A DNA stretch of 62,599 bases, counting the filler, from Nitrospinota bacterium (GTDB lineage: Bacteria > JADFOP01), in the NCBI GenBank assembly GCA_022562795.1. It is 3 parts of 3 records of this genome, joined end to end, with 100 filler letters (N's around TTAATTAATTAA, not from the genome) between each part and the next. Parts side by side here need not be neighbours in the genome. Positions count along the whole stretch, not along the records: positions 1 to 25,187 come from JADFOP010000034.1; 2 more parts are not named here. One strand, given 5' to 3'. Position numbers and translations under genes: made by a program. Shown here piece by piece: positions 1-62,599 of the stretch; positions within the stretch are counted from its first letter, which is position 1; every line of letters starts with the position of its first letter. Below the pieces are notes generated by a model. The model was not told the origin of the DNA. It did not search any database and saw nothing but the letters and a program-made list of their open reading frames with translations.

Positions 1-1
1 T

Positions 2-382
2 ATCTTGCCGGTGACGGCGGGGACCACGGTAAACATCCTCAACAGCGACGATGTGCCGCACACCGCCTTCACCCCCTCGGAAGTGGGCGACAAGTTCGAT
101 AGTGGAATCATGGTCAAAGGCGATGCTCAAAGCTTCACCTTCAATAAGCCTGGGGTTATTCCCGTTCTGTGCGCCCTCCACCCGGAGATGGAGGCCTACA
201 TAGTAGTCTTGAAGAACCCTCTCTATGCGGTCTCCGACGAGAAGGGGAACTTCGAGTTTACGAACGTCTCGGCTGGGCCCCATCGTCTCTCCACCTGGCA
301 CAAGAAGCTCAAGACCAAGACCACGGATGTAGAGGTCCCCGACCAAGGGACGGTGGAGGTGACGTTCAAGCTGCGGCGCTAG
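2..382 (+). CDS. Cupredoxin (blue-copper-like) domain plus carboxypeptidase-regulatory-like beta domain; 5' partial
   Basis: N-x-D-x-x-P-H and C-x-x-H-x-x-M (CALHPEM) type-1 copper-ligand pattern, followed by a 'SDEKGNFEFTNV..G.H.L.TWH' beta-sandwich. The frame is open to the window edge. Confidence 0.7.
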   Translation: MLPVTAGTTVNILNSDDVPHTAFTPSEVGDKFDSGIMVKGDAQSFTFNKPGVIPVLCALHPEMEAYIVVLKNPLYAVSDEKGNFEFTNVSAGPHRLSTWHKKLKTKTTDVEVPDQGTVEVTFKLRR

Positions 383-402
383 CTCCCACACAGGAGTGAG
401 AC

Positions 403-1302
403 ATGGCTTCATACCGAACTATCCTGAAAGTCATCCTCGTTGGGTGTTTGGTGATCGGCGGCAGCGTGCTTGTGGTGGCTGCCGCCGACTCCGCAGGCGA
501 TTCCAAGCGGCCGAGCGTCGAGGGCCAGGTGATGCGCTTAGATGCCGACTCGGTGGAGATTCTCATTCCCCAGGCCGCCGTCTCTTCGGTGGCGTTCGAC
601 TTCCAGAATCCATCAGAGACCTCCGACATCCTCACCCTGCGTGAGGGACACCTGGTACTCAAGGGTAGGATTGTAGAGGCCGCGGCCGAGACCCTCCTTG
701 TGCGTTTTCCCAAGGAGGCGCTGATGAAGATAGTGGTGGTCTATCCCCAGCCGACCACCCCAGGGGCGACCTCGGCAGTCAAAGCCGCCCCAGAACCTGT
801 TGCGCCCAGCGCCGGAGAGCCATTTGAATTTGCATCGGCGGCTGGTTACACTGGGGATGAAGCTCTTACAGCTCTTTCGCCCCTGCCAGGGCTTGGCCCT
901 AGGCAAGAAACCTCCCTGGAGCAGCAGGTCGAAACCGCCTTGGATTCCCGCCTCTACGGGAGGGTGGCCGGTGCCGTTGTCTGGGAGGGGCGACCGCTGG
1001 AGCGATGTGAAGTGAAGCTGAAACCCCTCGCCGAGGAGTGGGCACTTCTAGGCCTCTTTAATTCCTTCACAAAACGTGACGAAAATTCTCGCGTAGAGCG
1101 GGAGACTCTGACCGCCGTGACCGACGCTCAAGGCCAATTCGCCTTCCCACGAGTCCCGCCTGGCCCATACGATCTGTACTGGCGAACCCCTGGAAGCCTT
1201 TCGTGGATCCGCCGATTGAGCGCGGAACCCAGCTTGACGCTGACCCCGGGGAGGACCATCGCCTACCCCGTGATCGAGGCTCATGTTCGGACGGTTAATT
1301 AA
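403..1302 (+). CDS. Secreted/membrane-anchored hypothetical protein with C-terminal carboxypeptidase-regulatory-like domain
   Basis: AGGAG RBS, hydrophobic N-terminus, 'AVTDAQGQFAFPRVPPGPYDL' motif. Confidence 0.65.
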   Translation: MASYRTILKVILVGCLVIGGSVLVVAAADSAGDSKRPSVEGQVMRLDADSVEILIPQAAVSSVAFDFQNPSETSDILTLREGHLVLKGRIVEAAAETLLVRFPKEALMKIVVVYPQPTTPGATSAVKAAPEPVAPSAGEPFEFASAAGYTGDEALTALSPLPGLGPRQETSLEQQVETALDSRLYGRVAGAVVWEGRPLERCEVKLKPLAEEWALLGLFNSFTKRDENSRVERETLTAVTDAQGQFAFPRVPPGPYDLYWRTPGSLSWIRRLSAEPSLTLTPGRTIAYPVIEAHVRTVN

Positions 1303-1532
1303 GATTCTGGCATCAATCCCGAAAATGAAACTTTTGAGGGAGTCTATGAGGGCTTCCTCATCATCGAGACCAGAGAAGAAGACGGACACCACCTCCAGGT
1401 CTGTGCCAACTATAACAAGACGCTGTTCTTTGAATTCAAAGATGAAGAGACAGATTCTAAAGAGAACGTAGAGTCAGTCCCCAGCGCCACCTTTGAGACT
1501 TCCGGCACCTTTTCTGGGATTTCTAGGATTGC

Positions 1533-1703
1533 TCAATATGTCTCGGGTTGACTTCCACTTAAGGCTCCATCCCGCATTTCTCTTAAGAGTTTAGTGCTAT
1601 TAAGCTTAATTCCTTCCTTTTTTCTTAAACGTTGAGCCTCCTTGGCGATTTCATCGATTTCACGGGCGGCCCTTTCGATGGCCTCTCGTTCATTCTTAGT
1701 CAT
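1533..1703 (-). CDS. Small helical protein resembling a VapB-type antitoxin (orphan)
   Basis: GGAGG RBS. MTKNEREAIERAAREIDEIAKE...NSTKLLREMRD; the S-T-x-L-L-R-E-M-R-D tail recalls antitoxins that precede PIN toxins. No toxin ORF follows. Confidence 0.4.
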   Translation of the reverse strand: MTKNEREAIERAAREIDEIAKEAQRLRKKEGIKLNSTKLLREMRDGALSGSQPETY

Positions 1704-1814
1704 GGTCATTCCTCCCCATCGGCTTTTCAGATGATACCACAGCCCCGGAATTATGGAAGTGGGAATCGATTCCCATGTGTGGACATTGGAGGACACGCTC
1801 GGCCCAAATCCGCC

Positions 1815-1844
1815 TTGACAAGCACTGGATGAGAAGGCGATAAT
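1815..1844 (+). promoter_or_regulatory. Putative sigma70 promoter for the scpA cluster
   Basis: TTGACA-N18-GATAAT. Confidence 0.4.
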
Positions 1845-1932
1845 AGCGCAGGTGTTAAGCGCGCCTGCCCTTCGGCCTGGGAGGGAGTTTTTCGCTGCGG
1901 CCGCCGCGAGGCGACCGGCGGTGGTCCAGCCC

Positions 1933-2664
1933 ATGCCATACCAGGTCAACCTGCCCGTCTTTGAAGGCCCCTTAGATCTGCTCCTGCACCTCATTCGGGT
2001 CCATGAGATAGACATCTACGACATCCCAATCGCCCGACTGACGGCCGAGTACCTCGCCCACCTCGAGCTCATGAAGGCGCTCGACATAGATGTCGCCGGC
2101 GAGTGGATCGTCATGGCGGCAACCCTCGCCTACATCAAGAGCCGCACGCTCCTCCCTAGTCCTCCAGAGGCCGACGAGCTCGATGAGGAGGACCCGCGCC
2201 AAGAGCTAGTGGAAAAACTCCTGGAGTACCAGCGGGTCAAGGCCATGGCGATGGACCTTAAGGAGCGGGAGCTGGAGCAGCGGGAGGTCTACCTCCGGCC
2301 TCCGGCTGAGATTCCTGAGGATGAAGATGAAGAGATAATCCTCGACGTCACCCTCTTCGATCTCTTTGAAGCCTTCACGGCGCTCCTCGAGAAGCTGCCT
2401 GCCGACGAGGCCCTCGAGCTGGTTATCGTGGAGATGAGCGTGACCGAGAGGATTCACACCGTCCTTGAGCGTCTGGAGGGCAAGGGGCCGATAGCATTCG
2501 AGGGCCTGTTCGACGGGGCCGCCAGCCGATTGGAGGTCGTCGTTACTTTCTTGGCGCTCTTGGAGATGATGCGCCATAACTTAATCCTCGTTCAGCAACT
2601 CAAGCCCTCCGGCCCCTTCCGGGTGAGCCTGGCAGTGGCGGAGGAGGAGCCCGCATGGAGTTGA
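1933..2664 (+). CDS. scpA: Segregation and condensation protein A
   Basis: FEGPLDLLLHLI, DIYDIPI, VVTFLALLE motifs. Start placed at ATG 1933. Confidence 0.95.
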   Translation: MPYQVNLPVFEGPLDLLLHLIRVHEIDIYDIPIARLTAEYLAHLELMKALDIDVAGEWIVMAATLAYIKSRTLLPSPPEADELDEEDPRQELVEKLLEYQRVKAMAMDLKERELEQREVYLRPPAEIPEDEDEEIILDVTLFDLFEAFTALLEKLPADEALELVIVEMSVTERIHTVLERLEGKGPIAFEGLFDGAASRLEVVVTFLALLEMMRHNLILVQQLKPSGPFRVSLAVAEEEPAWS

Positions 2665-3290
2665 ACAAGCAGATTATCGAAGCGCTGCTTTTTGCGGCCG
2701 ACCAGCCGATAACCCTCGCTCAAATGGCCGAGCTCGGCCCTGAGGATGTGGAGAAGGCATCCCTGCGCGTGATGCTGGAAGAGCTCGCAGAGGACTACGA
2801 CGGACGAGGTGTTCAACTCAAGGAGGTTGCCGGGGGCTGGCAGCTCTCCACCCGGCCCGAGTATGGCGAATGGGTCCGGCGGATGCATCACGTCGAGTCC
2901 AGAGCGAAGCTCTCCAGGGCTGCTCTCGATACTCTGGCCATCGTCGTCTACCGCCAGCCAATAACGAAGACGGAGGTCGAGGCCCTGAGGGGCGTAGACT
3001 CCTCGGGAGTGTTAAAGACCCTCCTGGAGCGACGCCTCATCAAAATTCTAGGGCGAAAGCGGGTCGTTGGACGGCCCATTCTATACGGCTCCTCCCGCGA
3101 GTTCCTCCAATACTTTGGGCTGAGCGACCTCACCGACCTGCCGCGGCCCGAGGACTTGGACATGCCGCCAGAGGCAGCTCCCGCGGACGAGCAGGGCGAC
3201 CTCCTGGCGGCCCTGGAGGCGCCCGGCGAGGCTCAGGTGGTGGGGGACGGAGCTTTCGACCATGAGGAAGGGGCGACCCTGGAGGCCTGA
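2655..3290 (+). CDS. scpB: Segregation and condensation protein B
   Basis: IEALLFAA, LS.AALDTLAIVVYRQPIT, GRPILYG..FL.YFGL. Overlaps the end of scpA. Confidence 0.95.
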   Translation: MELNKQIIEALLFAADQPITLAQMAELGPEDVEKASLRVMLEELAEDYDGRGVQLKEVAGGWQLSTRPEYGEWVRRMHHVESRAKLSRAALDTLAIVVYRQPITKTEVEALRGVDSSGVLKTLLERRLIKILGRKRVVGRPILYGSSREFLQYFGLSDLTDLPRPEDLDMPPEAAPADEQGDLLAALEAPGEAQVVGDGAFDHEEGATLEA

Positions 3291-4023
3291 GGGCCCCGTT
3301 CGTCTTCAGACCCTCCTGGCGCGGGCAGGCGTGGCCTCCCGCCGCCGGGCAGAGCGGATGATCGAGGCCGGCCGGGTGGCGGTCAACGACAGTGTCGTTC
3401 GCACTTTGGGAACAAAGGCCGACCCGGCCTGCGACTCAATTACCGTCGACGACAAACCACTGCCCCCCTTCGAGCCGCCCGTTTACTACCTCCTTCACAA
3501 GCCTGCGGGCTTCCTCTCGACGATGAAAGACCCCAGGGGGCGGCCTACGGTGGCCGATTTGCTAGAGGCCATCCCCCAGCGGGTCTACCCGGTCGGGAGG
3601 CTCGACGCCGACACCGAGGGCCTCCTGTTGGTCACCAACGACGGCGCCGCCGCCCAGGCGATACTCCACCCCAGCCACCAGGTGACGAAGACCTACAGTG
3701 CGCTGGTGGACGGGCATCCTTCTCGGGAGGCAATGGCTCGGCTCCGAGGTGGGGTGGAGCTGACCGACGGCCCGACGGCTCCGGCTCGGGCCCGTATCCT
3801 TAGGCGGCGGGGGGGCGAGACCTGGATCGAGCTTACACTAACAGAGGGGCGCAAGCATCAGGTAAAACGGATGTGCCGGGCGGTGGGCCACCCCGTGCGC
3901 CTGCTCCGTCGAACCGCGATCGCCTTCTTTACTCTGGAGGGGCTCGCTCCTGGGGAGACCCGCCGTCTGACACCTGCAGAGATCCGCCGCCTCCGAGCCC
4001 TCGGTTCGCCAACAAACGGTTGA
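3262..4023 (+). CDS. rluB: rRNA pseudouridine synthase (RluB/RsuA family)
   Basis: S4 domain (RLQ.LLARAGVASRR), VGRLD catalytic motif, EGRKHQVKRM; usual scpAB-rluB synteny. Confidence 0.88.
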   Translation: MRKGRPWRPEGPVRLQTLLARAGVASRRRAERMIEAGRVAVNDSVVRTLGTKADPACDSITVDDKPLPPFEPPVYYLLHKPAGFLSTMKDPRGRPTVADLLEAIPQRVYPVGRLDADTEGLLLVTNDGAAAQAILHPSHQVTKTYSALVDGHPSREAMARLRGGVELTDGPTAPARARILRRRGGETWIELTLTEGRKHQVKRMCRAVGHPVRLLRRTAIAFFTLEGLAPGETRRLTPAEIRRLRALGSPTNG

Positions 4024-4088
4024 CCCTCCTAGGGTTTCGTGCTAGGAGTGCAACCTACCGACGACAGGATCATCCGAGGAGGCCACCC

Positions 4089-5273
4089 GTGGATCGGACC
4101 TACGCACAGCCCCGTCGTAGGCTGAAGGGCGTCCAGGTGGCGCTCGCCGCCCTGGCCATTGTGGTGGCGGCCGAGCCCGGGACCAGCTGGGCCCAGCGGG
4201 CGCGGCCGGAGGCCCTGCTGACCGCCGAGGGTGTGGGCGTCATCGTCAAGCGCAACCAGGCCCGCGCCCGCGATCAGGCGATCGTCAACGCCCTGCGCCG
4301 GTGCGTGGAGCAGTCCGTAGGCGACCTGGTTGACCCCGAACTCATCCTCGACAATTACCCGCTGGTGACCGCCGAGATTCTCGACCGGGCTGAAGACTAC
4401 ATCCGACGATACCGCATCTTCCACGAGGAGGCCGTCCCCGAGGCCCACCTTTACCGCGTAGCTATTCAGGCCACCGTTGCCAGGGGAAGCCTAAAAAGCG
4501 ATCTCCAGGCGATGGGGCTCTACCTGGAGCGGAGGGGCAAGCCCACGGTCATGGTTCTCATCGAGGAGGTCGCCGCGCCCGACGGGGGACGGCCTCCACC
4601 GGGCAACACCTCCCAGCGGACATTTCTCGATCACTTGCGAGGCCGAGGGTTTCCCGTCGCTGAAAGCCCGCCGGCCACCAACCCCAACGTGCTACAGGCC
4701 CTGGCCGGCAGCCCCCAGGCCGCCGCCGCCCTCGCCCAAGGCGCCGGTGCGGAAGTGGTCTTGCTCGGCAAAACCGTCGTACGCCGCATCAGCCTCTCTG
4801 GAGGTGCGCGCTCGCCCTCGTACCAAGCCACCATATCGGTGAGAGCCGTGGAGGCTGATGAGGGCCGAGTGGTGGTGACCGGGAGTGAGTCCGCCCTGGC
4901 TCTGCCCGGAGAATCAGGTACGTCGGAGGCCGTCATCCGGAAGGCCGGTGAAAGGCTGGCCGCCTTTATAGCCGAACAGCTACTAATCCACTGGCGGGTG
5001 GAGGAGACCGAGACCACCCAAATCGCGCTGGCCATCACGGGGACCTCGGTCGGCGATCTCGCTCAGTTCAAAGCAGTTCTTAGAAGCAATATCGCGGGAG
5101 TGCGCCAGCTTATCCAGCGGCGCTACAGCGAAGAAGGGGCGTTGGTCGAGGTCGGATACACGGGCAATGCCTCCGAGCTCGCTGAGTCCATCCGCCGGAC
5201 CCGCTTCGGGCTCTTCACCGTCCAGCTCGTCGGCGTCGGCCCCCAACGGCTTGATATCCAAATCCTCCCATAA
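4089..5273 (+). CDS. Secreted protein with FlgT N-terminal-like domain
   Basis: GAGGAGG RBS before GTG 4089, signal peptide, 'ARDQAIVNALRRCVEQSVG' FlgT/LPP20-like segment. Confidence 0.55.
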   Translation: MDRTYAQPRRRLKGVQVALAALAIVVAAEPGTSWAQRARPEALLTAEGVGVIVKRNQARARDQAIVNALRRCVEQSVGDLVDPELILDNYPLVTAEILDRAEDYIRRYRIFHEEAVPEAHLYRVAIQATVARGSLKSDLQAMGLYLERRGKPTVMVLIEEVAAPDGGRPPPGNTSQRTFLDHLRGRGFPVAESPPATNPNVLQALAGSPQAAAALAQGAGAEVVLLGKTVVRRISLSGGARSPSYQATISVRAVEADEGRVVVTGSESALALPGESGTSEAVIRKAGERLAAFIAEQLLIHWRVEETETTQIALAITGTSVGDLAQFKAVLRSNIAGVRQLIQRRYSEEGALVEVGYTGNASELAESIRRTRFGLFTVQLVGVGPQRLDIQILP

Positions 5274-5290
5274 GGAAAGGCCCCGAGTCC

Positions 5291-5884
5291 GTGAACCTGC
5301 CAAACGGCATCACCCTGCTGCGAATCCTGGTTATCCCGTTCTTCGTCATGCTCCTCATCTACGGCATGGCCGGCTGGGCGTTGGGGGTTTTTATCCTGAC
5401 GGCCATCACCGACGCTATCGACGGCTACATCGCCAGGACGCGAAAGCAACGCACCCCCCTGGGGGAGGTTCTCGATCCTCTGGCGGATAAGTTGCTGCTG
5501 ACGACCGCCTTCATCACCCTCGCCTACCTCAGGATCCTCCCCGCATGGCTGGCTATCCTCGTCGTAAGCCGCGACGTCATTCTCGTTTTCGGCTCCCTCC
5601 TGCTCCACCTCATTACCGGCAGCCTGCGGATCGAGCCGACCATCATGGGAAAGGGGACTACGGTCACGCAGGTGCTGACGGTCTCATTCGCCCTCCTTGT
5701 GAACATAACCCACTGGGGAGGGTGGCCATTGTGGGCGTGTGTGTGGGCAACCGCCGTCTTGACGAGCCTCTCGGGCGTTCAATACATTTACCGGGGAATG
5801 ACCGGCGCACACAAGCCGGCCGAGCCCGAGCTAGTAGAGGAAATTGTGGACCATGAGCCTTACCATCCGGATTACCGTCGGTGA
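5291..5884 (+). CDS. pgsA: CDP-alcohol phosphatidyltransferase (PgsA-like)
   Basis: NLPNGITLLR and D-x2-D-G-x2-A-R...G-x3-D-x3-D signature. Confidence 0.85.
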   Translation: MNLPNGITLLRILVIPFFVMLLIYGMAGWALGVFILTAITDAIDGYIARTRKQRTPLGEVLDPLADKLLLTTAFITLAYLRILPAWLAILVVSRDVILVFGSLLLHLITGSLRIEPTIMGKGTTVTQVLTVSFALLVNITHWGGWPLWACVWATAVLTSLSGVQYIYRGMTGAHKPAEPELVEEIVDHEPYHPDYRR

Positions 5885-6227
5885 CTTGGTGCTGACGGCC
5901 AACCTCCACGATACCGAGACGGCACGGCGCATTTGGGAGGCATTGCCGCTGGAGGCCGACGGAAGCCTCTGGGGTGATGAAATTTACTTCGAGATTCCCG
6001 TTGAGATGGGCGAGGAGGACCCCCAGGCGGTGGTCGAGGTGGGAGACCTCGGCTACTGGCCCACCGGCCAGGCCTTCTGCCTCTTCTGGGGCCCCACGCC
6101 GGCGAGCGAGGGAGACGAGATTCGCCCCGCCAGCGCGGTCAACGTCTTCGGCCGTATCGTTGAAGACGCCCGTCTCCTCGGCAGCGCCACCACGACCCAC
6201 GTGAGGGTGGAAAGGGTGGAAGGCTGA
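5853..6227 (+). CDS. Cyclophilin-like fold protein
   Basis: WGDEIYF, GDLGYWP.GQAFCLFWGPTP, PASAVNVFGRI. Confidence 0.85.
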   Translation: MSLTIRITVGDLVLTANLHDTETARRIWEALPLEADGSLWGDEIYFEIPVEMGEEDPQAVVEVGDLGYWPTGQAFCLFWGPTPASEGDEIRPASAVNVFGRIVEDARLLGSATTTHVRVERVEG

Positions 6228-6402
6228 AGAGGCCGGCAGCGGGCTCTTCAGCCCCCGCCTTCCTATACGGCAAGCTCCTCCTGGAGATGCGGGGAGGCCA
6301 CACCCTCGAAGGCCCTTGACTTTCCATCTCGGCACTGCAGCATTACTTTAATAGAAGACGTTTTTGTTCACGGCGCCCACCACGGCCGGAGATCCTCCCC
6401 CT

Positions 6403-9267
6403 ATGGAAGCTCGCATCGAAAAGATCGTAGAGGACCTCAAAGCGGTCGTTAGGGGCGAGGTCTACGGGGATGACCTCCACCGGGTCATGTACGCAACGGG
6501 GGCGTGCATCTTTGAGCAAAAACCCCTCGTCGTTGTCGTCCCTAGAGACCGCGACGACGTTGTCGCCGCCGTTGGCTACGCCGCCGCCGAGGACATCCCC
6601 CTGACCGCGCGCGGGGCCGCCTCGGGTAGGTGCGGCCAGGCCCTCGGCCCAGGCCTCATCCTCGATTTCTCAAAGTTCTTCCGCACGATCGGCCCTCTGG
6701 ATGAAGAGACCGGCCGCGTGACCGTCCAGCCCGGCGTCGTGCTCTCAGCGCTGAACAAGGCCCTTGCCCCTAACGGCCGCTTCTTCCCACCTGACCCCTC
6801 CAGCGGGAGCTTCTGCACCCTGGGAGGCATGATCGGCACAAACGCCTCGGGGCCCCGCTCGGTGAAGTACGGTATGACCCGCGACTGGCTGGAGTCGGTC
6901 GAGGCGGTGCTTGCCGACGGGACGGTCGTTCGCACCCGTCCTTTGCGCGCAGACAGCCCCGCATACGACGACCTGGCCTCAAGCGGCTCGCCGGAGGGGC
7001 TACTATACTCCGGGGTGCGGAAGATTTGCGCCTCCTACGCCCAGGCCCTTGAGGCCCGCCGTCCCACGGTGAAGAAAGACTCAATGGGCTACAACCTCTG
7101 GCGCACCATGGAGGGAGACGTCGTCGACCTCGCTCAGCTCCTGTGCGGCAGCGAGGGCACGCTGGCCTGCATCACCGAGGCCACCTTAAAGACCGCTCCC
7201 ATGCCGGCGCACACGGCTACGGCTCTCCTCTTTTGCGACTCGCTGGAGAAGGTGGGCGACGCAGTCCTCGCGCTCCTGGAGCACGGCCCCAGCATGTTGG
7301 AGATTATGGAGAAAGTCCTTCTGGAGACGGCCCGCAAGGAGGATAGGGCTCTCGATAAGCTCCTTCCGCCGGATGCGGAGATTACCTTCCTGGTGGAGGT
7401 TGAGGGCGAGAGCGCAAAGGCATGCAGGGAGGCCCTTGCGGATATCGAGGAGCGGCTGGTAGGCCAAACGCGCCTCGCCACAGGAATGGTCGCCCCCGCC
7501 GAGGCCGCCGAGCAGAAAAAACTCATTCAGGTTAGGAAGGCGAGCGCCTCCATTCTGAACCGAATCCACGGCGGCCGCAGGCCGGCGGCCTTCATAGAGG
7601 ACGCCGCCGTCCATCCCCAACTCCTGGCCAAATTCCTCATGGGCCTTAGGGAGATTTTCAGCGAGCTGGGGGTCGTCGCCCACATGTTCGGCCATGCCGG
7701 GAGCGGCAACATCCACGTCAACCCCCTTCTCAACATGAAAGATGCCGGGGAGGTGGCCCTCATGGAGGAGCTGGCCAGCCGGGCCCACGAGCTCACCCTC
7801 GCCCTCGGCGGCACGTTGAGCGCCGAGCACGGTGACGGGCTCGCCAGGACGGCATACCTCAAGGAGGCCATGGGGGAGCTCTACCCGGCGTTAGTGGAGG
7901 TCAAGGACCTCTTCGACCCTCGGCGCATTATGAACCCGGGCAAGATTATCGCCGACGAGCCCGTGCCCTTCACGACGCAACTTCGCTACGGCCCGGAGTA
8001 CAAGTGGGTGGAGACGGTGAGCGCCTTCGACACAGAAAAGCTGAGGCTGGAGGTTGAAAAGTGCCACGGCTGCGGGGCCTGCCGGGACTACTGCCCCGTG
8101 GCGGTGGCCACGGGGGATGAGCGTGCCAACGCCCGTTCCAAGGCAAACCTCCTTCGGGGCGTTATCTCGGGTGAGCTGGATAGCGGCGTGCTGGTGAGCG
8201 ACGAGTTCAAGGCGGTTATGGACCTCTGCGTCAACTGCCAGCTCTGTCTCACCCGCTGCCCCAGCAAGATCGACATTCCTGGCCTCTGTGTCGAAGCCCG
8301 AAGCCACTACGTGGCCGAGCGGGGCCAGTCGCTGCAAAACACCCTCCTTGGGGCCGCGGGATTTACATCTTGGCTTGGGAGCCTCACCGCGCCGCTCTCC
8401 AACTGGGCTAACCGGCTCGCTCCCCTACGGGCCTGCATGGAGATGGTCTCCGGCATCCACCGCAGGCGCAACCTCCCCGTCTTTCACCGAAAGACCTTCA
8501 ACGACTGGTTCCGCCGCCATCGCTCGGTGGGCCAAAAGACTGTGGTCTACTTCCCCGGCTGCTTCGGCGTCTACAACGACCCTGAGGGCGAGGCCCGCGC
8601 GGCCGTGGAGGTCCTCGAGGCCAACGGCTTCCAGGTGCTCGTGCCAGAGGTCAAGTGCTGCGGCATCGGAAAGCTCACCGTAGGGAGCAAGAAGGCCCTC
8701 GTACCCGAGGCGGCCTACAACGTCCGCCTGCTCTACGACTACGTCCGTCGGGGCTCCCACGTCCTCTTCTCAGCGCCCTCGTGCTGCCTGGCGGTGAAGC
8801 GGGACTACCCGGAGCTGCTCGGCACGAGGGAGGCCGAAGAGGTCGCCGAGGCCTGCTCGGACATCATTGAATTCCTCTGGCGCCTTTACGAAGAGGGGAA
8901 CCTCAACACCGACTTCGCCCCCGTGCCCCTGGTTGTAACCTACCACAACCCTTGCCACTCCGAGGCCCTCGGGGTGGTCGACCAGCCCGTCTCGCTCATG
9001 CGACTCATCCCGGGCGTGGAGGTGCGCGACCTGGGCGAGGATACCTGCTGCGGGATTGCCGGGACCTTCGGCTTCAAGACCCAGCACTACGACCAGGCCA
9101 TGGCGATGGGCGAGCCCCTCTTCGAGCACCTTCAGGCCACCGAGGCGCCGGTGGCGCTGACCACCTGCGGCACCTGCAAGCTCCAGATGGAGCACGCCAC
9201 CGACATGGAGGTCCTCCACCCTCTCGGGCTCCTGGCGCGGGCCTACGCAGGAACCGAGGGCCGATAA
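6403..9267 (+). CDS. FAD-linked oxidase fused to 4Fe-4S and CCG domains (GlcD/GlcF- or D-lactate-dehydrogenase-like)
   Basis: FAD-binding PCMH motifs (PDPSS, GSEGTL, HAGSGNIH, EHGDG), two CxxCxxCxxxCP clusters, CCG motifs. Confidence 0.88.
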   Translation: MEARIEKIVEDLKAVVRGEVYGDDLHRVMYATGACIFEQKPLVVVVPRDRDDVVAAVGYAAAEDIPLTARGAASGRCGQALGPGLILDFSKFFRTIGPLDEETGRVTVQPGVVLSALNKALAPNGRFFPPDPSSGSFCTLGGMIGTNASGPRSVKYGMTRDWLESVEAVLADGTVVRTRPLRADSPAYDDLASSGSPEGLLYSGVRKICASYAQALEARRPTVKKDSMGYNLWRTMEGDVVDLAQLLCGSEGTLACITEATLKTAPMPAHTATALLFCDSLEKVGDAVLALLEHGPSMLEIMEKVLLETARKEDRALDKLLPPDAEITFLVEVEGESAKACREALADIEERLVGQTRLATGMVAPAEAAEQKKLIQVRKASASILNRIHGGRRPAAFIEDAAVHPQLLAKFLMGLREIFSELGVVAHMFGHAGSGNIHVNPLLNMKDAGEVALMEELASRAHELTLALGGTLSAEHGDGLARTAYLKEAMGELYPALVEVKDLFDPRRIMNPGKIIADEPVPFTTQLRYGPEYKWVETVSAFDTEKLRLEVEKCHGCGACRDYCPVAVATGDERANARSKANLLRGVISGELDSGVLVSDEFKAVMDLCVNCQLCLTRCPSKIDIPGLCVEARSHYVAERGQSLQNTLLGAAGFTSWLGSLTAPLSNWANRLAPLRACMEMVSGIHRRRNLPVFHRKTFNDWFRRHRSVGQKTVVYFPGCFGVYNDPEGEARAAVEVLEANGFQVLVPEVKCCGIGKLTVGSKKALVPEAAYNVRLLYDYVRRGSHVLFSAPSCCLAVKRDYPELLGTREAEEVAEACSDIIEFLWRLYEEGNLNTDFAPVPLVVTYHNPCHSEALGVVDQPVSLMRLIPGVEVRDLGEDTCCGIAGTFGFKTQHYDQAMAMGEPLFEHLQATEAPVALTTCGTCKLQMEHATDMEVLHPLGLLARAYAGTEGR

Positions 9268-9326
9268 CACCTCAACTGGTTCCCTACGAAAAACAATCGC
9301 GATGTAAGGAAGGGACGGGAGCTCGT

Positions 9327-10280
9327 CTACTCAAGCTCCGCAAAGGGCTCCGGCAGGGGGTAGCGAGGCGGGGGGTTTTTTAGAAAGGCCTCCAGCTCCT
9401 CCAGGGTCGGGATGCCCGCCCGGCCTCCCAGCTCCCGGCACTTGAGGGCCGCCGCCGCGTTGGCGAAATCGAGTCTTCGGCCCATAGGCCATCCGTTTAA
9501 AAGACCGTAGAGGTAGCCGGCGTGGAAGACGTCCCCGCACCCGGTGGTGTCCACCACGGGAACCTGAAAGCCACCCTTGGCCACAATCCCGTTCTCGTCT
9601 AGCGCCACGCAGCCTTCCCGGCCCATCGTCACACCGGCCACGGAGGGCCCGGCGGCCCGGATGGCTTCGAGACCCTCCCTGAGGTCCTCTAGGCCCGAGT
9701 AGGCCCGAACGAAGCCAGCGGTCCCGATGCAATGGTCGGTGGAGGCAACGATCTCCTGGGTCAGCGGTGAGATCTCCTCGGCGTCAAGGAGGACGGTCCG
9801 GCCACTCTTGCGGGCGGCCCGGGCTGCGCTCAAAGCCGCGGCGGCCTCGTGACCATCAATGAGGAGGGCGCGCCCCGAGGCTACGAGCTCGGCGGGGACG
9901 TCGGCGGGCGTGAGCTTGGCCTCTTCGGGACGGTGCCAGACGATGGTCCGCTCGCCGCTCGTCTCGTCGATCAAGATGGCGGCGCACTGGCTGGCCGCCC
10001 CGGAGGCGACAGAGACTGAGCTGGTGTCCACGCCCTCCCGCTCTAACTCACGGATGGTGAATTTCCCAAGCTCATCCCCGCCCACTTTGCCGACGTATGC
10101 GCACTTAAGCTTCCAGCGGCTCAAAGCCACCAGGGCCGTGGCGACCTGACCGCCGCCTGAGAGCCGAAAGCGGCTCATCTTGAGCTTGGTATCGAAGGCA
10201 GGCAGGTGGGGCACTACACAGAGGAAGTCAACGGCGTTAAGCCCCACACCGACTACATCCCAGCTTGGCTTAATACCCAT
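9327..10280 (-). CDS. PfkB-family carbohydrate kinase
   Basis: GGQVATA, GKVGGDELG, DTTGCGDVFHAG, ANAAAALKC. Confidence 0.9.
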   Translation of the reverse strand: MGIKPSWDVVGVGLNAVDFLCVVPHLPAFDTKLKMSRFRLSGGGQVATALVALSRWKLKCAYVGKVGGDELGKFTIRELEREGVDTSSVSVASGAASQCAAILIDETSGERTIVWHRPEEAKLTPADVPAELVASGRALLIDGHEAAAALSAARAARKSGRTVLLDAEEISPLTQEIVASTDHCIGTAGFVRAYSGLEDLREGLEAIRAAGPSVAGVTMGREGCVALDENGIVAKGGFQVPVVDTTGCGDVFHAGYLYGLLNGWPMGRRLDFANAAAALKCRELGGRAGIPTLEELEAFLKNPPPRYPLPEPFAELE

Positions 10281-10369
10281 AGCGGACGCTTCTTCCGAGG
10301 GCTTGGACACTCGAAGTCTACCAGAGCTGAAACGGGCGAGCAACGCTCCGGGCATGGCCAATTATTTTC

Positions 10370-10398
10370 TTTACACGATTGCGGGAAGGAGATAAATT
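10370..10398 (+). promoter_or_regulatory. Putative sigma70 promoter directly upstream of the structured element
   Basis: TTTACA(10370-75)-N17-TAAATT(10393-98). Confidence 0.5.
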
Positions 10399-10404
10399 AA
10401 ATGT

Positions 10405-10508
10405 AAGAGCAACACCAAGAGTTCCTACTTAGTTAGGAACAAAAGGTCCCTCCCCGCTGAAAGGTTGCCAAGGGTGACTGCCGAAAGGCTAGGCGGGGAG
10501 GTCGCTTC
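10405..10508 (+). ncRNA. Candidate structured non-coding RNA, family unidentified
   Basis: Nested stems GTTCCTA/TAGGAAC, CCTCCCCGC/GCGGGGAGG, GGTTGCC/GGTGACT and GCC-GAAA-GGC (GNRA loop), in an intergenic region just after a promoter. Confidence 0.45.
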
Positions 10509-10598
10509 TAAAAACTTATTAGATGTTTTAACCCATAGCCGAAAACTATATTACTAACATCTCCTCTCAATTTAAGTGCTACCCCGTTCGAGGTGCCG

Positions 10599-10628
10599 TT
10601 GACAGCCGAGCGCCGGCTCCGCTAAACT
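10599..10628 (+). promoter_or_regulatory. Putative sigma70 promoter of the hydrolase gene
   Basis: TTGACA-N18-TAAACT. Confidence 0.45.
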
Positions 10629-10655
10629 GACGGCCGCACCGAAGGAGCCCTCTCC

Positions 10656-11408
10656 ATGAAGCATTCGCCGTCGCCTCTCCGATGGGGCCTCGCCACCCTT
10701 GTTGTCGTTATCGTTGCCGTTGCCGTAAGCCTCGCCACGGCCGGGCCTTCCTCCAAGGAAGTGGTCCTGCGAGCCGTCGACGGGGTGGGAATCGCAGCAA
10801 CCTACTATCCCCCTAAGAGCCCCGGCCAAAAGCCGTCGGTCATCCTCCTCCACATGTTGAACCGCACACGTAGCGACTGGGCCGACTTCGCCCTCGCCCT
10901 GGCCCAGACGGACTACGCCGTCTTGGCGATCGATCTCAGGGGGCACGGGGAAAGCACGCGCGAGGTAGGCTCCTGGCGGGAGTTTACTCCGGCCGACTTT
11001 CGCGCGATGGTCAGGGACGTGGAGGCCGCCCATGAGTACCTGCAAGATACCCCAGAGGCCGATAGCGAGCGGCTTGCCGTCATCGGGGCGAGCATCGGGG
11101 CAAATGTGGCGCTCCTCTACGGCAGTCGGGACCCTTCGGTCAAGACCCTCGTGCTGCTCTCTCCGGGCCTTGATTATCGCGGGGTGACCACCGCCGAGGC
11201 CATGAAGACTTATGGGGGCCGGCCCGTCCTCATCGCCGCCAGCCGTGAGGATGCCTACAGCGCCCAAAGCAGTTCCACCTTGGACTCTCTCGCCCGCGGC
11301 CGCCACCGTCTCATCCTCTACAACGGCGCCGGCCACGGCACCCGCATGTTCCGGAAAGTTCCTGAGCTGAAGACCACCCTCCTGGAGTGGCTTGGCTCGA
11401 CCCTTTAG
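10656..11408 (+). CDS. Secreted alpha/beta hydrolase
   Basis: Signal peptide, DLRGHGES, GASIG nucleophile elbow, C-terminal AGHG. Confidence 0.88.
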   Translation: MKHSPSPLRWGLATLVVVIVAVAVSLATAGPSSKEVVLRAVDGVGIAATYYPPKSPGQKPSVILLHMLNRTRSDWADFALALAQTDYAVLAIDLRGHGESTREVGSWREFTPADFRAMVRDVEAAHEYLQDTPEADSERLAVIGASIGANVALLYGSRDPSVKTLVLLSPGLDYRGVTTAEAMKTYGGRPVLIAASREDAYSAQSSSTLDSLARGRHRLILYNGAGHGTRMFRKVPELKTTLLEWLGSTL

Positions 11409-11506
11409 GTGGAAAACCCCGCCTATCTGTAATCAGCCGTATTAGCCCGAGAAAGCCCGCCGAGTAGCGACGGTAGCGATTGAGACGGACCCGTTCAATA
11501 GGCGGG

Positions 11507-11935
11507 CTAGCCCTGACAGGCGGTGCAGAGCCCGTAGAGTTCAAGCCGATGGCTGAAGACGCGGAACCTCCTCTCCCGGCATACATCATTCAGAACGCGC
11601 TCGACCTCCGGGCTGAAAAACTCTGCAATGGCCCCACACCGGGTACAGACGAGATGATCGTGGTGCTCGTGCTCCAGAACGTGCTCGTAGCGGTGCCTCA
11701 CCTCTCCGAACTGCCGCCGCTGGGCCAGGCCACATTCCACCAGGAGGTTTAGGGTCCGATAAACAGTTGCGAGTCCTATGGAGGGGTTCTCGGCGCTCAC
11801 CGTCTGGTAGAGCTCCTCGGCGCTCACATGGCCCTCCGCCTCCAGGAAAGACCGGAGGATGACCTCCCGCTGGCGGGTGAGTTTCAGCTTGTTGCGGGCG
11901 ATGTAGTTTCGAAAGGTGTCGAAGGCACTCTGCAC
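11507..11935 (-). CDS. fur: Ferric uptake regulator
   Basis: TRQREVIL, ATVYRTL, HHDHLVCxxC, C-terminal CxxC; Fur box immediately upstream. Confidence 0.88.
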   Translation of the reverse strand: MQSAFDTFRNYIARNKLKLTRQREVILRSFLEAEGHVSAEELYQTVSAENPSIGLATVYRTLNLLVECGLAQRRQFGEVRHRYEHVLEHEHHDHLVCTRCGAIAEFFSPEVERVLNDVCRERRFRVFSHRLELYGLCTACQG

Positions 11936-11950
11936 GGGAGGCTCCTATCT

Positions 11951-11965
11951 TGAGAATCATTATCA
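11951..11965. promoter_or_regulatory. Fur box (7-1-7) upstream of fur
   Basis: TGAGAATCATTATCA, one mismatch from TGATAATNATTATCA. It abuts the -10 region of a minus-strand TTGACA (11987-92) promoter. Confidence 0.75.
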
Positions 11966-12139
11966 TATATCCAAAGGTACCGGTGCTGTCAAGCTTACGA
12001 GGGGCACGTCAGCGGAGCGAAGCGCCGGATGGGCTCGGTTCTCTGGGCTGTGGCGGGAAGGCTGGATTACGGAGGTGACCCTCTGGGCCAGCGGGCTCTA
12101 CGTTCAGTCCTCGAGATAACCTTGGGGCTGTCGATGGGG

Positions 12140-13069
12140 TTATTTCCTACTGAGGAAGCGGGGGTCGATCTGCCGCTCGGCATGGTAGGAGGAGCGGACC
12201 AGCGGCCCGCTCTCGACGTGGAGGAAACCCGCGGCCCGAGCTCGCTCCCCGATGGCCTCAAATACCTTCGGCGGGTAGTACGTCACCACCGGGGCGTGGT
12301 CGGTCGATGGGGCCAGGTACTGCCCGACGGTGAGGAGGTCGCAGCCGGCAGCCACCAGATCATCAAGGGTCACGTAGACCTCTTCAAGCCGCTCACCGAG
12401 CCCGAGCATGATGCCGCTCTTGGTGAGAATCTCCCCGTTGGCCCACGCTTTGACTCTTTGGATCAGCTCGAGGGAGCGGCCGTACTTTGCCTGGGGCCTT
12501 ACGGCCCGCTGGAGGCGGGCCACCGTCTCCACGTTATGATTGATGACGTCGGGGGCCGCCTCGACGACAGTCTTCAGGGCCCGAGGGTCGCCCTTGAAGT
12601 CGGGGATGAGCACTTCGATGCCGCAGAGAGGGGCGGCCCGGCGGATCTCGCGAATCGTCTGGGCGAAAATACCCGCCCCCCCGTCGGCCAGCTCGTCCCT
12701 GGCCACCGCAGTCACCACGACGAACCTGAGGCCCATGGTCACCACGCTCTCGGCTACCCGCTTGGGCTCGACCGGATCGACCCCGTTGGGACGGCCCGTT
12801 GTGATGGCGCAGAAGCTGCACCGGCGCGTACAGGTGTTGCCCAGGATAAGGAATGTCGCGGTGCCCGCCTCCCAACACTCCCCCATGTTCGGGCACCGGG
12901 CCTCCTCGCAAACGGTGTGGAGGCGCTTTTCCCTCATGAGGGCTTTTAGGCGACGGTAGTTGGGCCCACCCGGCATCCGGACCTTCAGCCACGGGGGACG
13001 GCGTCTCGAAGAGCGCTTATCGAACGACGTAGAATGACGTTGCGGGGGGGGCATCGCTCCTGCCTCCAA
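12140..13069 (-). CDS. lipA: Lipoyl synthase
   Basis: CEEARCPNMGEC, CTRRCSFC, RSSY. The start could be ATG 13054. Confidence 0.96.
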   Translation of the reverse strand: MEAGAMPPPQRHSTSFDKRSSRRRPPWLKVRMPGGPNYRRLKALMREKRLHTVCEEARCPNMGECWEAGTATFLILGNTCTRRCSFCAITTGRPNGVDPVEPKRVAESVVTMGLRFVVVTAVARDELADGGAGIFAQTIREIRRAAPLCGIEVLIPDFKGDPRALKTVVEAAPDVINHNVETVARLQRAVRPQAKYGRSLELIQRVKAWANGEILTKSGIMLGLGERLEEVYVTLDDLVAAGCDLLTVGQYLAPSTDHAPVVTYYPPKVFEAIGERARAAGFLHVESGPLVRSSYHAERQIDPRFLSRK

Positions 13070-13085
13070 ATATTCTCCGGGTCGG

Positions 13086-14381
13086 TCAAAGAAGTAAAGA
13101 GACGGGATGTTCTAGTAGCTCCTTGAGCTCGTCCATGAAGGCAGCGGCCGCAGTGCCGTCGATGATGCGGTGGTCGCAGGCGAGCGTGAGGCTCATCACC
13201 TGGCCGACGCCCACACGACCGTCGTGAACGACGGGCCGCTCCTTGATGGTCCCTACCGCGAGGATAGCCCCCTCGGGGGGCGCAATGACGGCGCTGAACT
13301 GGTCCACGCCATACATCCCAAGGTTGGAGATAGTGAAGGTGGCCCCACTGTACTCCTCTGGCCGGAGCTTACGCTGTCGGCCCCGCGCAGCAAGGTCGGC
13401 CGTCTCAACGGCTATTTGAGTGAGGGCCTTCTCATTCGTCTCCCTGACGACGGGGATCACGAGCCCCTCCTCGGTGGAGACGACAACCCCGATGTGGGCC
13501 GCTCGGTAGCGCCGGATTACGTCGCCCTGGTAGGAGCTGTTGACCTCAGGGTGCTTGACGAGGGCGAGCCCACAGGCCTTGACGAGGAGGTCGGTCACCG
13601 TCACCTTGACGCCCCGAAGCCGCGCCAGGGACGCCTTTGCGTCCAAGGCCTGGCCCATCTCGACTTCGGATGTGACGTAGAAGTGGGGCACCGGGGCTTT
13701 GCTCTCGACGAGTCGCTGGGCGATGGTCTTTCGCATGCCCGTCATGGGAACCTCATCAAAGGGCTCTGCGGGCCGGGCCTCCGCCGGAGGTGGCGATGGA
13801 GCCGCGACGGGTGGAGCCTCAGCTGCAGGCGCCAGATGGGCGGCGTCCACGTCGCGCTTTATTATGCGCCCTCCGGGGCCCGTGCCCTGCACGGTGGCGA
13901 GGTCAAGCCCCATCTCGGCGGCCAATCGGCGGGCTACCGGGGAGACCTTCAGGCGACCGTCGGTCGGCGCCACCTCTGCCATGGGAGCCACCACCTCCTC
14001 AGCCACCTTCGTCGGTTCCGCTTTTACCTCCTCTTCGGGCGCAACCTCAGGCGGTGGAGGCGCTGGAGGGGCTGGAGCCTCTACGGCCACGGCCACCTTG
14101 GGCGCCGCCGCCAACTCGGCCAGGAGCTCACTTATGTCCTCGCCTTGAATTCCGGCGATGGCGATGGCCACGCCAACTGGAGCAACCTCTCCCTCTGGCA
14201 CCAGTATCTTATGGAGCACCCCGGTGCGATAGACCTCAAATTCGATGTCGGCCTTGTCGCTTTCGATCTCGGCTATGATTTCGCCTGCCTCGACCTCATC
14301 GCCTTCCTCTTTGAACCACTTTAGAATCCGGCCCTCCTCCATAGTGTCGCTCAATTGGGGCATGGTTATGGCGTAGGCCAT
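13086..14381 (-). CDS. pdhC: 2-oxo acid (pyruvate) dehydrogenase E2, dihydrolipoamide acyltransferase
   Basis: Lipoyl domain ESDKA, E3-binding SPVARR/GTGPGGRI, catalytic DHRIIDG. Confidence 0.9.
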   Translation of the reverse strand: MAYAITMPQLSDTMEEGRILKWFKEEGDEVEAGEIIAEIESDKADIEFEVYRTGVLHKILVPEGEVAPVGVAIAIAGIQGEDISELLAELAAAPKVAVAVEAPAPPAPPPPEVAPEEEVKAEPTKVAEEVVAPMAEVAPTDGRLKVSPVARRLAAEMGLDLATVQGTGPGGRIIKRDVDAAHLAPAAEAPPVAAPSPPPAEARPAEPFDEVPMTGMRKTIAQRLVESKAPVPHFYVTSEVEMGQALDAKASLARLRGVKVTVTDLLVKACGLALVKHPEVNSSYQGDVIRRYRAAHIGVVVSTEEGLVIPVVRETNEKALTQIAVETADLAARGRQRKLRPEEYSGATFTISNLGMYGVDQFSAVIAPPEGAILAVGTIKERPVVHDGRVGVGQVMSLTLACDHRIIDGTAAAAFMDELKELLEHPVSLLL

Positions 14382-14406
14382 GGGCGTTCCTTTCACGTCG
14401 CTCCCC

Positions 14407-15384
14407 CTAGAGGTAGCAGACGTCCTTTACCGCCTGGACGATCGCCTCAGGGTTCGGCAAGGAGAGGCTCTCTAGGCGCTTGTTATAGGGGATTGGCACG
14501 TCGGCCTGGGTGACCCTCCTAATGGGCGCATCGAGGTAGTCGAAGGCCTCCTCGTAGAGGGAGGAGGCAATCTGGGCTCCCACCCCGCAGAAGGCCCAGC
14601 CCTCCTCGACGACGACCGCCCGGTGGGTCTTTCGAACTGAGTCCGCGAGGGTCTCCACGTCCAGGGGCCTGAGGGTTCGGGGATCGATAAGCTCGACGTC
14701 AATTCCGTCCTGGTCCAGCAACTCGGCGGCCCTCAGCGCGTGGTGGACCACCGTGCTGTGGGCGATGACCGTCACATCGCGGCCTTCTTTCTTGACCTCG
14801 GCTTCGCCGATGGGGATTAGGTATTCGCCCTCGGGCACCTCGCCCTTGAGACCGTAGAGCCGCTCGCCCTCGATCATGATGACGGGGCTGTTGTCGCGGA
14901 TTGCGCTCTTGAGCAGGCCCTTAGCGTCTTTGGGGGTAGACGGCATAACCACCTTTAGGCCCGGGATGTTACAGTAGAATGACTCAAAGCATTGGGAGTG
15001 CTGTGCCGCCTTCTGGGCGGAGGCCCCCCCAGGGCCTCTAAGGACAAGGGGAATGGGGATTTGCCCGCCCGACATGTAGAGAATTTTAGCGGCCGCGTTG
15101 ACGATCTGGTCGATGGCCTGAAGTGAGAAGTTGAAGGTCATCATCTCGATGACCGGACGCATGCCCAACGTGGCGGCCCCGATACCGAAGCCTGTGAAGC
15201 CCCCTTCGGTAATAGGGGTGTCAATGACGCGCTTCTCGCCGAATTCCTCCAGCAAGCCTTGGGAAACTTTGTAGGGTCCCTGGTAGAAGCCCACATCCTC
15301 GCCTATGAGGAAGACGTTCTCGTCCCGCTCCATCTCCTCGCGGAGGGCTTCGTGTAGTGCCTCCCGATAGGTCTTGACTCCCAT
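14407..15384 (-). CDS. pdhB: Pyruvate dehydrogenase E1 beta subunit
   Basis: DTPITE, AAQHSQ, RTLRPLD, LDAPI. Confidence 0.92.
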   Translation of the reverse strand: MGVKTYREALHEALREEMERDENVFLIGEDVGFYQGPYKVSQGLLEEFGEKRVIDTPITEGGFTGFGIGAATLGMRPVIEMMTFNFSLQAIDQIVNAAAKILYMSGGQIPIPLVLRGPGGASAQKAAQHSQCFESFYCNIPGLKVVMPSTPKDAKGLLKSAIRDNSPVIMIEGERLYGLKGEVPEGEYLIPIGEAEVKKEGRDVTVIAHSTVVHHALRAAELLDQDGIDVELIDPRTLRPLDVETLADSVRKTHRAVVVEEGWAFCGVGAQIASSLYEEAFDYLDAPIRRVTQADVPIPYNKRLESLSLPNPEAIVQAVKDVCYL

Positions 15385-15418
15385 ATATGATGCTCCTCTC
15401 CCCGCCTGGAGGGATAAG

Positions 15419-16390
15419 TCAGGCGTATACGTCTGTGTAGAGCTCCTCGACGGCCGGCTCCTCGCTCTCTTCGGCGAAGGCCACGGATTCGTCGACCTCC
15501 CTCTCGACCCTTTCCTCTACCTCCTTGATTTGCTCATCCGTGAGCTCCCCGTCATCTTTGAGCTTACGCTCCAGCAGGAGGATTGGGTCGCGCTTGCGAT
15601 GTTCATCAACCTCCTCCTTGGTACGGTAGTGGGCCGGGTCAGCCATGGAATGGCCCTTAAACCGGTAGGTGCGCGCCTCCAAGAAGGTGGGGAGGCTATC
15701 GTTCCGGGCCCTCTCTACGGCCTCGCCGACCTTGAGCATGACCCGCATAATATCCATCCCGTCGAGCCAGTCGCATTCCATATCGTAGCCACGGCCCTTG
15801 AGGGAGATATCGTAGAGGGAGCTGACCCGCTCCATGGGGGTGCCCATCCCGTATCGGTTGTTCTCGCAGAGGAATATAACGGGAAGCTTCCAGAGGGCTG
15901 AGAGGTTGAGGGCCTCGTGGAAGGCGCCGTTGTTTACGGCTCCATCCCCGAAGAAGCAGACAACGACCGCGTCCTCGCCACGCTCTTTGATGGCGTGGGC
16001 CATACCGGCGGCGAGGGGGAGGTGGGCGGCCACAATGCCATGGCCGCCGTAGAAACGGTGCTCGACGCTGAACAGGTGCATGGAGCCGCCCTTGCCGCTG
16101 GAGCATCCGGTGGCCTTGCCGAAGAGCTCGGCCATAATGCTCTTGGCCGTAAGCCCTTTGACGAGGGCGTGGCCGTGCTCTCGATAGGCGCTTATCCAGT
16201 AATCCTCCGGCCGGCATACGCCGCCAACACCGGCGGCAACGGCCTCTTGACCGTTGTAGAGGTGGCAGAATCCGCCAATCTTGCCCTGTTGGTAGTGCTC
16301 GGCCGCCCGAAGCTCAAACTGGCGCATCAGGACCATCTGGTAATAGAGGTAACGTAATTTTTCTGGTTCCATCTTTTCGACGTCCACCAC
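15419..16390 (-). CDS. pdhA: Pyruvate dehydrogenase E1 alpha subunit
   Basis: GFCHLYNGQEA, GKGGSMH, GDGA...ENN TPP motif, YRFKGHSMADP. Confidence 0.95.
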   Translation of the reverse strand: MVDVEKMEPEKLRYLYYQMVLMRQFELRAAEHYQQGKIGGFCHLYNGQEAVAAGVGGVCRPEDYWISAYREHGHALVKGLTAKSIMAELFGKATGCSSGKGGSMHLFSVEHRFYGGHGIVAAHLPLAAGMAHAIKERGEDAVVVCFFGDGAVNNGAFHEALNLSALWKLPVIFLCENNRYGMGTPMERVSSLYDISLKGRGYDMECDWLDGMDIMRVMLKVGEAVERARNDSLPTFLEARTYRFKGHSMADPAHYRTKEEVDEHRKRDPILLLERKLKDDGELTDEQIKEVEERVEREVDESVAFAEESEEPAVEELYTDVYA

Positions 16391-16724
16391 GCTCCTCCTT
16401 AAATTTGGACACCTCTCGGCCCGACCGCGCCTTCAAAAACGGCTTACCGAACCTTCTATTCCCTATATACGGGCGAGCTGAATAAAATTCCAGATTAAAG
16501 TTCGGGCGCCCTCAACCCTTGGCTTCCCTTTGTTGCCTGAATTTCTAAATCAACTAACGAAAATAGGGGTTTACTGGGTTTTTGGGGTTTGTTACTAGAC
16601 CAATATAGTTGTGGAAATATTCCTTCGGAGATCCAGAGATTCGGGAGGAGGCCGTAAAAAACCTTCGGCGCCTGACCCTATAGGGAGAGGCGCCTAAGGA
16701 GACGTACAACAAAGAGCCGGTGGC

Positions 16725-17120
<396 letters not shown>

Positions 17121-17233
17121 TTAAGCCCTTGCAGCTTTAATCTCTTCGGCTCAATGTGTGGCATTTGTGGAATAACCCCTTCTTCCTATCTAATGTTACG
17201 GAGCTTTCCGTAAGAAGTCAAGCCCCCGACCGT

Positions 17234-18256
17234 TTAGTTCACCTCCCACGTATCGCCCGCTTTGAGGAGGGCTTCGAGGGAACCGGGGCCGATTTTCTCC
17301 TTGGCTCCGGCCACCTGGGCGTGAAGCTGTTCATGAAAGGTGATCCGCTCCACGGTCCGGAACACTCCGAGAGGAACCGGGAATTTTGTCTCATCGAGGC
17401 GAGATAGCGCGAATGCGATAGTCGCGTCGTCTGTGGTTTCGTCGTGGACTATAAGGTCCGACTCGCTTACGCCGTTTCCGAGCTCGACCACCTCGATGCT
17501 GGCCCCTACGAGCCTGAGGCCCTTTTCATGATTCTTGCCGAAGACCAGTGGCTTGCCATGCTCCAGATATACGACGTTATCGTCCCGCACCTCCTTGTCG
17601 GTCACGTGCTGGTAAGCACCATCGTAAAAAACGGGGCAATTCTGGAGAATTTGCACAAAGGCAGTCCCTCGGTGCTGACTCGCCCTGCGGAACGTCTCCT
17701 TCATGTGCTTGAGGTCGCGGTCCACTGTTCGCGCTACGAACGTCGCCTCTGATGCAAGGACGAGGCTCACCGGCTCGATGGGGTTGTCTATGGAGCCCCA
17801 GGGAGTGGAGGGGGTCTTCTGGCCCACCCGAGAGGTCGGGGAGTACTGTCCCTTGGTAAGACCGTAGATTCTATTGTCAAAAAGAAGGAGCTTAAAATCC
17901 ACGTTTCGCCGCATGGCGTGAATGAGGTGGTTGCCGCCGATGGAGAGGGCGTCGCCGTCTCCCGTTACGACCCATACGGAGAGCTCCGGGTTCGCGGCCT
18001 TGAGGCCGGTGGCTATCGCAGGGGCCCGGCCATGAATGGTGTGAAAGCCGTACGTGTTCATATAGTACGGAAAACGGGCCGCGCAACCAATACCCGAGAC
18101 GAAGGCGTACTTCTCCCGGGCCAGCCCCAGTTCGGGCAAGAGGCTTTGTACCTGGGCGAGGATGGCGTAGTCCCCGCAGCCCGGACACCAGCGAACGATC
18201 TGGTCCGAGGTGAAATCCTTCTTCGTTAGGCTGACGCTGCTCTCCTTGGCGCTCAT
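17234..18256 (-). CDS. korB: 2-oxoacid:ferredoxin oxidoreductase beta subunit
   Basis: WCPGCGD, SGIGC, HGRA, GDGD, YGLTKGQYSPT. Confidence 0.92.
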   Translation of the reverse strand: MSAKESSVSLTKKDFTSDQIVRWCPGCGDYAILAQVQSLLPELGLAREKYAFVSGIGCAARFPYYMNTYGFHTIHGRAPAIATGLKAANPELSVWVVTGDGDALSIGGNHLIHAMRRNVDFKLLLFDNRIYGLTKGQYSPTSRVGQKTPSTPWGSIDNPIEPVSLVLASEATFVARTVDRDLKHMKETFRRASQHRGTAFVQILQNCPVFYDGAYQHVTDKEVRDDNVVYLEHGKPLVFGKNHEKGLRLVGASIEVVELGNGVSESDLIVHDETTDDATIAFALSRLDETKFPVPLGVFRTVERITFHEQLHAQVAGAKEKIGPGSLEALLKAGDTWEVN

Positions 18257-20124
18257 GAGGAAAGGACCTCCTCTATCTTGTCGAGGATTTCCGAAACCTT
18301 AAAGGGCTGACCCTGAATTTTGCCGTAGCAAATGGCGTCGACCAGGAACTCGGCCCGGATTAAGCGAACAAGCTGTCCCATGTTGAGCTCCGGGACGAGG
18401 ACTTTCTCATAGCGACTCAGGATATCGCCCAGATTTGGTGGAAATGGGTTGAGGTGGCGAAGATGGACCCGGGCCACCGATGCGCCACGAGCCAGTAAGG
18501 CTTCGACGGCTGTGGCGATAGCCCCGTAAGTGGAGCCCCACCCTACCACCAAGAGCTTGCCTTCCTCCGGCCCTGTCACCTCCAAAGGCGGTATGCTCTT
18601 GGCGATGCCTGCGATCTTCTCCGCCCGCAGGCGCACCATCTTTTCGTGGTTGATCGGGTCGTAGTTCACGTTGCCCGTTACGTCTTCCTTCTCGATACCA
18701 CCGATCCGATGCTCGAGGCCGGGGGTGCCTGGGCGCACCCAGGGCCGGGCAAGTGTCTCTGGGTTTCGGATATAGGGTTGAAAGCCTTCGGGGTCGGTCC
18801 GGAAGGTGACGGGAAATTTTGGCAAATCCTCGATCGCCGGGATGCGCCACGGCTCGGACCCGTTGCCGAGGTAGCCGTCGGTGAGCAAGACGACGGGCGT
18901 CATGTAAGTGGTCGCCAACCGAACGGCCTCGATGGCCATATCAAAACAATCCGAGGGGGAGATTGGGGCAATAACCGCGACAGGGGACTCGCTGTTGCGC
19001 CCGTAAAGAACCTGAAAGAGGTCGGCCTGCTCGGTCTTGGTGGGCAGTCCCGTCGAGGGGCCACCCCGCTGGACGTTGATGATGACAAGCGGCAATTCCA
19101 CCATAACAGCCAGTCCGATGGTCTCGGCCTTCAGAGTAAAGCCCGGCCCGCTGGTGCCCGTAACCCCGAGTGCCCCGGAGAAGGAGGCGCCGACGGCCGA
19201 CCCCACAGCGGCGATCTCGTCCTCCGCCTGGAAGGTAAGGACGTCGAAGTTCTTGTGGCGCGATAGCTCATGCAGGATGTCGCTGGCCGGGGTGATGGGG
19301 TAGGAGCCGTAAAAGAGCTGGAGGCCACTGAGCCGGCTTGCCGCAATGAGCCCGATAGCAAGGGCCTGGTTGCCCGTGATGTTTCGGTAGGTGCCAGGCT
19401 CGTAGACGGCCTCACGGATCTGGTACGAGGTGGGGAAGACCTCTGCCGTCTCACCGAAGTGGTAGCCGGCCCTAAGAGTCCGGCTGTTGGCCTCTATGAG
19501 GTCGCTCTTGCCGGCGAACTTCTCCTCGAGCCACTTGAGGGTAAGCTCAATGGGACGATTATACATCCAGTACATGAGGCCCAACGCGAAGAAGTTCTTG
19601 GACCGATCCACCGCGGTTACAGACAGCCCCATGTCGGCCAGCGCGACTTTCACCATCCGGGAAATATCGACAGGGATGACCTGGAAGCCTTTTAAGGAGC
19701 CGTCCTCCAAAGGATTGGAATCGTAGTCGGCCTTCTGAAGGTTTCGTTTTTCAAAGGTCGCGCTGTTGACGATAACAGTCCCGCCGGGCTTGAGGTCTTG
19801 AATGTTGGCCTTCAATGCCGCGGGATTAAACGCCACCAGCACGTCGGGCCTGTCGCCTGGGGTCAGAATCTTGTGATGGCTGAAATTGATCTGAAAAGCG
19901 CTTACCCCCGCCAAGGTGCCGACTGGGGCTCGAATCTCTGCTGGGAAATCGGGCAGGGTAGCTAGGTCGTTGCCTTGAAGTGCCGTGGTGATGGTGAACC
20001 GACTGCCGGTTAGCTGAATCCCGTCGCCCGAATCGCCAGCGAAGCGCACTATGGCGCTTTCCAACTCCTGGACGTCTTTCTTCGGTGGATCAGTTTTCTC
20101 TTTGTCTTGAGCCGACTCTGCCAT
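18253..20124 (-). CDS. korA: 2-oxoacid:ferredoxin oxidoreductase alpha subunit
   Basis: AGDSGDG, YPITP, QAEDEIAA, QRGGPSTGLPTK. Confidence 0.92.
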   Translation of the reverse strand: MAESAQDKEKTDPPKKDVQELESAIVRFAGDSGDGIQLTGSRFTITTALQGNDLATLPDFPAEIRAPVGTLAGVSAFQINFSHHKILTPGDRPDVLVAFNPAALKANIQDLKPGGTVIVNSATFEKRNLQKADYDSNPLEDGSLKGFQVIPVDISRMVKVALADMGLSVTAVDRSKNFFALGLMYWMYNRPIELTLKWLEEKFAGKSDLIEANSRTLRAGYHFGETAEVFPTSYQIREAVYEPGTYRNITGNQALAIGLIAASRLSGLQLFYGSYPITPASDILHELSRHKNFDVLTFQAEDEIAAVGSAVGASFSGALGVTGTSGPGFTLKAETIGLAVMVELPLVIINVQRGGPSTGLPTKTEQADLFQVLYGRNSESPVAVIAPISPSDCFDMAIEAVRLATTYMTPVVLLTDGYLGNGSEPWRIPAIEDLPKFPVTFRTDPEGFQPYIRNPETLARPWVRPGTPGLEHRIGGIEKEDVTGNVNYDPINHEKMVRLRAEKIAGIAKSIPPLEVTGPEEGKLLVVGWGSTYGAIATAVEALLARGASVARVHLRHLNPFPPNLGDILSRYEKVLVPELNMGQLVRLIRAEFLVDAICYGKIQGQPFKVSEILDKIEEVLSS

Positions 20125-20571
20125 CTTTTGCCTACCGCCTCCTTCGGACGCAACCTACAGCGGGCCGAACCCTCGAAGTAAAACCAGTGATTTAAGACAC
20201 TAATCCCCGGCTCCCAGGCCCCACAGCAAATGGGGCGATTTTCTTAAATCACATTTTTTCTTCGATCGGTGCCCTTTCGGGGGGAATGTCCTTTCTTAAT
20301 CCGTCCTATTCTATTTTAAAATTGGCATTTCCTAAAGTAAATGTCAAGAGGTTTTCTAGAAATTCCCCGCCTTTTCCCTTGAGTTGAAAGGGCTTGGGAG
20401 GACCTTGAGACGACCCCACGGTGTTTTATTTTCGATTGAACTTGAAACAATTCCTCCCCCTGACGTAACCTCCCAGCCCGGCCCTACATCCCAAAGAGAG
20501 TTTATCTTACGGCTCTTTACAGAAGGGGGCTGCATGGATACAAATTTCAAATCCCGTTTGTGGAGCCTCCC

Positions 20572-21120
20572 CTACGCCCCCTCTCTGGAGCCAGGACCTC
20601 TATGTAATGGCCGGGGGGGAAGATTGTAAACCTCTTCAGGAAAATGGTCGACGATGTGGTCTACGATGTCCTTAACCGAAACGATGCCCACCGGTTCGTG
20701 CTCATCGTTGACCAGAGGAATGTGCCGATAGCCACCAATATGCATGAAGTGGAGGGCGAAAGCCACAGTATCGTCGGGCCGGAGGCACTCGGGATCGGAG
20801 GTCATAATATCCTCGAGGTGGACGGCCGTCGGGTCTAGCCCGATGACCAGCACCTTCTGGATGATGTCCCGCTCCGAACAAATTCCGGCGACCTTCCCGT
20901 CTCGGACCACCAGAATGCACCCTACATGGTGTTGGCCCATGCGGGCGGCCGCATCAGCGACAAGCTCCGTCGGCTCAGCGGCTAGGGGCTCTGGAGTGCG
21001 GAGCTTGAGGTTCCTGAGGGGCTCGAGCAGAGTATCAGACCCTAAGGGCTTATGTCCTTTTGGGACCTCCCTGTATTGCCGAAACTCTTCTTCCATCTCG
21101 ATGTGGTCTGGGTCAATCAT
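20572..21120 (-). CDS. CBS-domain-pair protein
   Basis: GICSERD, GYRHIPLV, GIVSVKDI. Confidence 0.9.
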   Translation of the reverse strand: MIDPDHIEMEEEFRQYREVPKGHKPLGSDTLLEPLRNLKLRTPEPLAAEPTELVADAAARMGQHHVGCILVVRDGKVAGICSERDIIQKVLVIGLDPTAVHLEDIMTSDPECLRPDDTVAFALHFMHIGGYRHIPLVNDEHEPVGIVSVKDIVDHIVDHFPEEVYNLPPRPLHRGPGSREGA

Positions 21121-21329
21121 GGCCTTTATCTAGGTATCGGATTTCGTCTAGGGAAGAAAGAAATATCTTTGGAAAAGATAATAGGGGTGAGGAGAGCTAC
21201 TTGCAACCAGGAAATCGGCGACAAAGGGGGGCGGCAAGGCAAAGACGACCCTTATTTCAAGGGACCGAAGCTCCCCATACTGACACGCCAACATCAATCC
21301 GGCGCGCCGCTGCGACGGCCCCTCCTCTG

Positions 21330-21358
21330 TTGACGACTCCAATAAGCCCCCCCATACT
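21330..21358 (+). promoter_or_regulatory. Putative sigma70 promoter
   Basis: TTGACG-N17-CATACT upstream of 21407. Confidence 0.5.
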
Positions 21359-21406
21359 GTTTATCATAACCCCTAACCGTACCGTCCATATCAGTATCGG
21401 GAGGAG

Positions 21407-23512
21407 ATGATGAGCCGGGAGAGCCGGTTGGCGAATGAGGCCAGCGCCTACTTGCGAAGCGCCACCCACCAGCCTGTGGAATGGCGCCCGTGGGGGGAGG
21501 AAGCCTTCGCCGAGGCGGCCTCGCAGGGCAAGCCCATTCTCCTGGATATCGGCGCCGTCTGGTGCCACTGGTGCCACGTCATGGACGGCGAGAGCTACGA
21601 GGACGAAGAGACGGCCGCCCTCATCAACGACCGCTTTATCGCCGTCAAGGTCGACCGGGACGAGCGGCCCGATGTGGACGTGCGCTACCAGAAGGCGGTA
21701 AGCGCCCTTACGGGCCAGGGCGGCTGGCCGCTGACGGCCTTTCTCACCCCTGAGGGTGATGTTTTTTACGGCGGGACCTACTTTCCCCCCGAGGACCGCC
21801 ACGGGCGTCCCAGCTTCAAAAGCGTCCTCAGGCAGGTTAGCGACCACTACAATAACCAGCAGGCGTCGGTCCTGCAGAACGCCCAGCGCATCGCCCAGGT
21901 CATGGAAGAGAAGACCTTCGCCCAGGCTACCCCCGGCGCCATCACCGACGAGCTCCTCGCAGGCGCCGTCACTCAAATGATGAGCGAGTTCGACCCGACC
22001 CACGGCGGCTTCGGCCGCGCGCCCAAGTTTCCGCACCCCGGGGCCCTGGAGCTGCTGCTTCGCAGGGCCCACCTCGCCCGCGACGGAAACGCAATGGCGG
22101 TGGTAGTAAAGACCCTCACAGGCATGGGCGCCGGTGGCATCTACGACCATTTGGCCGGCGGCTTCCACCGCTACTCGACCGACGAGCGATGGTGCGTGCC
22201 CCACTTCGAGAAGATGGCCTACGACAACGCCGAGCTGTTGCGAGTATACGTGCAGGCCTGGCAGGCGACCCGCGAGCCACTTCTCGAGGAGGTGGCCACC
22301 GGCATCATCCATTGGGTCGACGAGGTGGCGAGCGACCCGGCGGCGGGCGGCTTCTACGCGAGCCAGGACGCCGATGTGGGCCTCCACGACGACGGGGACT
22401 ACTTCACCTGGACGGTGGAAGAGCTCCAAGAGGTCCTCGACGGGGCCGACGAGCGCATCTTGGCGCTCCACTACAACATCTACGAGCGGGGCGAGATGCA
22501 CCACAACACCGCCAAGAACGTCCTCTTCCGCGACTTCTCGGCCGAGGAGATAGCCGAGCGGCTCTCGCTAGAGCCCGACGATGTGCGGGCCAGAATCGCC
22601 TCCGGGAAAAAGGCCCTTGTACAAGCACGCGACAAGAGGCCCACCCCTTTCGTCGACCCCACCCTCTACGTCAACTGGAACGGGATGATGGCCACCGCCT
22701 ACCTTGAGGCCGCCGCGGGCCTGGGAAGGGACGATTGCCGGGCGATGGCCGTCAAGACCCTGGAGCGGCTCTGGAGCGAGGATCTCACCGACGGCGAGGG
22801 CTTCCGCCACCGCGGCGGCGGCGACGGGGAGGCGCCGGGTGGGATGCTCGACGACCAGGTCCAGATGACCCGGGCGTTCCTCGCGGCCCACCAGGTCGAG
22901 GCCGAGCCGGTCTGGCTCGAGCGGGCCGAGACCGTGATGAAGATCATCCTCGATAATTACTGGGACGATGCCGGGGGCGGTCTTTTTGATACGGCCATCG
23001 GCCGCCGAGCAGAGGGGGGGCTCCGCTACCGCCACAAACCCATCCAGGACTCCCCTACCCCGGCGGCGAACGCCCTGGCCGCCCAGGCCTTAGGCCGGCT
23101 CCACGCGATCACCGGCAAGCTCCTCTATAAACACAAGTCGGAGGAAATTCTTAAAACCTTCGCCGAAGTCACGAAGAGCTCCGGCCTCTACGCGGCTAGC
23201 TACTTCCTCGCCCTGGATGAATTTTTGCACCCCTCCGCCCACGCCGTCATTTTAGGGCCCCGTGACGACGAACGGACCCGGGAGCTCTACAATGCGGCTT
23301 TGGGCGCATTCCGGCCCGGCAAGCTGCTCACGCTTCTCGAGCCCTCCGAAGCCTCCGACCACCCGGCGCTTCCCGAGCCGGCCCGGGCCATGGTGGCGGC
23401 TTACGCCGGAGAGCCCACGGCGTACATCTGCGCGGGGCTCGCCTGCGCCCAGCCAACGAGCGACCCGGCCGAGGTCGCCTCCACCGTGACGAGCTTCGGC
23501 CTGGGAACGTAA
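21407..23512 (+). CDS. Thioredoxin-domain protein, YyaL/SPATA20 (DUF255) family
   Basis: SAYLR...PVEWRPWG, WCHWCHVM, VDRDERPDVD, GGWPLT, PHFEKM.YDNA. Confidence 0.92.
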   Translation: MMSRESRLANEASAYLRSATHQPVEWRPWGEEAFAEAASQGKPILLDIGAVWCHWCHVMDGESYEDEETAALINDRFIAVKVDRDERPDVDVRYQKAVSALTGQGGWPLTAFLTPEGDVFYGGTYFPPEDRHGRPSFKSVLRQVSDHYNNQQASVLQNAQRIAQVMEEKTFAQATPGAITDELLAGAVTQMMSEFDPTHGGFGRAPKFPHPGALELLLRRAHLARDGNAMAVVVKTLTGMGAGGIYDHLAGGFHRYSTDERWCVPHFEKMAYDNAELLRVYVQAWQATREPLLEEVATGIIHWVDEVASDPAAGGFYASQDADVGLHDDGDYFTWTVEELQEVLDGADERILALHYNIYERGEMHHNTAKNVLFRDFSAEEIAERLSLEPDDVRARIASGKKALVQARDKRPTPFVDPTLYVNWNGMMATAYLEAAAGLGRDDCRAMAVKTLERLWSEDLTDGEGFRHRGGGDGEAPGGMLDDQVQMTRAFLAAHQVEAEPVWLERAETVMKIILDNYWDDAGGGLFDTAIGRRAEGGLRYRHKPIQDSPTPAANALAAQALGRLHAITGKLLYKHKSEEILKTFAEVTKSSGLYAASYFLALDEFLHPSAHAVILGPRDDERTRELYNAALGAFRPGKLLTLLEPSEASDHPALPEPARAMVAAYAGEPTAYICAGLACAQPTSDPAEVASTVTSFGLGT

Positions 23513-23550
23513 AAAAGCCCCCGACCTCCTCATCGGGGAAGTCGGGGGGG
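23511..23550 (-). terminator. Intrinsic terminator, probably bidirectional
   Basis: CCCCCGAC...GTCGGGGG stem followed by TTTTTT on the minus strand, between convergent genes. Confidence 0.7.
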
Positions 23551-23612
23551 TTACTCCGGGTGTCTGCCGGCGTAGCGGGGCCAGGACATCCCACCGGCTC
23601 AACAGTTTCTAC

Positions 23613-23629
23613 GCCCCGCGCCGCGGGGC
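23613..23629 (-). promoter_or_regulatory. Putative SECIS for the C-terminal UGA, lying in the 3' UTR
   Basis: GCCCCGC-GGC-GCGGGGC hairpin starting 14 nt after TGA 23646-44, with G at the start of the loop. Confidence 0.6.
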
Positions 23630-23634
23630 TCTGC

Positions 23635-23853
23635 TTACACCCCTCAGGTGCCGCCGTATCCTACGATGGCCCGGCCATCTTCGACGATGGTTGGGACCTC
23701 CCTAACCCCGCCGTTGGCCTGAAGCATCTCCTGTAGCTTGGCAGGCTCGGCCCTCACGTTGTAGTAGGTTACCGGCCCCTTCTGCTTGTACGCATCCAGC
23801 GCATCGTCTGTATAGGGTCAGCCGGGTTTCCCGTAGATAATGACATCGCCCAT
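23635..23853 (-). CDS. UXX-star-type glutaredoxin-like selenoprotein with two Sec (72 aa)
   Basis: AAAGGAG RBS. MGDVIIYGKPG-U-PYTDDALDAYKQKGPVTYYNVRAEPAKLQEMLQANGGVREVPTIVEDGRAIVGYGGT-U-GV-TAA. The glutaredoxin fold (VPTI, VGY) continues past the first TGA. Absent from the ORF track. Confidence 0.88.
23789..23803 (-). promoter_or_regulatory. Putative SECIS for the first UGA, within the CDS
   Basis: UGCGC-UGGAU-GCGUA hairpin with its loop 19 nt after TGA 23820-18. Confidence 0.45.
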
Positions 23854-23975
23854 CCTGCATCTCCTTTCAAAAGAATACCGCAGGAATTTCTCGTTCTAAT
23901 ATTGGCCTTCTTCATGGGAAGTCAAGGGCTGCGGCAACCGCGCCGTCGTGCCAACGCCCGCCTTTCCCATACCCC

Positions 23976-24725
23976 TTACACCGTCAGGGTCATCAGGTCC
24001 TCGGCGATGGTGACGGGGCCGCCGTACTCCTTCTTACAAGGCCCGACGAGGTCCGCGCCCTCGCATACGGGGTAGAAGTGGACCAGCGCCAGGGCCTTCG
24101 CCTCGGACTCCGCGGCGATACGCCCGCAGAGGGTGGGCGAGAGGTGGACCTCTACCTTCAGCTCATCGGGGGTGGCGCATTCCAGGATCAGCAGATCGCT
24201 GCCGCGCGCGAGCCGAACAATCGCCTCGCAGTAGTCGGTATCGCCCGAGTAGGTGAGGCTCACGCCGTCGGCCTCGATACGGTAGGCGAGGCTCGAGGGG
24301 TGGTGGACGACGGGGGCAGCCTGTACGGACCAGCCATCCCCTTCCACCGGCTCGCCGCCGATCTCCTCTACGTCGATATCGAAATCGGTGGCCTCGACCC
24401 ACGGGTGGTAGGCGGCCTGGAGGCCCCGGAAGAAGGCCTCAAAACCCGGCCCGCCGTAGAGCCTCAAGGGGCCGGTTCTCAGAGCCTCTGGGTTTTTCGA
24501 GGCGAATACCAGCGGGACCAGGTCGGCCACGTGGTCCGGGTGGATGTGGGTGTAGAAGAAGTGTTCGACGTCGTTGATGTAGAGGCCCGTCGAGACTAGC
24601 TGGCGGAGCACCCCTGGCCCGGTGTCGAAGACCAGTGGCTCGCCCGCGGCCCGAACGAGCAGGCTCGTCGGCGCCCTTATCACCGAAGGGATGGCGGTTC
24701 CCGTCCCGAGAAAGGTGACCTCCAT
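23976..24725 (-). CDS. MBL-fold metallo-hydrolase, RNase Z-like
   Basis: FLGTG, THIHPDH, YSGDT. Confidence 0.88.
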   Translation of the reverse strand: MEVTFLGTGTAIPSVIRAPTSLLVRAAGEPLVFDTGPGVLRQLVSTGLYINDVEHFFYTHIHPDHVADLVPLVFASKNPEALRTGPLRLYGGPGFEAFFRGLQAAYHPWVEATDFDIDVEEIGGEPVEGDGWSVQAAPVVHHPSSLAYRIEADGVSLTYSGDTDYCEAIVRLARGSDLLILECATPDELKVEVHLSPTLCGRIAAESEAKALALVHFYPVCEGADLVGPCKKEYGGPVTIAEDLMTLTV

Positions 24726-24728
24726 CGT

Positions 24729-25187
24729 CTACGTCACCAGAACGGCCTTGCCGATGACGGCCCTGGCGCTCAACGCCTCCTGGGCCGCCCGGGCCTCCTC
24801 GAGGGGGTATGTGGCGTGGATGACGGGCTCAAGGCGGCCTTCGTCAACGAGCTTAAGGATGGTGGCCAGCTCCGAGCGCGTCCCGCCGGTCGAGCCGATG
24901 AGGTGGTGCTGCTGGAGGAAGAGGTTCCAGATGTTGAGGGTCGCCTCGCCCCCCGTATGCGCCCCGCAGGTAACGATCCGCCCGCCCCGGCTCAAGCTGG
25001 CCACAGCGTCATCCCATACCGCCTGGCCCACCATCTCGCAGACGACATCGGCCCCCTTCCCGTCGGTGGCCTCGCGGACGGCCTCGGCGATGTTTTCCCT
25101 CGTATGGTTGATTACGACATCCGCCCCGAGCTCGCGGGCCCTGGCGAGCTTCTCATCCGTCGAGGCGACCGCCACGAACCGCGCTCC
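24729..25187 (-). CDS. Zinc-binding dehydrogenase / quinone oxidoreductase (MDR family); 5' partial at gap
   Basis: LGADVVIN, GGRIVTCG, IGKAVL. Confidence 0.85.
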   Translation of the reverse strand, partial: GARFVAVASTDEKLARARELGADVVINHTRENIAEAVREATDGKGADVVCEMVGQAVWDDAVASLSRGGRIVTCGAHTGGEATLNIWNLFLQQHHLIGSTGGTRSELATILKLVDEGRLEPVIHATYPLEEARAAQEALSARAVIGKAVLVT

Positions 25188-25287
25188 NNNNNNNNNNNNN
25201 NNNNNNNNNNNNNNNNNNNNNNNNNNNNNNNTTAATTAATTAANNNNNNNNNNNNNNNNNNNNNNNNNNNNNNNNNNNNNNNNNNNN
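25188..25287. other. Assembly gap / contig linker
   Basis: N-run + TTAATTAATTAA (stops in all frames) + N-run. Confidence 0.97.
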
Positions 25288-25288
25288 A

Positions 25289-25447
25289 GAGTTGGGCCCC
25301 GGGGAGGTGGCCGACTGGCGGAAGGAAGTCGCGATGGAGGAGGCCCGTTTGCAGTTCCTCGCCGCGAAGACGGACGAGGAGCGGGAGCGGGCTTACGAAG
25401 CGATAAAGCGGCTCGACCCCGGGGCGGCCGAAGGTCTCTTGGAGTAG
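25289..25447 (+). CDS. 3' end of a hypothetical protein truncated by the gap
   Basis: Open frame ELGPGEVADWRKEVAMEEARLQFLAAK...GLLE-TAG with host-like codon usage. Confidence 0.55.
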   Translation, partial: ELGPGEVADWRKEVAMEEARLQFLAAKTDEERERAYEAIKRLDPGAAEGLLE

Positions 25448-25517
25448 GTCGGGGAGGCCGCCGGCCTTCGCGTCGGGGCGCATCACACACCCAGATTCGC
25501 AACTCACCTGATCACAT

Positions 25518-25557
25518 GTAGGGACCCGCCTCAGGCGGGCCTGAGGCGGGTCCCTAC
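25518..25557. repeat. GTAG-type REP-like palindrome
   Basis: Perfect 18-bp arms GTAGGGACCCGCCTCAGG / CCTGAGGCGGGTCCCTAC around a 4-nt loop. Confidence 0.75.
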
Positions 25558-26108
25558 CTCTCAAGGCAACCCTCGAAAAAAGTAATAAGGTCGGCGCGCC
25601 CTAAATCCTCTTCCAGCCCTCGAAGGATTGGTTCGATGTATTCACGGTCCAACTGGGGTCCGAGGCGGTGGATTATCCCCCGCACGTCTTCGCGGTCCTG
25701 GGGACGCTCAGAAATTATTTTGTGGATGATGAGGTCCTCAGGTGAGCAGATGAGAACGGGCACTCCCCCAAAATCGATGGCGCGCGCGCGTTGGATGGCC
25801 TGCTCCTCATACGGCAGTTGCCCAAAGATGATGTCTATGCGGATACCCTCTGTGGTCTCGGCCGCTAAGACGCGGGTCCGTTCTACGAAGGCTACCGGTT
25901 CTTCAGGCAGAAGGCGCAAGTGTTCTCCCAGGCGATCGATCAAAGTAGGAATCCGTTCCTCCTCGACCCAAACCGTTACGTCTACATCCATGGTTGCACG
26001 CGGGACGCCCCACACCAGGTTCGCAATCCCCCCGATGACCATATAGGGGACCTCTTCGGCGTTGAGCAACCGGGACAGCGATATAAGCGCCTGCTCTAGG
26101 GCGCTCAT
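25554..26108 (-). CDS. Nucleotidyltransferase, AbiEii/DUF6036-like
   Basis: YMVIGGIA...PRATMDVD, SPEDLIIHK...RPQDREDV. Confidence 0.8.
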   Translation of the reverse strand: MSALEQALISLSRLLNAEEVPYMVIGGIANLVWGVPRATMDVDVTVWVEEERIPTLIDRLGEHLRLLPEEPVAFVERTRVLAAETTEGIRIDIIFGQLPYEEQAIQRARAIDFGGVPVLICSPEDLIIHKIISERPQDREDVRGIIHRLGPQLDREYIEPILRGLEEDLGRADLITFFEGCLER

Positions 26109-26338
26109 GGGGAGACCCGTACGAAGCGAAGCACTTTCCGCACAGCCCGGATGGCCTCAACTGATTTTTCCAGCGACTCCTCGGTAGCCTCTTTTCCGTG
26201 AAGCCGGAGGTAGAGGTCCGCAAGCTCACCGGCCCGCGCCAAGCGCTCTTGGGGGGTGGAGCGATCCGTCTGGCTTCGCTCCCAATCGTGGAAACGGCGC
26301 CAGGCCGCCTCGCGCTCGGCCCAAGCCTGTTTGGTCAT
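26105..26338 (-). CDS. Small protein coupled to the nucleotidyltransferase (possible TA partner)
   Basis: 77 aa, ATGA overlap with the downstream gene, 'TPQERL' motif. Confidence 0.65.
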   Translation of the reverse strand: MTKQAWAEREAAWRRFHDWERSQTDRSTPQERLARAGELADLYLRLHGKEATEESLEKSVEAIRAVRKVLRFVRVSP

Positions 26339-26536
26339 GATACCTGCCCCGCAGATTATGTTATGTTGTATCCGGGTAGTTTGGCCTTCCGCCTAAGGCG
26401 GAGACCCCCGACCCTGACTACCCTTTAATCTCCTTTTGAGGTTTGGCGTATCTCAAAGTTCGGCACGGACAATTTTAACAATATCAGGATTAGACCGTTT
26501 AAGGAAGGCTGAGTTGGATATCAGAAAGCACACCAT

Positions 26537-26636
26537 GTAGGGACCCGCCTGAGGTCCGCCTAAGGCGGAGTCGGCCCGAATACCCGGAGGGGCGGACAGG
26601 GAGTCGCAGGCGACCTTTGGTCGACCCTGTCCCTAC
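26537..26636. repeat. REPIN-like element bounded by GTAGGGAC ... GTCCCTAC
   Basis: Inverted GTAG/CTAC termini. CATGTAGGGACCCGCCT (26534-50) is identical to 25515-31. Contains an internal TCCGCCTAAGGCGGA palindrome. Confidence 0.65.
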
Positions 26637-26662
26637 AAAAACCGAAAAAATCGCTCTCCATT

Positions 26663-26689
26663 CGGGAAGTGCGGGAAGTACGGGAAGTG
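26663..26689 (+). repeat. 3 x 9-bp tandem repeat CGGGAAGT(G/A)
   Basis: cgggaagtg cgggaagta cgggaagtg. Confidence 0.85.
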
Positions 26690-27006
26690 CGTGACGACAG
26701 GCCCGCCTGTTTTGTGATACTCCTCTCTTAGAAGGTGAAAGTCGCATCGCCGGATGTAAGGAGATGGAGTCGTTATCCGCCTGAGGCGGACCAAAATAGG
26801 CTTGGGGGTCCCCCTTAGGAGGACTCATGCGGAACTACCCTATAAGATGCCCCGCCTCGGCAGCGGGCCGCCCCTGGGCGCGTCTTTGTTTCTTGGGGGC
26901 CTCTACTCCCCGTGGGACTCTACGATTTCCGCGAATTTCCGCGATTTTCCGAATAAGAGGCATCTGGGGTTTTCGTTTTTGCCGCCAGACAACTTCAAAA
27001 GATAAT

Positions 27007-28044
27007 ATGCCGCGAGTCAATTTCCAGATACGCATAGGAGGCGCGCCCAGGACGGTGCGCGCTCTCCGGCTCAAGGCAGCCCCGCTCATAACAACAATCC
27101 TCGCGGCCTCGCTATTGCTTGGCGCCGCTCCCTCACAGTCGTCGGGCTCCGATAAACCAACAGACCGCGCGGCGGCTCTGGTGGCTGGCGACCCGGTCGG
27201 CCGAGAGTGGCTGGCCGTAAGGGAAGCCGCCGGGAGAGACGATTTGGCGCCAGGGGAGCTCCTTCGCCTCCTCGCCCCATGGGCTAAGCGCTACCACGCG
27301 GCTCTGCCCCCGACGCTGCGCTCCCAGCGCCGCCACCCCGCCGCTTCGCCATTGGGCGCCTCAGGCGAGCGGAAGGCCATCTCGTCACTGATCGGGGCCA
27401 TTGACGATGCCGTCCGCCGAAGCGTCGCGGCGAAGAGCTGGGAGCCGATGGGGGAGCTCGCTCCCTGGGAGGCCTTCCTTACAGAGCATGGGTTCCACCT
27501 TACGGGGGACCGCCCGAGCCGCTACATCGTCGGGGTGCGCCACCGCACGTACAGCCGGCCGCCGCGACTGCCGCAGGCCATCCACTCCCTCTTGCTGACC
27601 ACCCGGGTAGAGAGACGCTCGACCATCTTCGCTCTCGCCGTTCGCTACACCTATCCCACGAAGGTCGCCCAGCGGATCGAGGCTCTCGAGAGGACGGCGG
27701 GCGACTACGAAGGGGCGCTGGCCCTTCGACTGCCGGCCTTTCAGGCCGATCGTCCCCTCTTGCTTGCCCTTGGGAGGCAAGCCCTTGCTGAGACATGGCC
27801 CGCCCATCAAGAGGGGTGGAGAGAATTCGTCCATTATATAAGCGCCCAGGCCTTGGTCGTCTCCCGGGCGCGCGTCCTCGCTGCGAAAGACCCCCCGACC
27901 CTCAGCGAGGTTCGACGCTTCGGCGGCCTCATCGCCCACCTCTACGACATCGGCCCCGACGGACGCCTCGAAATTACGCCAGAGGCCAACGCCCTCGACC
28001 TGCGCGGCAATCCCCTATACGGCGTCCGGACAGAAGCCCGATGA
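27007..28044 (+). CDS. Hypothetical exported protein
   Basis: Long ORF with hydrophobic segment LITTILAASLLLGAAPS. Start uncertain (27007 or GTG 27055). Confidence 0.55.
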   Translation: MPRVNFQIRIGGAPRTVRALRLKAAPLITTILAASLLLGAAPSQSSGSDKPTDRAAALVAGDPVGREWLAVREAAGRDDLAPGELLRLLAPWAKRYHAALPPTLRSQRRHPAASPLGASGERKAISSLIGAIDDAVRRSVAAKSWEPMGELAPWEAFLTEHGFHLTGDRPSRYIVGVRHRTYSRPPRLPQAIHSLLLTTRVERRSTIFALAVRYTYPTKVAQRIEALERTAGDYEGALALRLPAFQADRPLLLALGRQALAETWPAHQEGWREFVHYISAQALVVSRARVLAAKDPPTLSEVRRFGGLIAHLYDIGPDGRLEITPEANALDLRGNPLYGVRTEAR

Positions 28045-28169
28045 GGCGCGTTGGAGTTAGAATGGGTCTTAGGGTTTCCAGCCTAAAAAAATGCACCGGA
28101 CCGATTAGTCTAGACCATCTTCGGGCCGCAGAGGGCTATAAGGATAAGTCTCAAGAAACCATAGGCTCC

Positions 28170-28198
28170 TTGACAGCATAGTTCGGCGCATCTACAAT
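28170..28198 (+). promoter_or_regulatory. Putative sigma70 promoter
   Basis: TTGACA-N17-TACAAT. Confidence 0.6.
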
Positions 28199-28249
28199 CT
28201 CCCAAGCATTTCACCTTGTTTTCTCTGGCCGCTTATAGGGTAGCGGGTT

Positions 28250-28816
28250 ATGGCTTTTCTACGGGATGAAAGGGTTCATTTGTTCGTGGTCTGCCTGCTT
28301 TGCCTCGTGATGATAGCTGCCCCTGCCAAGGCGGTTTCCAGGGGCGGGCGGGCTCCATCCTTCACTCTCCCCGACATCTCCGGCAGGCCTACCGCCCTTT
28401 CCGACCTCCTCCGAGGCCGCCAGGCCGTAGTCCTCGCCCTTGGGACAGCTTGGAGCTACCAATTTCCTCAGTGGATGGAGGAGCTCCGGCGGCTGGCCGA
28501 CCGCTACTCCGACGGGAGTGTCGCCGTGGCCGCTGTCTTCCTCAAGGACAAGCCCAAGAGCGTGCGGCTCTTCGTCAACCGATACGGCCTGACCCGCAGC
28601 GGGGTATTGCTCCTGGTCGACTCCAACGGAAGCCTCATCGAGCCGTACGGGATTAGGGAAATACCGCGCATCCTGCTGCTTGATGGGACCGGAACCATCC
28701 ACTACGACGGCCCCGTGGACAAGATTGAAGACTCAGTGGCTCGCCTCTTGCGGGGAGAAGCCGTCCCGAGGCGACCCAGGAGGCCCGAGTTTACCAAACC
28801 ACCTCCACTATATTGA
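28250..28816 (+). CDS. Exported TlpA/AhpC-TSA-like redoxin lacking CxxC
   Basis: APSFTLPDISG, YGIREIP.ILLLD..G.I; W-S-Y-Q-F where WCxxC is expected. Confidence 0.75.
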   Translation: MAFLRDERVHLFVVCLLCLVMIAAPAKAVSRGGRAPSFTLPDISGRPTALSDLLRGRQAVVLALGTAWSYQFPQWMEELRRLADRYSDGSVAVAAVFLKDKPKSVRLFVNRYGLTRSGVLLLVDSNGSLIEPYGIREIPRILLLDGTGTIHYDGPVDKIEDSVARLLRGEAVPRRPRRPEFTKPPPLY

Positions 28817-28884
28817 TGCCCTGCCCAAAGAGATCCGCCGCCCCGGGCAGGGACGGCGGATTCAATTCTTAAAACGTTCTGAAG

Positions 28885-29547
28885 CTAGGGCAGCAAGACC
28901 AGATCAATCTCCGTCCGTCGGTTTTCGGCTCGCCCTTCTCTAGTCTGATTGGTGGCCCGGGGACTCGACTCGCCAAGCCACTTAGTGGTGATGCGACTGC
29001 CGGCGACGCCCCTGTCTCGAAGCCAACGGGAAACCGCCAAGGTTCGGCGGCGGCTGAGGTCAACGTTGTAGATGTCAGACCCCTTCGAATCGGTGTGGCC
29101 GGTCAGCCGGACTACAAGCTCTGAGTTTCCTTGGAGCCGATCGAGAATTTGTTCCAGGACGGACACGGACCTGGGCTTGAGGATGTCTTTATCGAAATCG
29201 AAAAAGACGTCGTTTTCGAAGACCAGCTTCTCCACCAGCTCAGCGGGTGGGGGCGCAGAGGGGGCCTGACCCAAAGCGGCGAGGGCCCGGTCGGCGGCGG
29301 CTCGGGCGGGAATGGGCCGGCAGAAGTTGAGCTCCTTGACTGCCACATCGAGGTAAGACCATGCGCTCTCAACCTGAGCGTCCCCGACCCCAGAAGCTTT
29401 AGCCTTTGAGATGGCCCTGCGAGTTTGGTCTATAGCAGACCGAGCAGCGTCGCGATCCATATAGAGGGTCGCACAGCCGGTCGCCATAAATGCCGAGACC
29501 ACCGCAAAAAATAGAAGGCGCTTCAAGGTCCGAGAGGCGTGCATCAT
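28885..29547 (-). CDS. OmpA-family lipoprotein
   Basis: Lipobox ATGC, VFFDFDK, GHTDSKGS..YN..LS.RR, NRRTEI; GGAGGG RBS. Confidence 0.88.
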   Translation of the reverse strand: MMHASRTLKRLLFFAVVSAFMATGCATLYMDRDAARSAIDQTRRAISKAKASGVGDAQVESAWSYLDVAVKELNFCRPIPARAAADRALAALGQAPSAPPPAELVEKLVFENDVFFDFDKDILKPRSVSVLEQILDRLQGNSELVVRLTGHTDSKGSDIYNVDLSRRRTLAVSRWLRDRGVAGSRITTKWLGESSPRATNQTREGRAENRRTEIDLVLLP

Positions 29548-29766
29548 ATCTCCCTCCATCAGTGCTATAGCATGAGCAGGCGATACCCGTGGACTGCAAG
29601 AGTACTCTCTAAAGTGTCCTGTAGAAGCTAAAAGTATATTATAGATGAGTATAGATATCCATAATAAATCGGTCAAGGAGAAAATAAAGAAATATGGGAT
29701 GCTTATTAACTCTATTGTTTTGATTGGGGAAGTCGGATGGGGCGGGGATGCGAGGCCTGAAGAAAC

Positions 29767-30318
29767 TCATCGCCTATTGACCGGCGGAAAGCTGAACGAG
29801 ACACGCTGGTAGCCGAAATCGTAGATGATGTCTGCGCTCTGCGCGCCCGGCTTCTCGCGGGAGAATAAAAGCCAGCCGGAGAGGATGGAGTGTGACGGAA
29901 TGCTCCCAACGAAGTAGCCATCGGCCGCGGTCGGCATCCCCCCTGTCGGGACGATAGCCCGATGCTCCTTCCCCTCCAGAAAGAGCCTCCAGGCGCCGTA
30001 ATCGAAAGGGTGAGAAAGGTTTGCTCTGTGGTTGACCGCCACCACGCGAAATACTATGTAGTCTTCGACGAGGGAGGCAACCTGTCGGCGGTGAGAATCG
30101 TTGGCAAAAGGCACGAGGCCATCGGCTAGCAATTGAGGCGTAATCCACTGCACGTAAATGTCGAGCCATTCTCGCGGCCAAACCCCAAGCTTCGCCCCGA
30201 CCGTGTTGTGATCGTGAGGAATGTCCCACCGCTGCCCCCAAACGTTGCTCTTCCCTTCGCTGGCGCAACCCCAACCGAGAGCGGCAATCAGAAGAATGGG
30301 CAGCACCCATCTGGTGAG
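29767..30318 (-). CDS. Lipoprotein whose 5' end is interrupted by the cassette
   Basis: LTRWVLPILLIAALGWGC lipobox followed by a beta-rich domain. The nearest in-frame ATG (30402) lies inside the GH130 gene; a plausible native start is stranded at 33903. Confidence 0.6.
   Translation of the reverse strand, partial: LTRWVLPILLIAALGWGCASEGKSNVWGQRWDIPHDHNTVGAKLGVWPREWLDIYVQWITPQLLADGLVPFANDSHRRQVASLVEDYIVFRVVAVNHRANLSHPFDYGAWRLFLEGKEHRAIVPTGGMPTAADGYFVGSIPSHSILSGWLLFSREKPGAQSADIIYDFGYQRVSFSFPPVNRR
30236..30318 (+). repeat. 83-bp direct repeat, copy 1
   Basis: CCCCAAACGTTGCTC...CATCTGGTGAG, identical to 33803-33885. Confidence 0.95.
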
Positions 30319-30362
30319 GCCGGGCGAGTTCGATGTGCTCCCCCTGCTCCAGATGTGCCCAA

Positions 30363-31556
30363 TCAGTAACGGTTCCCATGCAATGTCTTGCAATACTCGC
30401 ATAAATAATTAACTAGGTTATCGAGATTGCAGCTCAAAAGGATTATGTATTTGTCGCCAGCTCCGGCATAGAGAATCAGCTTGTCTTTTCGAACCAAAAC
30501 ACCTATGGGAAAAACGACTGCAGGCACGTCCACTGAATACTGATCATTACCATGTAATTCGTAAGGTGCTGAAGGGATGTAGATTGGATTTGTGGCTCGA
30601 CAAAGCACCTTTCTTGGATCGTCCAGATCCAAAAGGGCAGCACATACGGAATATCCTCTTTCAATTTTCTCCGCCAACCCGTAGGCTTTACAAATGGTAT
30701 CCCCTATCTCACCAACAGCATGATAGATGAGCAACCAACCTCTATCGGTTTTGATCACCTGGGTGCCTGGGCCGATTTTATCCCTTTCGTGCGGGTAGCG
30801 CCCGGCTTCTAAAAGCAGATTCTGGCTCCGACGCTCATAGATTTTCTCCCACTGTGCTATGTGCTTGGAAGGATTTAGTAATTGATCCATGCCAGCTTCG
30901 AGAAAACCAAGGTGAATGTTAGGATGGAAACGCAACAGCATGTAGTACTGGCCATTCACTGACTCGGGGAATGGAACTGCGTTGCGTGAATCGAAGGATT
31001 CGACCATGCCGTGATAGGTTATGTTCACGAAATCTTCAGTCGAGTAGATGGCTATCCGATCTGCGTTCGTGCCTTTGAACGGGGGGTTGATCTTACCACA
31101 CCCAATCAGCAGGTATGTCTTGTCGCACTTGACGATCCGAATGTCTTCTATTCCATAGGTAAAGTCCTGATGGTCAGTGCCATCGCCCCGGATGACCACG
31201 TTCTGGAATCTGGTGAAATGGACGCCGTCCTCGCTCACCAGAGGCCAAACCTCAGAGATATAGTTTTCCAGACAGGTGCGCTCAATGCCAAGCTTTTCAT
31301 CGAAGAACGTACCCTTCTTATACCCCTGGTGGCATCTCGGCGTCAGGATGACCTTGTCCTGGAATACTTCAGCCCCACCGTTGAAAACGGCTCCGACCTT
31401 CAGTTCGCCGTTCTCGTACAAGGTGAGCCCGAGGTCTTGAGGCTTCACGATCGGATTATTTTCAAAGGGAGCCAGTTTAAAGGCCACTTCGCCAGAGTCC
31501 AGCGAGACAACCGTTCCCTCACCTAATTTTGTGATGAAATTGTCAAGAGTCATCAT
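30363..31556 (-). CDS. GH130-family glycoside phosphorylase/hydrolase
   Basis: NNPIVKP, AVFNGGA, EDIRI, NAVPFPE, KIGPG, WLLIYH, VVFP.G, YAGAGD. Confidence 0.8.
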   Translation of the reverse strand: MMTLDNFITKLGEGTVVSLDSGEVAFKLAPFENNPIVKPQDLGLTLYENGELKVGAVFNGGAEVFQDKVILTPRCHQGYKKGTFFDEKLGIERTCLENYISEVWPLVSEDGVHFTRFQNVVIRGDGTDHQDFTYGIEDIRIVKCDKTYLLIGCGKINPPFKGTNADRIAIYSTEDFVNITYHGMVESFDSRNAVPFPESVNGQYYMLLRFHPNIHLGFLEAGMDQLLNPSKHIAQWEKIYERRSQNLLLEAGRYPHERDKIGPGTQVIKTDRGWLLIYHAVGEIGDTICKAYGLAEKIERGYSVCAALLDLDDPRKVLCRATNPIYIPSAPYELHGNDQYSVDVPAVVFPIGVLVRKDKLILYAGAGDKYIILLSCNLDNLVNYLCEYCKTLHGNRY

Positions 31557-31565
31557 TTATCTCTT

Positions 31566-32657
31566 TTAACCACCCGAAGTTGCTGTCAGTCTTTTGATCA
31601 ATTTCATGTATTCCTGGGCGATTTTTTCTTTAGAGTTCCGCGAGACATACTCTTCCGCCAGTTTTAACGTTTCATTGACGATAGGCTTTTCTTCAATTAC
31701 GCTAATCAGTCTATCTTTAAGTTCTTCCATGTCCGAGAATTTCATGACCGCTCGGCCGAGAGGTTGGATATGGGGCGATTCTATCGCCAATATTGGGGTC
31801 AGCGTTCCAAGGTAGGAAAGGATGGAACTCGAAACCATAATCTCACCCGGTTTAAATTCAGATTTAGGTTTATAAAAAATATAGGCATCTGAAGCGTGAA
31901 AATATCTATCGGTCTTTGGAGTCGGAGGCAATTCATCCCGCCATTCTATAAAATCATGTCTTTCTATCTCTTTTAGGAGTTCTTCATCAAGGTACTCGCG
32001 TGCGATCACTAATAAGAGAACAAAGTCGTATTGCTTTCTCAACTCAACCAGATACGGTAGGAGGGCAAAGATGTGGGTTTTTGGATACCAGCCGTACATA
32101 AACACGATTTTCGTGTCCAATGGTAAATTTAGCTCCAGTCTGCATTTATTCTTATCACCTCTTCTCACCGGGTTACAGGGATAGGGAATTATGTGTATCC
32201 TTTCCTCGGGATATACCTCTTTCCACATCCGCTTATACATTTTATGAAAACAGACAACTGCATCCCATTTGAATTTCCAAAAAATAGGATTTTCTGGTAA
32301 TTTAGTTTCATGGATGACATAAATGACTTTTGCTTTTTCTTTTATCTTCGGATATATTTTTATAAGTTCTTCGATAGGTATCCATTCTATTCTCTGGGTG
32401 ATAAAAATATCGTAGTCTTTTTCTAAAAAAGGCTTTGGATCAAAAGTCCACTGACCTGATGATGTGCCCTGAACATTGCAACATCTAATAACAAAATCTT
32501 CATCTGTTATTCCTTTCACTGGTTTGACATCATTAATAGGCGCAAAGACGGTCAGGTCATATTTTTGGGTCAATTCCCTACCGATTAGTTCAGCAAGAAT
32601 AGAAGTTCCATCAGCCGCATTCCATTTTGAAAAAATCGCAACTTTAGTTTGGTTCAT
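31566..32657 (-). CDS. GT-B fold glycosyltransferase (GT4-like)
   Basis: IHE, IHIIPYP, ASDA..., SS motif; paralogous to 32662-33771. Confidence 0.7.
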   Translation of the reverse strand: MNQTKVAIFSKWNAADGTSILAELIGRELTQKYDLTVFAPINDVKPVKGITDEDFVIRCCNVQGTSSGQWTFDPKPFLEKDYDIFITQRIEWIPIEELIKIYPKIKEKAKVIYVIHETKLPENPIFWKFKWDAVVCFHKMYKRMWKEVYPEERIHIIPYPCNPVRRGDKNKCRLELNLPLDTKIVFMYGWYPKTHIFALLPYLVELRKQYDFVLLLVIAREYLDEELLKEIERHDFIEWRDELPPTPKTDRYFHASDAYIFYKPKSEFKPGEIMVSSSILSYLGTLTPILAIESPHIQPLGRAVMKFSDMEELKDRLISVIEEKPIVNETLKLAEEYVSRNSKEKIAQEYMKLIKRLTATSGG

Positions 32658-32661
32658 AAAA

Positions 32662-33771
32662 TCAACGCAGGATACCCCTCAGCTTGCTGGGGGGTAATTC
32701 ACTCCTTTGGTCTCCGATTAATTTTTCAAATAATCGTATAAATTTCTGGGCAATTCTTTCAGCTTTATTGTCTTCCAGAAAATCCTCTATTCTTTTGAGG
32801 TCGAACTTGTTTTGGAATAGATCAATGAGCTTGACTTTCATATCCTCAAAATCCAGATACTTCATGATTTCGTCTCCATATAGTTCAACGTAGTTTGACT
32901 CGTGAAATAGGATAGGGCAACCGGAACCTAGAACTTGGCACACGGAACTTGACAGGACTGCTTTGTACTTCTTTGAGGATTCCCTATGAATGAGCAATGC
33001 ATCCGAAGCATGCAAGAAGTTATACAGCTCGTCTAAGGGAAGTGGCTTTACCTGAAGGTCTACAAAGTCGTATTTCTTTTTCGCTTCGCGCAATTCATCA
33101 ACATTGCTTCCGGGATTGGCGATGATCACATATCTGAGAGGATATTCCTTAACGACGTCTTTTAGAGCGGGTAAAACAGAGACAAGATCTTCTGGTCTAA
33201 AACCAAAGGAGAATACAATCTTTTCGTCCAGCGGGAGGCCCAGCTTTTTTCTCGCTTCCCCTTTATCACCAAGCTCGAGTGGATGGTAGGGATAGGGGAT
33301 CATGTGAATCTTTTCAGCAGGGAAATATTTGACCAAGTTGTCTTTGTATCTCTGATCAAAACAGACAATAGTATCCCAGTCAAACTTATAGTAAAGAGGA
33401 TCTTCCGGGGCTTTGCCCTCGTGGACAACCTGAACGGTAACAGCTTTTTCCCTAATTTTTGGAAAGACCTCAAGTAATCTTTCTGCTGGTAATCTTTCTA
33501 CATTTTGAGCAATAAAGACATCGTATTCTTCATTCAAAAGGGGAGAAGGATCAAAGAGGGTAGCCCGGGTGACTGGTATGACTTCATCAACGCGAAAGTG
33601 TCTGATGACAAAATCCTCGTCTTTTTGAAAAGTCGGTCTGGCATCAGGGTGCTTTTGGGCGGAAAATATCCTGAGCTGGTGACCCAATTTTACCCAAGCC
33701 CTCCCTACCAATTCCGCGTGGATGGAAGGCCCGTTAGCGGCATTCCAAAGACACATCATTCCTATTTTCAT
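32662..33771 (-). CDS. GT-B fold glycosyltransferase (GT4-like)
   Basis: MKIGMM..WN..G.S.HA, VHE, IPYP, ASDA, SS..LGSGCPI; TAAGGAG RBS. Confidence 0.72.
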   Translation of the reverse strand: MKIGMMCLWNAANGPSIHAELVGRAWVKLGHQLRIFSAQKHPDARPTFQKDEDFVIRHFRVDEVIPVTRATLFDPSPLLNEEYDVFIAQNVERLPAERLLEVFPKIREKAVTVQVVHEGKAPEDPLYYKFDWDTIVCFDQRYKDNLVKYFPAEKIHMIPYPYHPLELGDKGEARKKLGLPLDEKIVFSFGFRPEDLVSVLPALKDVVKEYPLRYVIIANPGSNVDELREAKKKYDFVDLQVKPLPLDELYNFLHASDALLIHRESSKKYKAVLSSSVCQVLGSGCPILFHESNYVELYGDEIMKYLDFEDMKVKLIDLFQNKFDLKRIEDFLEDNKAERIAQKFIRLFEKLIGDQRSELPPSKLRGILR

Positions 33772-33780
33772 CTTTGCTCC

Positions 33781-33903
33781 TTATACAGCCTCCTGGCCGC
33801 TTCCCCAAACGTTGCTCTTCCCTTCGCTGGCGCAACCCCAACCGAGAGCGGCAATCAGAAGAATGGGCAGCACCCATCTGGTGAGCCGTGAGTCACCAAT
33901 CAT
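33781..33903 (-). CDS. 40-aa lipoprotein-signal remnant ORF
   Basis: MIGDSRLTRWVLPILLIAALGWGCASEGKSNVWGSGQEAV. Its TAA overlaps the TAAGGAG RBS of the first GT gene. Confidence 0.4.
   Translation of the reverse strand: MIGDSRLTRWVLPILLIAALGWGCASEGKSNVWGSGQEAV
33803..33885 (+). repeat. 83-bp direct repeat, copy 2
   Basis: Identical to 30236-30318. Confidence 0.95.
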
Positions 33904-34059
33904 ACGAATGCCTTATACAGCGTCAATCTATTTACTGCTAAATCAATAGCGTATGCAACTGGCAACTGCTTTTAACGTAATACATGCACCTGCTGGCTGG
34001 GAAGGTGAGCAGGGATATGGGTTAGCTTGTATGGGCGAAAACGCGTGCGCGCTATCTAC

Positions 34060-34338
34060 CTATCTTGAACTAAAAGTATTAGATGCACACTGCTGGCGGA
34101 CAAGTTCAATCATCCCTGAATATCTATCCGCCCACATACCGTCCCAACCATCGCTAAGCCGGTACTTCACGTGGCTCTGCTTGGCCTGCTGGAGCCATGA
34201 AAGAGCGTTCCCGCAGGTAGCTACACTTCTAGAGTTGACGATCGGCCGGGAATGATTAGAAGAATTTAGCTGATTAGCGCCCGCGCAGCCGCTTAATAGC
34301 AGTAAAGCGAGTGCGAGAAGCCAAATCCCTTTACTCAT
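34060..34338 (-). CDS. Small hypothetical lipoprotein
   Basis: MSKGIWLLALALLLLSGC lipobox; two further Cys. Confidence 0.55.
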   Translation of the reverse strand: MSKGIWLLALALLLLSGCAGANQLNSSNHSRPIVNSRSVATCGNALSWLQQAKQSHVKYRLSDGWDGMWADRYSGMIELVRQQCASNTFSSR

Positions 34339-35018
34339 GAAACCTGATTTTGGCTGGCTGTTTGTGTGGCTTATCCTGAAAAGATGACTCTTGTCTGGAC
34401 CTTTTTTATCGCTCTTCAAAGTAGATACCCCCATATTTACTCGAAGGCTGTTTTTAGACCCAACCAGTTTTCTGAAATTTTTTCCTCATTAGCGCTAAAC
34501 AAAAATCCATAACTAACGATAAGACACTACAGAGAAGGAGAGGTGGCTCTCCAAGCGGAGAATATGACTAAAAAAACACGAAGAAACCGAAGAGATAGGC
34601 TTCATTGGGAGATGATCCTCCAACCTAAATGGGCTTCTAATGGAGACAAGAGTAACCCTTTGTACCTATTGTACCTAAACTTTTTCGATGATCGGTTAAG
34701 TAACTGCCTAGGGAGGTGGGGAATAAAATAACCCCTAGGTTCGGTGGCCCAGTGCCCCCTGCACATGGGCTCTAATGCTGATTGTGTAGATATCCAATAT
34801 ACAATTTTTGCGGCGAAAAATCAAGTCAAACCTCTAACGCCATTCCTCTAAGGTGGCCAAAAAGCCTACTTCTTAAAATTTTAGCATAAAATCCTAACAT
34901 TTCGCTGTTTTCTACAACCCCCCATCCGCTACCCACCTCGGCATCCCTTCAAGAGAAACCGTTGCGTGGGGGACCAGGCTCAGTTAGGATATAGGGCTAT
35001 CGGGCGGGAGGTTTGAGA

Positions 35019-35189
35019 GTGAACACGTACCAGATGGTCGTGTGCGGATCTGCAGTTATTGTGACAAGCCTGGTTGTAGGAGCCAGCTATCGCTCCACCG
35101 GAGGGCTTGAAATCAAAGCGCTCCTCATCTTGGCGGGCATTGTCACCGCCGCAGCCATGTTTTATTCCATCCTGGGCGATAAAGACTGA
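35019..35189 (+). CDS. Small two-TM membrane protein (56 aa)
   Basis: GGGAGG RBS, GTG start, MNTYQMVVCGSAVIVTSLVVGASYRSTGGLEIKALLILAGIVTAAAMFYSILGDKD. Too short for the ORF track. Confidence 0.5.
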   Translation: MNTYQMVVCGSAVIVTSLVVGASYRSTGGLEIKALLILAGIVTAAAMFYSILGDKD

Positions 35190-35329
35190 GAGAGTGGAGA
35201 ATGTTTTAGCGAAACATTATGCTCAGCTTACCGATGCCGCTTTCAGCCCTTCATCGCGAAATTTACCCTCCCGATGAATGGCAACTCACATAAGCATGAG
35301 AGGAAGCAACTTAGAATTTCAAAAGATTA

Positions 35330-35677
35330 TCACTTTCGATCCAGCTTTTTGAGAATGGCCAGGGCCCCGGCGTTGTCATCGAAAAGCCTTTGCAGTGTTC
35401 GAATTACCGATCGTCTTTTGGCTTTTGATAGGCCTTTTAAATGAGTTTCCAGAGATTTGGGAGGACGCGGACTGGGGCGATGGAAGAATTGGTGGAGCTC
35501 AATATTGTAGCACTCAGCTAGTTTCTCTAACACCTCTACGTTCGCCCGACGATTGTTTTTTTCCAGCTGGCCCAAGTACGATGCGTTAACACCCGTCTTG
35601 GCTGATACTTTATCGAGCGAGAGCTTCCGCTCTAATCTTAATTCCCTCATCCTCTTGCCAATGTCATATCGTACCAT
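35330..35677 (-). CDS. XRE-family HTH transcriptional regulator
   Basis: IGKRMRELR..RKLSL..VS.KTGVNASYLGQLE. The start could be 35707. Confidence 0.85.
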   Translation of the reverse strand: MVRYDIGKRMRELRLERKLSLDKVSAKTGVNASYLGQLEKNNRRANVEVLEKLAECYNIELHQFFHRPSPRPPKSLETHLKGLSKAKRRSVIRTLQRLFDDNAGALAILKKLDRK

Positions 35678-35908
35678 CTTCTTTAACCCTTTGCTCGACT
35701 CAAACACTCAAAAGTCCCTATAGGGACAGCGGTCAAAGCTCTGCCTGAGGCGGGAGGAGGGGCTACAATTAGCGACATTTCCTCAACCATTCATATCATA
35801 ATATCTCCAGAAATCATACTCACGCAGGAAGGGGACTCTCCCCCTCATTACTTTAAGCGCAGATGATGTGAGTCCAAGTTTTCCAGATTGGGGTATATCC
35901 GAGGAAGC

Positions 35909-36718
35909 TTAGCCCTCGGTCGCCTTGAGCACCCCAGCCTTCAGCTCTTTTAGCAAAGACCCGACGGATTCTGAGAGCTCCTCCGGCGAGCCGCCCTCCT
36001 CGATGAGCCTCACCAGGGCGCTTCCCACAACCACACCGTCCGACCAAGATGCCACCTCACGGGCCTGGTCGGGGGTGGAAATGCCGAACCCTACGACCAC
36101 GGGTCGGTCGGTGACACTCTTGATGTGGCTCAGATGCTCGGCAATTGTGTCGGCAAGCGCCTCCCGGACTCCGGTTATGCCCATGAGGGAGACATAGTAG
36201 ATGAACCCCCTGCCCCGCTTGGCCACCATGGCGATCCGGTCCTCCGTGGATGAAGGGGCCAAGAGGAAAATGAGGTCCACCCCCTCTCGCTCGGTCAGCT
36301 CCTGGAGGCTATCAGCCTCTTCTGGAGGCAGATCGGGCACGATAAGCCCATCCACTCCAACCCTGGCGGCGTTCCGGACGAACTCCTCCTCGCCGAAGAC
36401 GAAGATCGGGTTGTAGCTGGACATAAGGATAAGGGGCACGCTCACCTGGGGCCTTACCTCCTCCACCATCGCAAGAATTTTTTTCAGCGAGGTGCCGCTC
36501 TCCAGGGCCCTCAGAGCGGCTTTCTGGATGATGGGGCCATCGGCCAATGGGTCGCTGAATGGCACACCAAGCTCAATCAGGTCCGCACCGGCGGCTTCGA
36601 GGGCCGGTATGATGGCTTTGGTGGCGGCCAGGTCCGGGTCGCCCGCCTCTATAAATGGAATGAGGGCTTTCCGTCCCTGGGCACGAAGCTCGGCGAATCG
36701 CTCATCTATGCGGCTCAT
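35909..36718 (-). CDS. trpA: Tryptophan synthase alpha chain
   Basis: [31 protein letters not shown]. Confidence 0.97.
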
Positions 36719-37902
36719 AGGCGCTCTCCGAGAACCTCAGCCACCAGGTCGACGTCCTTATCGCCACGGCCTGACAGGCAGATGACGATGATATGCTCCT
36801 TAGGAAGGGTCGGGGCCAGCTTCCGCACGTGGGCGATGGCGTGAGCCGCCTCGAGGGCCGGTATGATTCCCTCCTCCTCGGAACAAAATCGAAAGGCCTC
36901 GAGCGCTTCCTCGTCGGTGACAGCCACGTATTCGGCCCTTCCCGTCTCCTTGTAATAGGCGTGTTCGGGGCCTACGCCCGGATAGTCTAGCCCCGCGGAG
37001 ATGGAATGGGCCGGCAGAATCTGGCCGTCCTCGTTGTGGAGAACATAGCTCTTGGAGCCGTGGAGCACGCCGACGGAGCCAGCCACGAGGCTCGCCCCGT
37101 GGGCGCCGCTCGATATGCCGTGGCCGGCCGCCTCGACCCCAATGAGCGCTACCTCTTTGTCCTCGTAAAAGGGATGGAATATGCCGAGGGCGTTGGAGCC
37201 TCCTCCCACGCAGGCGACGATAGTGTCCGGCAGGCGGTCCTCTTTCTTAAGTATCTGCTCCCTGGTCTCTTGACCGATAACAGCCTGGAAGTCCCTGATT
37301 ATCAAGGGAAATGGGTGGGGCCCTACGACGGAGCCTATAATGTAGTGGGTGTAGTCAACAGAGGCTATCCAGTCGCGCAAGGCCTCGTTGGTGGCGTCCT
37401 TGAGGGTCTTTGTGCCTGAGACGACAGAGATGACGCGGGTTCCCAACAGTTTCATACGTACGACGTTCAAGTGCTGGCGCTCCACATCCTCCTCGCCCAT
37501 GAAGACGTCGCACTCCAGGCCGAACATGGCCGCCGCCGTGGCCGTGGCCACTCCGTGCTGCCCTGCTCCCGTCTCGGCGATAATGCGCCGCTTCTCCATG
37601 CGTCGGGCCAGCAAGACCTGGCCCAGGGTGTTGTTAATCTTGTGCGCCCCGGTGTGGTTGAGGTCCTCTCGCTTGAGATAGATTTTGGCCCCGCCGAGCC
37701 GCTCGGTCATCCTCTCGGCTAAATAGAGGGGACTCGGGCGTCCGGCGTACTCGGTCAGGTAGTAGCGGAGCTCCTCGTGGAAGGAGGGGTCGTCTTTGGC
37801 CTCTGCGTAAGCCTGCTCCAGCCCCGTGAGGGCCGGCATAAGGGTCTCAATTACATACTTACCCCCAAAGGGCCCGAAATGGCCTCTCTCGTCAGGTCTC
37901 AT
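36715..37902 (-). CDS. trpB: Tryptophan synthase beta chain
   Basis: [38 protein letters not shown]. Confidence 0.98.
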
Positions 37903-38536
37903 GAATCATCTCCGCCTCGGCCGCCTTGGCGCGCTCGATGAAGGCGCGCACCTTCTCCTGGTCTTTGACGCCCGGCGCCGTCTCAACCCCACTTGCCACA
38001 TCGACCCCGTAGGGGCGGGTCGCCCGGACCGTCTCTCCCACGTTCTCAGCCGTCAGGCCCCCCGCTACGATGATGGGGCGTCCGGCGGCCTTCTCCTTGG
38101 CCTCCTCCACGAGATGATGATCGAAACCCTTGCCCGTGCCGCCGGCCAGATCGGGGTCGAAAGCGTCCAACAGGAACGCCGCGACCTCATATCTCCGAAG
38201 GTCCGCCAGGCTCCCCGAATCCTTTACCCTGACGGCCTTTATGACATCGAGGTCGGCCTTTCGGCAATACTCCGGCGACTCTTGGCCGTGGAGCTGCACC
38301 ATCCGAAAGCCGCACATGGCCGATAGCTTTTTGACCTCCTCAAGCGGCGCATCGACGAAAAGCCCGACGGGCGTAACGTATTCGGGCAAATCAGCGATGA
38401 TGTCTCTGGCCAGCTGGGGCTCAATCGCCCGAGGGCTCGGGGCGTAAAAATTGAACCCCAGGGCATCGGCCCCGGCCTCCACGGCTACGGCGGCATCGGC
38501 CCCGCCGGTTATTCCGCAAATCTTAACCCAAACCAT
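37892..38536 (-). CDS. trpF: Phosphoribosylanthranilate isomerase
   Basis: VKICGIT, VQLHG, GGTG, AGGL, DVASGVE. Confidence 0.96.
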
Positions 38537-38571
38537 GGGGTATCCATTGAAGGGGCTCTCGCGCCATTATA

Positions 38572-39360
38572 TCAACCCTCGCCTATCAGCTCGGCCACCT
38601 TCGCCCGAATATCCAATGCCCGCATAAAGCTCTCACCGATAAGGACCGCATCCACGCCGGCTTTCCGAAGCCTGAGAAGATCATCCCGCGACTGGATGCC
38701 GCTTTCGCTGACGACGACCTTCCCATCTGGAACGCGGTTTATAAGGTCGAAAGTCACCCCCAGGTCGACTTCAAACGATTTAAGATTTCTGTTGTTGATG
38801 CCTATTATAGACGCCCCCAGGGAAATAGCGCGGTCGAGCTCTTCGGCCGTGTGCACCTCCATGAGAACATGGAGCCCCAAGGCTTGGGCTGCGCTGAAGC
38901 ACTCTTCCAAGCCCGCATCGTCGAGGGCGGCAGCGATCAGGAGCACTGCGTCGGCCCCCGCAACCCTCGACTCGGTGACCTGGTAGGGGTGGATGATAAA
39001 CTCCTTTCTCAAGATAGGCAGCTTGACGGCGCGGCGGATAGTGGTGACGTATTCGAGTCGCCCCTGGAAGTGGCGCTCGTTGGTTAAGACGCTAATGGCC
39101 GCCGCCCCCCCAGCCTCGAAGGCCGAGGCGATCTCCACCGGATTAAACTCTTCCCGGAGCAGACCTTTAGACGGGGAGGCCCGCTTCGCTTCAGCAATGA
39201 CGCTCGGCACAGGCCCCTCGGCTTGAAGCGCCCCATGAAAGTCACGAACGGGGTCGGACGAGGCGAGGGCCTCCTCAAGGCTGCTGAGCGGAATCTCCCT
39301 CATGCGCCGGTCGAGCTCCGCGGCCGTCTCTTCCAAGATGACCTCTAAGATGGCGCTCAC
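38572..39360 (-). CDS. trpC: Indole-3-glycerol phosphate synthase
   Basis: AEAKRASPSKG, ISVLT, GINNRNL, SESGI. Confidence 0.96.
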   Translation of the reverse strand: MSAILEVILEETAAELDRRMREIPLSSLEEALASSDPVRDFHGALQAEGPVPSVIAEAKRASPSKGLLREEFNPVEIASAFEAGGAAAISVLTNERHFQGRLEYVTTIRRAVKLPILRKEFIIHPYQVTESRVAGADAVLLIAAALDDAGLEECFSAAQALGLHVLMEVHTAEELDRAISLGASIIGINNRNLKSFEVDLGVTFDLINRVPDGKVVVSESGIQSRDDLLRLRKAGVDAVLIGESFMRALDIRAKVAELIGEG

Positions 39361-40397
39361 CTCTTTTCCTCTTGCCCAGCCACCGCAGCCAGAGAGAACT
39401 CCAGGAGCCGCTCGAGAACGCGTGCTGCCTCTCCGGAGTCAATGGCCTCGGCGGCAAGCTCTACTCCTTCTGCCAGCGTTTCCGCCCCGCCAGCGCAGTA
39501 TACGGCTGCCCCGGCGTTGGCCAGGACAATCTCTCTGCGGGGGCCCGGCTCTCCTTCAAGAACGGCCCTGGCGATGGCCGAATTGACCTCCACATCGCCA
39601 CCCCGAATCGCCTCCGGGTCGTCGGCTTTGTTGAGACCCAGGGTTTTGGGGTCAATGCTGTATGTCCTTACCTCGCCGTCTTTCAATTCGCTCACAACGG
39701 TTGGCCCGTATATCGTAATCTCATCGAGGCCATCCGACCCGTGGACGACTAGCGCCCTTTCGGCGCCTAAATGGTTTAGGACGTGCGCAAGAGGCTCAAC
39801 CCAGCGCTCCGCGAAGACGCCCATCACCTGGGCCTTTGCCCCCGCGGGGTTGGTCAACGGGCCCAACAGATTAAAGATCGTCCGAAAGCCGAGCTCCCTG
39901 CGGGTGGCCGCCGCATGACGCATCGCCGGATGAAAGGAGGGGGCAAAGAGGAACCCGATCCCTACCTCCTCGATTGAGCGGGCGGCGACCTCAGGCGGGA
40001 CATCAACGGCGATCCCCAGGCCCTCAAGGAGGTCGGCAGACCCGCAACGAGACGTAACCGAGCGGTTGCCGTGCTTTGCAATCTTGACCCCAGCCCCGGA
40101 GGCTACGAAGGACGCCACAGTGGAGATGTTGAACGTGCCCTTGTGGTCACCGCCCGTCCCGCAGGTGTCAACAAGCAGCCCTTCGAAGGGTCCGACGGTG
40201 ATAGCGGCCTGCTTCATGGCTCTGGCGCACCCGGTGATTTCGGCGACCGACTCCCCTTTCATTTTTAAAGCGGTGAGGAACGCTCCGACCTGGGCGGGCG
40301 TCGCCCGGTTCTCCATGATGGCTTCCATGGCCTCAAAGGCCTCATCCTCTTCGAGACCTATTCCATCTGATATCTTAGCTACAGCTTTTTGAATCAT
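39357..40397 (-). CDS. trpD: Anthranilate phosphoribosyltransferase
   Basis: DTCGTGGD, NIST, KHGNRS, GPLTNP, DGLDE. Confidence 0.97.
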   Translation of the reverse strand: MIQKAVAKISDGIGLEEDEAFEAMEAIMENRATPAQVGAFLTALKMKGESVAEITGCARAMKQAAITVGPFEGLLVDTCGTGGDHKGTFNISTVASFVASGAGVKIAKHGNRSVTSRCGSADLLEGLGIAVDVPPEVAARSIEEVGIGFLFAPSFHPAMRHAAATRRELGFRTIFNLLGPLTNPAGAKAQVMGVFAERWVEPLAHVLNHLGAERALVVHGSDGLDEITIYGPTVVSELKDGEVRTYSIDPKTLGLNKADDPEAIRGGDVEVNSAIARAVLEGEPGPRREIVLANAGAAVYCAGGAETLAEGVELAAEAIDSGEAARVLERLLEFSLAAVAGQEEKR

Positions 40398-40407
40398 TGC
40401 CTTACAG

Positions 40408-40971
40408 CTATAGAGTTAAGAAATTGCTTAAAATGTTCTTCCCCTCAGAGGTCAGGATGCTCTCAGGGTGGAATTGAACCCCCTCGACCGGGTACTCTTT
40501 GTGGCGCAGGCCCATTATCTCTCCCTCTCGTGTCTCGGCGCTTATCTCCAAGCAGTCGGGCAGCGTCGAGCGCTCCACGACGAGGGAGTGGTAGCGGGTC
40601 GCTTCGAAGGGGCTTGGCACCCCCCCATAGATGCTCAATCCATCATGCTCAATCATGGAAGTCTTGCCATGCATGAGCCTTTCGGCGCGTACAACAAGCC
40701 CCCCGAAAGCTTGGCCTATGGACTGATGCCCCAAGCAGACGCCGAGTATAGGCAACTTTCCGGAGAAGTGGTTGACCACATCTATCGAGATTCCAGCCTC
40801 GCTTGGCGTGCAAGGGCCAGGCGATATGACGATCCTCTCGGGTGCGAGCTCCTCAATTTCCTCGAGCGTAATCTTGTCGTTGCGCCAGACCTGGGGCTCC
40901 TGGCCCAGCTCCCCCAGATACTGGACGAGGTTGTAGGTGAAGGAGTCGTAATTGTCGATGACCAATATCAC
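40408..40971 (-). CDS. trpG: Anthranilate synthase component II
   Basis: [24 protein letters not shown]. Confidence 0.93.
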
Positions 40972-42449
40972 GCGTCGAGGCCCTCTTCGGCCAACTCGAT
41001 AGCCCTAACCAGGGCCCGGGCCTTATCCATCGTCTCCTCAAACTCCCGCTCAGGGTCGCTGTCGGCGACGATTCCAGCCCCCACCTGGAGATACGCCCTG
41101 TTGTTTTGGATAACCAGGGTGCGAATGGTGATGCAGGTCTCCATGTTGCCGCTGAAGGAAAAATACCCGATGGCCCCGGCGTAGGGGCCCCGCCTCGTCG
41201 GCTCCAATTCCTCGATAATTTCCATGGCTCGAATCTTCGGCGCACCCGAAACCGTCCCGGCAGGGAAGCAGGCCCTCAAGACGTCGTAACCAGTGCAATC
41301 AGGCCTTATGGTGCCGATTACGTTTGAGACGATGTGAGTGACATGGGAGTACTTTTCAATGAGCATCAACTCGTCGACCTCAACGCTTCCAAGCACGCTC
41401 ACTCGGCCCAGGTCGTTTCGGCCCAAATCAACGAGCATGATATGCTCGGCCCGCTCCTTGGGGTCGCTTAGTAGCTCACGAACTAGAGCTTCGTCTTCTT
41501 GCTCCGTCTCTCCCCGAGGCCTGGTGCCGGCGAGGGGCCGGAGGATGAGCTTGCTCCCTTCTTGTCGCACAAGAATCTCCGGCGAGGAGCCCAAGATGGT
41601 AACCTCTTCGAGCTCCAAATAGTACATATAGGGCGAGGGGTTAATGGTTCGGAGCGCTCGGTAGATATTGAAGGGGTGCGAGCGAATGTCGGTGGCGAGC
41701 CGTTGAGAAAGCACCGTCTGGACGCAGTCTCCGGCGGTGATGTATTCCTTGGTGCGCTCGACAGCCCTCAGAAAATCGTCCTTGGCGAAGTTGCTCGTCA
41801 TGGCAACCGGGCCGACCCTGGGCGGCGGAAGCTTGGGCGGCTCCGCCGGGCCCCTGAGCTTTTCGATGAGGAGATGAATCTTGTCGCACGCATCCTGGTA
41901 GGCCTCCTCCAGGGATCGCCCCTCAACGTACGCGTTGCTTACGACCTTTATCTTCTGGAGGATGTTGTCGAAGATGAGTATGGTATCGGTTATGAGGAAA
42001 ACCATGTCCGGCAGGTCGAGGTCGTCGTCGGTCTCATCGGGCAGGGACTCGAAGAACCGCACCATATCGTAGCTCAGGTAGCCCACGGCCCCTCCGAAAA
42101 AGCGTGGGAGGCCGTCAACTGTCGCCGGCCGGTATGCCGACAAAATCTCCTCCAGGGCATCCAGCGGGTCGGTCTCTATAGACCTGGTCTCTTCCACCCC
42201 GTTTCGCTTGACCGTAAGGGTTCGGCCTTTGCTGGAGACGACGACCTCCGGCTGGCCGCCTAGAAAGGTGTAGCGGGCCCACTTCTCCCCCCCCTCTACG
42301 CTCTCAAGGAGGTAGGAGTTCGAGCCCCCGATTTTCAGATACGCGCTGACGGGGGTCTCCAGGTCGGCCATAATCTCCCGGTAAACCGGGATGAGGTTGC
42401 CCTCTTCGGCCTTGGCGCAGAACTCCTCAAATGTTGGTACGAATGACAC
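40968..42449 (-). CDS. trpE: Anthranilate synthase component I
   Basis: [31 protein letters not shown]. Confidence 0.95.
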
Positions 42450-42530
42450 AAATGACCTCCCGAAAATGCTCCACCCCTAACACACTGGCCTCAGCGTGTC
42501 AAGCTCAACACACAAATATGCCTTTGAAGC

Positions 42531-43265
42531 TCAATAGGTTACCTCAAGGAGGAAGAGCCCTTGAGGAGGCGCGGTTGGCCCCGCCTGGCTCCGATCACGG
42601 CTCTCTAGAATAGCCTTCACATCGTCGGGCCGACGGTAGCCACGGCCAACATCAACCAAGGTGCCGACAATGGTGCGGACCATGTGGCGGAGAAAACCGT
42701 CCGCCTCCGCGAGGAAAATCAGGTCTCGTCCCCGCTCGTAAACCTCCAGACGAAAGAGCGTCCTGACGTAGCTTTTGGCCGTAGACGAGGTGGCCATGAA
42801 AGCAGAAAAGTCGCATCTTCCCACCAAATATTGGGTTGCCTGGCGCATGGCCGCCACATCGAGAGCATAATCGACCTCCCACCCGTACCGGCAGCCAAAA
42901 GCTGAGCGGGTCTCACCTTGTAGGACCACGTAGCGGTATAGCTTTCGCTTCACCGAGTACCTGGCGTGGAAACCCTCGCCCTCTTCAGAAACCTCGCGGA
43001 TGGCAATGTCTCGGGGCAGCAGCCCGTTGAGGGCCCGCCGGAACTCATCCGCCGTCATTTCCGAGCTGGTCTTGAAGTGGGCGACCTGGCCGATGGCATG
43101 AACGCCGGCGTCGGTCCGCCCGCTGCCTTCAACCCGTATTTCCTCTCCGGTTATCGTCCGAAGGGCGTCTTGCAAGCGGCCCTGGATTGTATCTTGAGCG
43201 GGCTGGACCTGCCATCCTGCGTAGTTGGTCCCATCATACTCCAAAAGAACCTTAATCGTTCGCAT
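42531..43265 (-). CDS. truA: tRNA pseudouridine(38-40) synthase
   Basis: YDGTNYAGWQ, GRTDAGVHA, FLRHMVR, TAPPQGL. Confidence 0.97.
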   Translation of the reverse strand: MRTIKVLLEYDGTNYAGWQVQPAQDTIQGRLQDALRTITGEEIRVEGSGRTDAGVHAIGQVAHFKTSSEMTADEFRRALNGLLPRDIAIREVSEEGEGFHARYSVKRKLYRYVVLQGETRSAFGCRYGWEVDYALDVAAMRQATQYLVGRCDFSAFMATSSTAKSYVRTLFRLEVYERGRDLIFLAEADGFLRHMVRTIVGTLVDVGRGYRRPDDVKAILESRDRSQAGPTAPPQGLFLLEVTY

Positions 43266-43271
43266 CCTGCC

Positions 43272-46112
43272 CTACCCCGCTTTCTTAAGCTCGAGGACGC
43301 TCCGCAGCGCCTGGCCCGTATACGAGGCCTCCAGTCCGGCTAGATCTTCCGGGGCGCCCTCGGCCACGATCCAGCCCCCCTCGCCCCCCCCTTCCGGACC
43401 AAGGTCGATGATGTGATCGGCTGTCTTGATGACGTCGAGGTTATGCTCGATTACCACCACCGTGTTGCCCTGCTCGGTGAGGCGATTGAGCACTCCGAGG
43501 AGCTTCTCGATGTCTGCGAAGTGGAGGCCCGTAGTGGGCTCATCGAGAATATAGAAGGTTCTGCCCGTGGAACGGCGGGAAAGCTCCTTGGAGAGCTTGA
43601 CCCGCTGAGCCTCGCCTCCTGAAAGAGTCGTGGCCGACTGGCCCAAAGTGATGTAGCCAAGCCCTACCTCAGCCAGGGTCTCGAGCTTGCCCTGGATTCT
43701 AGGGATATGCTCGAAGAAGGCCAACGCCTGGTTGACGGTCATCGCCAACACATCGGCTATTGAACTGCCTTTATACGTAGCATCAAGGGTTTCCCGGTTA
43801 AAGCGGCGCCCCTGGCACTGGTCGCAGGTAACGTAGATGTCCGGAAGGAAGTGCATCTCGATCTTGATTAGGCCTCCGCCTTCACAGGACTCACACCGCC
43901 CACCCTTCAGGTTGAAGCTGAACCGACCGGGTTTGTAGCCTCGTTTTCGGGATTCTGGCACCTGGCTGAAGAGTTCCCGGATGTATGTAAAGACCCCCGT
44001 GTAAGTGGCAGGATTGCTCCTGGGCGTCCGCCCAATGGGGGACTGATCGATGTCGATGACCTTATCCAGGTACTCCACCCCGCGAATAGTGCCGAAGGCC
44101 CCAGGGCGAACGCTGCTATTGGAGAGACGTTGGGCAAGGGCCGGGTAAATAATATCGAGCAGCAGGGTGCTCTTGCCCGACCCCGACACCCCGGTAACGC
44201 AGGTGAACAACCCCAAGGGGATCCGGACGTCGATCTCCTTGAGGTTATGCTGCTGGCATCGCTGCACCGAGAGGAAGGCCTTGCCCGGTCGGCGCCGCCT
44301 CGTCGGGACGGCTATGGTGAGCTCGCCCGAAAGATAACGGCCCGTAAGTGAACTCCGATTGGCAATAATAGCCTTGGGCGGCCCTGTGGCGACCACGTGC
44401 CCCCCCCGGATCCCCGCACCGGGCCCTAGATCGACTACGTGGTCCCCAGAGAGGATGGTTTCCCGATCATGTTCCACCACGATTACGGTGTTGCCCAAGT
44501 CCCTAAGGCGCAGGAGCGTCTCCAGCAGCTTTCGGTTGTCTCTCTGATGAAGCCCTATCGAGGGCTCGTCAAGAATATAGAGGACCCCGACGAGGCTCGA
44601 GCCGATCTGGGTAGCAAGCCTGATCCGCTGGCCTTCGCCTCCAGCCAGGGTGGCGCTCGGGCGCTCAAGGCTCAAATAGTCTAGTCCGACGTTGATGAGA
44701 AACTGCAGGCGCTCGCGTATTTCCTTTAAGATTCGCCCGCCGACCTCCTCCGCATGGGACGGCAGGGTTAGATCGTCGAAGAACTCCTTGGCTTTAGCTA
44801 TCGCCAGCCCCGTCACCTGGGCGATGGAGAGCCCGCCGACCGTCACCGCCAAACTTTCCGGACGGAGCCTGCTGGAGGAGCACGCGGTGCACGGCCTCAA
44901 GCCCATGTAGCGCCCCACTTTTTCGCGAATGAAGGCGCTGCCGCCCTCACTGTAACGCCGTGCGAGGTAGCCGATGACCCCTTCAAAGGGGCGGTGAAAG
45001 AAAACCTGCCGGCGCCCCCTCATGTAAGAGAAGCGGACGGGCTCGCCCTCGGAGCCGTAAAGAATGAGATGCCGGGTTGCCCCGTCAAGCTCACTAAACG
45101 GGGTTGACATGGAAAAACCGTATTGGTCGGCCAGGGCCTCCAGTATCCGGTTGAAATACGCCGAGCTTTTCCGCTCCCACGGCCTTAGAGCTCCCCCTGC
45201 AAGGCTCTTGGAAGGGTCCGGCACCACGAGGTCCGGGTCCACCTCTCGTAGCGAGCCCAGCCCGTCACAGTCGGGACACGCGCCGTGGGGGCTGTTGAAG
45301 GAAAAAAGACGAGGCTCCAGCTCCGGAAACGAGCGCCCGCATGGGATGCACGCGAACTGCTCGCTGAAAAAGAGCTCCTCACCACCCAAGAGATCGACAA
45401 TCACGATGCCGTCTGCAAGCCCCATGGCCGTCTCCACGCTGTCGGTCAAGCGGCTCGCGACCTCAGGCGTGATGATCAAGCGATCAACGACGGCCTCAAT
45501 CGTGTGCTTCTTCGTCTTGGCCAGCACGATTGTTTCGGAGAGGTCGCGCACCTCTCCATCAATCCGGGCCCTGACGAACCCCTTACGGGCCAGATCATCG
45601 AGCTCTTTCTTATACTCCCCCTTCCGCTCCCTGACGATGGGGGCCAGAATCTGGCACCGGGTTCCTTTCGGGATGGCCAGAAGGCGGTCGACGATCTCCT
45701 GGGCCGATTGGCTTGCGATGGGCCTGGAACATTCCACGCAGTGGGGCTCGCCAATACGGGTGAAGAGGAGACGCAGGTAGTCGTAAATTTCCGTGACGGT
45801 GCCTACGGTCGAGCGGGGGTTTTTGGAGGTCGTCTTCTGCTCGATTGCGATGGCGGGGCTTAAGCCCTCGATTGAGTCCACATCGGGCTTTTCCATCTGC
45901 TCGAGAAACTGACGTGCATAGGCCGAGAGGCTCTCGACGTAGCGTCGCTGGCCCTCGGCGTAGATTGTGTCGAAGGCGAGCGAGCTCTTGCCGGAGCCTG
46001 ATACTCCCGTAATGACTATCAGGGCGTCGCGGGGCAGGTCGAGATCGATGTTCTTGAGGTTGTGCTCCCTGGCGCCGCGAAGAACGATCCTTTTGCCTTG
46101 GTTTCGGGACAA
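43272..46112 (-). CDS. uvrA: Excinuclease ABC subunit A
   Basis: GAREHNLKN, two GVSGSGKS Walker A motifs, zinc fingers, LSGGEAQR. Confidence 0.98.
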
Positions 46113-46229
46113 CAGAGAACCCCTCCGCGTTAAGGACTTAAATAGTGAATTCTAGCACACCACGGTGGATTCTTACAGGGCTCGGCCCACGCCCACGCAC
46201 CCGCCCCCAATGGGCGGGAGCGTTTCGCC

Positions 46230-46258
46230 TTGACCCTCTTGTGGGGTGCCGATATACT
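46230..46258 (+). promoter_or_regulatory. Putative sigma70 promoter of the parA-like gene
   Basis: TTGACC-N17-TATACT. Confidence 0.55.
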
Positions 46259-46350
46259 GAGCCCGTCAATCCGTTGCGCAATCCACGCAACCACCCCAGC
46301 AGACCCAGTCTCCTCCCTTCCTCGGCTAGGGGCCAATGACCACACGACCA

Positions 46351-47124
46351 ATGCGAAAGATAGCTTTCCAAAACCTCAAGGGTGGCACCGGAAAGACGAC
46401 TTCCGCAGTGACGCTGGCCAGCCTCCTTTGCTCACGCGGCTACAAGGTCCTTCTTGTGGACATGGATGCCCAGGGTAACATCAAGGAGCACTTCGGACTA
46501 ACCCACCCCCATACCACGTACGATCTGCTGCTGGGAGAGGCTCCGGTCGATACGTGCCTCGCTGTCGCCCGCGACGGCCTTCACTGCATTATAAGCGACG
46601 CCACTCTGGCGTCATGCGAGAGTATCCTGATGAGCCGCCCACGGCGGGAAGAAGCACTGAGGCATTCTCTGGAAGCAATAGACGGCTACGATTTCGTCTT
46701 GGTTGACTCCCCCCCGTCCCTCTCAATTCTCAACCAGAATGCCCTTGTCTTTGCCGATGAGCTCATTATCCCGGTGAGCATGGACTATCTGGCTCTCCTG
46801 GGGGCGGCTCAGGTCGTGGAGCACCTGGCCCTCATCGAGCGCTACTTCGACAAAACCATCCGTGTGCTGGGGGTCCTGCCTACCTTTTTCGACCGAAGAA
46901 CCCGAATCAGCTCCGAGGTCTACGAGGCTCTCCAGGCCCGCTACGGTGAGCGAGTCTGGCCTCCCATTCGAATCGATACGAAGATTTCCCAGGCCCCGAG
47001 CGCTCGAAAGACGATCGACACATTCAGGCGTAACAGCCGTGGAGCGCAAGACTACGAGGCTGTCTGCGATCTGCTTATCGGCTCACCCCATCCCGTAGCC
47101 GAGACACCCACGACCCCCCAGTAG
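46351..47124 (+). CDS. ParA/Soj-family ATPase
   Basis: Deviant Walker A KGGTGKTT, DMDAQGN, DSPPS; no parB nearby. Confidence 0.9.
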   Translation: MRKIAFQNLKGGTGKTTSAVTLASLLCSRGYKVLLVDMDAQGNIKEHFGLTHPHTTYDLLLGEAPVDTCLAVARDGLHCIISDATLASCESILMSRPRREEALRHSLEAIDGYDFVLVDSPPSLSILNQNALVFADELIIPVSMDYLALLGAAQVVEHLALIERYFDKTIRVLGVLPTFFDRRTRISSEVYEALQARYGERVWPPIRIDTKISQAPSARKTIDTFRRNSRGAQDYEAVCDLLIGSPHPVAETPTTPQ

Positions 47125-47143
47125 GGTCTTGAAAGGAGCAGGC

Positions 47144-47686
47144 ATGAGCGAGAAAGAGAAGAAGGGAGACTCACCATCTGAGAAGAAGCCCTCCCCTAAG
47201 GACGCCCCCCCGAAACCGCCTCCAGAAGCCAAAGAAGCTCCCAAACCCCCTCCTCCTCCACCACCACCTCCGGCCGATCCAAGAAAGGAGGAGGTTATGG
47301 TCAAGCCTCAGAGGGAAGGTGGGGGCAACTTTATCTCGACGATGGCCATGGCCGTGGCCATCGGGAGCCTCCTCCTGACCGGCTTCTTCGCATTTGGTAA
47401 GACCCGCCCAAGGGGGAACGCCAAGTTGGTAGCAGAGATAAAAAAGACAACGTCTGGAGAGCTCAAGGCCCTCAAGGCAAGGGTCGCCGGGCTCGAAGCG
47501 GCTGTGAAAGATCTCAAAACGTTGGGGGGCCAGGCGAGCATGGTCAACACCCTCGACCTGAAACAAGCCCTCGTCTCGCTGCGCGAGGTGGGCAAGCATT
47601 CCTCGGGAGAGACCACCAAGCGAGTCGAGCAGGTAGAGGGAGCCCTCAAGGCGCTCATCAACGAGCTGGAAGCCAAAGGCCGATAG
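47144..47686 (+). CDS. Hypothetical single-pass membrane protein (Pro/Lys-rich N-terminus, coiled-coil C-terminus)
   Basis: AAAGGAG RBS, poly-Pro tract, TM segment MAMAVAIGSLLLTGFFAF. Confidence 0.75.
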   Translation: MSEKEKKGDSPSEKKPSPKDAPPKPPPEAKEAPKPPPPPPPPPADPRKEEVMVKPQREGGGNFISTMAMAVAIGSLLLTGFFAFGKTRPRGNAKLVAEIKKTTSGELKALKARVAGLEAAVKDLKTLGGQASMVNTLDLKQALVSLREVGKHSSGETTKRVEQVEGALKALINELEAKGR

Positions 47687-47705
47687 CCCGCCTTACGGCG
47701 CTTAG

Positions 47706-48413
47706 ATGGACTACACTGCGGCCATCGTCACAGTTGGTAACGAGCTTCTCAGCGGGGCGGTGGAGAACAGCAACGCCTCCTGGCTCGCGCGAGAACTCCT
47801 AGACTGCGGCATCCTCACCCAACTCATCATCACCCTTCCCGACGAGGTGCCCGTCATTGCCTGGCGCCTCCGGGAGGTCAGGGCGTCCTACGCCCACGTC
47901 TTCGTAACCGGAGGGGTGGGCCCCACCCCGGACGACGTGACCCGCGAGGCGGTCGCCGAGGCCCTCGAGCGGCCCATCGTCGACCACCCCGCGATGATCC
48001 GCCTCCTTGGCAAGATGTACGGGGATAAACTAACCCCCCAGGTCCTCGTCATGGCCCACCTTCCAAGTGGGGCGGAGCTGCTCTCCGAAGAGGGCCAGGT
48101 ATTCCCCGGCTTTCGCATAGAGAACATCTACGTCTTCCCAGGCATCCCAGAGCTCATGCAGGCTAACTTCGCCCTGCTGAAGCCCACCTTAAAGGGTGTG
48201 CCGTTCCAATCGAAGAGCTTCACCACCTCGGTAGGAGAATCCCAATACGCCGACCTCATGGCCGAAGCGATGGAGAATTTTCCCCAGGTCCTCTTCGGCT
48301 CCTACCCTAACCTTTCTGAAGAGCGATTCAAGGCGACCGTGACACTGCGGTCCCGCGACGCCGAAGCCCTGGAAGAAGCCTTGAGCTGGCTCACCGAAAG
48401 ATGGCCTGAGTAG
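47706..48413 (+). CDS. CinA-like molybdopterin-binding-domain protein without PncC domain
   Basis: VGNELLSG...N..WL, GGVGPTPDDVT, PGIP. Confidence 0.88.
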   Translation: MDYTAAIVTVGNELLSGAVENSNASWLARELLDCGILTQLIITLPDEVPVIAWRLREVRASYAHVFVTGGVGPTPDDVTREAVAEALERPIVDHPAMIRLLGKMYGDKLTPQVLVMAHLPSGAELLSEEGQVFPGFRIENIYVFPGIPELMQANFALLKPTLKGVPFQSKSFTTSVGESQYADLMAEAMENFPQVLFGSYPNLSEERFKATVTLRSRDAEALEEALSWLTERWPE

Positions 48414-48449
48414 GGGGGAATCGCACCATGCCGGAGCCCATACTTTAAT

Positions 48450-48478
48450 TGTAGTGGTTAAGAGCTTCCCGGACAGTA
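48450..48478 (+). repeat. 29-bp dispersed repeat, IS terminal-IR-like, copy 1
   Basis: TGTAGTGGTTAAGAGCTTCCCGGACAGTA; 27/29 identical to 62379-62407. Confidence 0.7.
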
Positions 48479-48604
48479 TAGCCTGAAAAAGCATCCTCTC
48501 GGCTTCCCCCCGCTCTGGTCAGAGATGAACCCCCCCTTCCCTTAACCTCTGAGGCGAAAATTCCGATTCTTACTATGGGGAATTAGATCCTGGGAAGGAT
48601 AACC

Positions 48605-48949
48605 ATGCGGAGACTCTTAGTCACAATCTTTGTCGCTTTGTTCCTCACGTTCGCCCTCACCTCGCCGCTGCCCGCGCCGGCCCTGTGGGCCGCTGAGAAG
48701 GTCCTGGGGCCCGACCATCCCGCAATGTCGTGCATATCGGCTGGCGAGAGGCGGTGCAAAGCGGGCCACATCCTGCTCGTCTGGGCCCTTGGCAACGTGA
48801 AGTGGGCCCTGCCCGAAGATTCAGAGCACCAAAGAAGTTTGGATGACTTGATTGAATTCTACAGCAACCCGGAGAGGCAGGACGAATGGATGAGGCAGTT
48901 CAAAGAGATAGACGAATTCTTAAAAGATGACACCCGAAGGCGATATTAA
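48605..48949 (+). CDS. Small exported hypothetical protein
   Basis: AAGGA RBS, signal peptide MRRLLVTIFVALFLTFAL. Confidence 0.6.
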   Translation: MRRLLVTIFVALFLTFALTSPLPAPALWAAEKVLGPDHPAMSCISAGERRCKAGHILLVWALGNVKWALPEDSEHQRSLDDLIEFYSNPERQDEWMRQFKEIDEFLKDDTRRRY

Positions 48950-49117
48950 TCCTAGCAAGGCTCTGTTACTAAATAATAAAACGACACCTCTTATGACTGT
49001 TCGCTGATAGTTTTAAACCCTTCTAATATTCAATATTCTATGGCGCGGTTGGACACTTTTAGGAAAATGTCAAAGGTGTCTAGAAGTGTCAAATGTGTCA
49101 AAGGGCTGCCTTGCGGG

Positions 49118-49411
49118 CTAGGAAGGCGGAATCGTGTCGAGGAGGCGGCGGATCGCGGGCGCCTCGGGGTGATTGGGGGCGATGTCGAGAACGCGCTTAA
49201 GATGGTGGCGTGCCCGCACCGCATCTCGCATCGTCTTCCAATAGAGCAGGCCCAGGTTCTTGTGGGCGACGGCCATCGAGGGATCAATCCCCACCGTCCG
49301 CTCCAGCTCCTCGATCGTTTCCCGGAAGCGGCGCTGCTGGCCGTAGAGGCTGGCCAGATTGAAGTGATACTCGGCGGAAGCCGGCTGCAGCTCGATGGCC
49401 CGCTGGTAGGC
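49118..49411 (-). CDS. TPR-repeat protein; 5' partial at gap
   Basis: AYQRAIELQP..AEYHFNLASLY...AVAHKNLGLLY...LDIAPNHPEA. Confidence 0.8.
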   Translation of the reverse strand, partial: AYQRAIELQPASAEYHFNLASLYGQQRRFRETIEELERTVGIDPSMAVAHKNLGLLYWKTMRDAVRARHHLKRVLDIAPNHPEAPAIRRLLDTIPPS

Positions 49412-49412
49412 G

Positions 49413-49512
49413 NNNNNNNNNNNNNNNNNNNNNNNNNNNNNNNNNNNNNNNNNNNNTTAATTAATTAANNNNNNNNNNNNNNNNNNNNNNNNNNNNNNNN
49501 NNNNNNNNNNNN
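49413..49512. other. Assembly gap / contig linker
   Basis: N-run + TTAATTAATTAA + N-run. Confidence 0.97.
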
Positions 49513-49513
49513 C

Positions 49514-50218
49514 GCCCGCTCCGTCTTGTTGAGGGTGCTGGATAGAATCGTCCGGCTGCTCCACCCCTTCATGCCATTCCTTACCGAGGAGATATGGCAC
49601 CACCTGCCCGGCACGGATGGAAGCGTCACCGTGGCCCCTTTTCCTGCTGCATCCAAGGCGGGCATCGATCAGAATGCAGAGGCCGACATGGCGCGGATCA
49701 TAGAGGCGGTGGCAGCCATCCGGACCGTTCGAGGCGAGATGAAGAACCTAACACCTGGAATGACGGTCGATGTGTTCATCCACACGGCTGACGAGGGCCT
49801 ATCTACCCTGTACATAAACCACGAGAAATATATAACGGATTTAGCCCGCGTGGGTGAACTGCATGTCGATCCCGCTGAACCCAAGCCTGCTGGTGCGGCC
49901 GTAACTATCGTCGACGGGGCAGAGATTTTTATCGTTTTAGACAAGGATATGGCCTTGGTTATCGCCGAGGAGCAGAAGCGCCTTGAAAAGGAACTGAAGA
50001 AGGTCCGCCGAGAGCTCACGATGGTCGAGAAGAAGCTGGCCAACGAGGACTATTTGACCAAGGCTCCAGAGGCAGTGGTAGCAAAAGAGAAGGGGCGCCA
50101 CGCTTCACTCTTAGGAAAGGAGACCCGCCTCAAGGGCTCCATCACCTCACTCCTGCAGCAGGGTCCCGAGGAGGGCCAGGCTGATTCCCCACAAGGCGAT
50201 GACGACCCTCAAAGGTGA
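49514..50218 (+). CDS. valS: Valyl-tRNA synthetase, C-terminal part; 5' partial
   Basis: LLHPFMPFLTEEIW and coiled-coil KKLANEDYLTKAPEAVV. Confidence 0.92.
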   Translation, partial: ARSVLLRVLDRIVRLLHPFMPFLTEEIWHHLPGTDGSVTVAPFPAASKAGIDQNAEADMARIIEAVAAIRTVRGEMKNLTPGMTVDVFIHTADEGLSTLYINHEKYITDLARVGELHVDPAEPKPAGAAVTIVDGAEIFIVLDKDMALVIAEEQKRLEKELKKVRRELTMVEKKLANEDYLTKAPEAVVAKEKGRHASLLGKETRLKGSITSLLQQGPEEGQADSPQGDDDPQR

Positions 50219-51008
50219 ACGGCTTGAGCTGGGCCTCCACAGCGCAACTGTGATAGGCGGAGAGGTCTGGCACTACGGAGAGGTCGGCTCCACCAACGAC
50301 GTCTGCAAGGAGCTTGCGGCATCGGGTGCGCCTGAGGGATGTTGCGTGGTGGCCGACGGGCAGAGGGGGGGCCGGGGCCGGATGGGACGGGCCTGGTTTT
50401 CGCCCCCGCTTGAGGGCCTCTACATGTCTTGTCTGCTGCGGCCGTCGTTGGCGTCAGAGTCGTTGCCTCTCTGCACGCTCATGGCAGGAGGGGCCACGGC
50501 CCGGGCCCTCGTCGAGGCGACGGGGGCGGAGGTGCGGCTCAAATGGCCCAACGATCTTACTATCGACGAGAAAAAGCTGGGCGGCATTCTCACCGAGTTG
50601 CTTACCCCACCCGGCGAGGCGCCCGTAGTGGTCATCGGTATTGGAATCAACGTCACAACACCGCCCGAGGCCTTTCCCCAGGAGCTCCAGACAACCACCA
50701 CATCGCTCCTCGAGGCCACCGGGCGCTCCTTTGAGCGCCTGGTCCTCCTGAAAGCCATCCTCCTGGAGCTAGATGAGGCCTACAACGCTTTTCGACAGAA
50801 GGGGCCTGGCCCCGTCCTGGAGGCGTGGAGGTCTTTTGCCGCTACCCTGGGCCAGCGGGTTATGGTAAAGATGACCGATGGAACGCTGGAGGGCGATGCC
50901 GTCGGACTCACAGAAGGCGGCCACTTAGTGGTGCGAACCGCCGAGGGGCGTGAGGTGCCTGTCCTCGAGGGCGACGTGGTGCACCTTCGAAGCGGCCCGC
51001 CCAACTGA
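50199..51008 (+). CDS. birA: Biotin--[acetyl-CoA carboxylase] ligase without N-terminal HTH
   Basis: STND, QRGGRGRMGR.W, KWPND, KLGGIL, GIGINV. Confidence 0.95.
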   Translation: MTTLKGERLELGLHSATVIGGEVWHYGEVGSTNDVCKELAASGAPEGCCVVADGQRGGRGRMGRAWFSPPLEGLYMSCLLRPSLASESLPLCTLMAGGATARALVEATGAEVRLKWPNDLTIDEKKLGGILTELLTPPGEAPVVVIGIGINVTTPPEAFPQELQTTTTSLLEATGRSFERLVLLKAILLELDEAYNAFRQKGPGPVLEAWRSFAATLGQRVMVKMTDGTLEGDAVGLTEGGHLVVRTAEGREVPVLEGDVVHLRSGPPN

Positions 51009-51018
51009 GGAAACGTAC

Positions 51019-51789
51019 GTGCTACTGGTGATGGATATTGGGAATACCAATACAGTCCTAGGAGTGTACGAGGGCGAGCGGCTGCTTAATGATTGGCGAA
51101 TAACCACGCAGCCTCACCAAACGGCTGACGAGTACGGCATCATTCTCAAAGAACTTTTCGACCTTGCCGGAATGAGTTTCGACAACATCACCGATCTGAT
51201 TCTCTCCTGCGTCGTGCCGCCCCTGGAGATGGTGGTCGCAGAGATGGCCAGAAAATACTTCGATCTGGAACCGCTCATTGTGGGACCCGGCACCAAGACG
51301 GGCATGCCGGTGCTTTACGAAAACCCGCGTGACGTAGGGGCGGATCGGATTGTCAACGGCGTGGCCGCCATAGAGAAATACGGCACCCCGTGCATAGTTA
51401 TAGACTTTGGAACCGCAACCACTTTCGACGCGATCTCGGCCGACGGAGAATATCTGGGTGGCATCATAACCCCAGGGATCCTCCTCTCCTATGAGGCTCT
51501 CTTCCACAAGGCGGCCAAGCTGCCCCTGGTCGATATGGCCAAACCCAAATCGGTCATCGGCCGAACTACGGTCGCCAGCATGCAATCTGGCATGCTCTAC
51601 GGGTACGTCGGCCTCGTGGAGGGCATTGTAGCCCGGATGAAAGAGGAGCTGGGGGGCGAGCCGAAAGTCATCGGCACGGGCGGACTCGTCGAGACCATCG
51701 CCCGTGAGACCGACGTCATAATGACCGTCGATCACTCCCTCGCCCTGGAGGGGCTCCGCCTCATTTACGAGCGGAATCTACCCAAATAA
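51019..51789 (+). CDS. coaX: Type III pantothenate kinase
   Basis: DIGNTN, GADR, DFGTATT, GGIITPG; GAGGA RBS before GTG 51019. Confidence 0.95.
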   Translation: MLLVMDIGNTNTVLGVYEGERLLNDWRITTQPHQTADEYGIILKELFDLAGMSFDNITDLILSCVVPPLEMVVAEMARKYFDLEPLIVGPGTKTGMPVLYENPRDVGADRIVNGVAAIEKYGTPCIVIDFGTATTFDAISADGEYLGGIITPGILLSYEALFHKAAKLPLVDMAKPKSVIGRTTVASMQSGMLYGYVGLVEGIVARMKEELGGEPKVIGTGGLVETIARETDVIMTVDHSLALEGLRLIYERNLPK

Positions 51790-52208
51790 TGGCCCTGATA
51801 GGTAGCCATTGAAGGTCCGTAGGGTGTTTTTCAACATTTCCCTTATTTTTGTAGAGAAAACCTGCTTGACAATTTCGCGGATTTGGTAATATTAATAAAA
51901 TAGGGGTGAAACGTTCGGGCTGAGAGGGGAATTCCGTGCAATGCTCCATTCTTTGCGGGAATTTCCACTTTTCCGAACTGCACCTAACCTTCAAAGCAAT
52001 CACGAGACACAGTCAAAAGCTAGCCCACACCGTGGGAGACCGACGTTAGCGGCTCTCATAGAGATGGTCCATGCCTGGTCACGCCACCCAGAACTCTCTC
52101 ATGATAGAGTCAGCCTGTCATCTGGCCGCCTTTTCGATAGCTGACCGACGCTCCCAGGCTCATCCATGTTTACTTGCCACCCATATTTGGTGAAAGGAGG
52201 GACGTATT

Positions 52209-53372
52209 ATGGCGGAGAAAGTACTGGAATTCTACGGACAGCAGGAATACGCCAAGGGGCTCGACGGGGTCATCGCCTGCGAAACGCGCATAAACTACAT
52301 CGACGGGGCGGAAGGAAAGATGATCTACCAGGGCTACGACGTCGAGGAGATTGGCGAGAAGACGAACTACGAAGAGACCTGCTATCTGCTGCTCTACGGC
52401 AAGCTCCCGACCCAAAGCGAACTCGATGAGTTCAAGGCCAAGCTCGTCTCATACAGGTCCATCCCGCCCGAGATCATCCAGGTTCTAAAGATCATCCCGA
52501 CTGCCGACACTCACCCCATGAGCGCCCTTCGCACGGGCGTGTCGGCCTTGGGAACCTTTAACCTTCAGGCCGAGGAGCAGTCCATCGAGAATTACGCGGA
52601 CATCGGGCTGCGCCTCATTGCTCAGCTTGCAACCATCGCCGGGGCGGTCCAACGCATCCGGGCGGGCCAAGAGCCCGTGGAGCCCGACCCCTCCCTCGAC
52701 CACTCGGCCAACTTCTGCTACATGATGACGGGGGAGAAGCCGAGCGAGGTATTTGAGAAAATGATGGACCTCTCCCTCGTCCTCCACGCCGACCACGGGG
52801 TGAACGCTTCGACATTCTCCTCCATGGTGGTCATATCGTCTATGACCGATATGTACTCGGCCATCGCCGCCGGGATCGGCTCGCTCAAAGGTCCGCTCCA
52901 CGGCGGCGCCAACGAGCAGGTCCTCTACATGCTCAACGAGATCGGCTCTGCCGACAAGGCGGACGAGTACATGGACAACGCCATCAAGAACAAAGTCAAG
53001 GTTATGGGTTTCGGCCACCGAGTATACAAGGCCTACGACCCTCGGGCACGAATCTTTGCCCGCCACTCCAAGGAACTCTGCGAAGCCGCGGGAAAGCCCG
53101 AGCTCTACGAAATCGCCGTGCGTGTGGAAGCAAAGGTCATCGACGCCTACGGGGCCAAAGGCATCTTCCCCAACGTCGACTTCTACTCGGGGACCATCTA
53201 TCACTGCCTGGGAATCGAGACGGCTATGTTTACGCCCCTATTCGCGGTGAGCCGTATCGCCGGCTGGGTAGCCCGCATCCTCGAGTACCTGCCGCAAAAC
53301 AGAATTTTTCGGCCCCGGGCCATCTACCTGGGCGAAAAGGACCTCCAGTACGTCCCGATCGACCAGCGATGA
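52209..53372 (+). CDS. gltA: Citrate synthase
   Basis: HADH..NAST, GPLHGGANE, GFGHRVY, PNVDF. Confidence 0.9.
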   Translation: MAEKVLEFYGQQEYAKGLDGVIACETRINYIDGAEGKMIYQGYDVEEIGEKTNYEETCYLLLYGKLPTQSELDEFKAKLVSYRSIPPEIIQVLKIIPTADTHPMSALRTGVSALGTFNLQAEEQSIENYADIGLRLIAQLATIAGAVQRIRAGQEPVEPDPSLDHSANFCYMMTGEKPSEVFEKMMDLSLVLHADHGVNASTFSSMVVISSMTDMYSAIAAGIGSLKGPLHGGANEQVLYMLNEIGSADKADEYMDNAIKNKVKVMGFGHRVYKAYDPRARIFARHSKELCEAAGKPELYEIAVRVEAKVIDAYGAKGIFPNVDFYSGTIYHCLGIETAMFTPLFAVSRIAGWVARILEYLPQNRIFRPRAIYLGEKDLQYVPIDQR

Positions 53373-53396
53373 GCGCCTGAGTCCGCTCCACACATC

Positions 53397-53434
53397 AACG
53401 GGGGATGCCCGAAGGGGATCCCCCGCCGTTTTTT
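53397..53434 (+). terminator. Intrinsic terminator after citrate synthase
   Basis: CGGGGGAT...ATCCCCCG stem followed by a T-run. Confidence 0.75.
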
Positions 53435-53446
53435 GTTAAACAATAC

Positions 53447-54223
53447 TCAGGCTTTACGGCCTAAAAGGAGGAGCTTGTCATCGGTGTAACGTACCAACCT
53501 GCCCTCCACGACTTCGAAGCTAAAGTAATCGGCCACGCGAGACGGGGCCTCGAGAAAGGACCGCTCCAGGCCTTTGCGCCCGACCGCATCGAGGTGGGGA
53601 ATCCGGGCAGCCCAAGTGTCGAACGTGTGCGTCGTCTTGTACACTTCGGCTGCTTCTACCCGGAAGCCCGTCGCCTCCAGCAGGGAAACCCACTCCGAGC
53701 GGGCAAGGGAGCGGACGTGAGTTGGGTCCCGCAGCCGCTCGACGTTGTTAAGAAAGTCCGCCAATTGGCGGTCATCTGGGACCATGCTATCGACTAAGCC
53801 GAAGCTTCCGCCGGGGGAAAGCACACGGTAGACCTCCTCTATTGCACTTTCCAAATCCGGAACGTGATGGAGCGCGATGCGACAGGTGACGGCGGTGAAG
53901 CTGGCCTCAGCGAAGGGCAATTGCTCGACATCGGCTAAGCAGTATTCGACACCGGGGAAACCTTGTTCCGCAATGAAACGCCGTGCTTCGACGAGCATCG
54001 CCAGCGTAAGATCGGAAGCCACAGTTAGCCCGGCGTGGGGCGCGAGGGCCATGGCCACGTGGCCGCCACCGGTGGCGACGTCAAGGAGGCGACCACCGGC
54101 CGATGGGGCGACGAGCTCCACGAGGCGGGCGAGGTCCGGCCCGGTGGCATGCGTCAGGCTGGTCACATATCGAGCAGCGGCCTGGCCGAACTGATCCTTG
54201 ATACGCTCTTTATCAACCATCAT
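53447..54223 (-). CDS. Class I SAM-dependent methyltransferase
   Basis: QFG..A..YVTS..HA.G.DL, LDVATGGGH, RDPTHVR. Start placed at ATG 54223. Confidence 0.9.
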   Translation of the reverse strand: MMVDKERIKDQFGQAAARYVTSLTHATGPDLARLVELVAPSAGGRLLDVATGGGHVAMALAPHAGLTVASDLTLAMLVEARRFIAEQGFPGVEYCLADVEQLPFAEASFTAVTCRIALHHVPDLESAIEEVYRVLSPGGSFGLVDSMVPDDRQLADFLNNVERLRDPTHVRSLARSEWVSLLEATGFRVEAAEVYKTTHTFDTWAARIPHLDAVGRKGLERSFLEAPSRVADYFSFEVVEGRLVRYTDDKLLLLGRKA

Positions 54224-54549
54224 CGGGTTCCTCGCCCGAGGCCCGCTCCAGCTAACGGGCACAATTTTAATGGGTCCTGCTGCGGGTAGTTGGTTCGGGT
54301 CGCCTGAGGGTCGTCCCTGGCCGCCTCGAAACCCACCCTTAGCGCCCCTCCGTAGCCGGGGTCCGTTTGGAATATGACACTGGCGCCCCTCCGACGGGCC
54401 AGCTCCACCGTCCCGTCGGTCGATCCACCATCGACTACAACGACCTCCCATGAAGGGACGAGCCCATCCAAAACCCCCTTCAGACCCTGAAGGGGGGGCT
54501 CGAGGTTATCTCGCTCGTTAAGTGCAGGGATGATAATTGAGCATTCCAT
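54220..54549 (-). pseudogene. Truncated GT2 (DPM1-like) glycosyltransferase
   Basis: SIIIPALNE, VVVVDGGSTDGT, GYGGALRVGF; similarity then ends before the DxD motif. Confidence 0.65.
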
Positions 54550-54948
54550 GAGATGGTGACACCTGGATCACATTCTATGAGGGAAATTGATAAAGCTTAC
54601 GGGAACAACTATTTCCCAAAAAAGATTCCCCTCTTTTACCAGCAATTATTATACTACCCTATCATAGAGGCAAGGAGTTAGCGCTGATTACAGCCACCGC
54701 CTCAAGGGCTCTCAATTCTCATCCACCAACCCCAACGCTAGGGTAATAAATAGAGGAATTAAAGAGAGCCAAATTTAATCCTTTACCAGAGCCCCAATAA
54801 TCGATACACTTAAAGTGGAACGGTTGTCCGTGAAGCCGTCTTTCAACCTGCAGGCTCCGAAAGAGCCAGATAATAAACAGCTCTAAGGCGGCAAATAGGC
54901 AAGTTTAAGTGTCGGCGTAAGGTTCGCCGACCAATGTGGATATGCACG

Positions 54949-56118
54949 ATGGACAAAGAAAATCCCGATAAAAACTCCGAAGAAGAGATCCGTTTCCGCG
55001 AACTTCCTTTGGAAGGCCCACCCTCCCAGGAATCGGAACCCCCTGCGGAAGAAGCCAAGCCGCCAGAAGGGCCTTCAGAAGGATTGCGCTTAACGGAGCT
55101 ATCCGACGTGGCAGACCAGGTTAAATCAGAGCCCACCCCTCTTGAGCTGGAAGAGATTTCGGACAAGGAGGAATTCGTCCCTATCGAAGAAGAAACTATC
55201 GATCTTTACAAAGATATATATAAGGGAACGAGTGTCATCTACGAGGCGGCTGCTGAAGGCGGCCCACTTGATATCGCTACTTTAGGCCCTCTAGCCGAAG
55301 CGCTCGTTGCCTCTATGGTTCGTCACGACCCAGATGTTGGCGATGAAGAAATTACCCAGAACTCGCTATACCTTGCCGTCATGGTCACGGCGAGCGGGCC
55401 GATGGACTGGGCTGCACACGCCATCAACGTGGCCACACTAGCCGTCAGGCTCGGTAGCGGACGGAATTACGACCAGAAGGAGCTTTCGAAGCTCGCGCTA
55501 GCGGGCCTCCTCCACGGGGTGGGAATGATGGGCATCCCCATCTCCATCCTCGAACAGTCGGGCCCACTCTCTTCCAAACAGCGATCGATTATCGAGTCCC
55601 ACCCCCTTAGAGGGGAGGAGCTCCTCTCTGGGCTAGGCCCGAAATTCGAGTGGCTCCAAACCGTGATCGCACAAGAACATGAACGGCACCAGGGCCAAGG
55701 CTATCCCCGCGGGCTGTCTGGTAATGACATCCACGAATTTGCCAGCCTAATCGGTGTGGTAGATTCATTTGCCGCAATGACGCATCCTAGGTCGTGGCGA
55801 CCAGCAATATCGCCGCACAAGGCGGCCAAAGAGATAATCTTCACTCGTAAGAGTGAATTTGACCCTCGATTAATCAAGCTATTTCTCCAAAAATTGTCCA
55901 TATTCCCAATCAATAGCTTGGTGAAACTCAGCAATAATCTAGTTGGGAGGGTCTTAATCGTACACGAAGATTCACCCCTACGGCCTACCATCGAAATTCT
56001 TCATGATCCTCACGAAAGGCATGCCGCCGACCAGAAGGTCATGGACTTAAGGAAACGCCCTTTAATATATATAGTTGGCGCCATTTCCGAAAGGGCGTTA
56101 GGCCAACTAGTTAAATAA
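54949..56118 (+). CDS. HD-GYP domain protein, degenerate (HD to HG)
   Basis: H..NVA, LLHGVG in place of LLHDIG, HP..G, HER..G.GYP.GL, D.F.AM...R. Confidence 0.8.
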   Translation: MDKENPDKNSEEEIRFRELPLEGPPSQESEPPAEEAKPPEGPSEGLRLTELSDVADQVKSEPTPLELEEISDKEEFVPIEEETIDLYKDIYKGTSVIYEAAAEGGPLDIATLGPLAEALVASMVRHDPDVGDEEITQNSLYLAVMVTASGPMDWAAHAINVATLAVRLGSGRNYDQKELSKLALAGLLHGVGMMGIPISILEQSGPLSSKQRSIIESHPLRGEELLSGLGPKFEWLQTVIAQEHERHQGQGYPRGLSGNDIHEFASLIGVVDSFAAMTHPRSWRPAISPHKAAKEIIFTRKSEFDPRLIKLFLQKLSIFPINSLVKLSNNLVGRVLIVHEDSPLRPTIEILHDPHERHAADQKVMDLRKRPLIYIVGAISERALGQLVK

Positions 56119-56132
56119 CCCTAGAAGAATAA

Positions 56133-56894
56133 ATGAAACGGTTCGTCCAACTTACAATCGCTCTTCTCATAGGCTGGCTGGCATTAAACGTACCCTTTGC
56201 CTTCGGTCAGTCCCTTTCATATCCAGACGAGGCGGGCTACGAGGATTTACGACGCACCGAGATGGAGACCCTTGACACCTTAGCTCAGGATCACTACCGA
56301 GCCCTCGCCTTTCGCCTCTTGATAGCCCAACGACGATTGCGAGAGGCTCAGCTCATGATAGTAAAGGAGAAATACCACCTGGTTCCGGCCGTTCTCGAGG
56401 CTTACAGGGAAACAATTCAAGAGGCTATGGAAACTATCCAAAAGCTGCCAATAAGCGCTCTGAACTCAGCAGTCTACTACCAGTCCATCGAATCCATAGG
56501 CATACACCAGCAGGAACTCCTTCGGAATATGGCCCAAAGAGTCCCCCCCGAGCTCGACCACTCCATACAATCTTCGTTGTCCGAATCCCGAAAATTGCTT
56601 GTACCTTCTGTATGGAGACCCGTGCCAGGGGCCCGAGGGTCCACGCAGAGTCTCACGGGAAAACGCTCCGCATCCATTCAAGAGCCGCTGAGCCCACAGG
56701 AAGGGGTTTCGGAAGCAAGCCAGCCAATAACGCCCCTAGGCCCAGCAGCCACCCCCAGAGGGGAATTTTTTCTACCAGGGGGAGAGTCACGTCCCCTGGC
56801 TCCAGAGGAGAACCGTAGGCTACGGCCCGGTGAGACGCACCCCCGAGGCACGCGTCGGCCGGGAGACACCCACCCAAGGCCAAGGGCCAGATAG
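56133..56894 (+). CDS. Exported helical hypothetical protein (DUF5667-like)
   Basis: Signal peptide ending AFG; 'Y..LRR..E...L..A..RL.EA' pattern; low-complexity tail with RPG(E/D)THPR twice. Confidence 0.55.
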   Translation: MKRFVQLTIALLIGWLALNVPFAFGQSLSYPDEAGYEDLRRTEMETLDTLAQDHYRALAFRLLIAQRRLREAQLMIVKEKYHLVPAVLEAYRETIQEAMETIQKLPISALNSAVYYQSIESIGIHQQELLRNMAQRVPPELDHSIQSSLSESRKLLVPSVWRPVPGARGSTQSLTGKRSASIQEPLSPQEGVSEASQPITPLGPAATPRGEFFLPGGESRPLAPEENRRLRPGETHPRGTRRPGDTHPRPRAR

Positions 56895-56995
56895 CCGTTC
56901 ACCTCCTATCCCTCGTGCCCATCAGGCCTATCACTCTACGTCAAAGAAGCTTCCCAACAGCTTGAAATTCCTTGGTAATTATGCAAAAGGCAGAT

Positions 56996-57024
56996 TTGAC
57001 CCGAGACCCCTTACCTGTTATAAG
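56996..57024 (+). promoter_or_regulatory. Putative sigma70 promoter of the polysaccharide export genes
   Basis: TTGACC-N17-TATAAG with an extended -10 TG. Confidence 0.45.
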
Positions 57025-57088
57025 AATGTCAATTGAGGGGTTGGAGCGACTTGCCAGAGTCCGCGCACCTGAGGAGCACTACTAACGC

Positions 57089-58618
57089 ATGAGGCCAAAG
57101 GAACCTGCTGCGCGGCAGCCCCGGCGATACATCCTAGTAGTGGCAAGGCTGGCCTGTTGCCTCTTCCTCCTGCTCCATGCTTGTACCGCCCGCAAAGGGA
57201 AAGCTGCTGTAGGCGCTCCGGCTCTACCGAGCGCCCCATCGTCTCCACTTCATCCACAAGTAATACAACCGTTTGAAACCAGTACCTTCATGGTCTTCTT
57301 TGACCAAGAGGAGACCATACTTTCACCGAGCGCCACGGCCACGCTCGACAGGGTATTGGCCTCCCTCCTAACAGCACCACCAGGCCCCATAAGGGTGATC
57401 GGACATGCAGGCTCAGAGGAGGGAGGAATTGCCAGCACGACCGATCCGGTATCGCTTTCTGTACTGAGGGCCGAATCGGTTAAGGGGTATTTAGTGGCTA
57501 ACGGGATCCCAGACCACCGCATCCAAACGACAGGAGTGGGCATGGGCCTGCCATTAGTACCCCATAGCTCCAAGGAAACTGCCAAGAACCGACGGGGCGA
57601 GATTCTTTTGCCATCCAGCTCGACGGTGTCGTTTCCGGCAGGGGGCCCACCACGCAACCCCATCACAATCGAGAACCGGGTCTTTACCATGGTAAGCGGT
57701 ATTTCTGAATACATCGTCGGTCCCGGAGACGTTTTGGACATTACGATGTGGCGGGCCCTTGAGCCTGAGAAATTTGAAACTCATGTGCGTCCGGACGGAA
57801 GAATTTCCTTCGGCTTTATAGAAGATGCCCCCATCGCAGGGCTTACCATTTTGGAGATCGACAACCTCTTGACGGAACGTCTGTCAGAGTTTCTCAAAAA
57901 ACCGCGAATTGATATCCTCGTCAAGGAGTACAACAGCAAGACGGCGTCAATTTTTGGGGGCGTTTCCAGGGGCACAATTTTTGGGTCGGAACGAACTGGG
58001 CCCGGCACTTACACTCTCAAAGGCAAGACAACCTTGCTCGATTTGTTAATTCGGGCCGGCGGACAAGTTGAAAACGCACGGCTTGAGCGAGTAGAGGTCA
58101 TCCGCAGGGACGGCAAGAAGTTGGTAGTCAACCTGTCCCGGGCCATCTTCGATGCTGACATCTCGCAGAACCTCGTCCTCGATGACGGCGATGTGGTATT
58201 CGTTCCCCTGCGGGCCGAGGACCGTATTTTTGTGGTTGGAGAGGTGGGCCGCCAGGGCACTTTTCTCGTGGATGAACGCATTACGGTCTTGCAGGCCATC
58301 GCTATGGCTGGCGGCTTCACTAGAGACGCTAACGAGCGCAGGGTTTTCATATTCCGTGGATTGGGAGACCAGTCCCGTGTGATGGTCTCCGACGTGAAGC
58401 ACATCATGGCCACCGGCGACCGTACCCAGGATACCTCGCTAGCCAACAACGACGTCATTATTGTTCCCACGAGCGCCATTGGCAAGTGGAACGTCTGGAT
58501 GGACAGGCTCAATCCAACGCTTGAGAACATCGAGAATGTGACCGGAATCCTGCTGGACATTGACGCCATGACCCCTGGCAGCGGCACTGGGGAGCGGGGC
58601 CCAATTTTCAGGGATTAA
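57089..58618 (+). CDS. wza: Polysaccharide export OPX/Wza-family lipoprotein with N-terminal OmpA-like domain
   Basis: Lipobox LHAC; OmpA-like segment (VFFD, GHA, LS..RAESVK.YL..GI, NRR.EI); Poly_export EYIVGPGDVL..VRPDGRIS; SLBB repeats; C-terminal amphipathic helix. Confidence 0.82.
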   Translation: MRPKEPAARQPRRYILVVARLACCLFLLLHACTARKGKAAVGAPALPSAPSSPLHPQVIQPFETSTFMVFFDQEETILSPSATATLDRVLASLLTAPPGPIRVIGHAGSEEGGIASTTDPVSLSVLRAESVKGYLVANGIPDHRIQTTGVGMGLPLVPHSSKETAKNRRGEILLPSSSTVSFPAGGPPRNPITIENRVFTMVSGISEYIVGPGDVLDITMWRALEPEKFETHVRPDGRISFGFIEDAPIAGLTILEIDNLLTERLSEFLKKPRIDILVKEYNSKTASIFGGVSRGTIFGSERTGPGTYTLKGKTTLLDLLIRAGGQVENARLERVEVIRRDGKKLVVNLSRAIFDADISQNLVLDDGDVVFVPLRAEDRIFVVGEVGRQGTFLVDERITVLQAIAMAGGFTRDANERRVFIFRGLGDQSRVMVSDVKHIMATGDRTQDTSLANNDVIIVPTSAIGKWNVWMDRLNPTLENIENVTGILLDIDAMTPGSGTGERGPIFRD

Positions 58619-58635
58619 GCGAGAAACAAGAATCT

Positions 58636-60858
58636 ATGGCCCAATACGATTTTAACCTGCGCGATTACTGGCGGATTCTACGAAAGCGAAAAGTCGTCGT
58701 TATAGTAACGACGATTTTAATGGGGACCCTGACGTTCCTTTTTGCGAAGTTTCAAAAGATTGAGCCGATCTACACGGCCGTCGCCTCGGTCAAGATCGAT
58801 TGGAACCGCCCCGTTCTGGGGGGCGAGAGGCCCGCTGCTTTCGAAATTGCCGACTATGTGGAGACCCAGTCTGAGCTCATCAGCAGCTTTCCGGTCATGG
58901 TGCTGACGGCCAAGCAGCTCGGCCTCTTGGACCCGAAACTCACAGAGGATGAGATCCGCAACGACCCCGAGCTCCTCCAGGTCGCCCTGAATCTTAAGGA
59001 GCAGATTGAGACGGAAAAGGAGACCGTCACCAACATAGTCAACATCACCGCCACGGCTGCGGACCCCGTGTTCGCCGAACAAATAGCCAACACGACGGCC
59101 CAGCTCTTCCGTCAGTGGGACTTCGGGCAGAAGCACGCTCGGGTGGATGATACCCGCATTTTCATCGAGAAACAGCGCCAAAAGGTAAAGGCCGACCTGG
59201 AATCTGGGGAGGATGCTCTCAAGCTTCTCAAAGAAGAGACGGGTTCCGTCTCTGTAGATACCCAGGCCACGGAAGATTTTCACGCTCTTACGAAGGCCGA
59301 AAGCGACCTCGCCGAGACCGAGAGAAAGCTCAAGGAGGTCAACATAATTCTCACGCACCTTCGAGAGAAGAAACAACTACCGACTCGAAATGCCGCAGGC
59401 CGGCCGGGGGCGAGCCCCAGCATTGTCGTACAAAAGATGAAGGATAGGCTCCAAAAGCACCTCATTGAGCGCGACACGCTGCTCTTAGAATTCACCGACA
59501 ACCATCCGGACATCAAGACACTTAACATCAAGATTGAAGAGACCATCCAGGACATATTGGAGCAGTTGGAGGCTGAACAGAGCACACTCTTGCGAAAAAA
59601 ACAGCTTCTTTGGACAAAACTTGCCGATTTGCAGGAGCGAATCGCTTCGTACCCTGAGGTCAGCCTCGCCTTGGCCCGTCTTGAGCGCGACATTAACGTC
59701 AATGCCAGCACACTGGCTCAGCTCGAGGAAAGCTATCAAGACATCCTCATCCGTAGCGCACAGCGGGTCTTCGATGTCACCATCATTCGTCCCGCACTTT
59801 CGCCCCCTATCCCTATCAATCAACCCGCCGTCATCGCAATATCCCTTGCCGGCACTTTACTCGGCCTCCTTTTAGGCTGCATCCTGGCCTTTATCTTCGA
59901 GGCGCTCGATACCTCCATCGGGGCCATTGAAGACGTGGAGACTTTTCTCGAGGTCCCGGTGCTTGGTATTATTCCTCAAATGGATACCGACGATGTAATG
60001 AAGAAACTGCGGGGAAAAAAGAAGGGCCCAGGGGATGAAGACCTTCGCAGTCACGCCATGCTTATAATCCACTTCGACCCACGCTCCAGCTACTCTGAGA
60101 GCTTTCGGGCCCTTCGGACCAACATCCAATATCTACACATCGAGTACGGCTATAAGACATTCATCGTCACGAGCACCAACCCACTGGAGGGCAAGAGCTC
60201 TACCGTTTCGAACCTAGCCATCACCTTCGCCCAGATGGGCAAGCGGACCCTCCTGGTGGATGGGGACCTGCGCAAGCCGGAACTCCACCGATCCTTTGGC
60301 CTCGACCGTCGTGGGGGCCTAACAGACATCATACTTGGCGACCAACCCTGGCAGGACACTGTAAAATCCATCACTGACCTGATCATGGGAACCTTCGATC
60401 TGGATGACATACTCCAGTCGCCGGGAATGGATAATCTCGACATCATCACCTGCGGCGACATCCCCCCCAACCCGTCGGAGATTCACTTCTCTGAAAACAT
60501 GAACGCGTTTTTGGAGGAAGTACGGGAAGCCTACGACTACGTGATTATTGACACCCCACCTGTAGTCCCCGTTAGTGATGCTGCCATCTTGGGGTCCAAG
60601 TGTGACGGCGTCATCTTAGTGTACGAAGTCGGCAGGGTCGCTAGGAGCGCCTTGAAACGTGCCAAGTTCCTAATCGAGAACGTCAAAGGAAAGGTCGTAG
60701 GCGTGGTGCTGAACAAGCTAAAGGCCGAGGCGAGCCCTGACTTCTACGAGCTTGAGTACTATCGGTATCACGGCAAGAAATACGCTTACGGCTACGGGGT
60801 TGAGGAGGAAGAACAAGCGCGTCGAGGCTTCTTCAGGCATCTCCTCCGTCGTAAGTGA
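58636..60858 (+). CDS. wzc: Polysaccharide co-polymerase / tyrosine autokinase
   Basis: Two TM segments around coiled coils, TS..PLEGKS, DGDLRKP, DTPP, C-terminal Tyr cluster. Confidence 0.92.
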   Translation: MAQYDFNLRDYWRILRKRKVVVIVTTILMGTLTFLFAKFQKIEPIYTAVASVKIDWNRPVLGGERPAAFEIADYVETQSELISSFPVMVLTAKQLGLLDPKLTEDEIRNDPELLQVALNLKEQIETEKETVTNIVNITATAADPVFAEQIANTTAQLFRQWDFGQKHARVDDTRIFIEKQRQKVKADLESGEDALKLLKEETGSVSVDTQATEDFHALTKAESDLAETERKLKEVNIILTHLREKKQLPTRNAAGRPGASPSIVVQKMKDRLQKHLIERDTLLLEFTDNHPDIKTLNIKIEETIQDILEQLEAEQSTLLRKKQLLWTKLADLQERIASYPEVSLALARLERDINVNASTLAQLEESYQDILIRSAQRVFDVTIIRPALSPPIPINQPAVIAISLAGTLLGLLLGCILAFIFEALDTSIGAIEDVETFLEVPVLGIIPQMDTDDVMKKLRGKKKGPGDEDLRSHAMLIIHFDPRSSYSESFRALRTNIQYLHIEYGYKTFIVTSTNPLEGKSSTVSNLAITFAQMGKRTLLVDGDLRKPELHRSFGLDRRGGLTDIILGDQPWQDTVKSITDLIMGTFDLDDILQSPGMDNLDIITCGDIPPNPSEIHFSENMNAFLEEVREAYDYVIIDTPPVVPVSDAAILGSKCDGVILVYEVGRVARSALKRAKFLIENVKGKVVGVVLNKLKAEASPDFYELEYYRYHGKKYAYGYGVEEEEQARRGFFRHLLRRK

Positions 60859-60889
60859 TTTCCCCACTCTTCTTGTGATTTAATCGAGC

Positions 60890-62308
60890 ATGCGCACTAC
60901 CACGGCCGACATTGCTCTGAAGCTTTTAATTCCAACGGCCCTTCTCATCGTGGTCGCGTTCCTCCTATCAACAGGGCTGCTTCAAATCCCTCAGTATTAC
61001 ATCCTCGCCGGGGTTTCCCTGACGGCAATCCTAGCCATCAGCTTCCTAAGCCCTGAGATTGGCCTCTACATTCTCATCTTGTCAATGCTCCTTTCCCCTG
61101 AAATCCTCGTGGGTGAGGTGGGAGGGCGAGGGACTTTAAGCCGTGGCATCACCCTCCGGCTGGACGATATCCTCATTGCGGTCATCGCCCTCTCGTATTT
61201 CGCTAGGACCACGCTCGATAAGGATCTTGGGCTGTTCCGACGAACTCCACTTAACAAACCTATCATCTTGTATGGCTCTATTATCATATTTTCCACCATA
61301 TGGGGCTTCATGAATGGCCGGGTCGAGGCGAAGTCGGGCTTTTTCTTCACCCTGAAGCTCATTGAATACTTTTTCATCTACTTCATGGCGGTAAATATTA
61401 TCCGGGACCGCAATCAGGTCCGAAATCTTATCATGGTCCTCATCGTCACGTGCATCCTGGTCTCCGTCTACGGTATTGCTCAAATCCCCGCCGGAGGCCG
61501 GGTCACAGCCCCCTTCGAAGGCGCTCACCCCGAGCCCAACACCTTCGGTGGATATCTCGTCTTCATGCTCTCGCTCATTCTCAGCATCAGCCTCACCCAC
61601 GACGACCGGTGGGTGCGGCGCGGGATGCTCGTATTTACGATCATCACAATTCCGATTCTATTTTCCCTGTCTCGATCCTCAATGGTAGCGCTTGCCGCCA
61701 TGTACCTCGCCTTGCTCGCGTTTAGCCCTCGGCGAACCGGCCTGATTCTTGGATTGATCGTCCTTGTTTTGTTAGGGCCAACTGTCATTCCCGAAAAGGT
61801 CCAGGAGCGTGTCACTTATACCTGGGACCAGCCTTACTCACGCCACCCCCTGCAAGTCGAGATGTTCGGAATTCTGCTGGATACGTCCACCTCGCAACGG
61901 GTGACCTCCTACGTGAGGGCTGGCAGAGACTGGCTCAAACACCCCGTCTTCGGCACCGGGGTTACCGGATACCGGTTCTTGGACGCACAATTTCCTCGAG
62001 TGTTGGTGGAAACGGGCATGATTGGTTTCGGCGCATTCTTATGGCTTCTGGTGTCCATTTTCCGGGTGGGATACAGAACCTTTAGGGAGGCAAAATCACC
62101 CCTATTTCGGGGCATCGGCTTGGGTCTCACTGTCGGAATCTTTACACTAGCCGCACATGGCCTGGGTACCAACACCTTCATCATCATCCGCATCATGGAG
62201 CCCTTTTGGCTGACGACAGGAATCGTTGTCCGGCTTTTAGAGATCGAGGCTGAGGAGGAGGAACGGGCTGCCCTAATGCCCTCCCCTTCCGTGCCCGACC
62301 TTGCTTAA
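60890..62308 (+). CDS. O-antigen ligase / Wzy-like polymerase
   Basis: Multiple TM helices, R...PF...EPN, SLSRS, HPVFGTG. Confidence 0.8.
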   Translation: MRTTTADIALKLLIPTALLIVVAFLLSTGLLQIPQYYILAGVSLTAILAISFLSPEIGLYILILSMLLSPEILVGEVGGRGTLSRGITLRLDDILIAVIALSYFARTTLDKDLGLFRRTPLNKPIILYGSIIIFSTIWGFMNGRVEAKSGFFFTLKLIEYFFIYFMAVNIIRDRNQVRNLIMVLIVTCILVSVYGIAQIPAGGRVTAPFEGAHPEPNTFGGYLVFMLSLILSISLTHDDRWVRRGMLVFTIITIPILFSLSRSSMVALAAMYLALLAFSPRRTGLILGLIVLVLLGPTVIPEKVQERVTYTWDQPYSRHPLQVEMFGILLDTSTSQRVTSYVRAGRDWLKHPVFGTGVTGYRFLDAQFPRVLVETGMIGFGAFLWLLVSIFRVGYRTFREAKSPLFRGIGLGLTVGIFTLAAHGLGTNTFIIIRIMEPFWLTTGIVVRLLEIEAEEEERAALMPSPSVPDLA

Positions 62309-62378
62309 TGAGTGGCCCCGTCTCGTCCTGCCAAATGCAGCTTGTGAGGCCCCGACTATAACACGCGCCTTAGAAAAG

Positions 62379-62407
62379 TGTAGTGGTTAAGAACTCCCCG
62401 GACAGTA
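62379..62407 (+). repeat. 29-bp dispersed repeat, IS terminal-IR-like, copy 2
   Basis: TGTAGTGGTTAAGAACTCCCCGGACAGTA. Confidence 0.7.
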
Positions 62408-62408
62408 G

Positions 62409-62599
62409 ATGCTACGGACTGTGATACGCATCCTGGAAAGGGCTATTCTGGCCCTTCTTAGAAGAACCCTAGGCAGGTCTAAATCACCTCCCGCCCGTGT
62501 AAAAAGGATCCTGGTCATTGTGGTGGCGGGAATCGGTGACTACCTTCTGGCCACACCTGCCCTCCGCGCCCTTCGCAAATGCTACCCCGATGCTCGCAT
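62409..62599 (+). CDS. GT9 (heptosyltransferase-like) glycosyltransferase; 3' partial
   Basis: KRILVIVVAGIGDYLLATPALRALRKCYPDA. Confidence 0.8.
   Translation, partial: MLRTVIRILERAILALLRRTLGRSKSPPARVKRILVIVVAGIGDYLLATPALRALRKCYPDAR

Follow-up and report, generated by a model that had tools for sequence, protein, structure and literature searches.

Does an apparently empty gap in a bacterial genome hold a small gene for a protein with two selenocysteine (Sec) residues, and what might two such residues do in so short a chain? The question is raised by a stretch of 62,599 nucleotides from a Nitrospinota bacterium, here called the window, which consists of three contigs separated by spacers, each a TTAATTAATTAA flanked by N's, at 25188-25287 and 49413-49512; contig C52 of the genome corresponds to window positions 1-25187 only. 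The gap lies in this first part, between a yyaL-like gene and a gene for an MBL-fold hydrolase, and it contains a 72-codon frame on the minus strand. The locus (23638-23853) is a real gene, and its product is a member of the already curated NF041114 family in the commonest, two-Sec form. We read it as a monocistronic NF041114 gene in which both UGA codons are decoded as Sec via two separate SECIS elements, and we give this reading a probability of roughly 0.85. The NF041114 family is common in sediment bacteria and has already been catalogued, and the locus presents nothing new in kind.

Layout of the locus and family membership

The features of the locus are as follows, in order of position along the window:

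21407-23512, plus strand: yyaL-like gene, convergent neighbour of the selenoprotein gene
23518-23548, minus strand: intrinsic terminator, a 12-bp stem and then a T-run, common to the convergent yyaL-like gene
23613-23629, minus strand: putative SECIS-2 hairpin in the 3' UTR, 7 G-C pairs, loop GGC at +25 from the U of UGA
23635-23853, minus strand: coding sequence of the UXX-star family 1 selenoprotein, 72 codons (23638-23853) and the TAA stop (23635-23637)
23644-23646, minus strand: TGA codon 70, read as Sec, in the context G-Y-G-G-T-U-G-V-stop
23789-23803, minus strand: putative SECIS-1 hairpin within the coding sequence, 5-bp stem, loop UGGAU at +23 from the U of UGA
23818-23820, minus strand: TGA codon 12, read as Sec, in the context Y-G-K-P-G-U-P-Y-T, at the first position of the glutaredoxin CxxC
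23851-23853, minus strand: start codon ATG, read directly
23861-23867, minus strand: ribosome-binding site AAAGGAG, 7 nt ahead of the ATG, read directly
23898-23925, minus strand: candidate sigma-70-like promoter (TTGACT, 16 nt, AATATT), 45 nt 5' of the ATG, a consensus match only
23976-24725, minus strand: MBL-fold hydrolase gene, the other flank of the selenoprotein gene

The frame is interrupted solely by the TGA codons at positions 12 and 70, and it contains no Cys codons. A preliminary description of the locus had reported the ribosome-binding site, the ATG, the 72-codon frame with its two TGA codons, the distances of the hairpins, and a product devoid of Cys, and all of these were confirmed by direct reading and translation. 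It had also held that the gene is overlooked by ORF calling; indeed, the frame is absent from the table-11 list of 67 ORFs of at least 40 aa found between 20000 and 28000. One sigma-70-like site was observed, against 0.1 expected in shuffled sequences. The terminator lies 64 nt past SECIS-2, which places SECIS-2 inside the transcript and shows that it is not itself the terminator. With its promoter-like site, ribosome-binding site, 72 codons and terminator, the selenoprotein gene looks, on its sequence, like a small transcription unit of its own. The terminator has a G-C-rich stem bordered by a run of A's at one end and a run of T's at the other, and it is bidirectional, serving both yyaL and the selenoprotein gene. 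The C-terminal part (148 aa, 24729-25175) of a zinc-type alcohol dehydrogenase / quinone oxidoreductase (ADH) extends to the contig end at 25187, by which it is probably truncated. The DNA of the locus was recovered in 9 studies, in a total of 18 run rows, and no RNA run is listed among them.

Profile searches, in which U was entered as C, assigned the read-through peptide to NF041114 (UXX-star selenoprotein family 1) with 101 bits against a cut-off of 72 (E 3e-29) over profile positions 1-70 of 70, in agreement with the UXX-star glutaredoxin-like layout that had been recognized in the preliminary description. Scored directly on DNA, the same profile gave 86.4 bits, with 2 TGA codons inside the match. 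The parent subfamily NF041212 (77.6 bits, cut-off 66) and the Pfam Glutaredoxin family PF00462 (35.3 bits, gathering score 22.9) were also matched. Scores below the respective cut-offs were obtained for NF041211 (UXX-star family 2; 41.5 bits against 100), NF047338 (UXX-star family 3; 35.4 against 97), NF045501 (HUGP/GUXX-star fusion; 38.1 against 325), TIGR02181 (Grx3 equivalog; 30.1 against 90) and TIGR02196 (28.4 against 88.55). The window protein, of about 8 kDa, shares 41-64% identity with the 104 distinct listed metagenome members of the family. An AF2 model of it, based on 50 sequences of the family, gave a mean pLDDT of 90.1 and the topology strand-helix-strand-helix-strand-strand, with no helix after residue 46. 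The best Foldseek matches of this model in the PDB are glutaredoxins (3qmx, 4tr1, 3grx and 7c10), with TMq up to 0.77.

The likely primary description of the UXX-star families is reportedly that of Haft and Tolstoy (mSystems, 2025). A 2026 review, in its available portion, lists the NF041114 family as 'Distant Grx-like protein 1', with the motif UxxT and 2 Sec per protein (PMC13188914). Its reference 61 for this entry appears to be the GOS paper, whose available text names only a 'Grx-like UxxC' family (PMC2398784). The 'UXX-star' literature, as represented by the available portion of the 2026 review, yielded no functional assay and no RNA or protein evidence for any NF041114 member (PMC13188914).

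The distribution of the family was followed in metagenomes, genomes and proteins. Metagenomes were scanned with a DNA pattern in which TGA was fixed at codon 12, and at least 120 stretches were recovered. The full layout (U12, 48-66 residues, U-x-x-stop) was present in 110 of the 120 listed loci, which yield 104 distinct proteins; the remaining 10 comprise 3 loci cut by contig ends, 2 with a longer tail past the second TGA, and 5 that are frameshifted or unrelated. The N-terminal motif among these 110 listed loci is U-P-Y-T in 87 and U-P-F-T in 23, and the C-terminal tripeptide is U-G-V in 76. Genomes drawn evenly from the phylum of genome G042 gave an NF041114 match above the cut-off in 95 of 401 cases. 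The 98 matches found there contain two in-frame TGA codons in 75 cases, one in 21 and none in 2, and in several of the one-TGA rows the match ends before profile position 70, so that the C-terminal codon is unscored. Among the window's genome and its 40 nearest genomes, 3 of the 41 carry an above-cut-off match, and that of G008 likewise has two TGA codons; the scan of the phylum of G008 covered 2 genomes only. Judged from these predicted genes, double-Sec is the usual form of NF041114 proteins.

A scan of 1.84 billion representative proteins returned 2112 matches at E ≤0.001 and 171 at E ≤1e-10, while a word-index protein search returned only 4 truncated matches. Four library proteins, P0017 (549 aa), P0019 (1034 aa), P0069 (710 aa) and P0093 (502 aa), have 3-4 separate matches to the family profile each and may be tandem or fused glutaredoxin-like repeats.

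Gene neighbourhoods were compared in 105 loci, namely the window and the 104 distinct listed metagenome loci. No conserved neighbour was found: no family occurs in more than 9 of the 105 loci, and none of the recurrent families includes the window's neighbours. The largest of them (each in at most 9 loci) are a cNMP-binding protein, an ECF sigma factor, RtcB, HtrA and similar, which are unrelated housekeeping or regulatory proteins. The preliminary description had pointed to YyaL as a possible redox partner. Its W-C-H-W-C motif (DUF255 match, 230 bits) and the convergence of the two genes are indeed there, but the partnership finds no comparative support in the 105 loci and was dropped. The convergent arrangement and common terminator indicate adjacency only, and not a shared function.

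Active site and possible roles of the two selenocysteines

U12 occupies the nucleophile position of the glutaredoxin CxxC motif, and Thr replaces the resolving Cys. The second invariant Sec, U70, is located on a Gly-rich C-terminal tail, and the chain ends 4 residues past G67-G68. DSSP assigns isolated two-residue bridges in the AF2 model at 52-53, just before cis-Pro54, and at 70-71; we infer from the model that these bridges pair with each other. On this basis, the following mechanism is proposed. The short Gly-rich tail with U70 would take the place of the last glutaredoxin helix and would fold back beside the cis-Pro loop (Pro54), where U70 would resolve or shuttle for U12, giving a reversible intramolecular diselenide. 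Cys12 relatives would form a selenenylsulfide instead of the diselenide. A U12/U70 diselenide in the window protein is plausible from the model; to the redox-pair mechanism as a whole, with tail docking, reversible diselenide and the selenenylsulfide of Cys12 relatives, we would assign slightly less than an even chance.

A more specific arrangement can be envisaged, in which the Sec-Gly-Val tail lies in the glutathione groove and pairs with the strand before the cis-Pro like the Cys-Gly of glutathione, acting as a built-in 'seleno-glutathione' arm with a U70-U12 diselenide. We consider it possible but doubtful. If it were true, the protein would be one of very few natural diselenide redox proteins; its potential would be unusually low, and its reduction would call for a strong, dedicated reductant.

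Alternatively, the two Sec residues could act as ligands of soft metals or metalloids (e.g., Hg, As, Cu) in binding, trafficking or detoxification, with no diselenide redox cycling. A flexible C-terminal selenolate near an active-site selenolate would, in our view, make a good bidentate site, and the arsenic metallochaperone ArsD is found among the weaker Foldseek matches (ranks 27 and 35, TMq 0.54-0.56). For the Sec of UXX-star proteins, the available portion of the 2026 review likewise suggests binding of a metal or an unknown substrate and not a redox couple (PMC13188914). That remark is, however, a suggestion rather than data; moreover, the top structural matches are redox glutaredoxins, and metal-resistance or transporter genes do not recur beside the gene in the 105 loci. 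We regard a purely metal-binding role as unlikely and favor the U12/U70 redox pair as the working model.

Decoding of the two UGA codons

According to the preferred reading, UGA-12 would be decoded via SECIS-1 inside the coding region and UGA-70 via SECIS-2 in the 3' UTR, the latter being situated there because only two codons and the stop follow U70. When the ribosome arrives at either UGA codon, the loop of the hairpin that follows would be bound by SelB carrying Sec-tRNA(Sec). The evidence for this reading comes from the codons themselves, from the RNA structures that follow them, and from the decoding machinery of the genome.

The codon-12 column is an invariant Sec across the 104 distinct listed metagenome homologues, whose retrieval pattern required TGA-12, and position 12 is Cys in 80 of 80 genome loci, whose retrieval pattern required Cys. 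These 80 Cys12 loci end in TGA, 2 codons and a stop in 43 cases and in TGA with 3-5 codons in 26; TGA is followed by at least 6 codons in 7 loci, and 4 have TAA or TAG without TGA. Past TGA-70, codon +1 encodes Gly in 79 of the 104 distinct listed loci, through GGG, GGC, GGT and GGA, and codon +2 encodes Val in 93, through all four GTN codons. This preservation of Gly and Val through synonymous codons argues that the two codons are translated and are under protein-level selection. True Cys forms ending in C-x-x exist as well (P0012, P0055, P0074 and P0140, 4 of the 17 fetched library proteins). Homologues with Cys or Sec at the two TGA positions, which the preliminary description had predicted, were thus found in the form of these C-x-x proteins and of the 80 Cys12 loci. 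Trp, the residue that would have spoken for a pseudogene or an error, stands at both Sec positions in 5 of the 17 fetched proteins (P0010, P0015, P0024, P0034 and P0137). All five read through the stop, as in P0015 with G-V-W-R-L-I-G. Since they run past a TGA stop, they represent gene calls made with TGA as Trp and not Trp homologues (compare loci L169 and L173), and the argument from Trp does not apply to this family. TGA is the commonest stop in the window's genome and closes 484 of 1120 long frames, which argues against a global reassignment of this codon.

RNAfold places the loop of SECIS-1 (UGGAU) 19 nt past TGA-12 and that of SECIS-2 (GGC) 21 nt past TGA-70, 12 nt beyond the stop; the SECIS-2 hairpin itself starts 5 nt past the TAA. 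Compared with dinucleotide shuffles of this GC-rich DNA, neither hairpin has the better fold (z +0.96 and -0.70), and a 5-bp hairpin appears by chance in about 40-53% of shuffled family sequences; hairpin energy was consequently dropped as evidence for SECIS elements. As these energies are within chance, the support for the SECIS elements comes from family comparison and from the HMM match given above. An Rfam search returned no match to a SECIS family and two sub-threshold sRNA matches only.

The family comparison reveals a covarying helix in both places. For SECIS-1, the regions after UGA-12 of 105 distinct sequences, aligned without gaps, contain a helix (columns 17-21 with 27-31) with 91.6% of cells paired, versus 12-58% when the helix is slid. 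It includes 62 double-change cells, a number reached by 0 of 500 shuffles, and one of its pairs, for example, occurs as C-G in 57 sequences and as U-A in 39. For SECIS-2, a MAFFT alignment of 107 sequences after UGA-70 contains a helix (columns 23-27 with 33-37) with 87.3% of cells paired, versus 19-52% when slid; the window's row, offset by 1-2 columns in this alignment, is counted among the unpaired cells. Compensatory changes occur in all 5 pairs of the SECIS-2 helix. The hairpins that had been placed after each TGA, the second beyond the stop, are thereby corroborated at the level of the family.

The loop starts cluster as well. The SECIS-1 loop starts at +22 in 63 of the 83 hairpins found (the family mode) and at +23 in the window, and the SECIS-2 loop starts within +21 to +25 in 98 of the 103 hairpins found (family span +19 to +25) and at +25 in the window. 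AGGUC, and GGU with closing C-A/U-G, are the most frequent loops of the family; these common loops presumably resemble that of E. coli fdhF. The nearly invariant loop G of the family (column 23) is present in the window's SECIS-1 only when the hairpin is shifted by 1 nt further along. In the family, the G-G of the SECIS-1 loop comes from the codon of the nearly invariant Arg19 (AGG or CGG); in the window, position 19 is Leu (CUG), and the loop G-G is moved one base on (23794-23798, alignment columns 22-26). As far as the alignments indicate, the Arg19 codon is a shared site of RNA and protein constraints.

These observations bear on a different reading of the 3' end, according to which only UGA-12 encodes Sec and UGA-70 is a true stop. 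The protein would then end with G-Y-G-G-T, and the hairpin beyond it would serve RNA stability or termination. Gene callers do halt Cys12 relatives at this very point (e.g., P0007), profile position 67 being where most of the 150 listed library matches end, and the energy of the downstream hairpin is, as noted, unremarkable. Additionally, termination at UGA competes with Sec insertion in bacterial Sec decoding, and some termination at UGA-70 is likely. A true stop, however, does not fit a second stop placed exactly two codons past TGA-70 in 110 of the 120 listed loci, the preserved Gly-Val, the known homologues with a Cys-x-x end, a SECIS-2 hairpin that covaries at a fixed distance from TGA-70, or the presence of a separate terminator further downstream. 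We consider this reading very improbable and retain Sec at both positions.

The machinery for Sec insertion is partly present in the genome bin, which comprises 2.15 Mb in 84 contigs and is 97.1% complete. The tRNA-Sec gene (selC) was found with 77.6 bits, and ARAGORN assigned the anticodon tca. The selD gene (C41:1-693, locus L009) itself contains Sec at G-G-G-U-A-C-K; it is cut by the contig start, and its C-terminal third is missing from contig C41. Neither selA (TIGR00474, PF03841) nor selB (TIGR00475 above the cut-off, PF09107) was found in the 97.1%-complete bin. The expectation that the organism encodes selABCD was thus borne out for selC and selD, and selA and selB did not appear in the assembly; the complete lack of Sec machinery that the preliminary description had named as an argument against the gene is not observed, given the tRNA-Sec and the Sec-containing SelD.

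Further glutaredoxin-like genes occur in the same genome. Three carry a TGA at the first CxxC position, at C48:5407-5601 (+), C78:14639-14836 (-) and C9:2368-2541 (-) (loci L023, L026 and L027), and the motifs of this set are T-U-P-H-C, T-U-S-S-C and H-U-P-Y-C. An all-Cys glutaredoxin-like paralogue is located at C7:18650-18844.

The selA and selB genes adjoin each other in G001, a genome of the same genus (locus L046), in G002, a genome of the same class, and in G008 and G021; G005 has neither gene, and its homologue is a Cys12 form with no C-terminal Sec. The selA-selB stretch of G001 was compared with four runs, from four studies, that contain the window's DNA, and in 4 of 4 runs, contigs cover parts of both genes. 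These contigs are about 82-86% like the operon of G001 (about 84%); run X1 provides a 1399-nt contig that spans 542-1940 of the G001 stretch with 224 differences, and run X9 a 1121-nt contig like the same stretch. The identity between flanks of the window's genome (G000) and G001 is 79.6% and 82.3%, and the matching divergence of the selA-selB contigs points indirectly to the existence of selA and selB. One X1 contig links the selB end with the ADH flank, whose place in the window's genome is 845 nt away from the end of contig C3; parts of the G001 stretch between selB and the ADH gene (3424-4075) are left uncovered by the four runs. In the window's genome, the regions that flank selA-selB in G001 correspond to C52:1805-3169 and C3:2173-2905, and neither of them directly abuts a contig end. 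The simplest reading is that selA and selB are absent from the bin through an assembly or binning gap, although the contigs may come from a sister population living in those sediments.

That there is no functional gene at all, the frame being a decayed glutaredoxin pseudogene, a sequencing error or a product of TGA read as Trp or Gly under another code, is hardly credible: the missing selA/selB and the Trp-bearing entries would favor it, but those entries bear the mark of TGA=W gene calls, both TGA codons coincide with two invariant Sec columns of 104 distinct listed homologues, TGA is the commonest stop beside a tRNA-Sec and a Sec-containing SelD, and the same DNA recurs in the run rows counted above.

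Significance and comparison with known systems

The family, its two Sec residues and the UXX-stop layout are already curated (NF041114) and covered by the available portion of the 2026 review (PMC13188914). What the locus adds concerns annotation: standard gene callers miss the gene or give a stump of 42-55 residues (P0001, P0056), and some pipelines put Trp at the Sec sites of NF041114 proteins. Additionally, the tiny size and wide occurrence of the family, together with a clear redox-pair hypothesis, would make it a convenient system in which to study natural diselenide chemistry and the decoding of a 220-nt message with two SECIS elements.

With the other members of NF041114, the window protein shares the U-P-[YF]-T motif, the G-G-x-U-x-x-stop C-terminus, two Sec residues, the length and the glutaredoxin fold. 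It differs from them in small details only, by Leu in place of the nearly invariant Arg19 and by Thr55 in place of Val, and its SECIS loops both lie at the far end of the family distance range. UXX-star families 2 and 3 and the HUGP/GUXX-star fusion have in common with it a glutaredoxin-like scaffold, a C-terminal Sec near the stop and a SECIS beyond the stop; in contrast, the relatives of these types encountered here keep C-P-Y-C N-terminally or have 3-5 codons past the Sec.

Classical dithiol glutaredoxins, such as E. coli Grx3 and Synechocystis GrxA, share the fold (TMq 0.73-0.77 to 3qmx, 3grx and 7c10), the nucleophile position, the cis-Pro loop (V-P) and the G-G motif past the last strand. 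Their active site is C-P-Y-C, whereas that of the window protein is U-P-Y-T, and the C-terminal helix that follows G-G in the classical proteins is missing here.

Mammalian thioredoxin reductase possesses a Gly-Cys-Sec-Gly C-terminal tail that is believed to move from a buried redox centre to the substrate and back. The window protein would resemble it in mechanism only, by having a Sec close to its C-terminus, on a tail that is flexible and rich in Gly, and a SECIS in the 3' UTR. The reductase is, however, an unrelated flavoprotein, its Sec pairs with an adjacent Cys and not with a distant Sec, and its SECIS is a eukaryotic one.

SelL and other UxxU proteins are proposed to form diselenides. 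UxxU rows such as NF041115 appear in the table of the 2026 review, as far as its available portion extends (PMC13188914). Like the window protein, SelL-like UxxU proteins contain two Sec residues in one redox or metal site of a thioredoxin fold. Their Sec residues are 3 apart, within one motif and with one SECIS region, whereas those of the window protein are 58 residues apart, each with a SECIS of its own.
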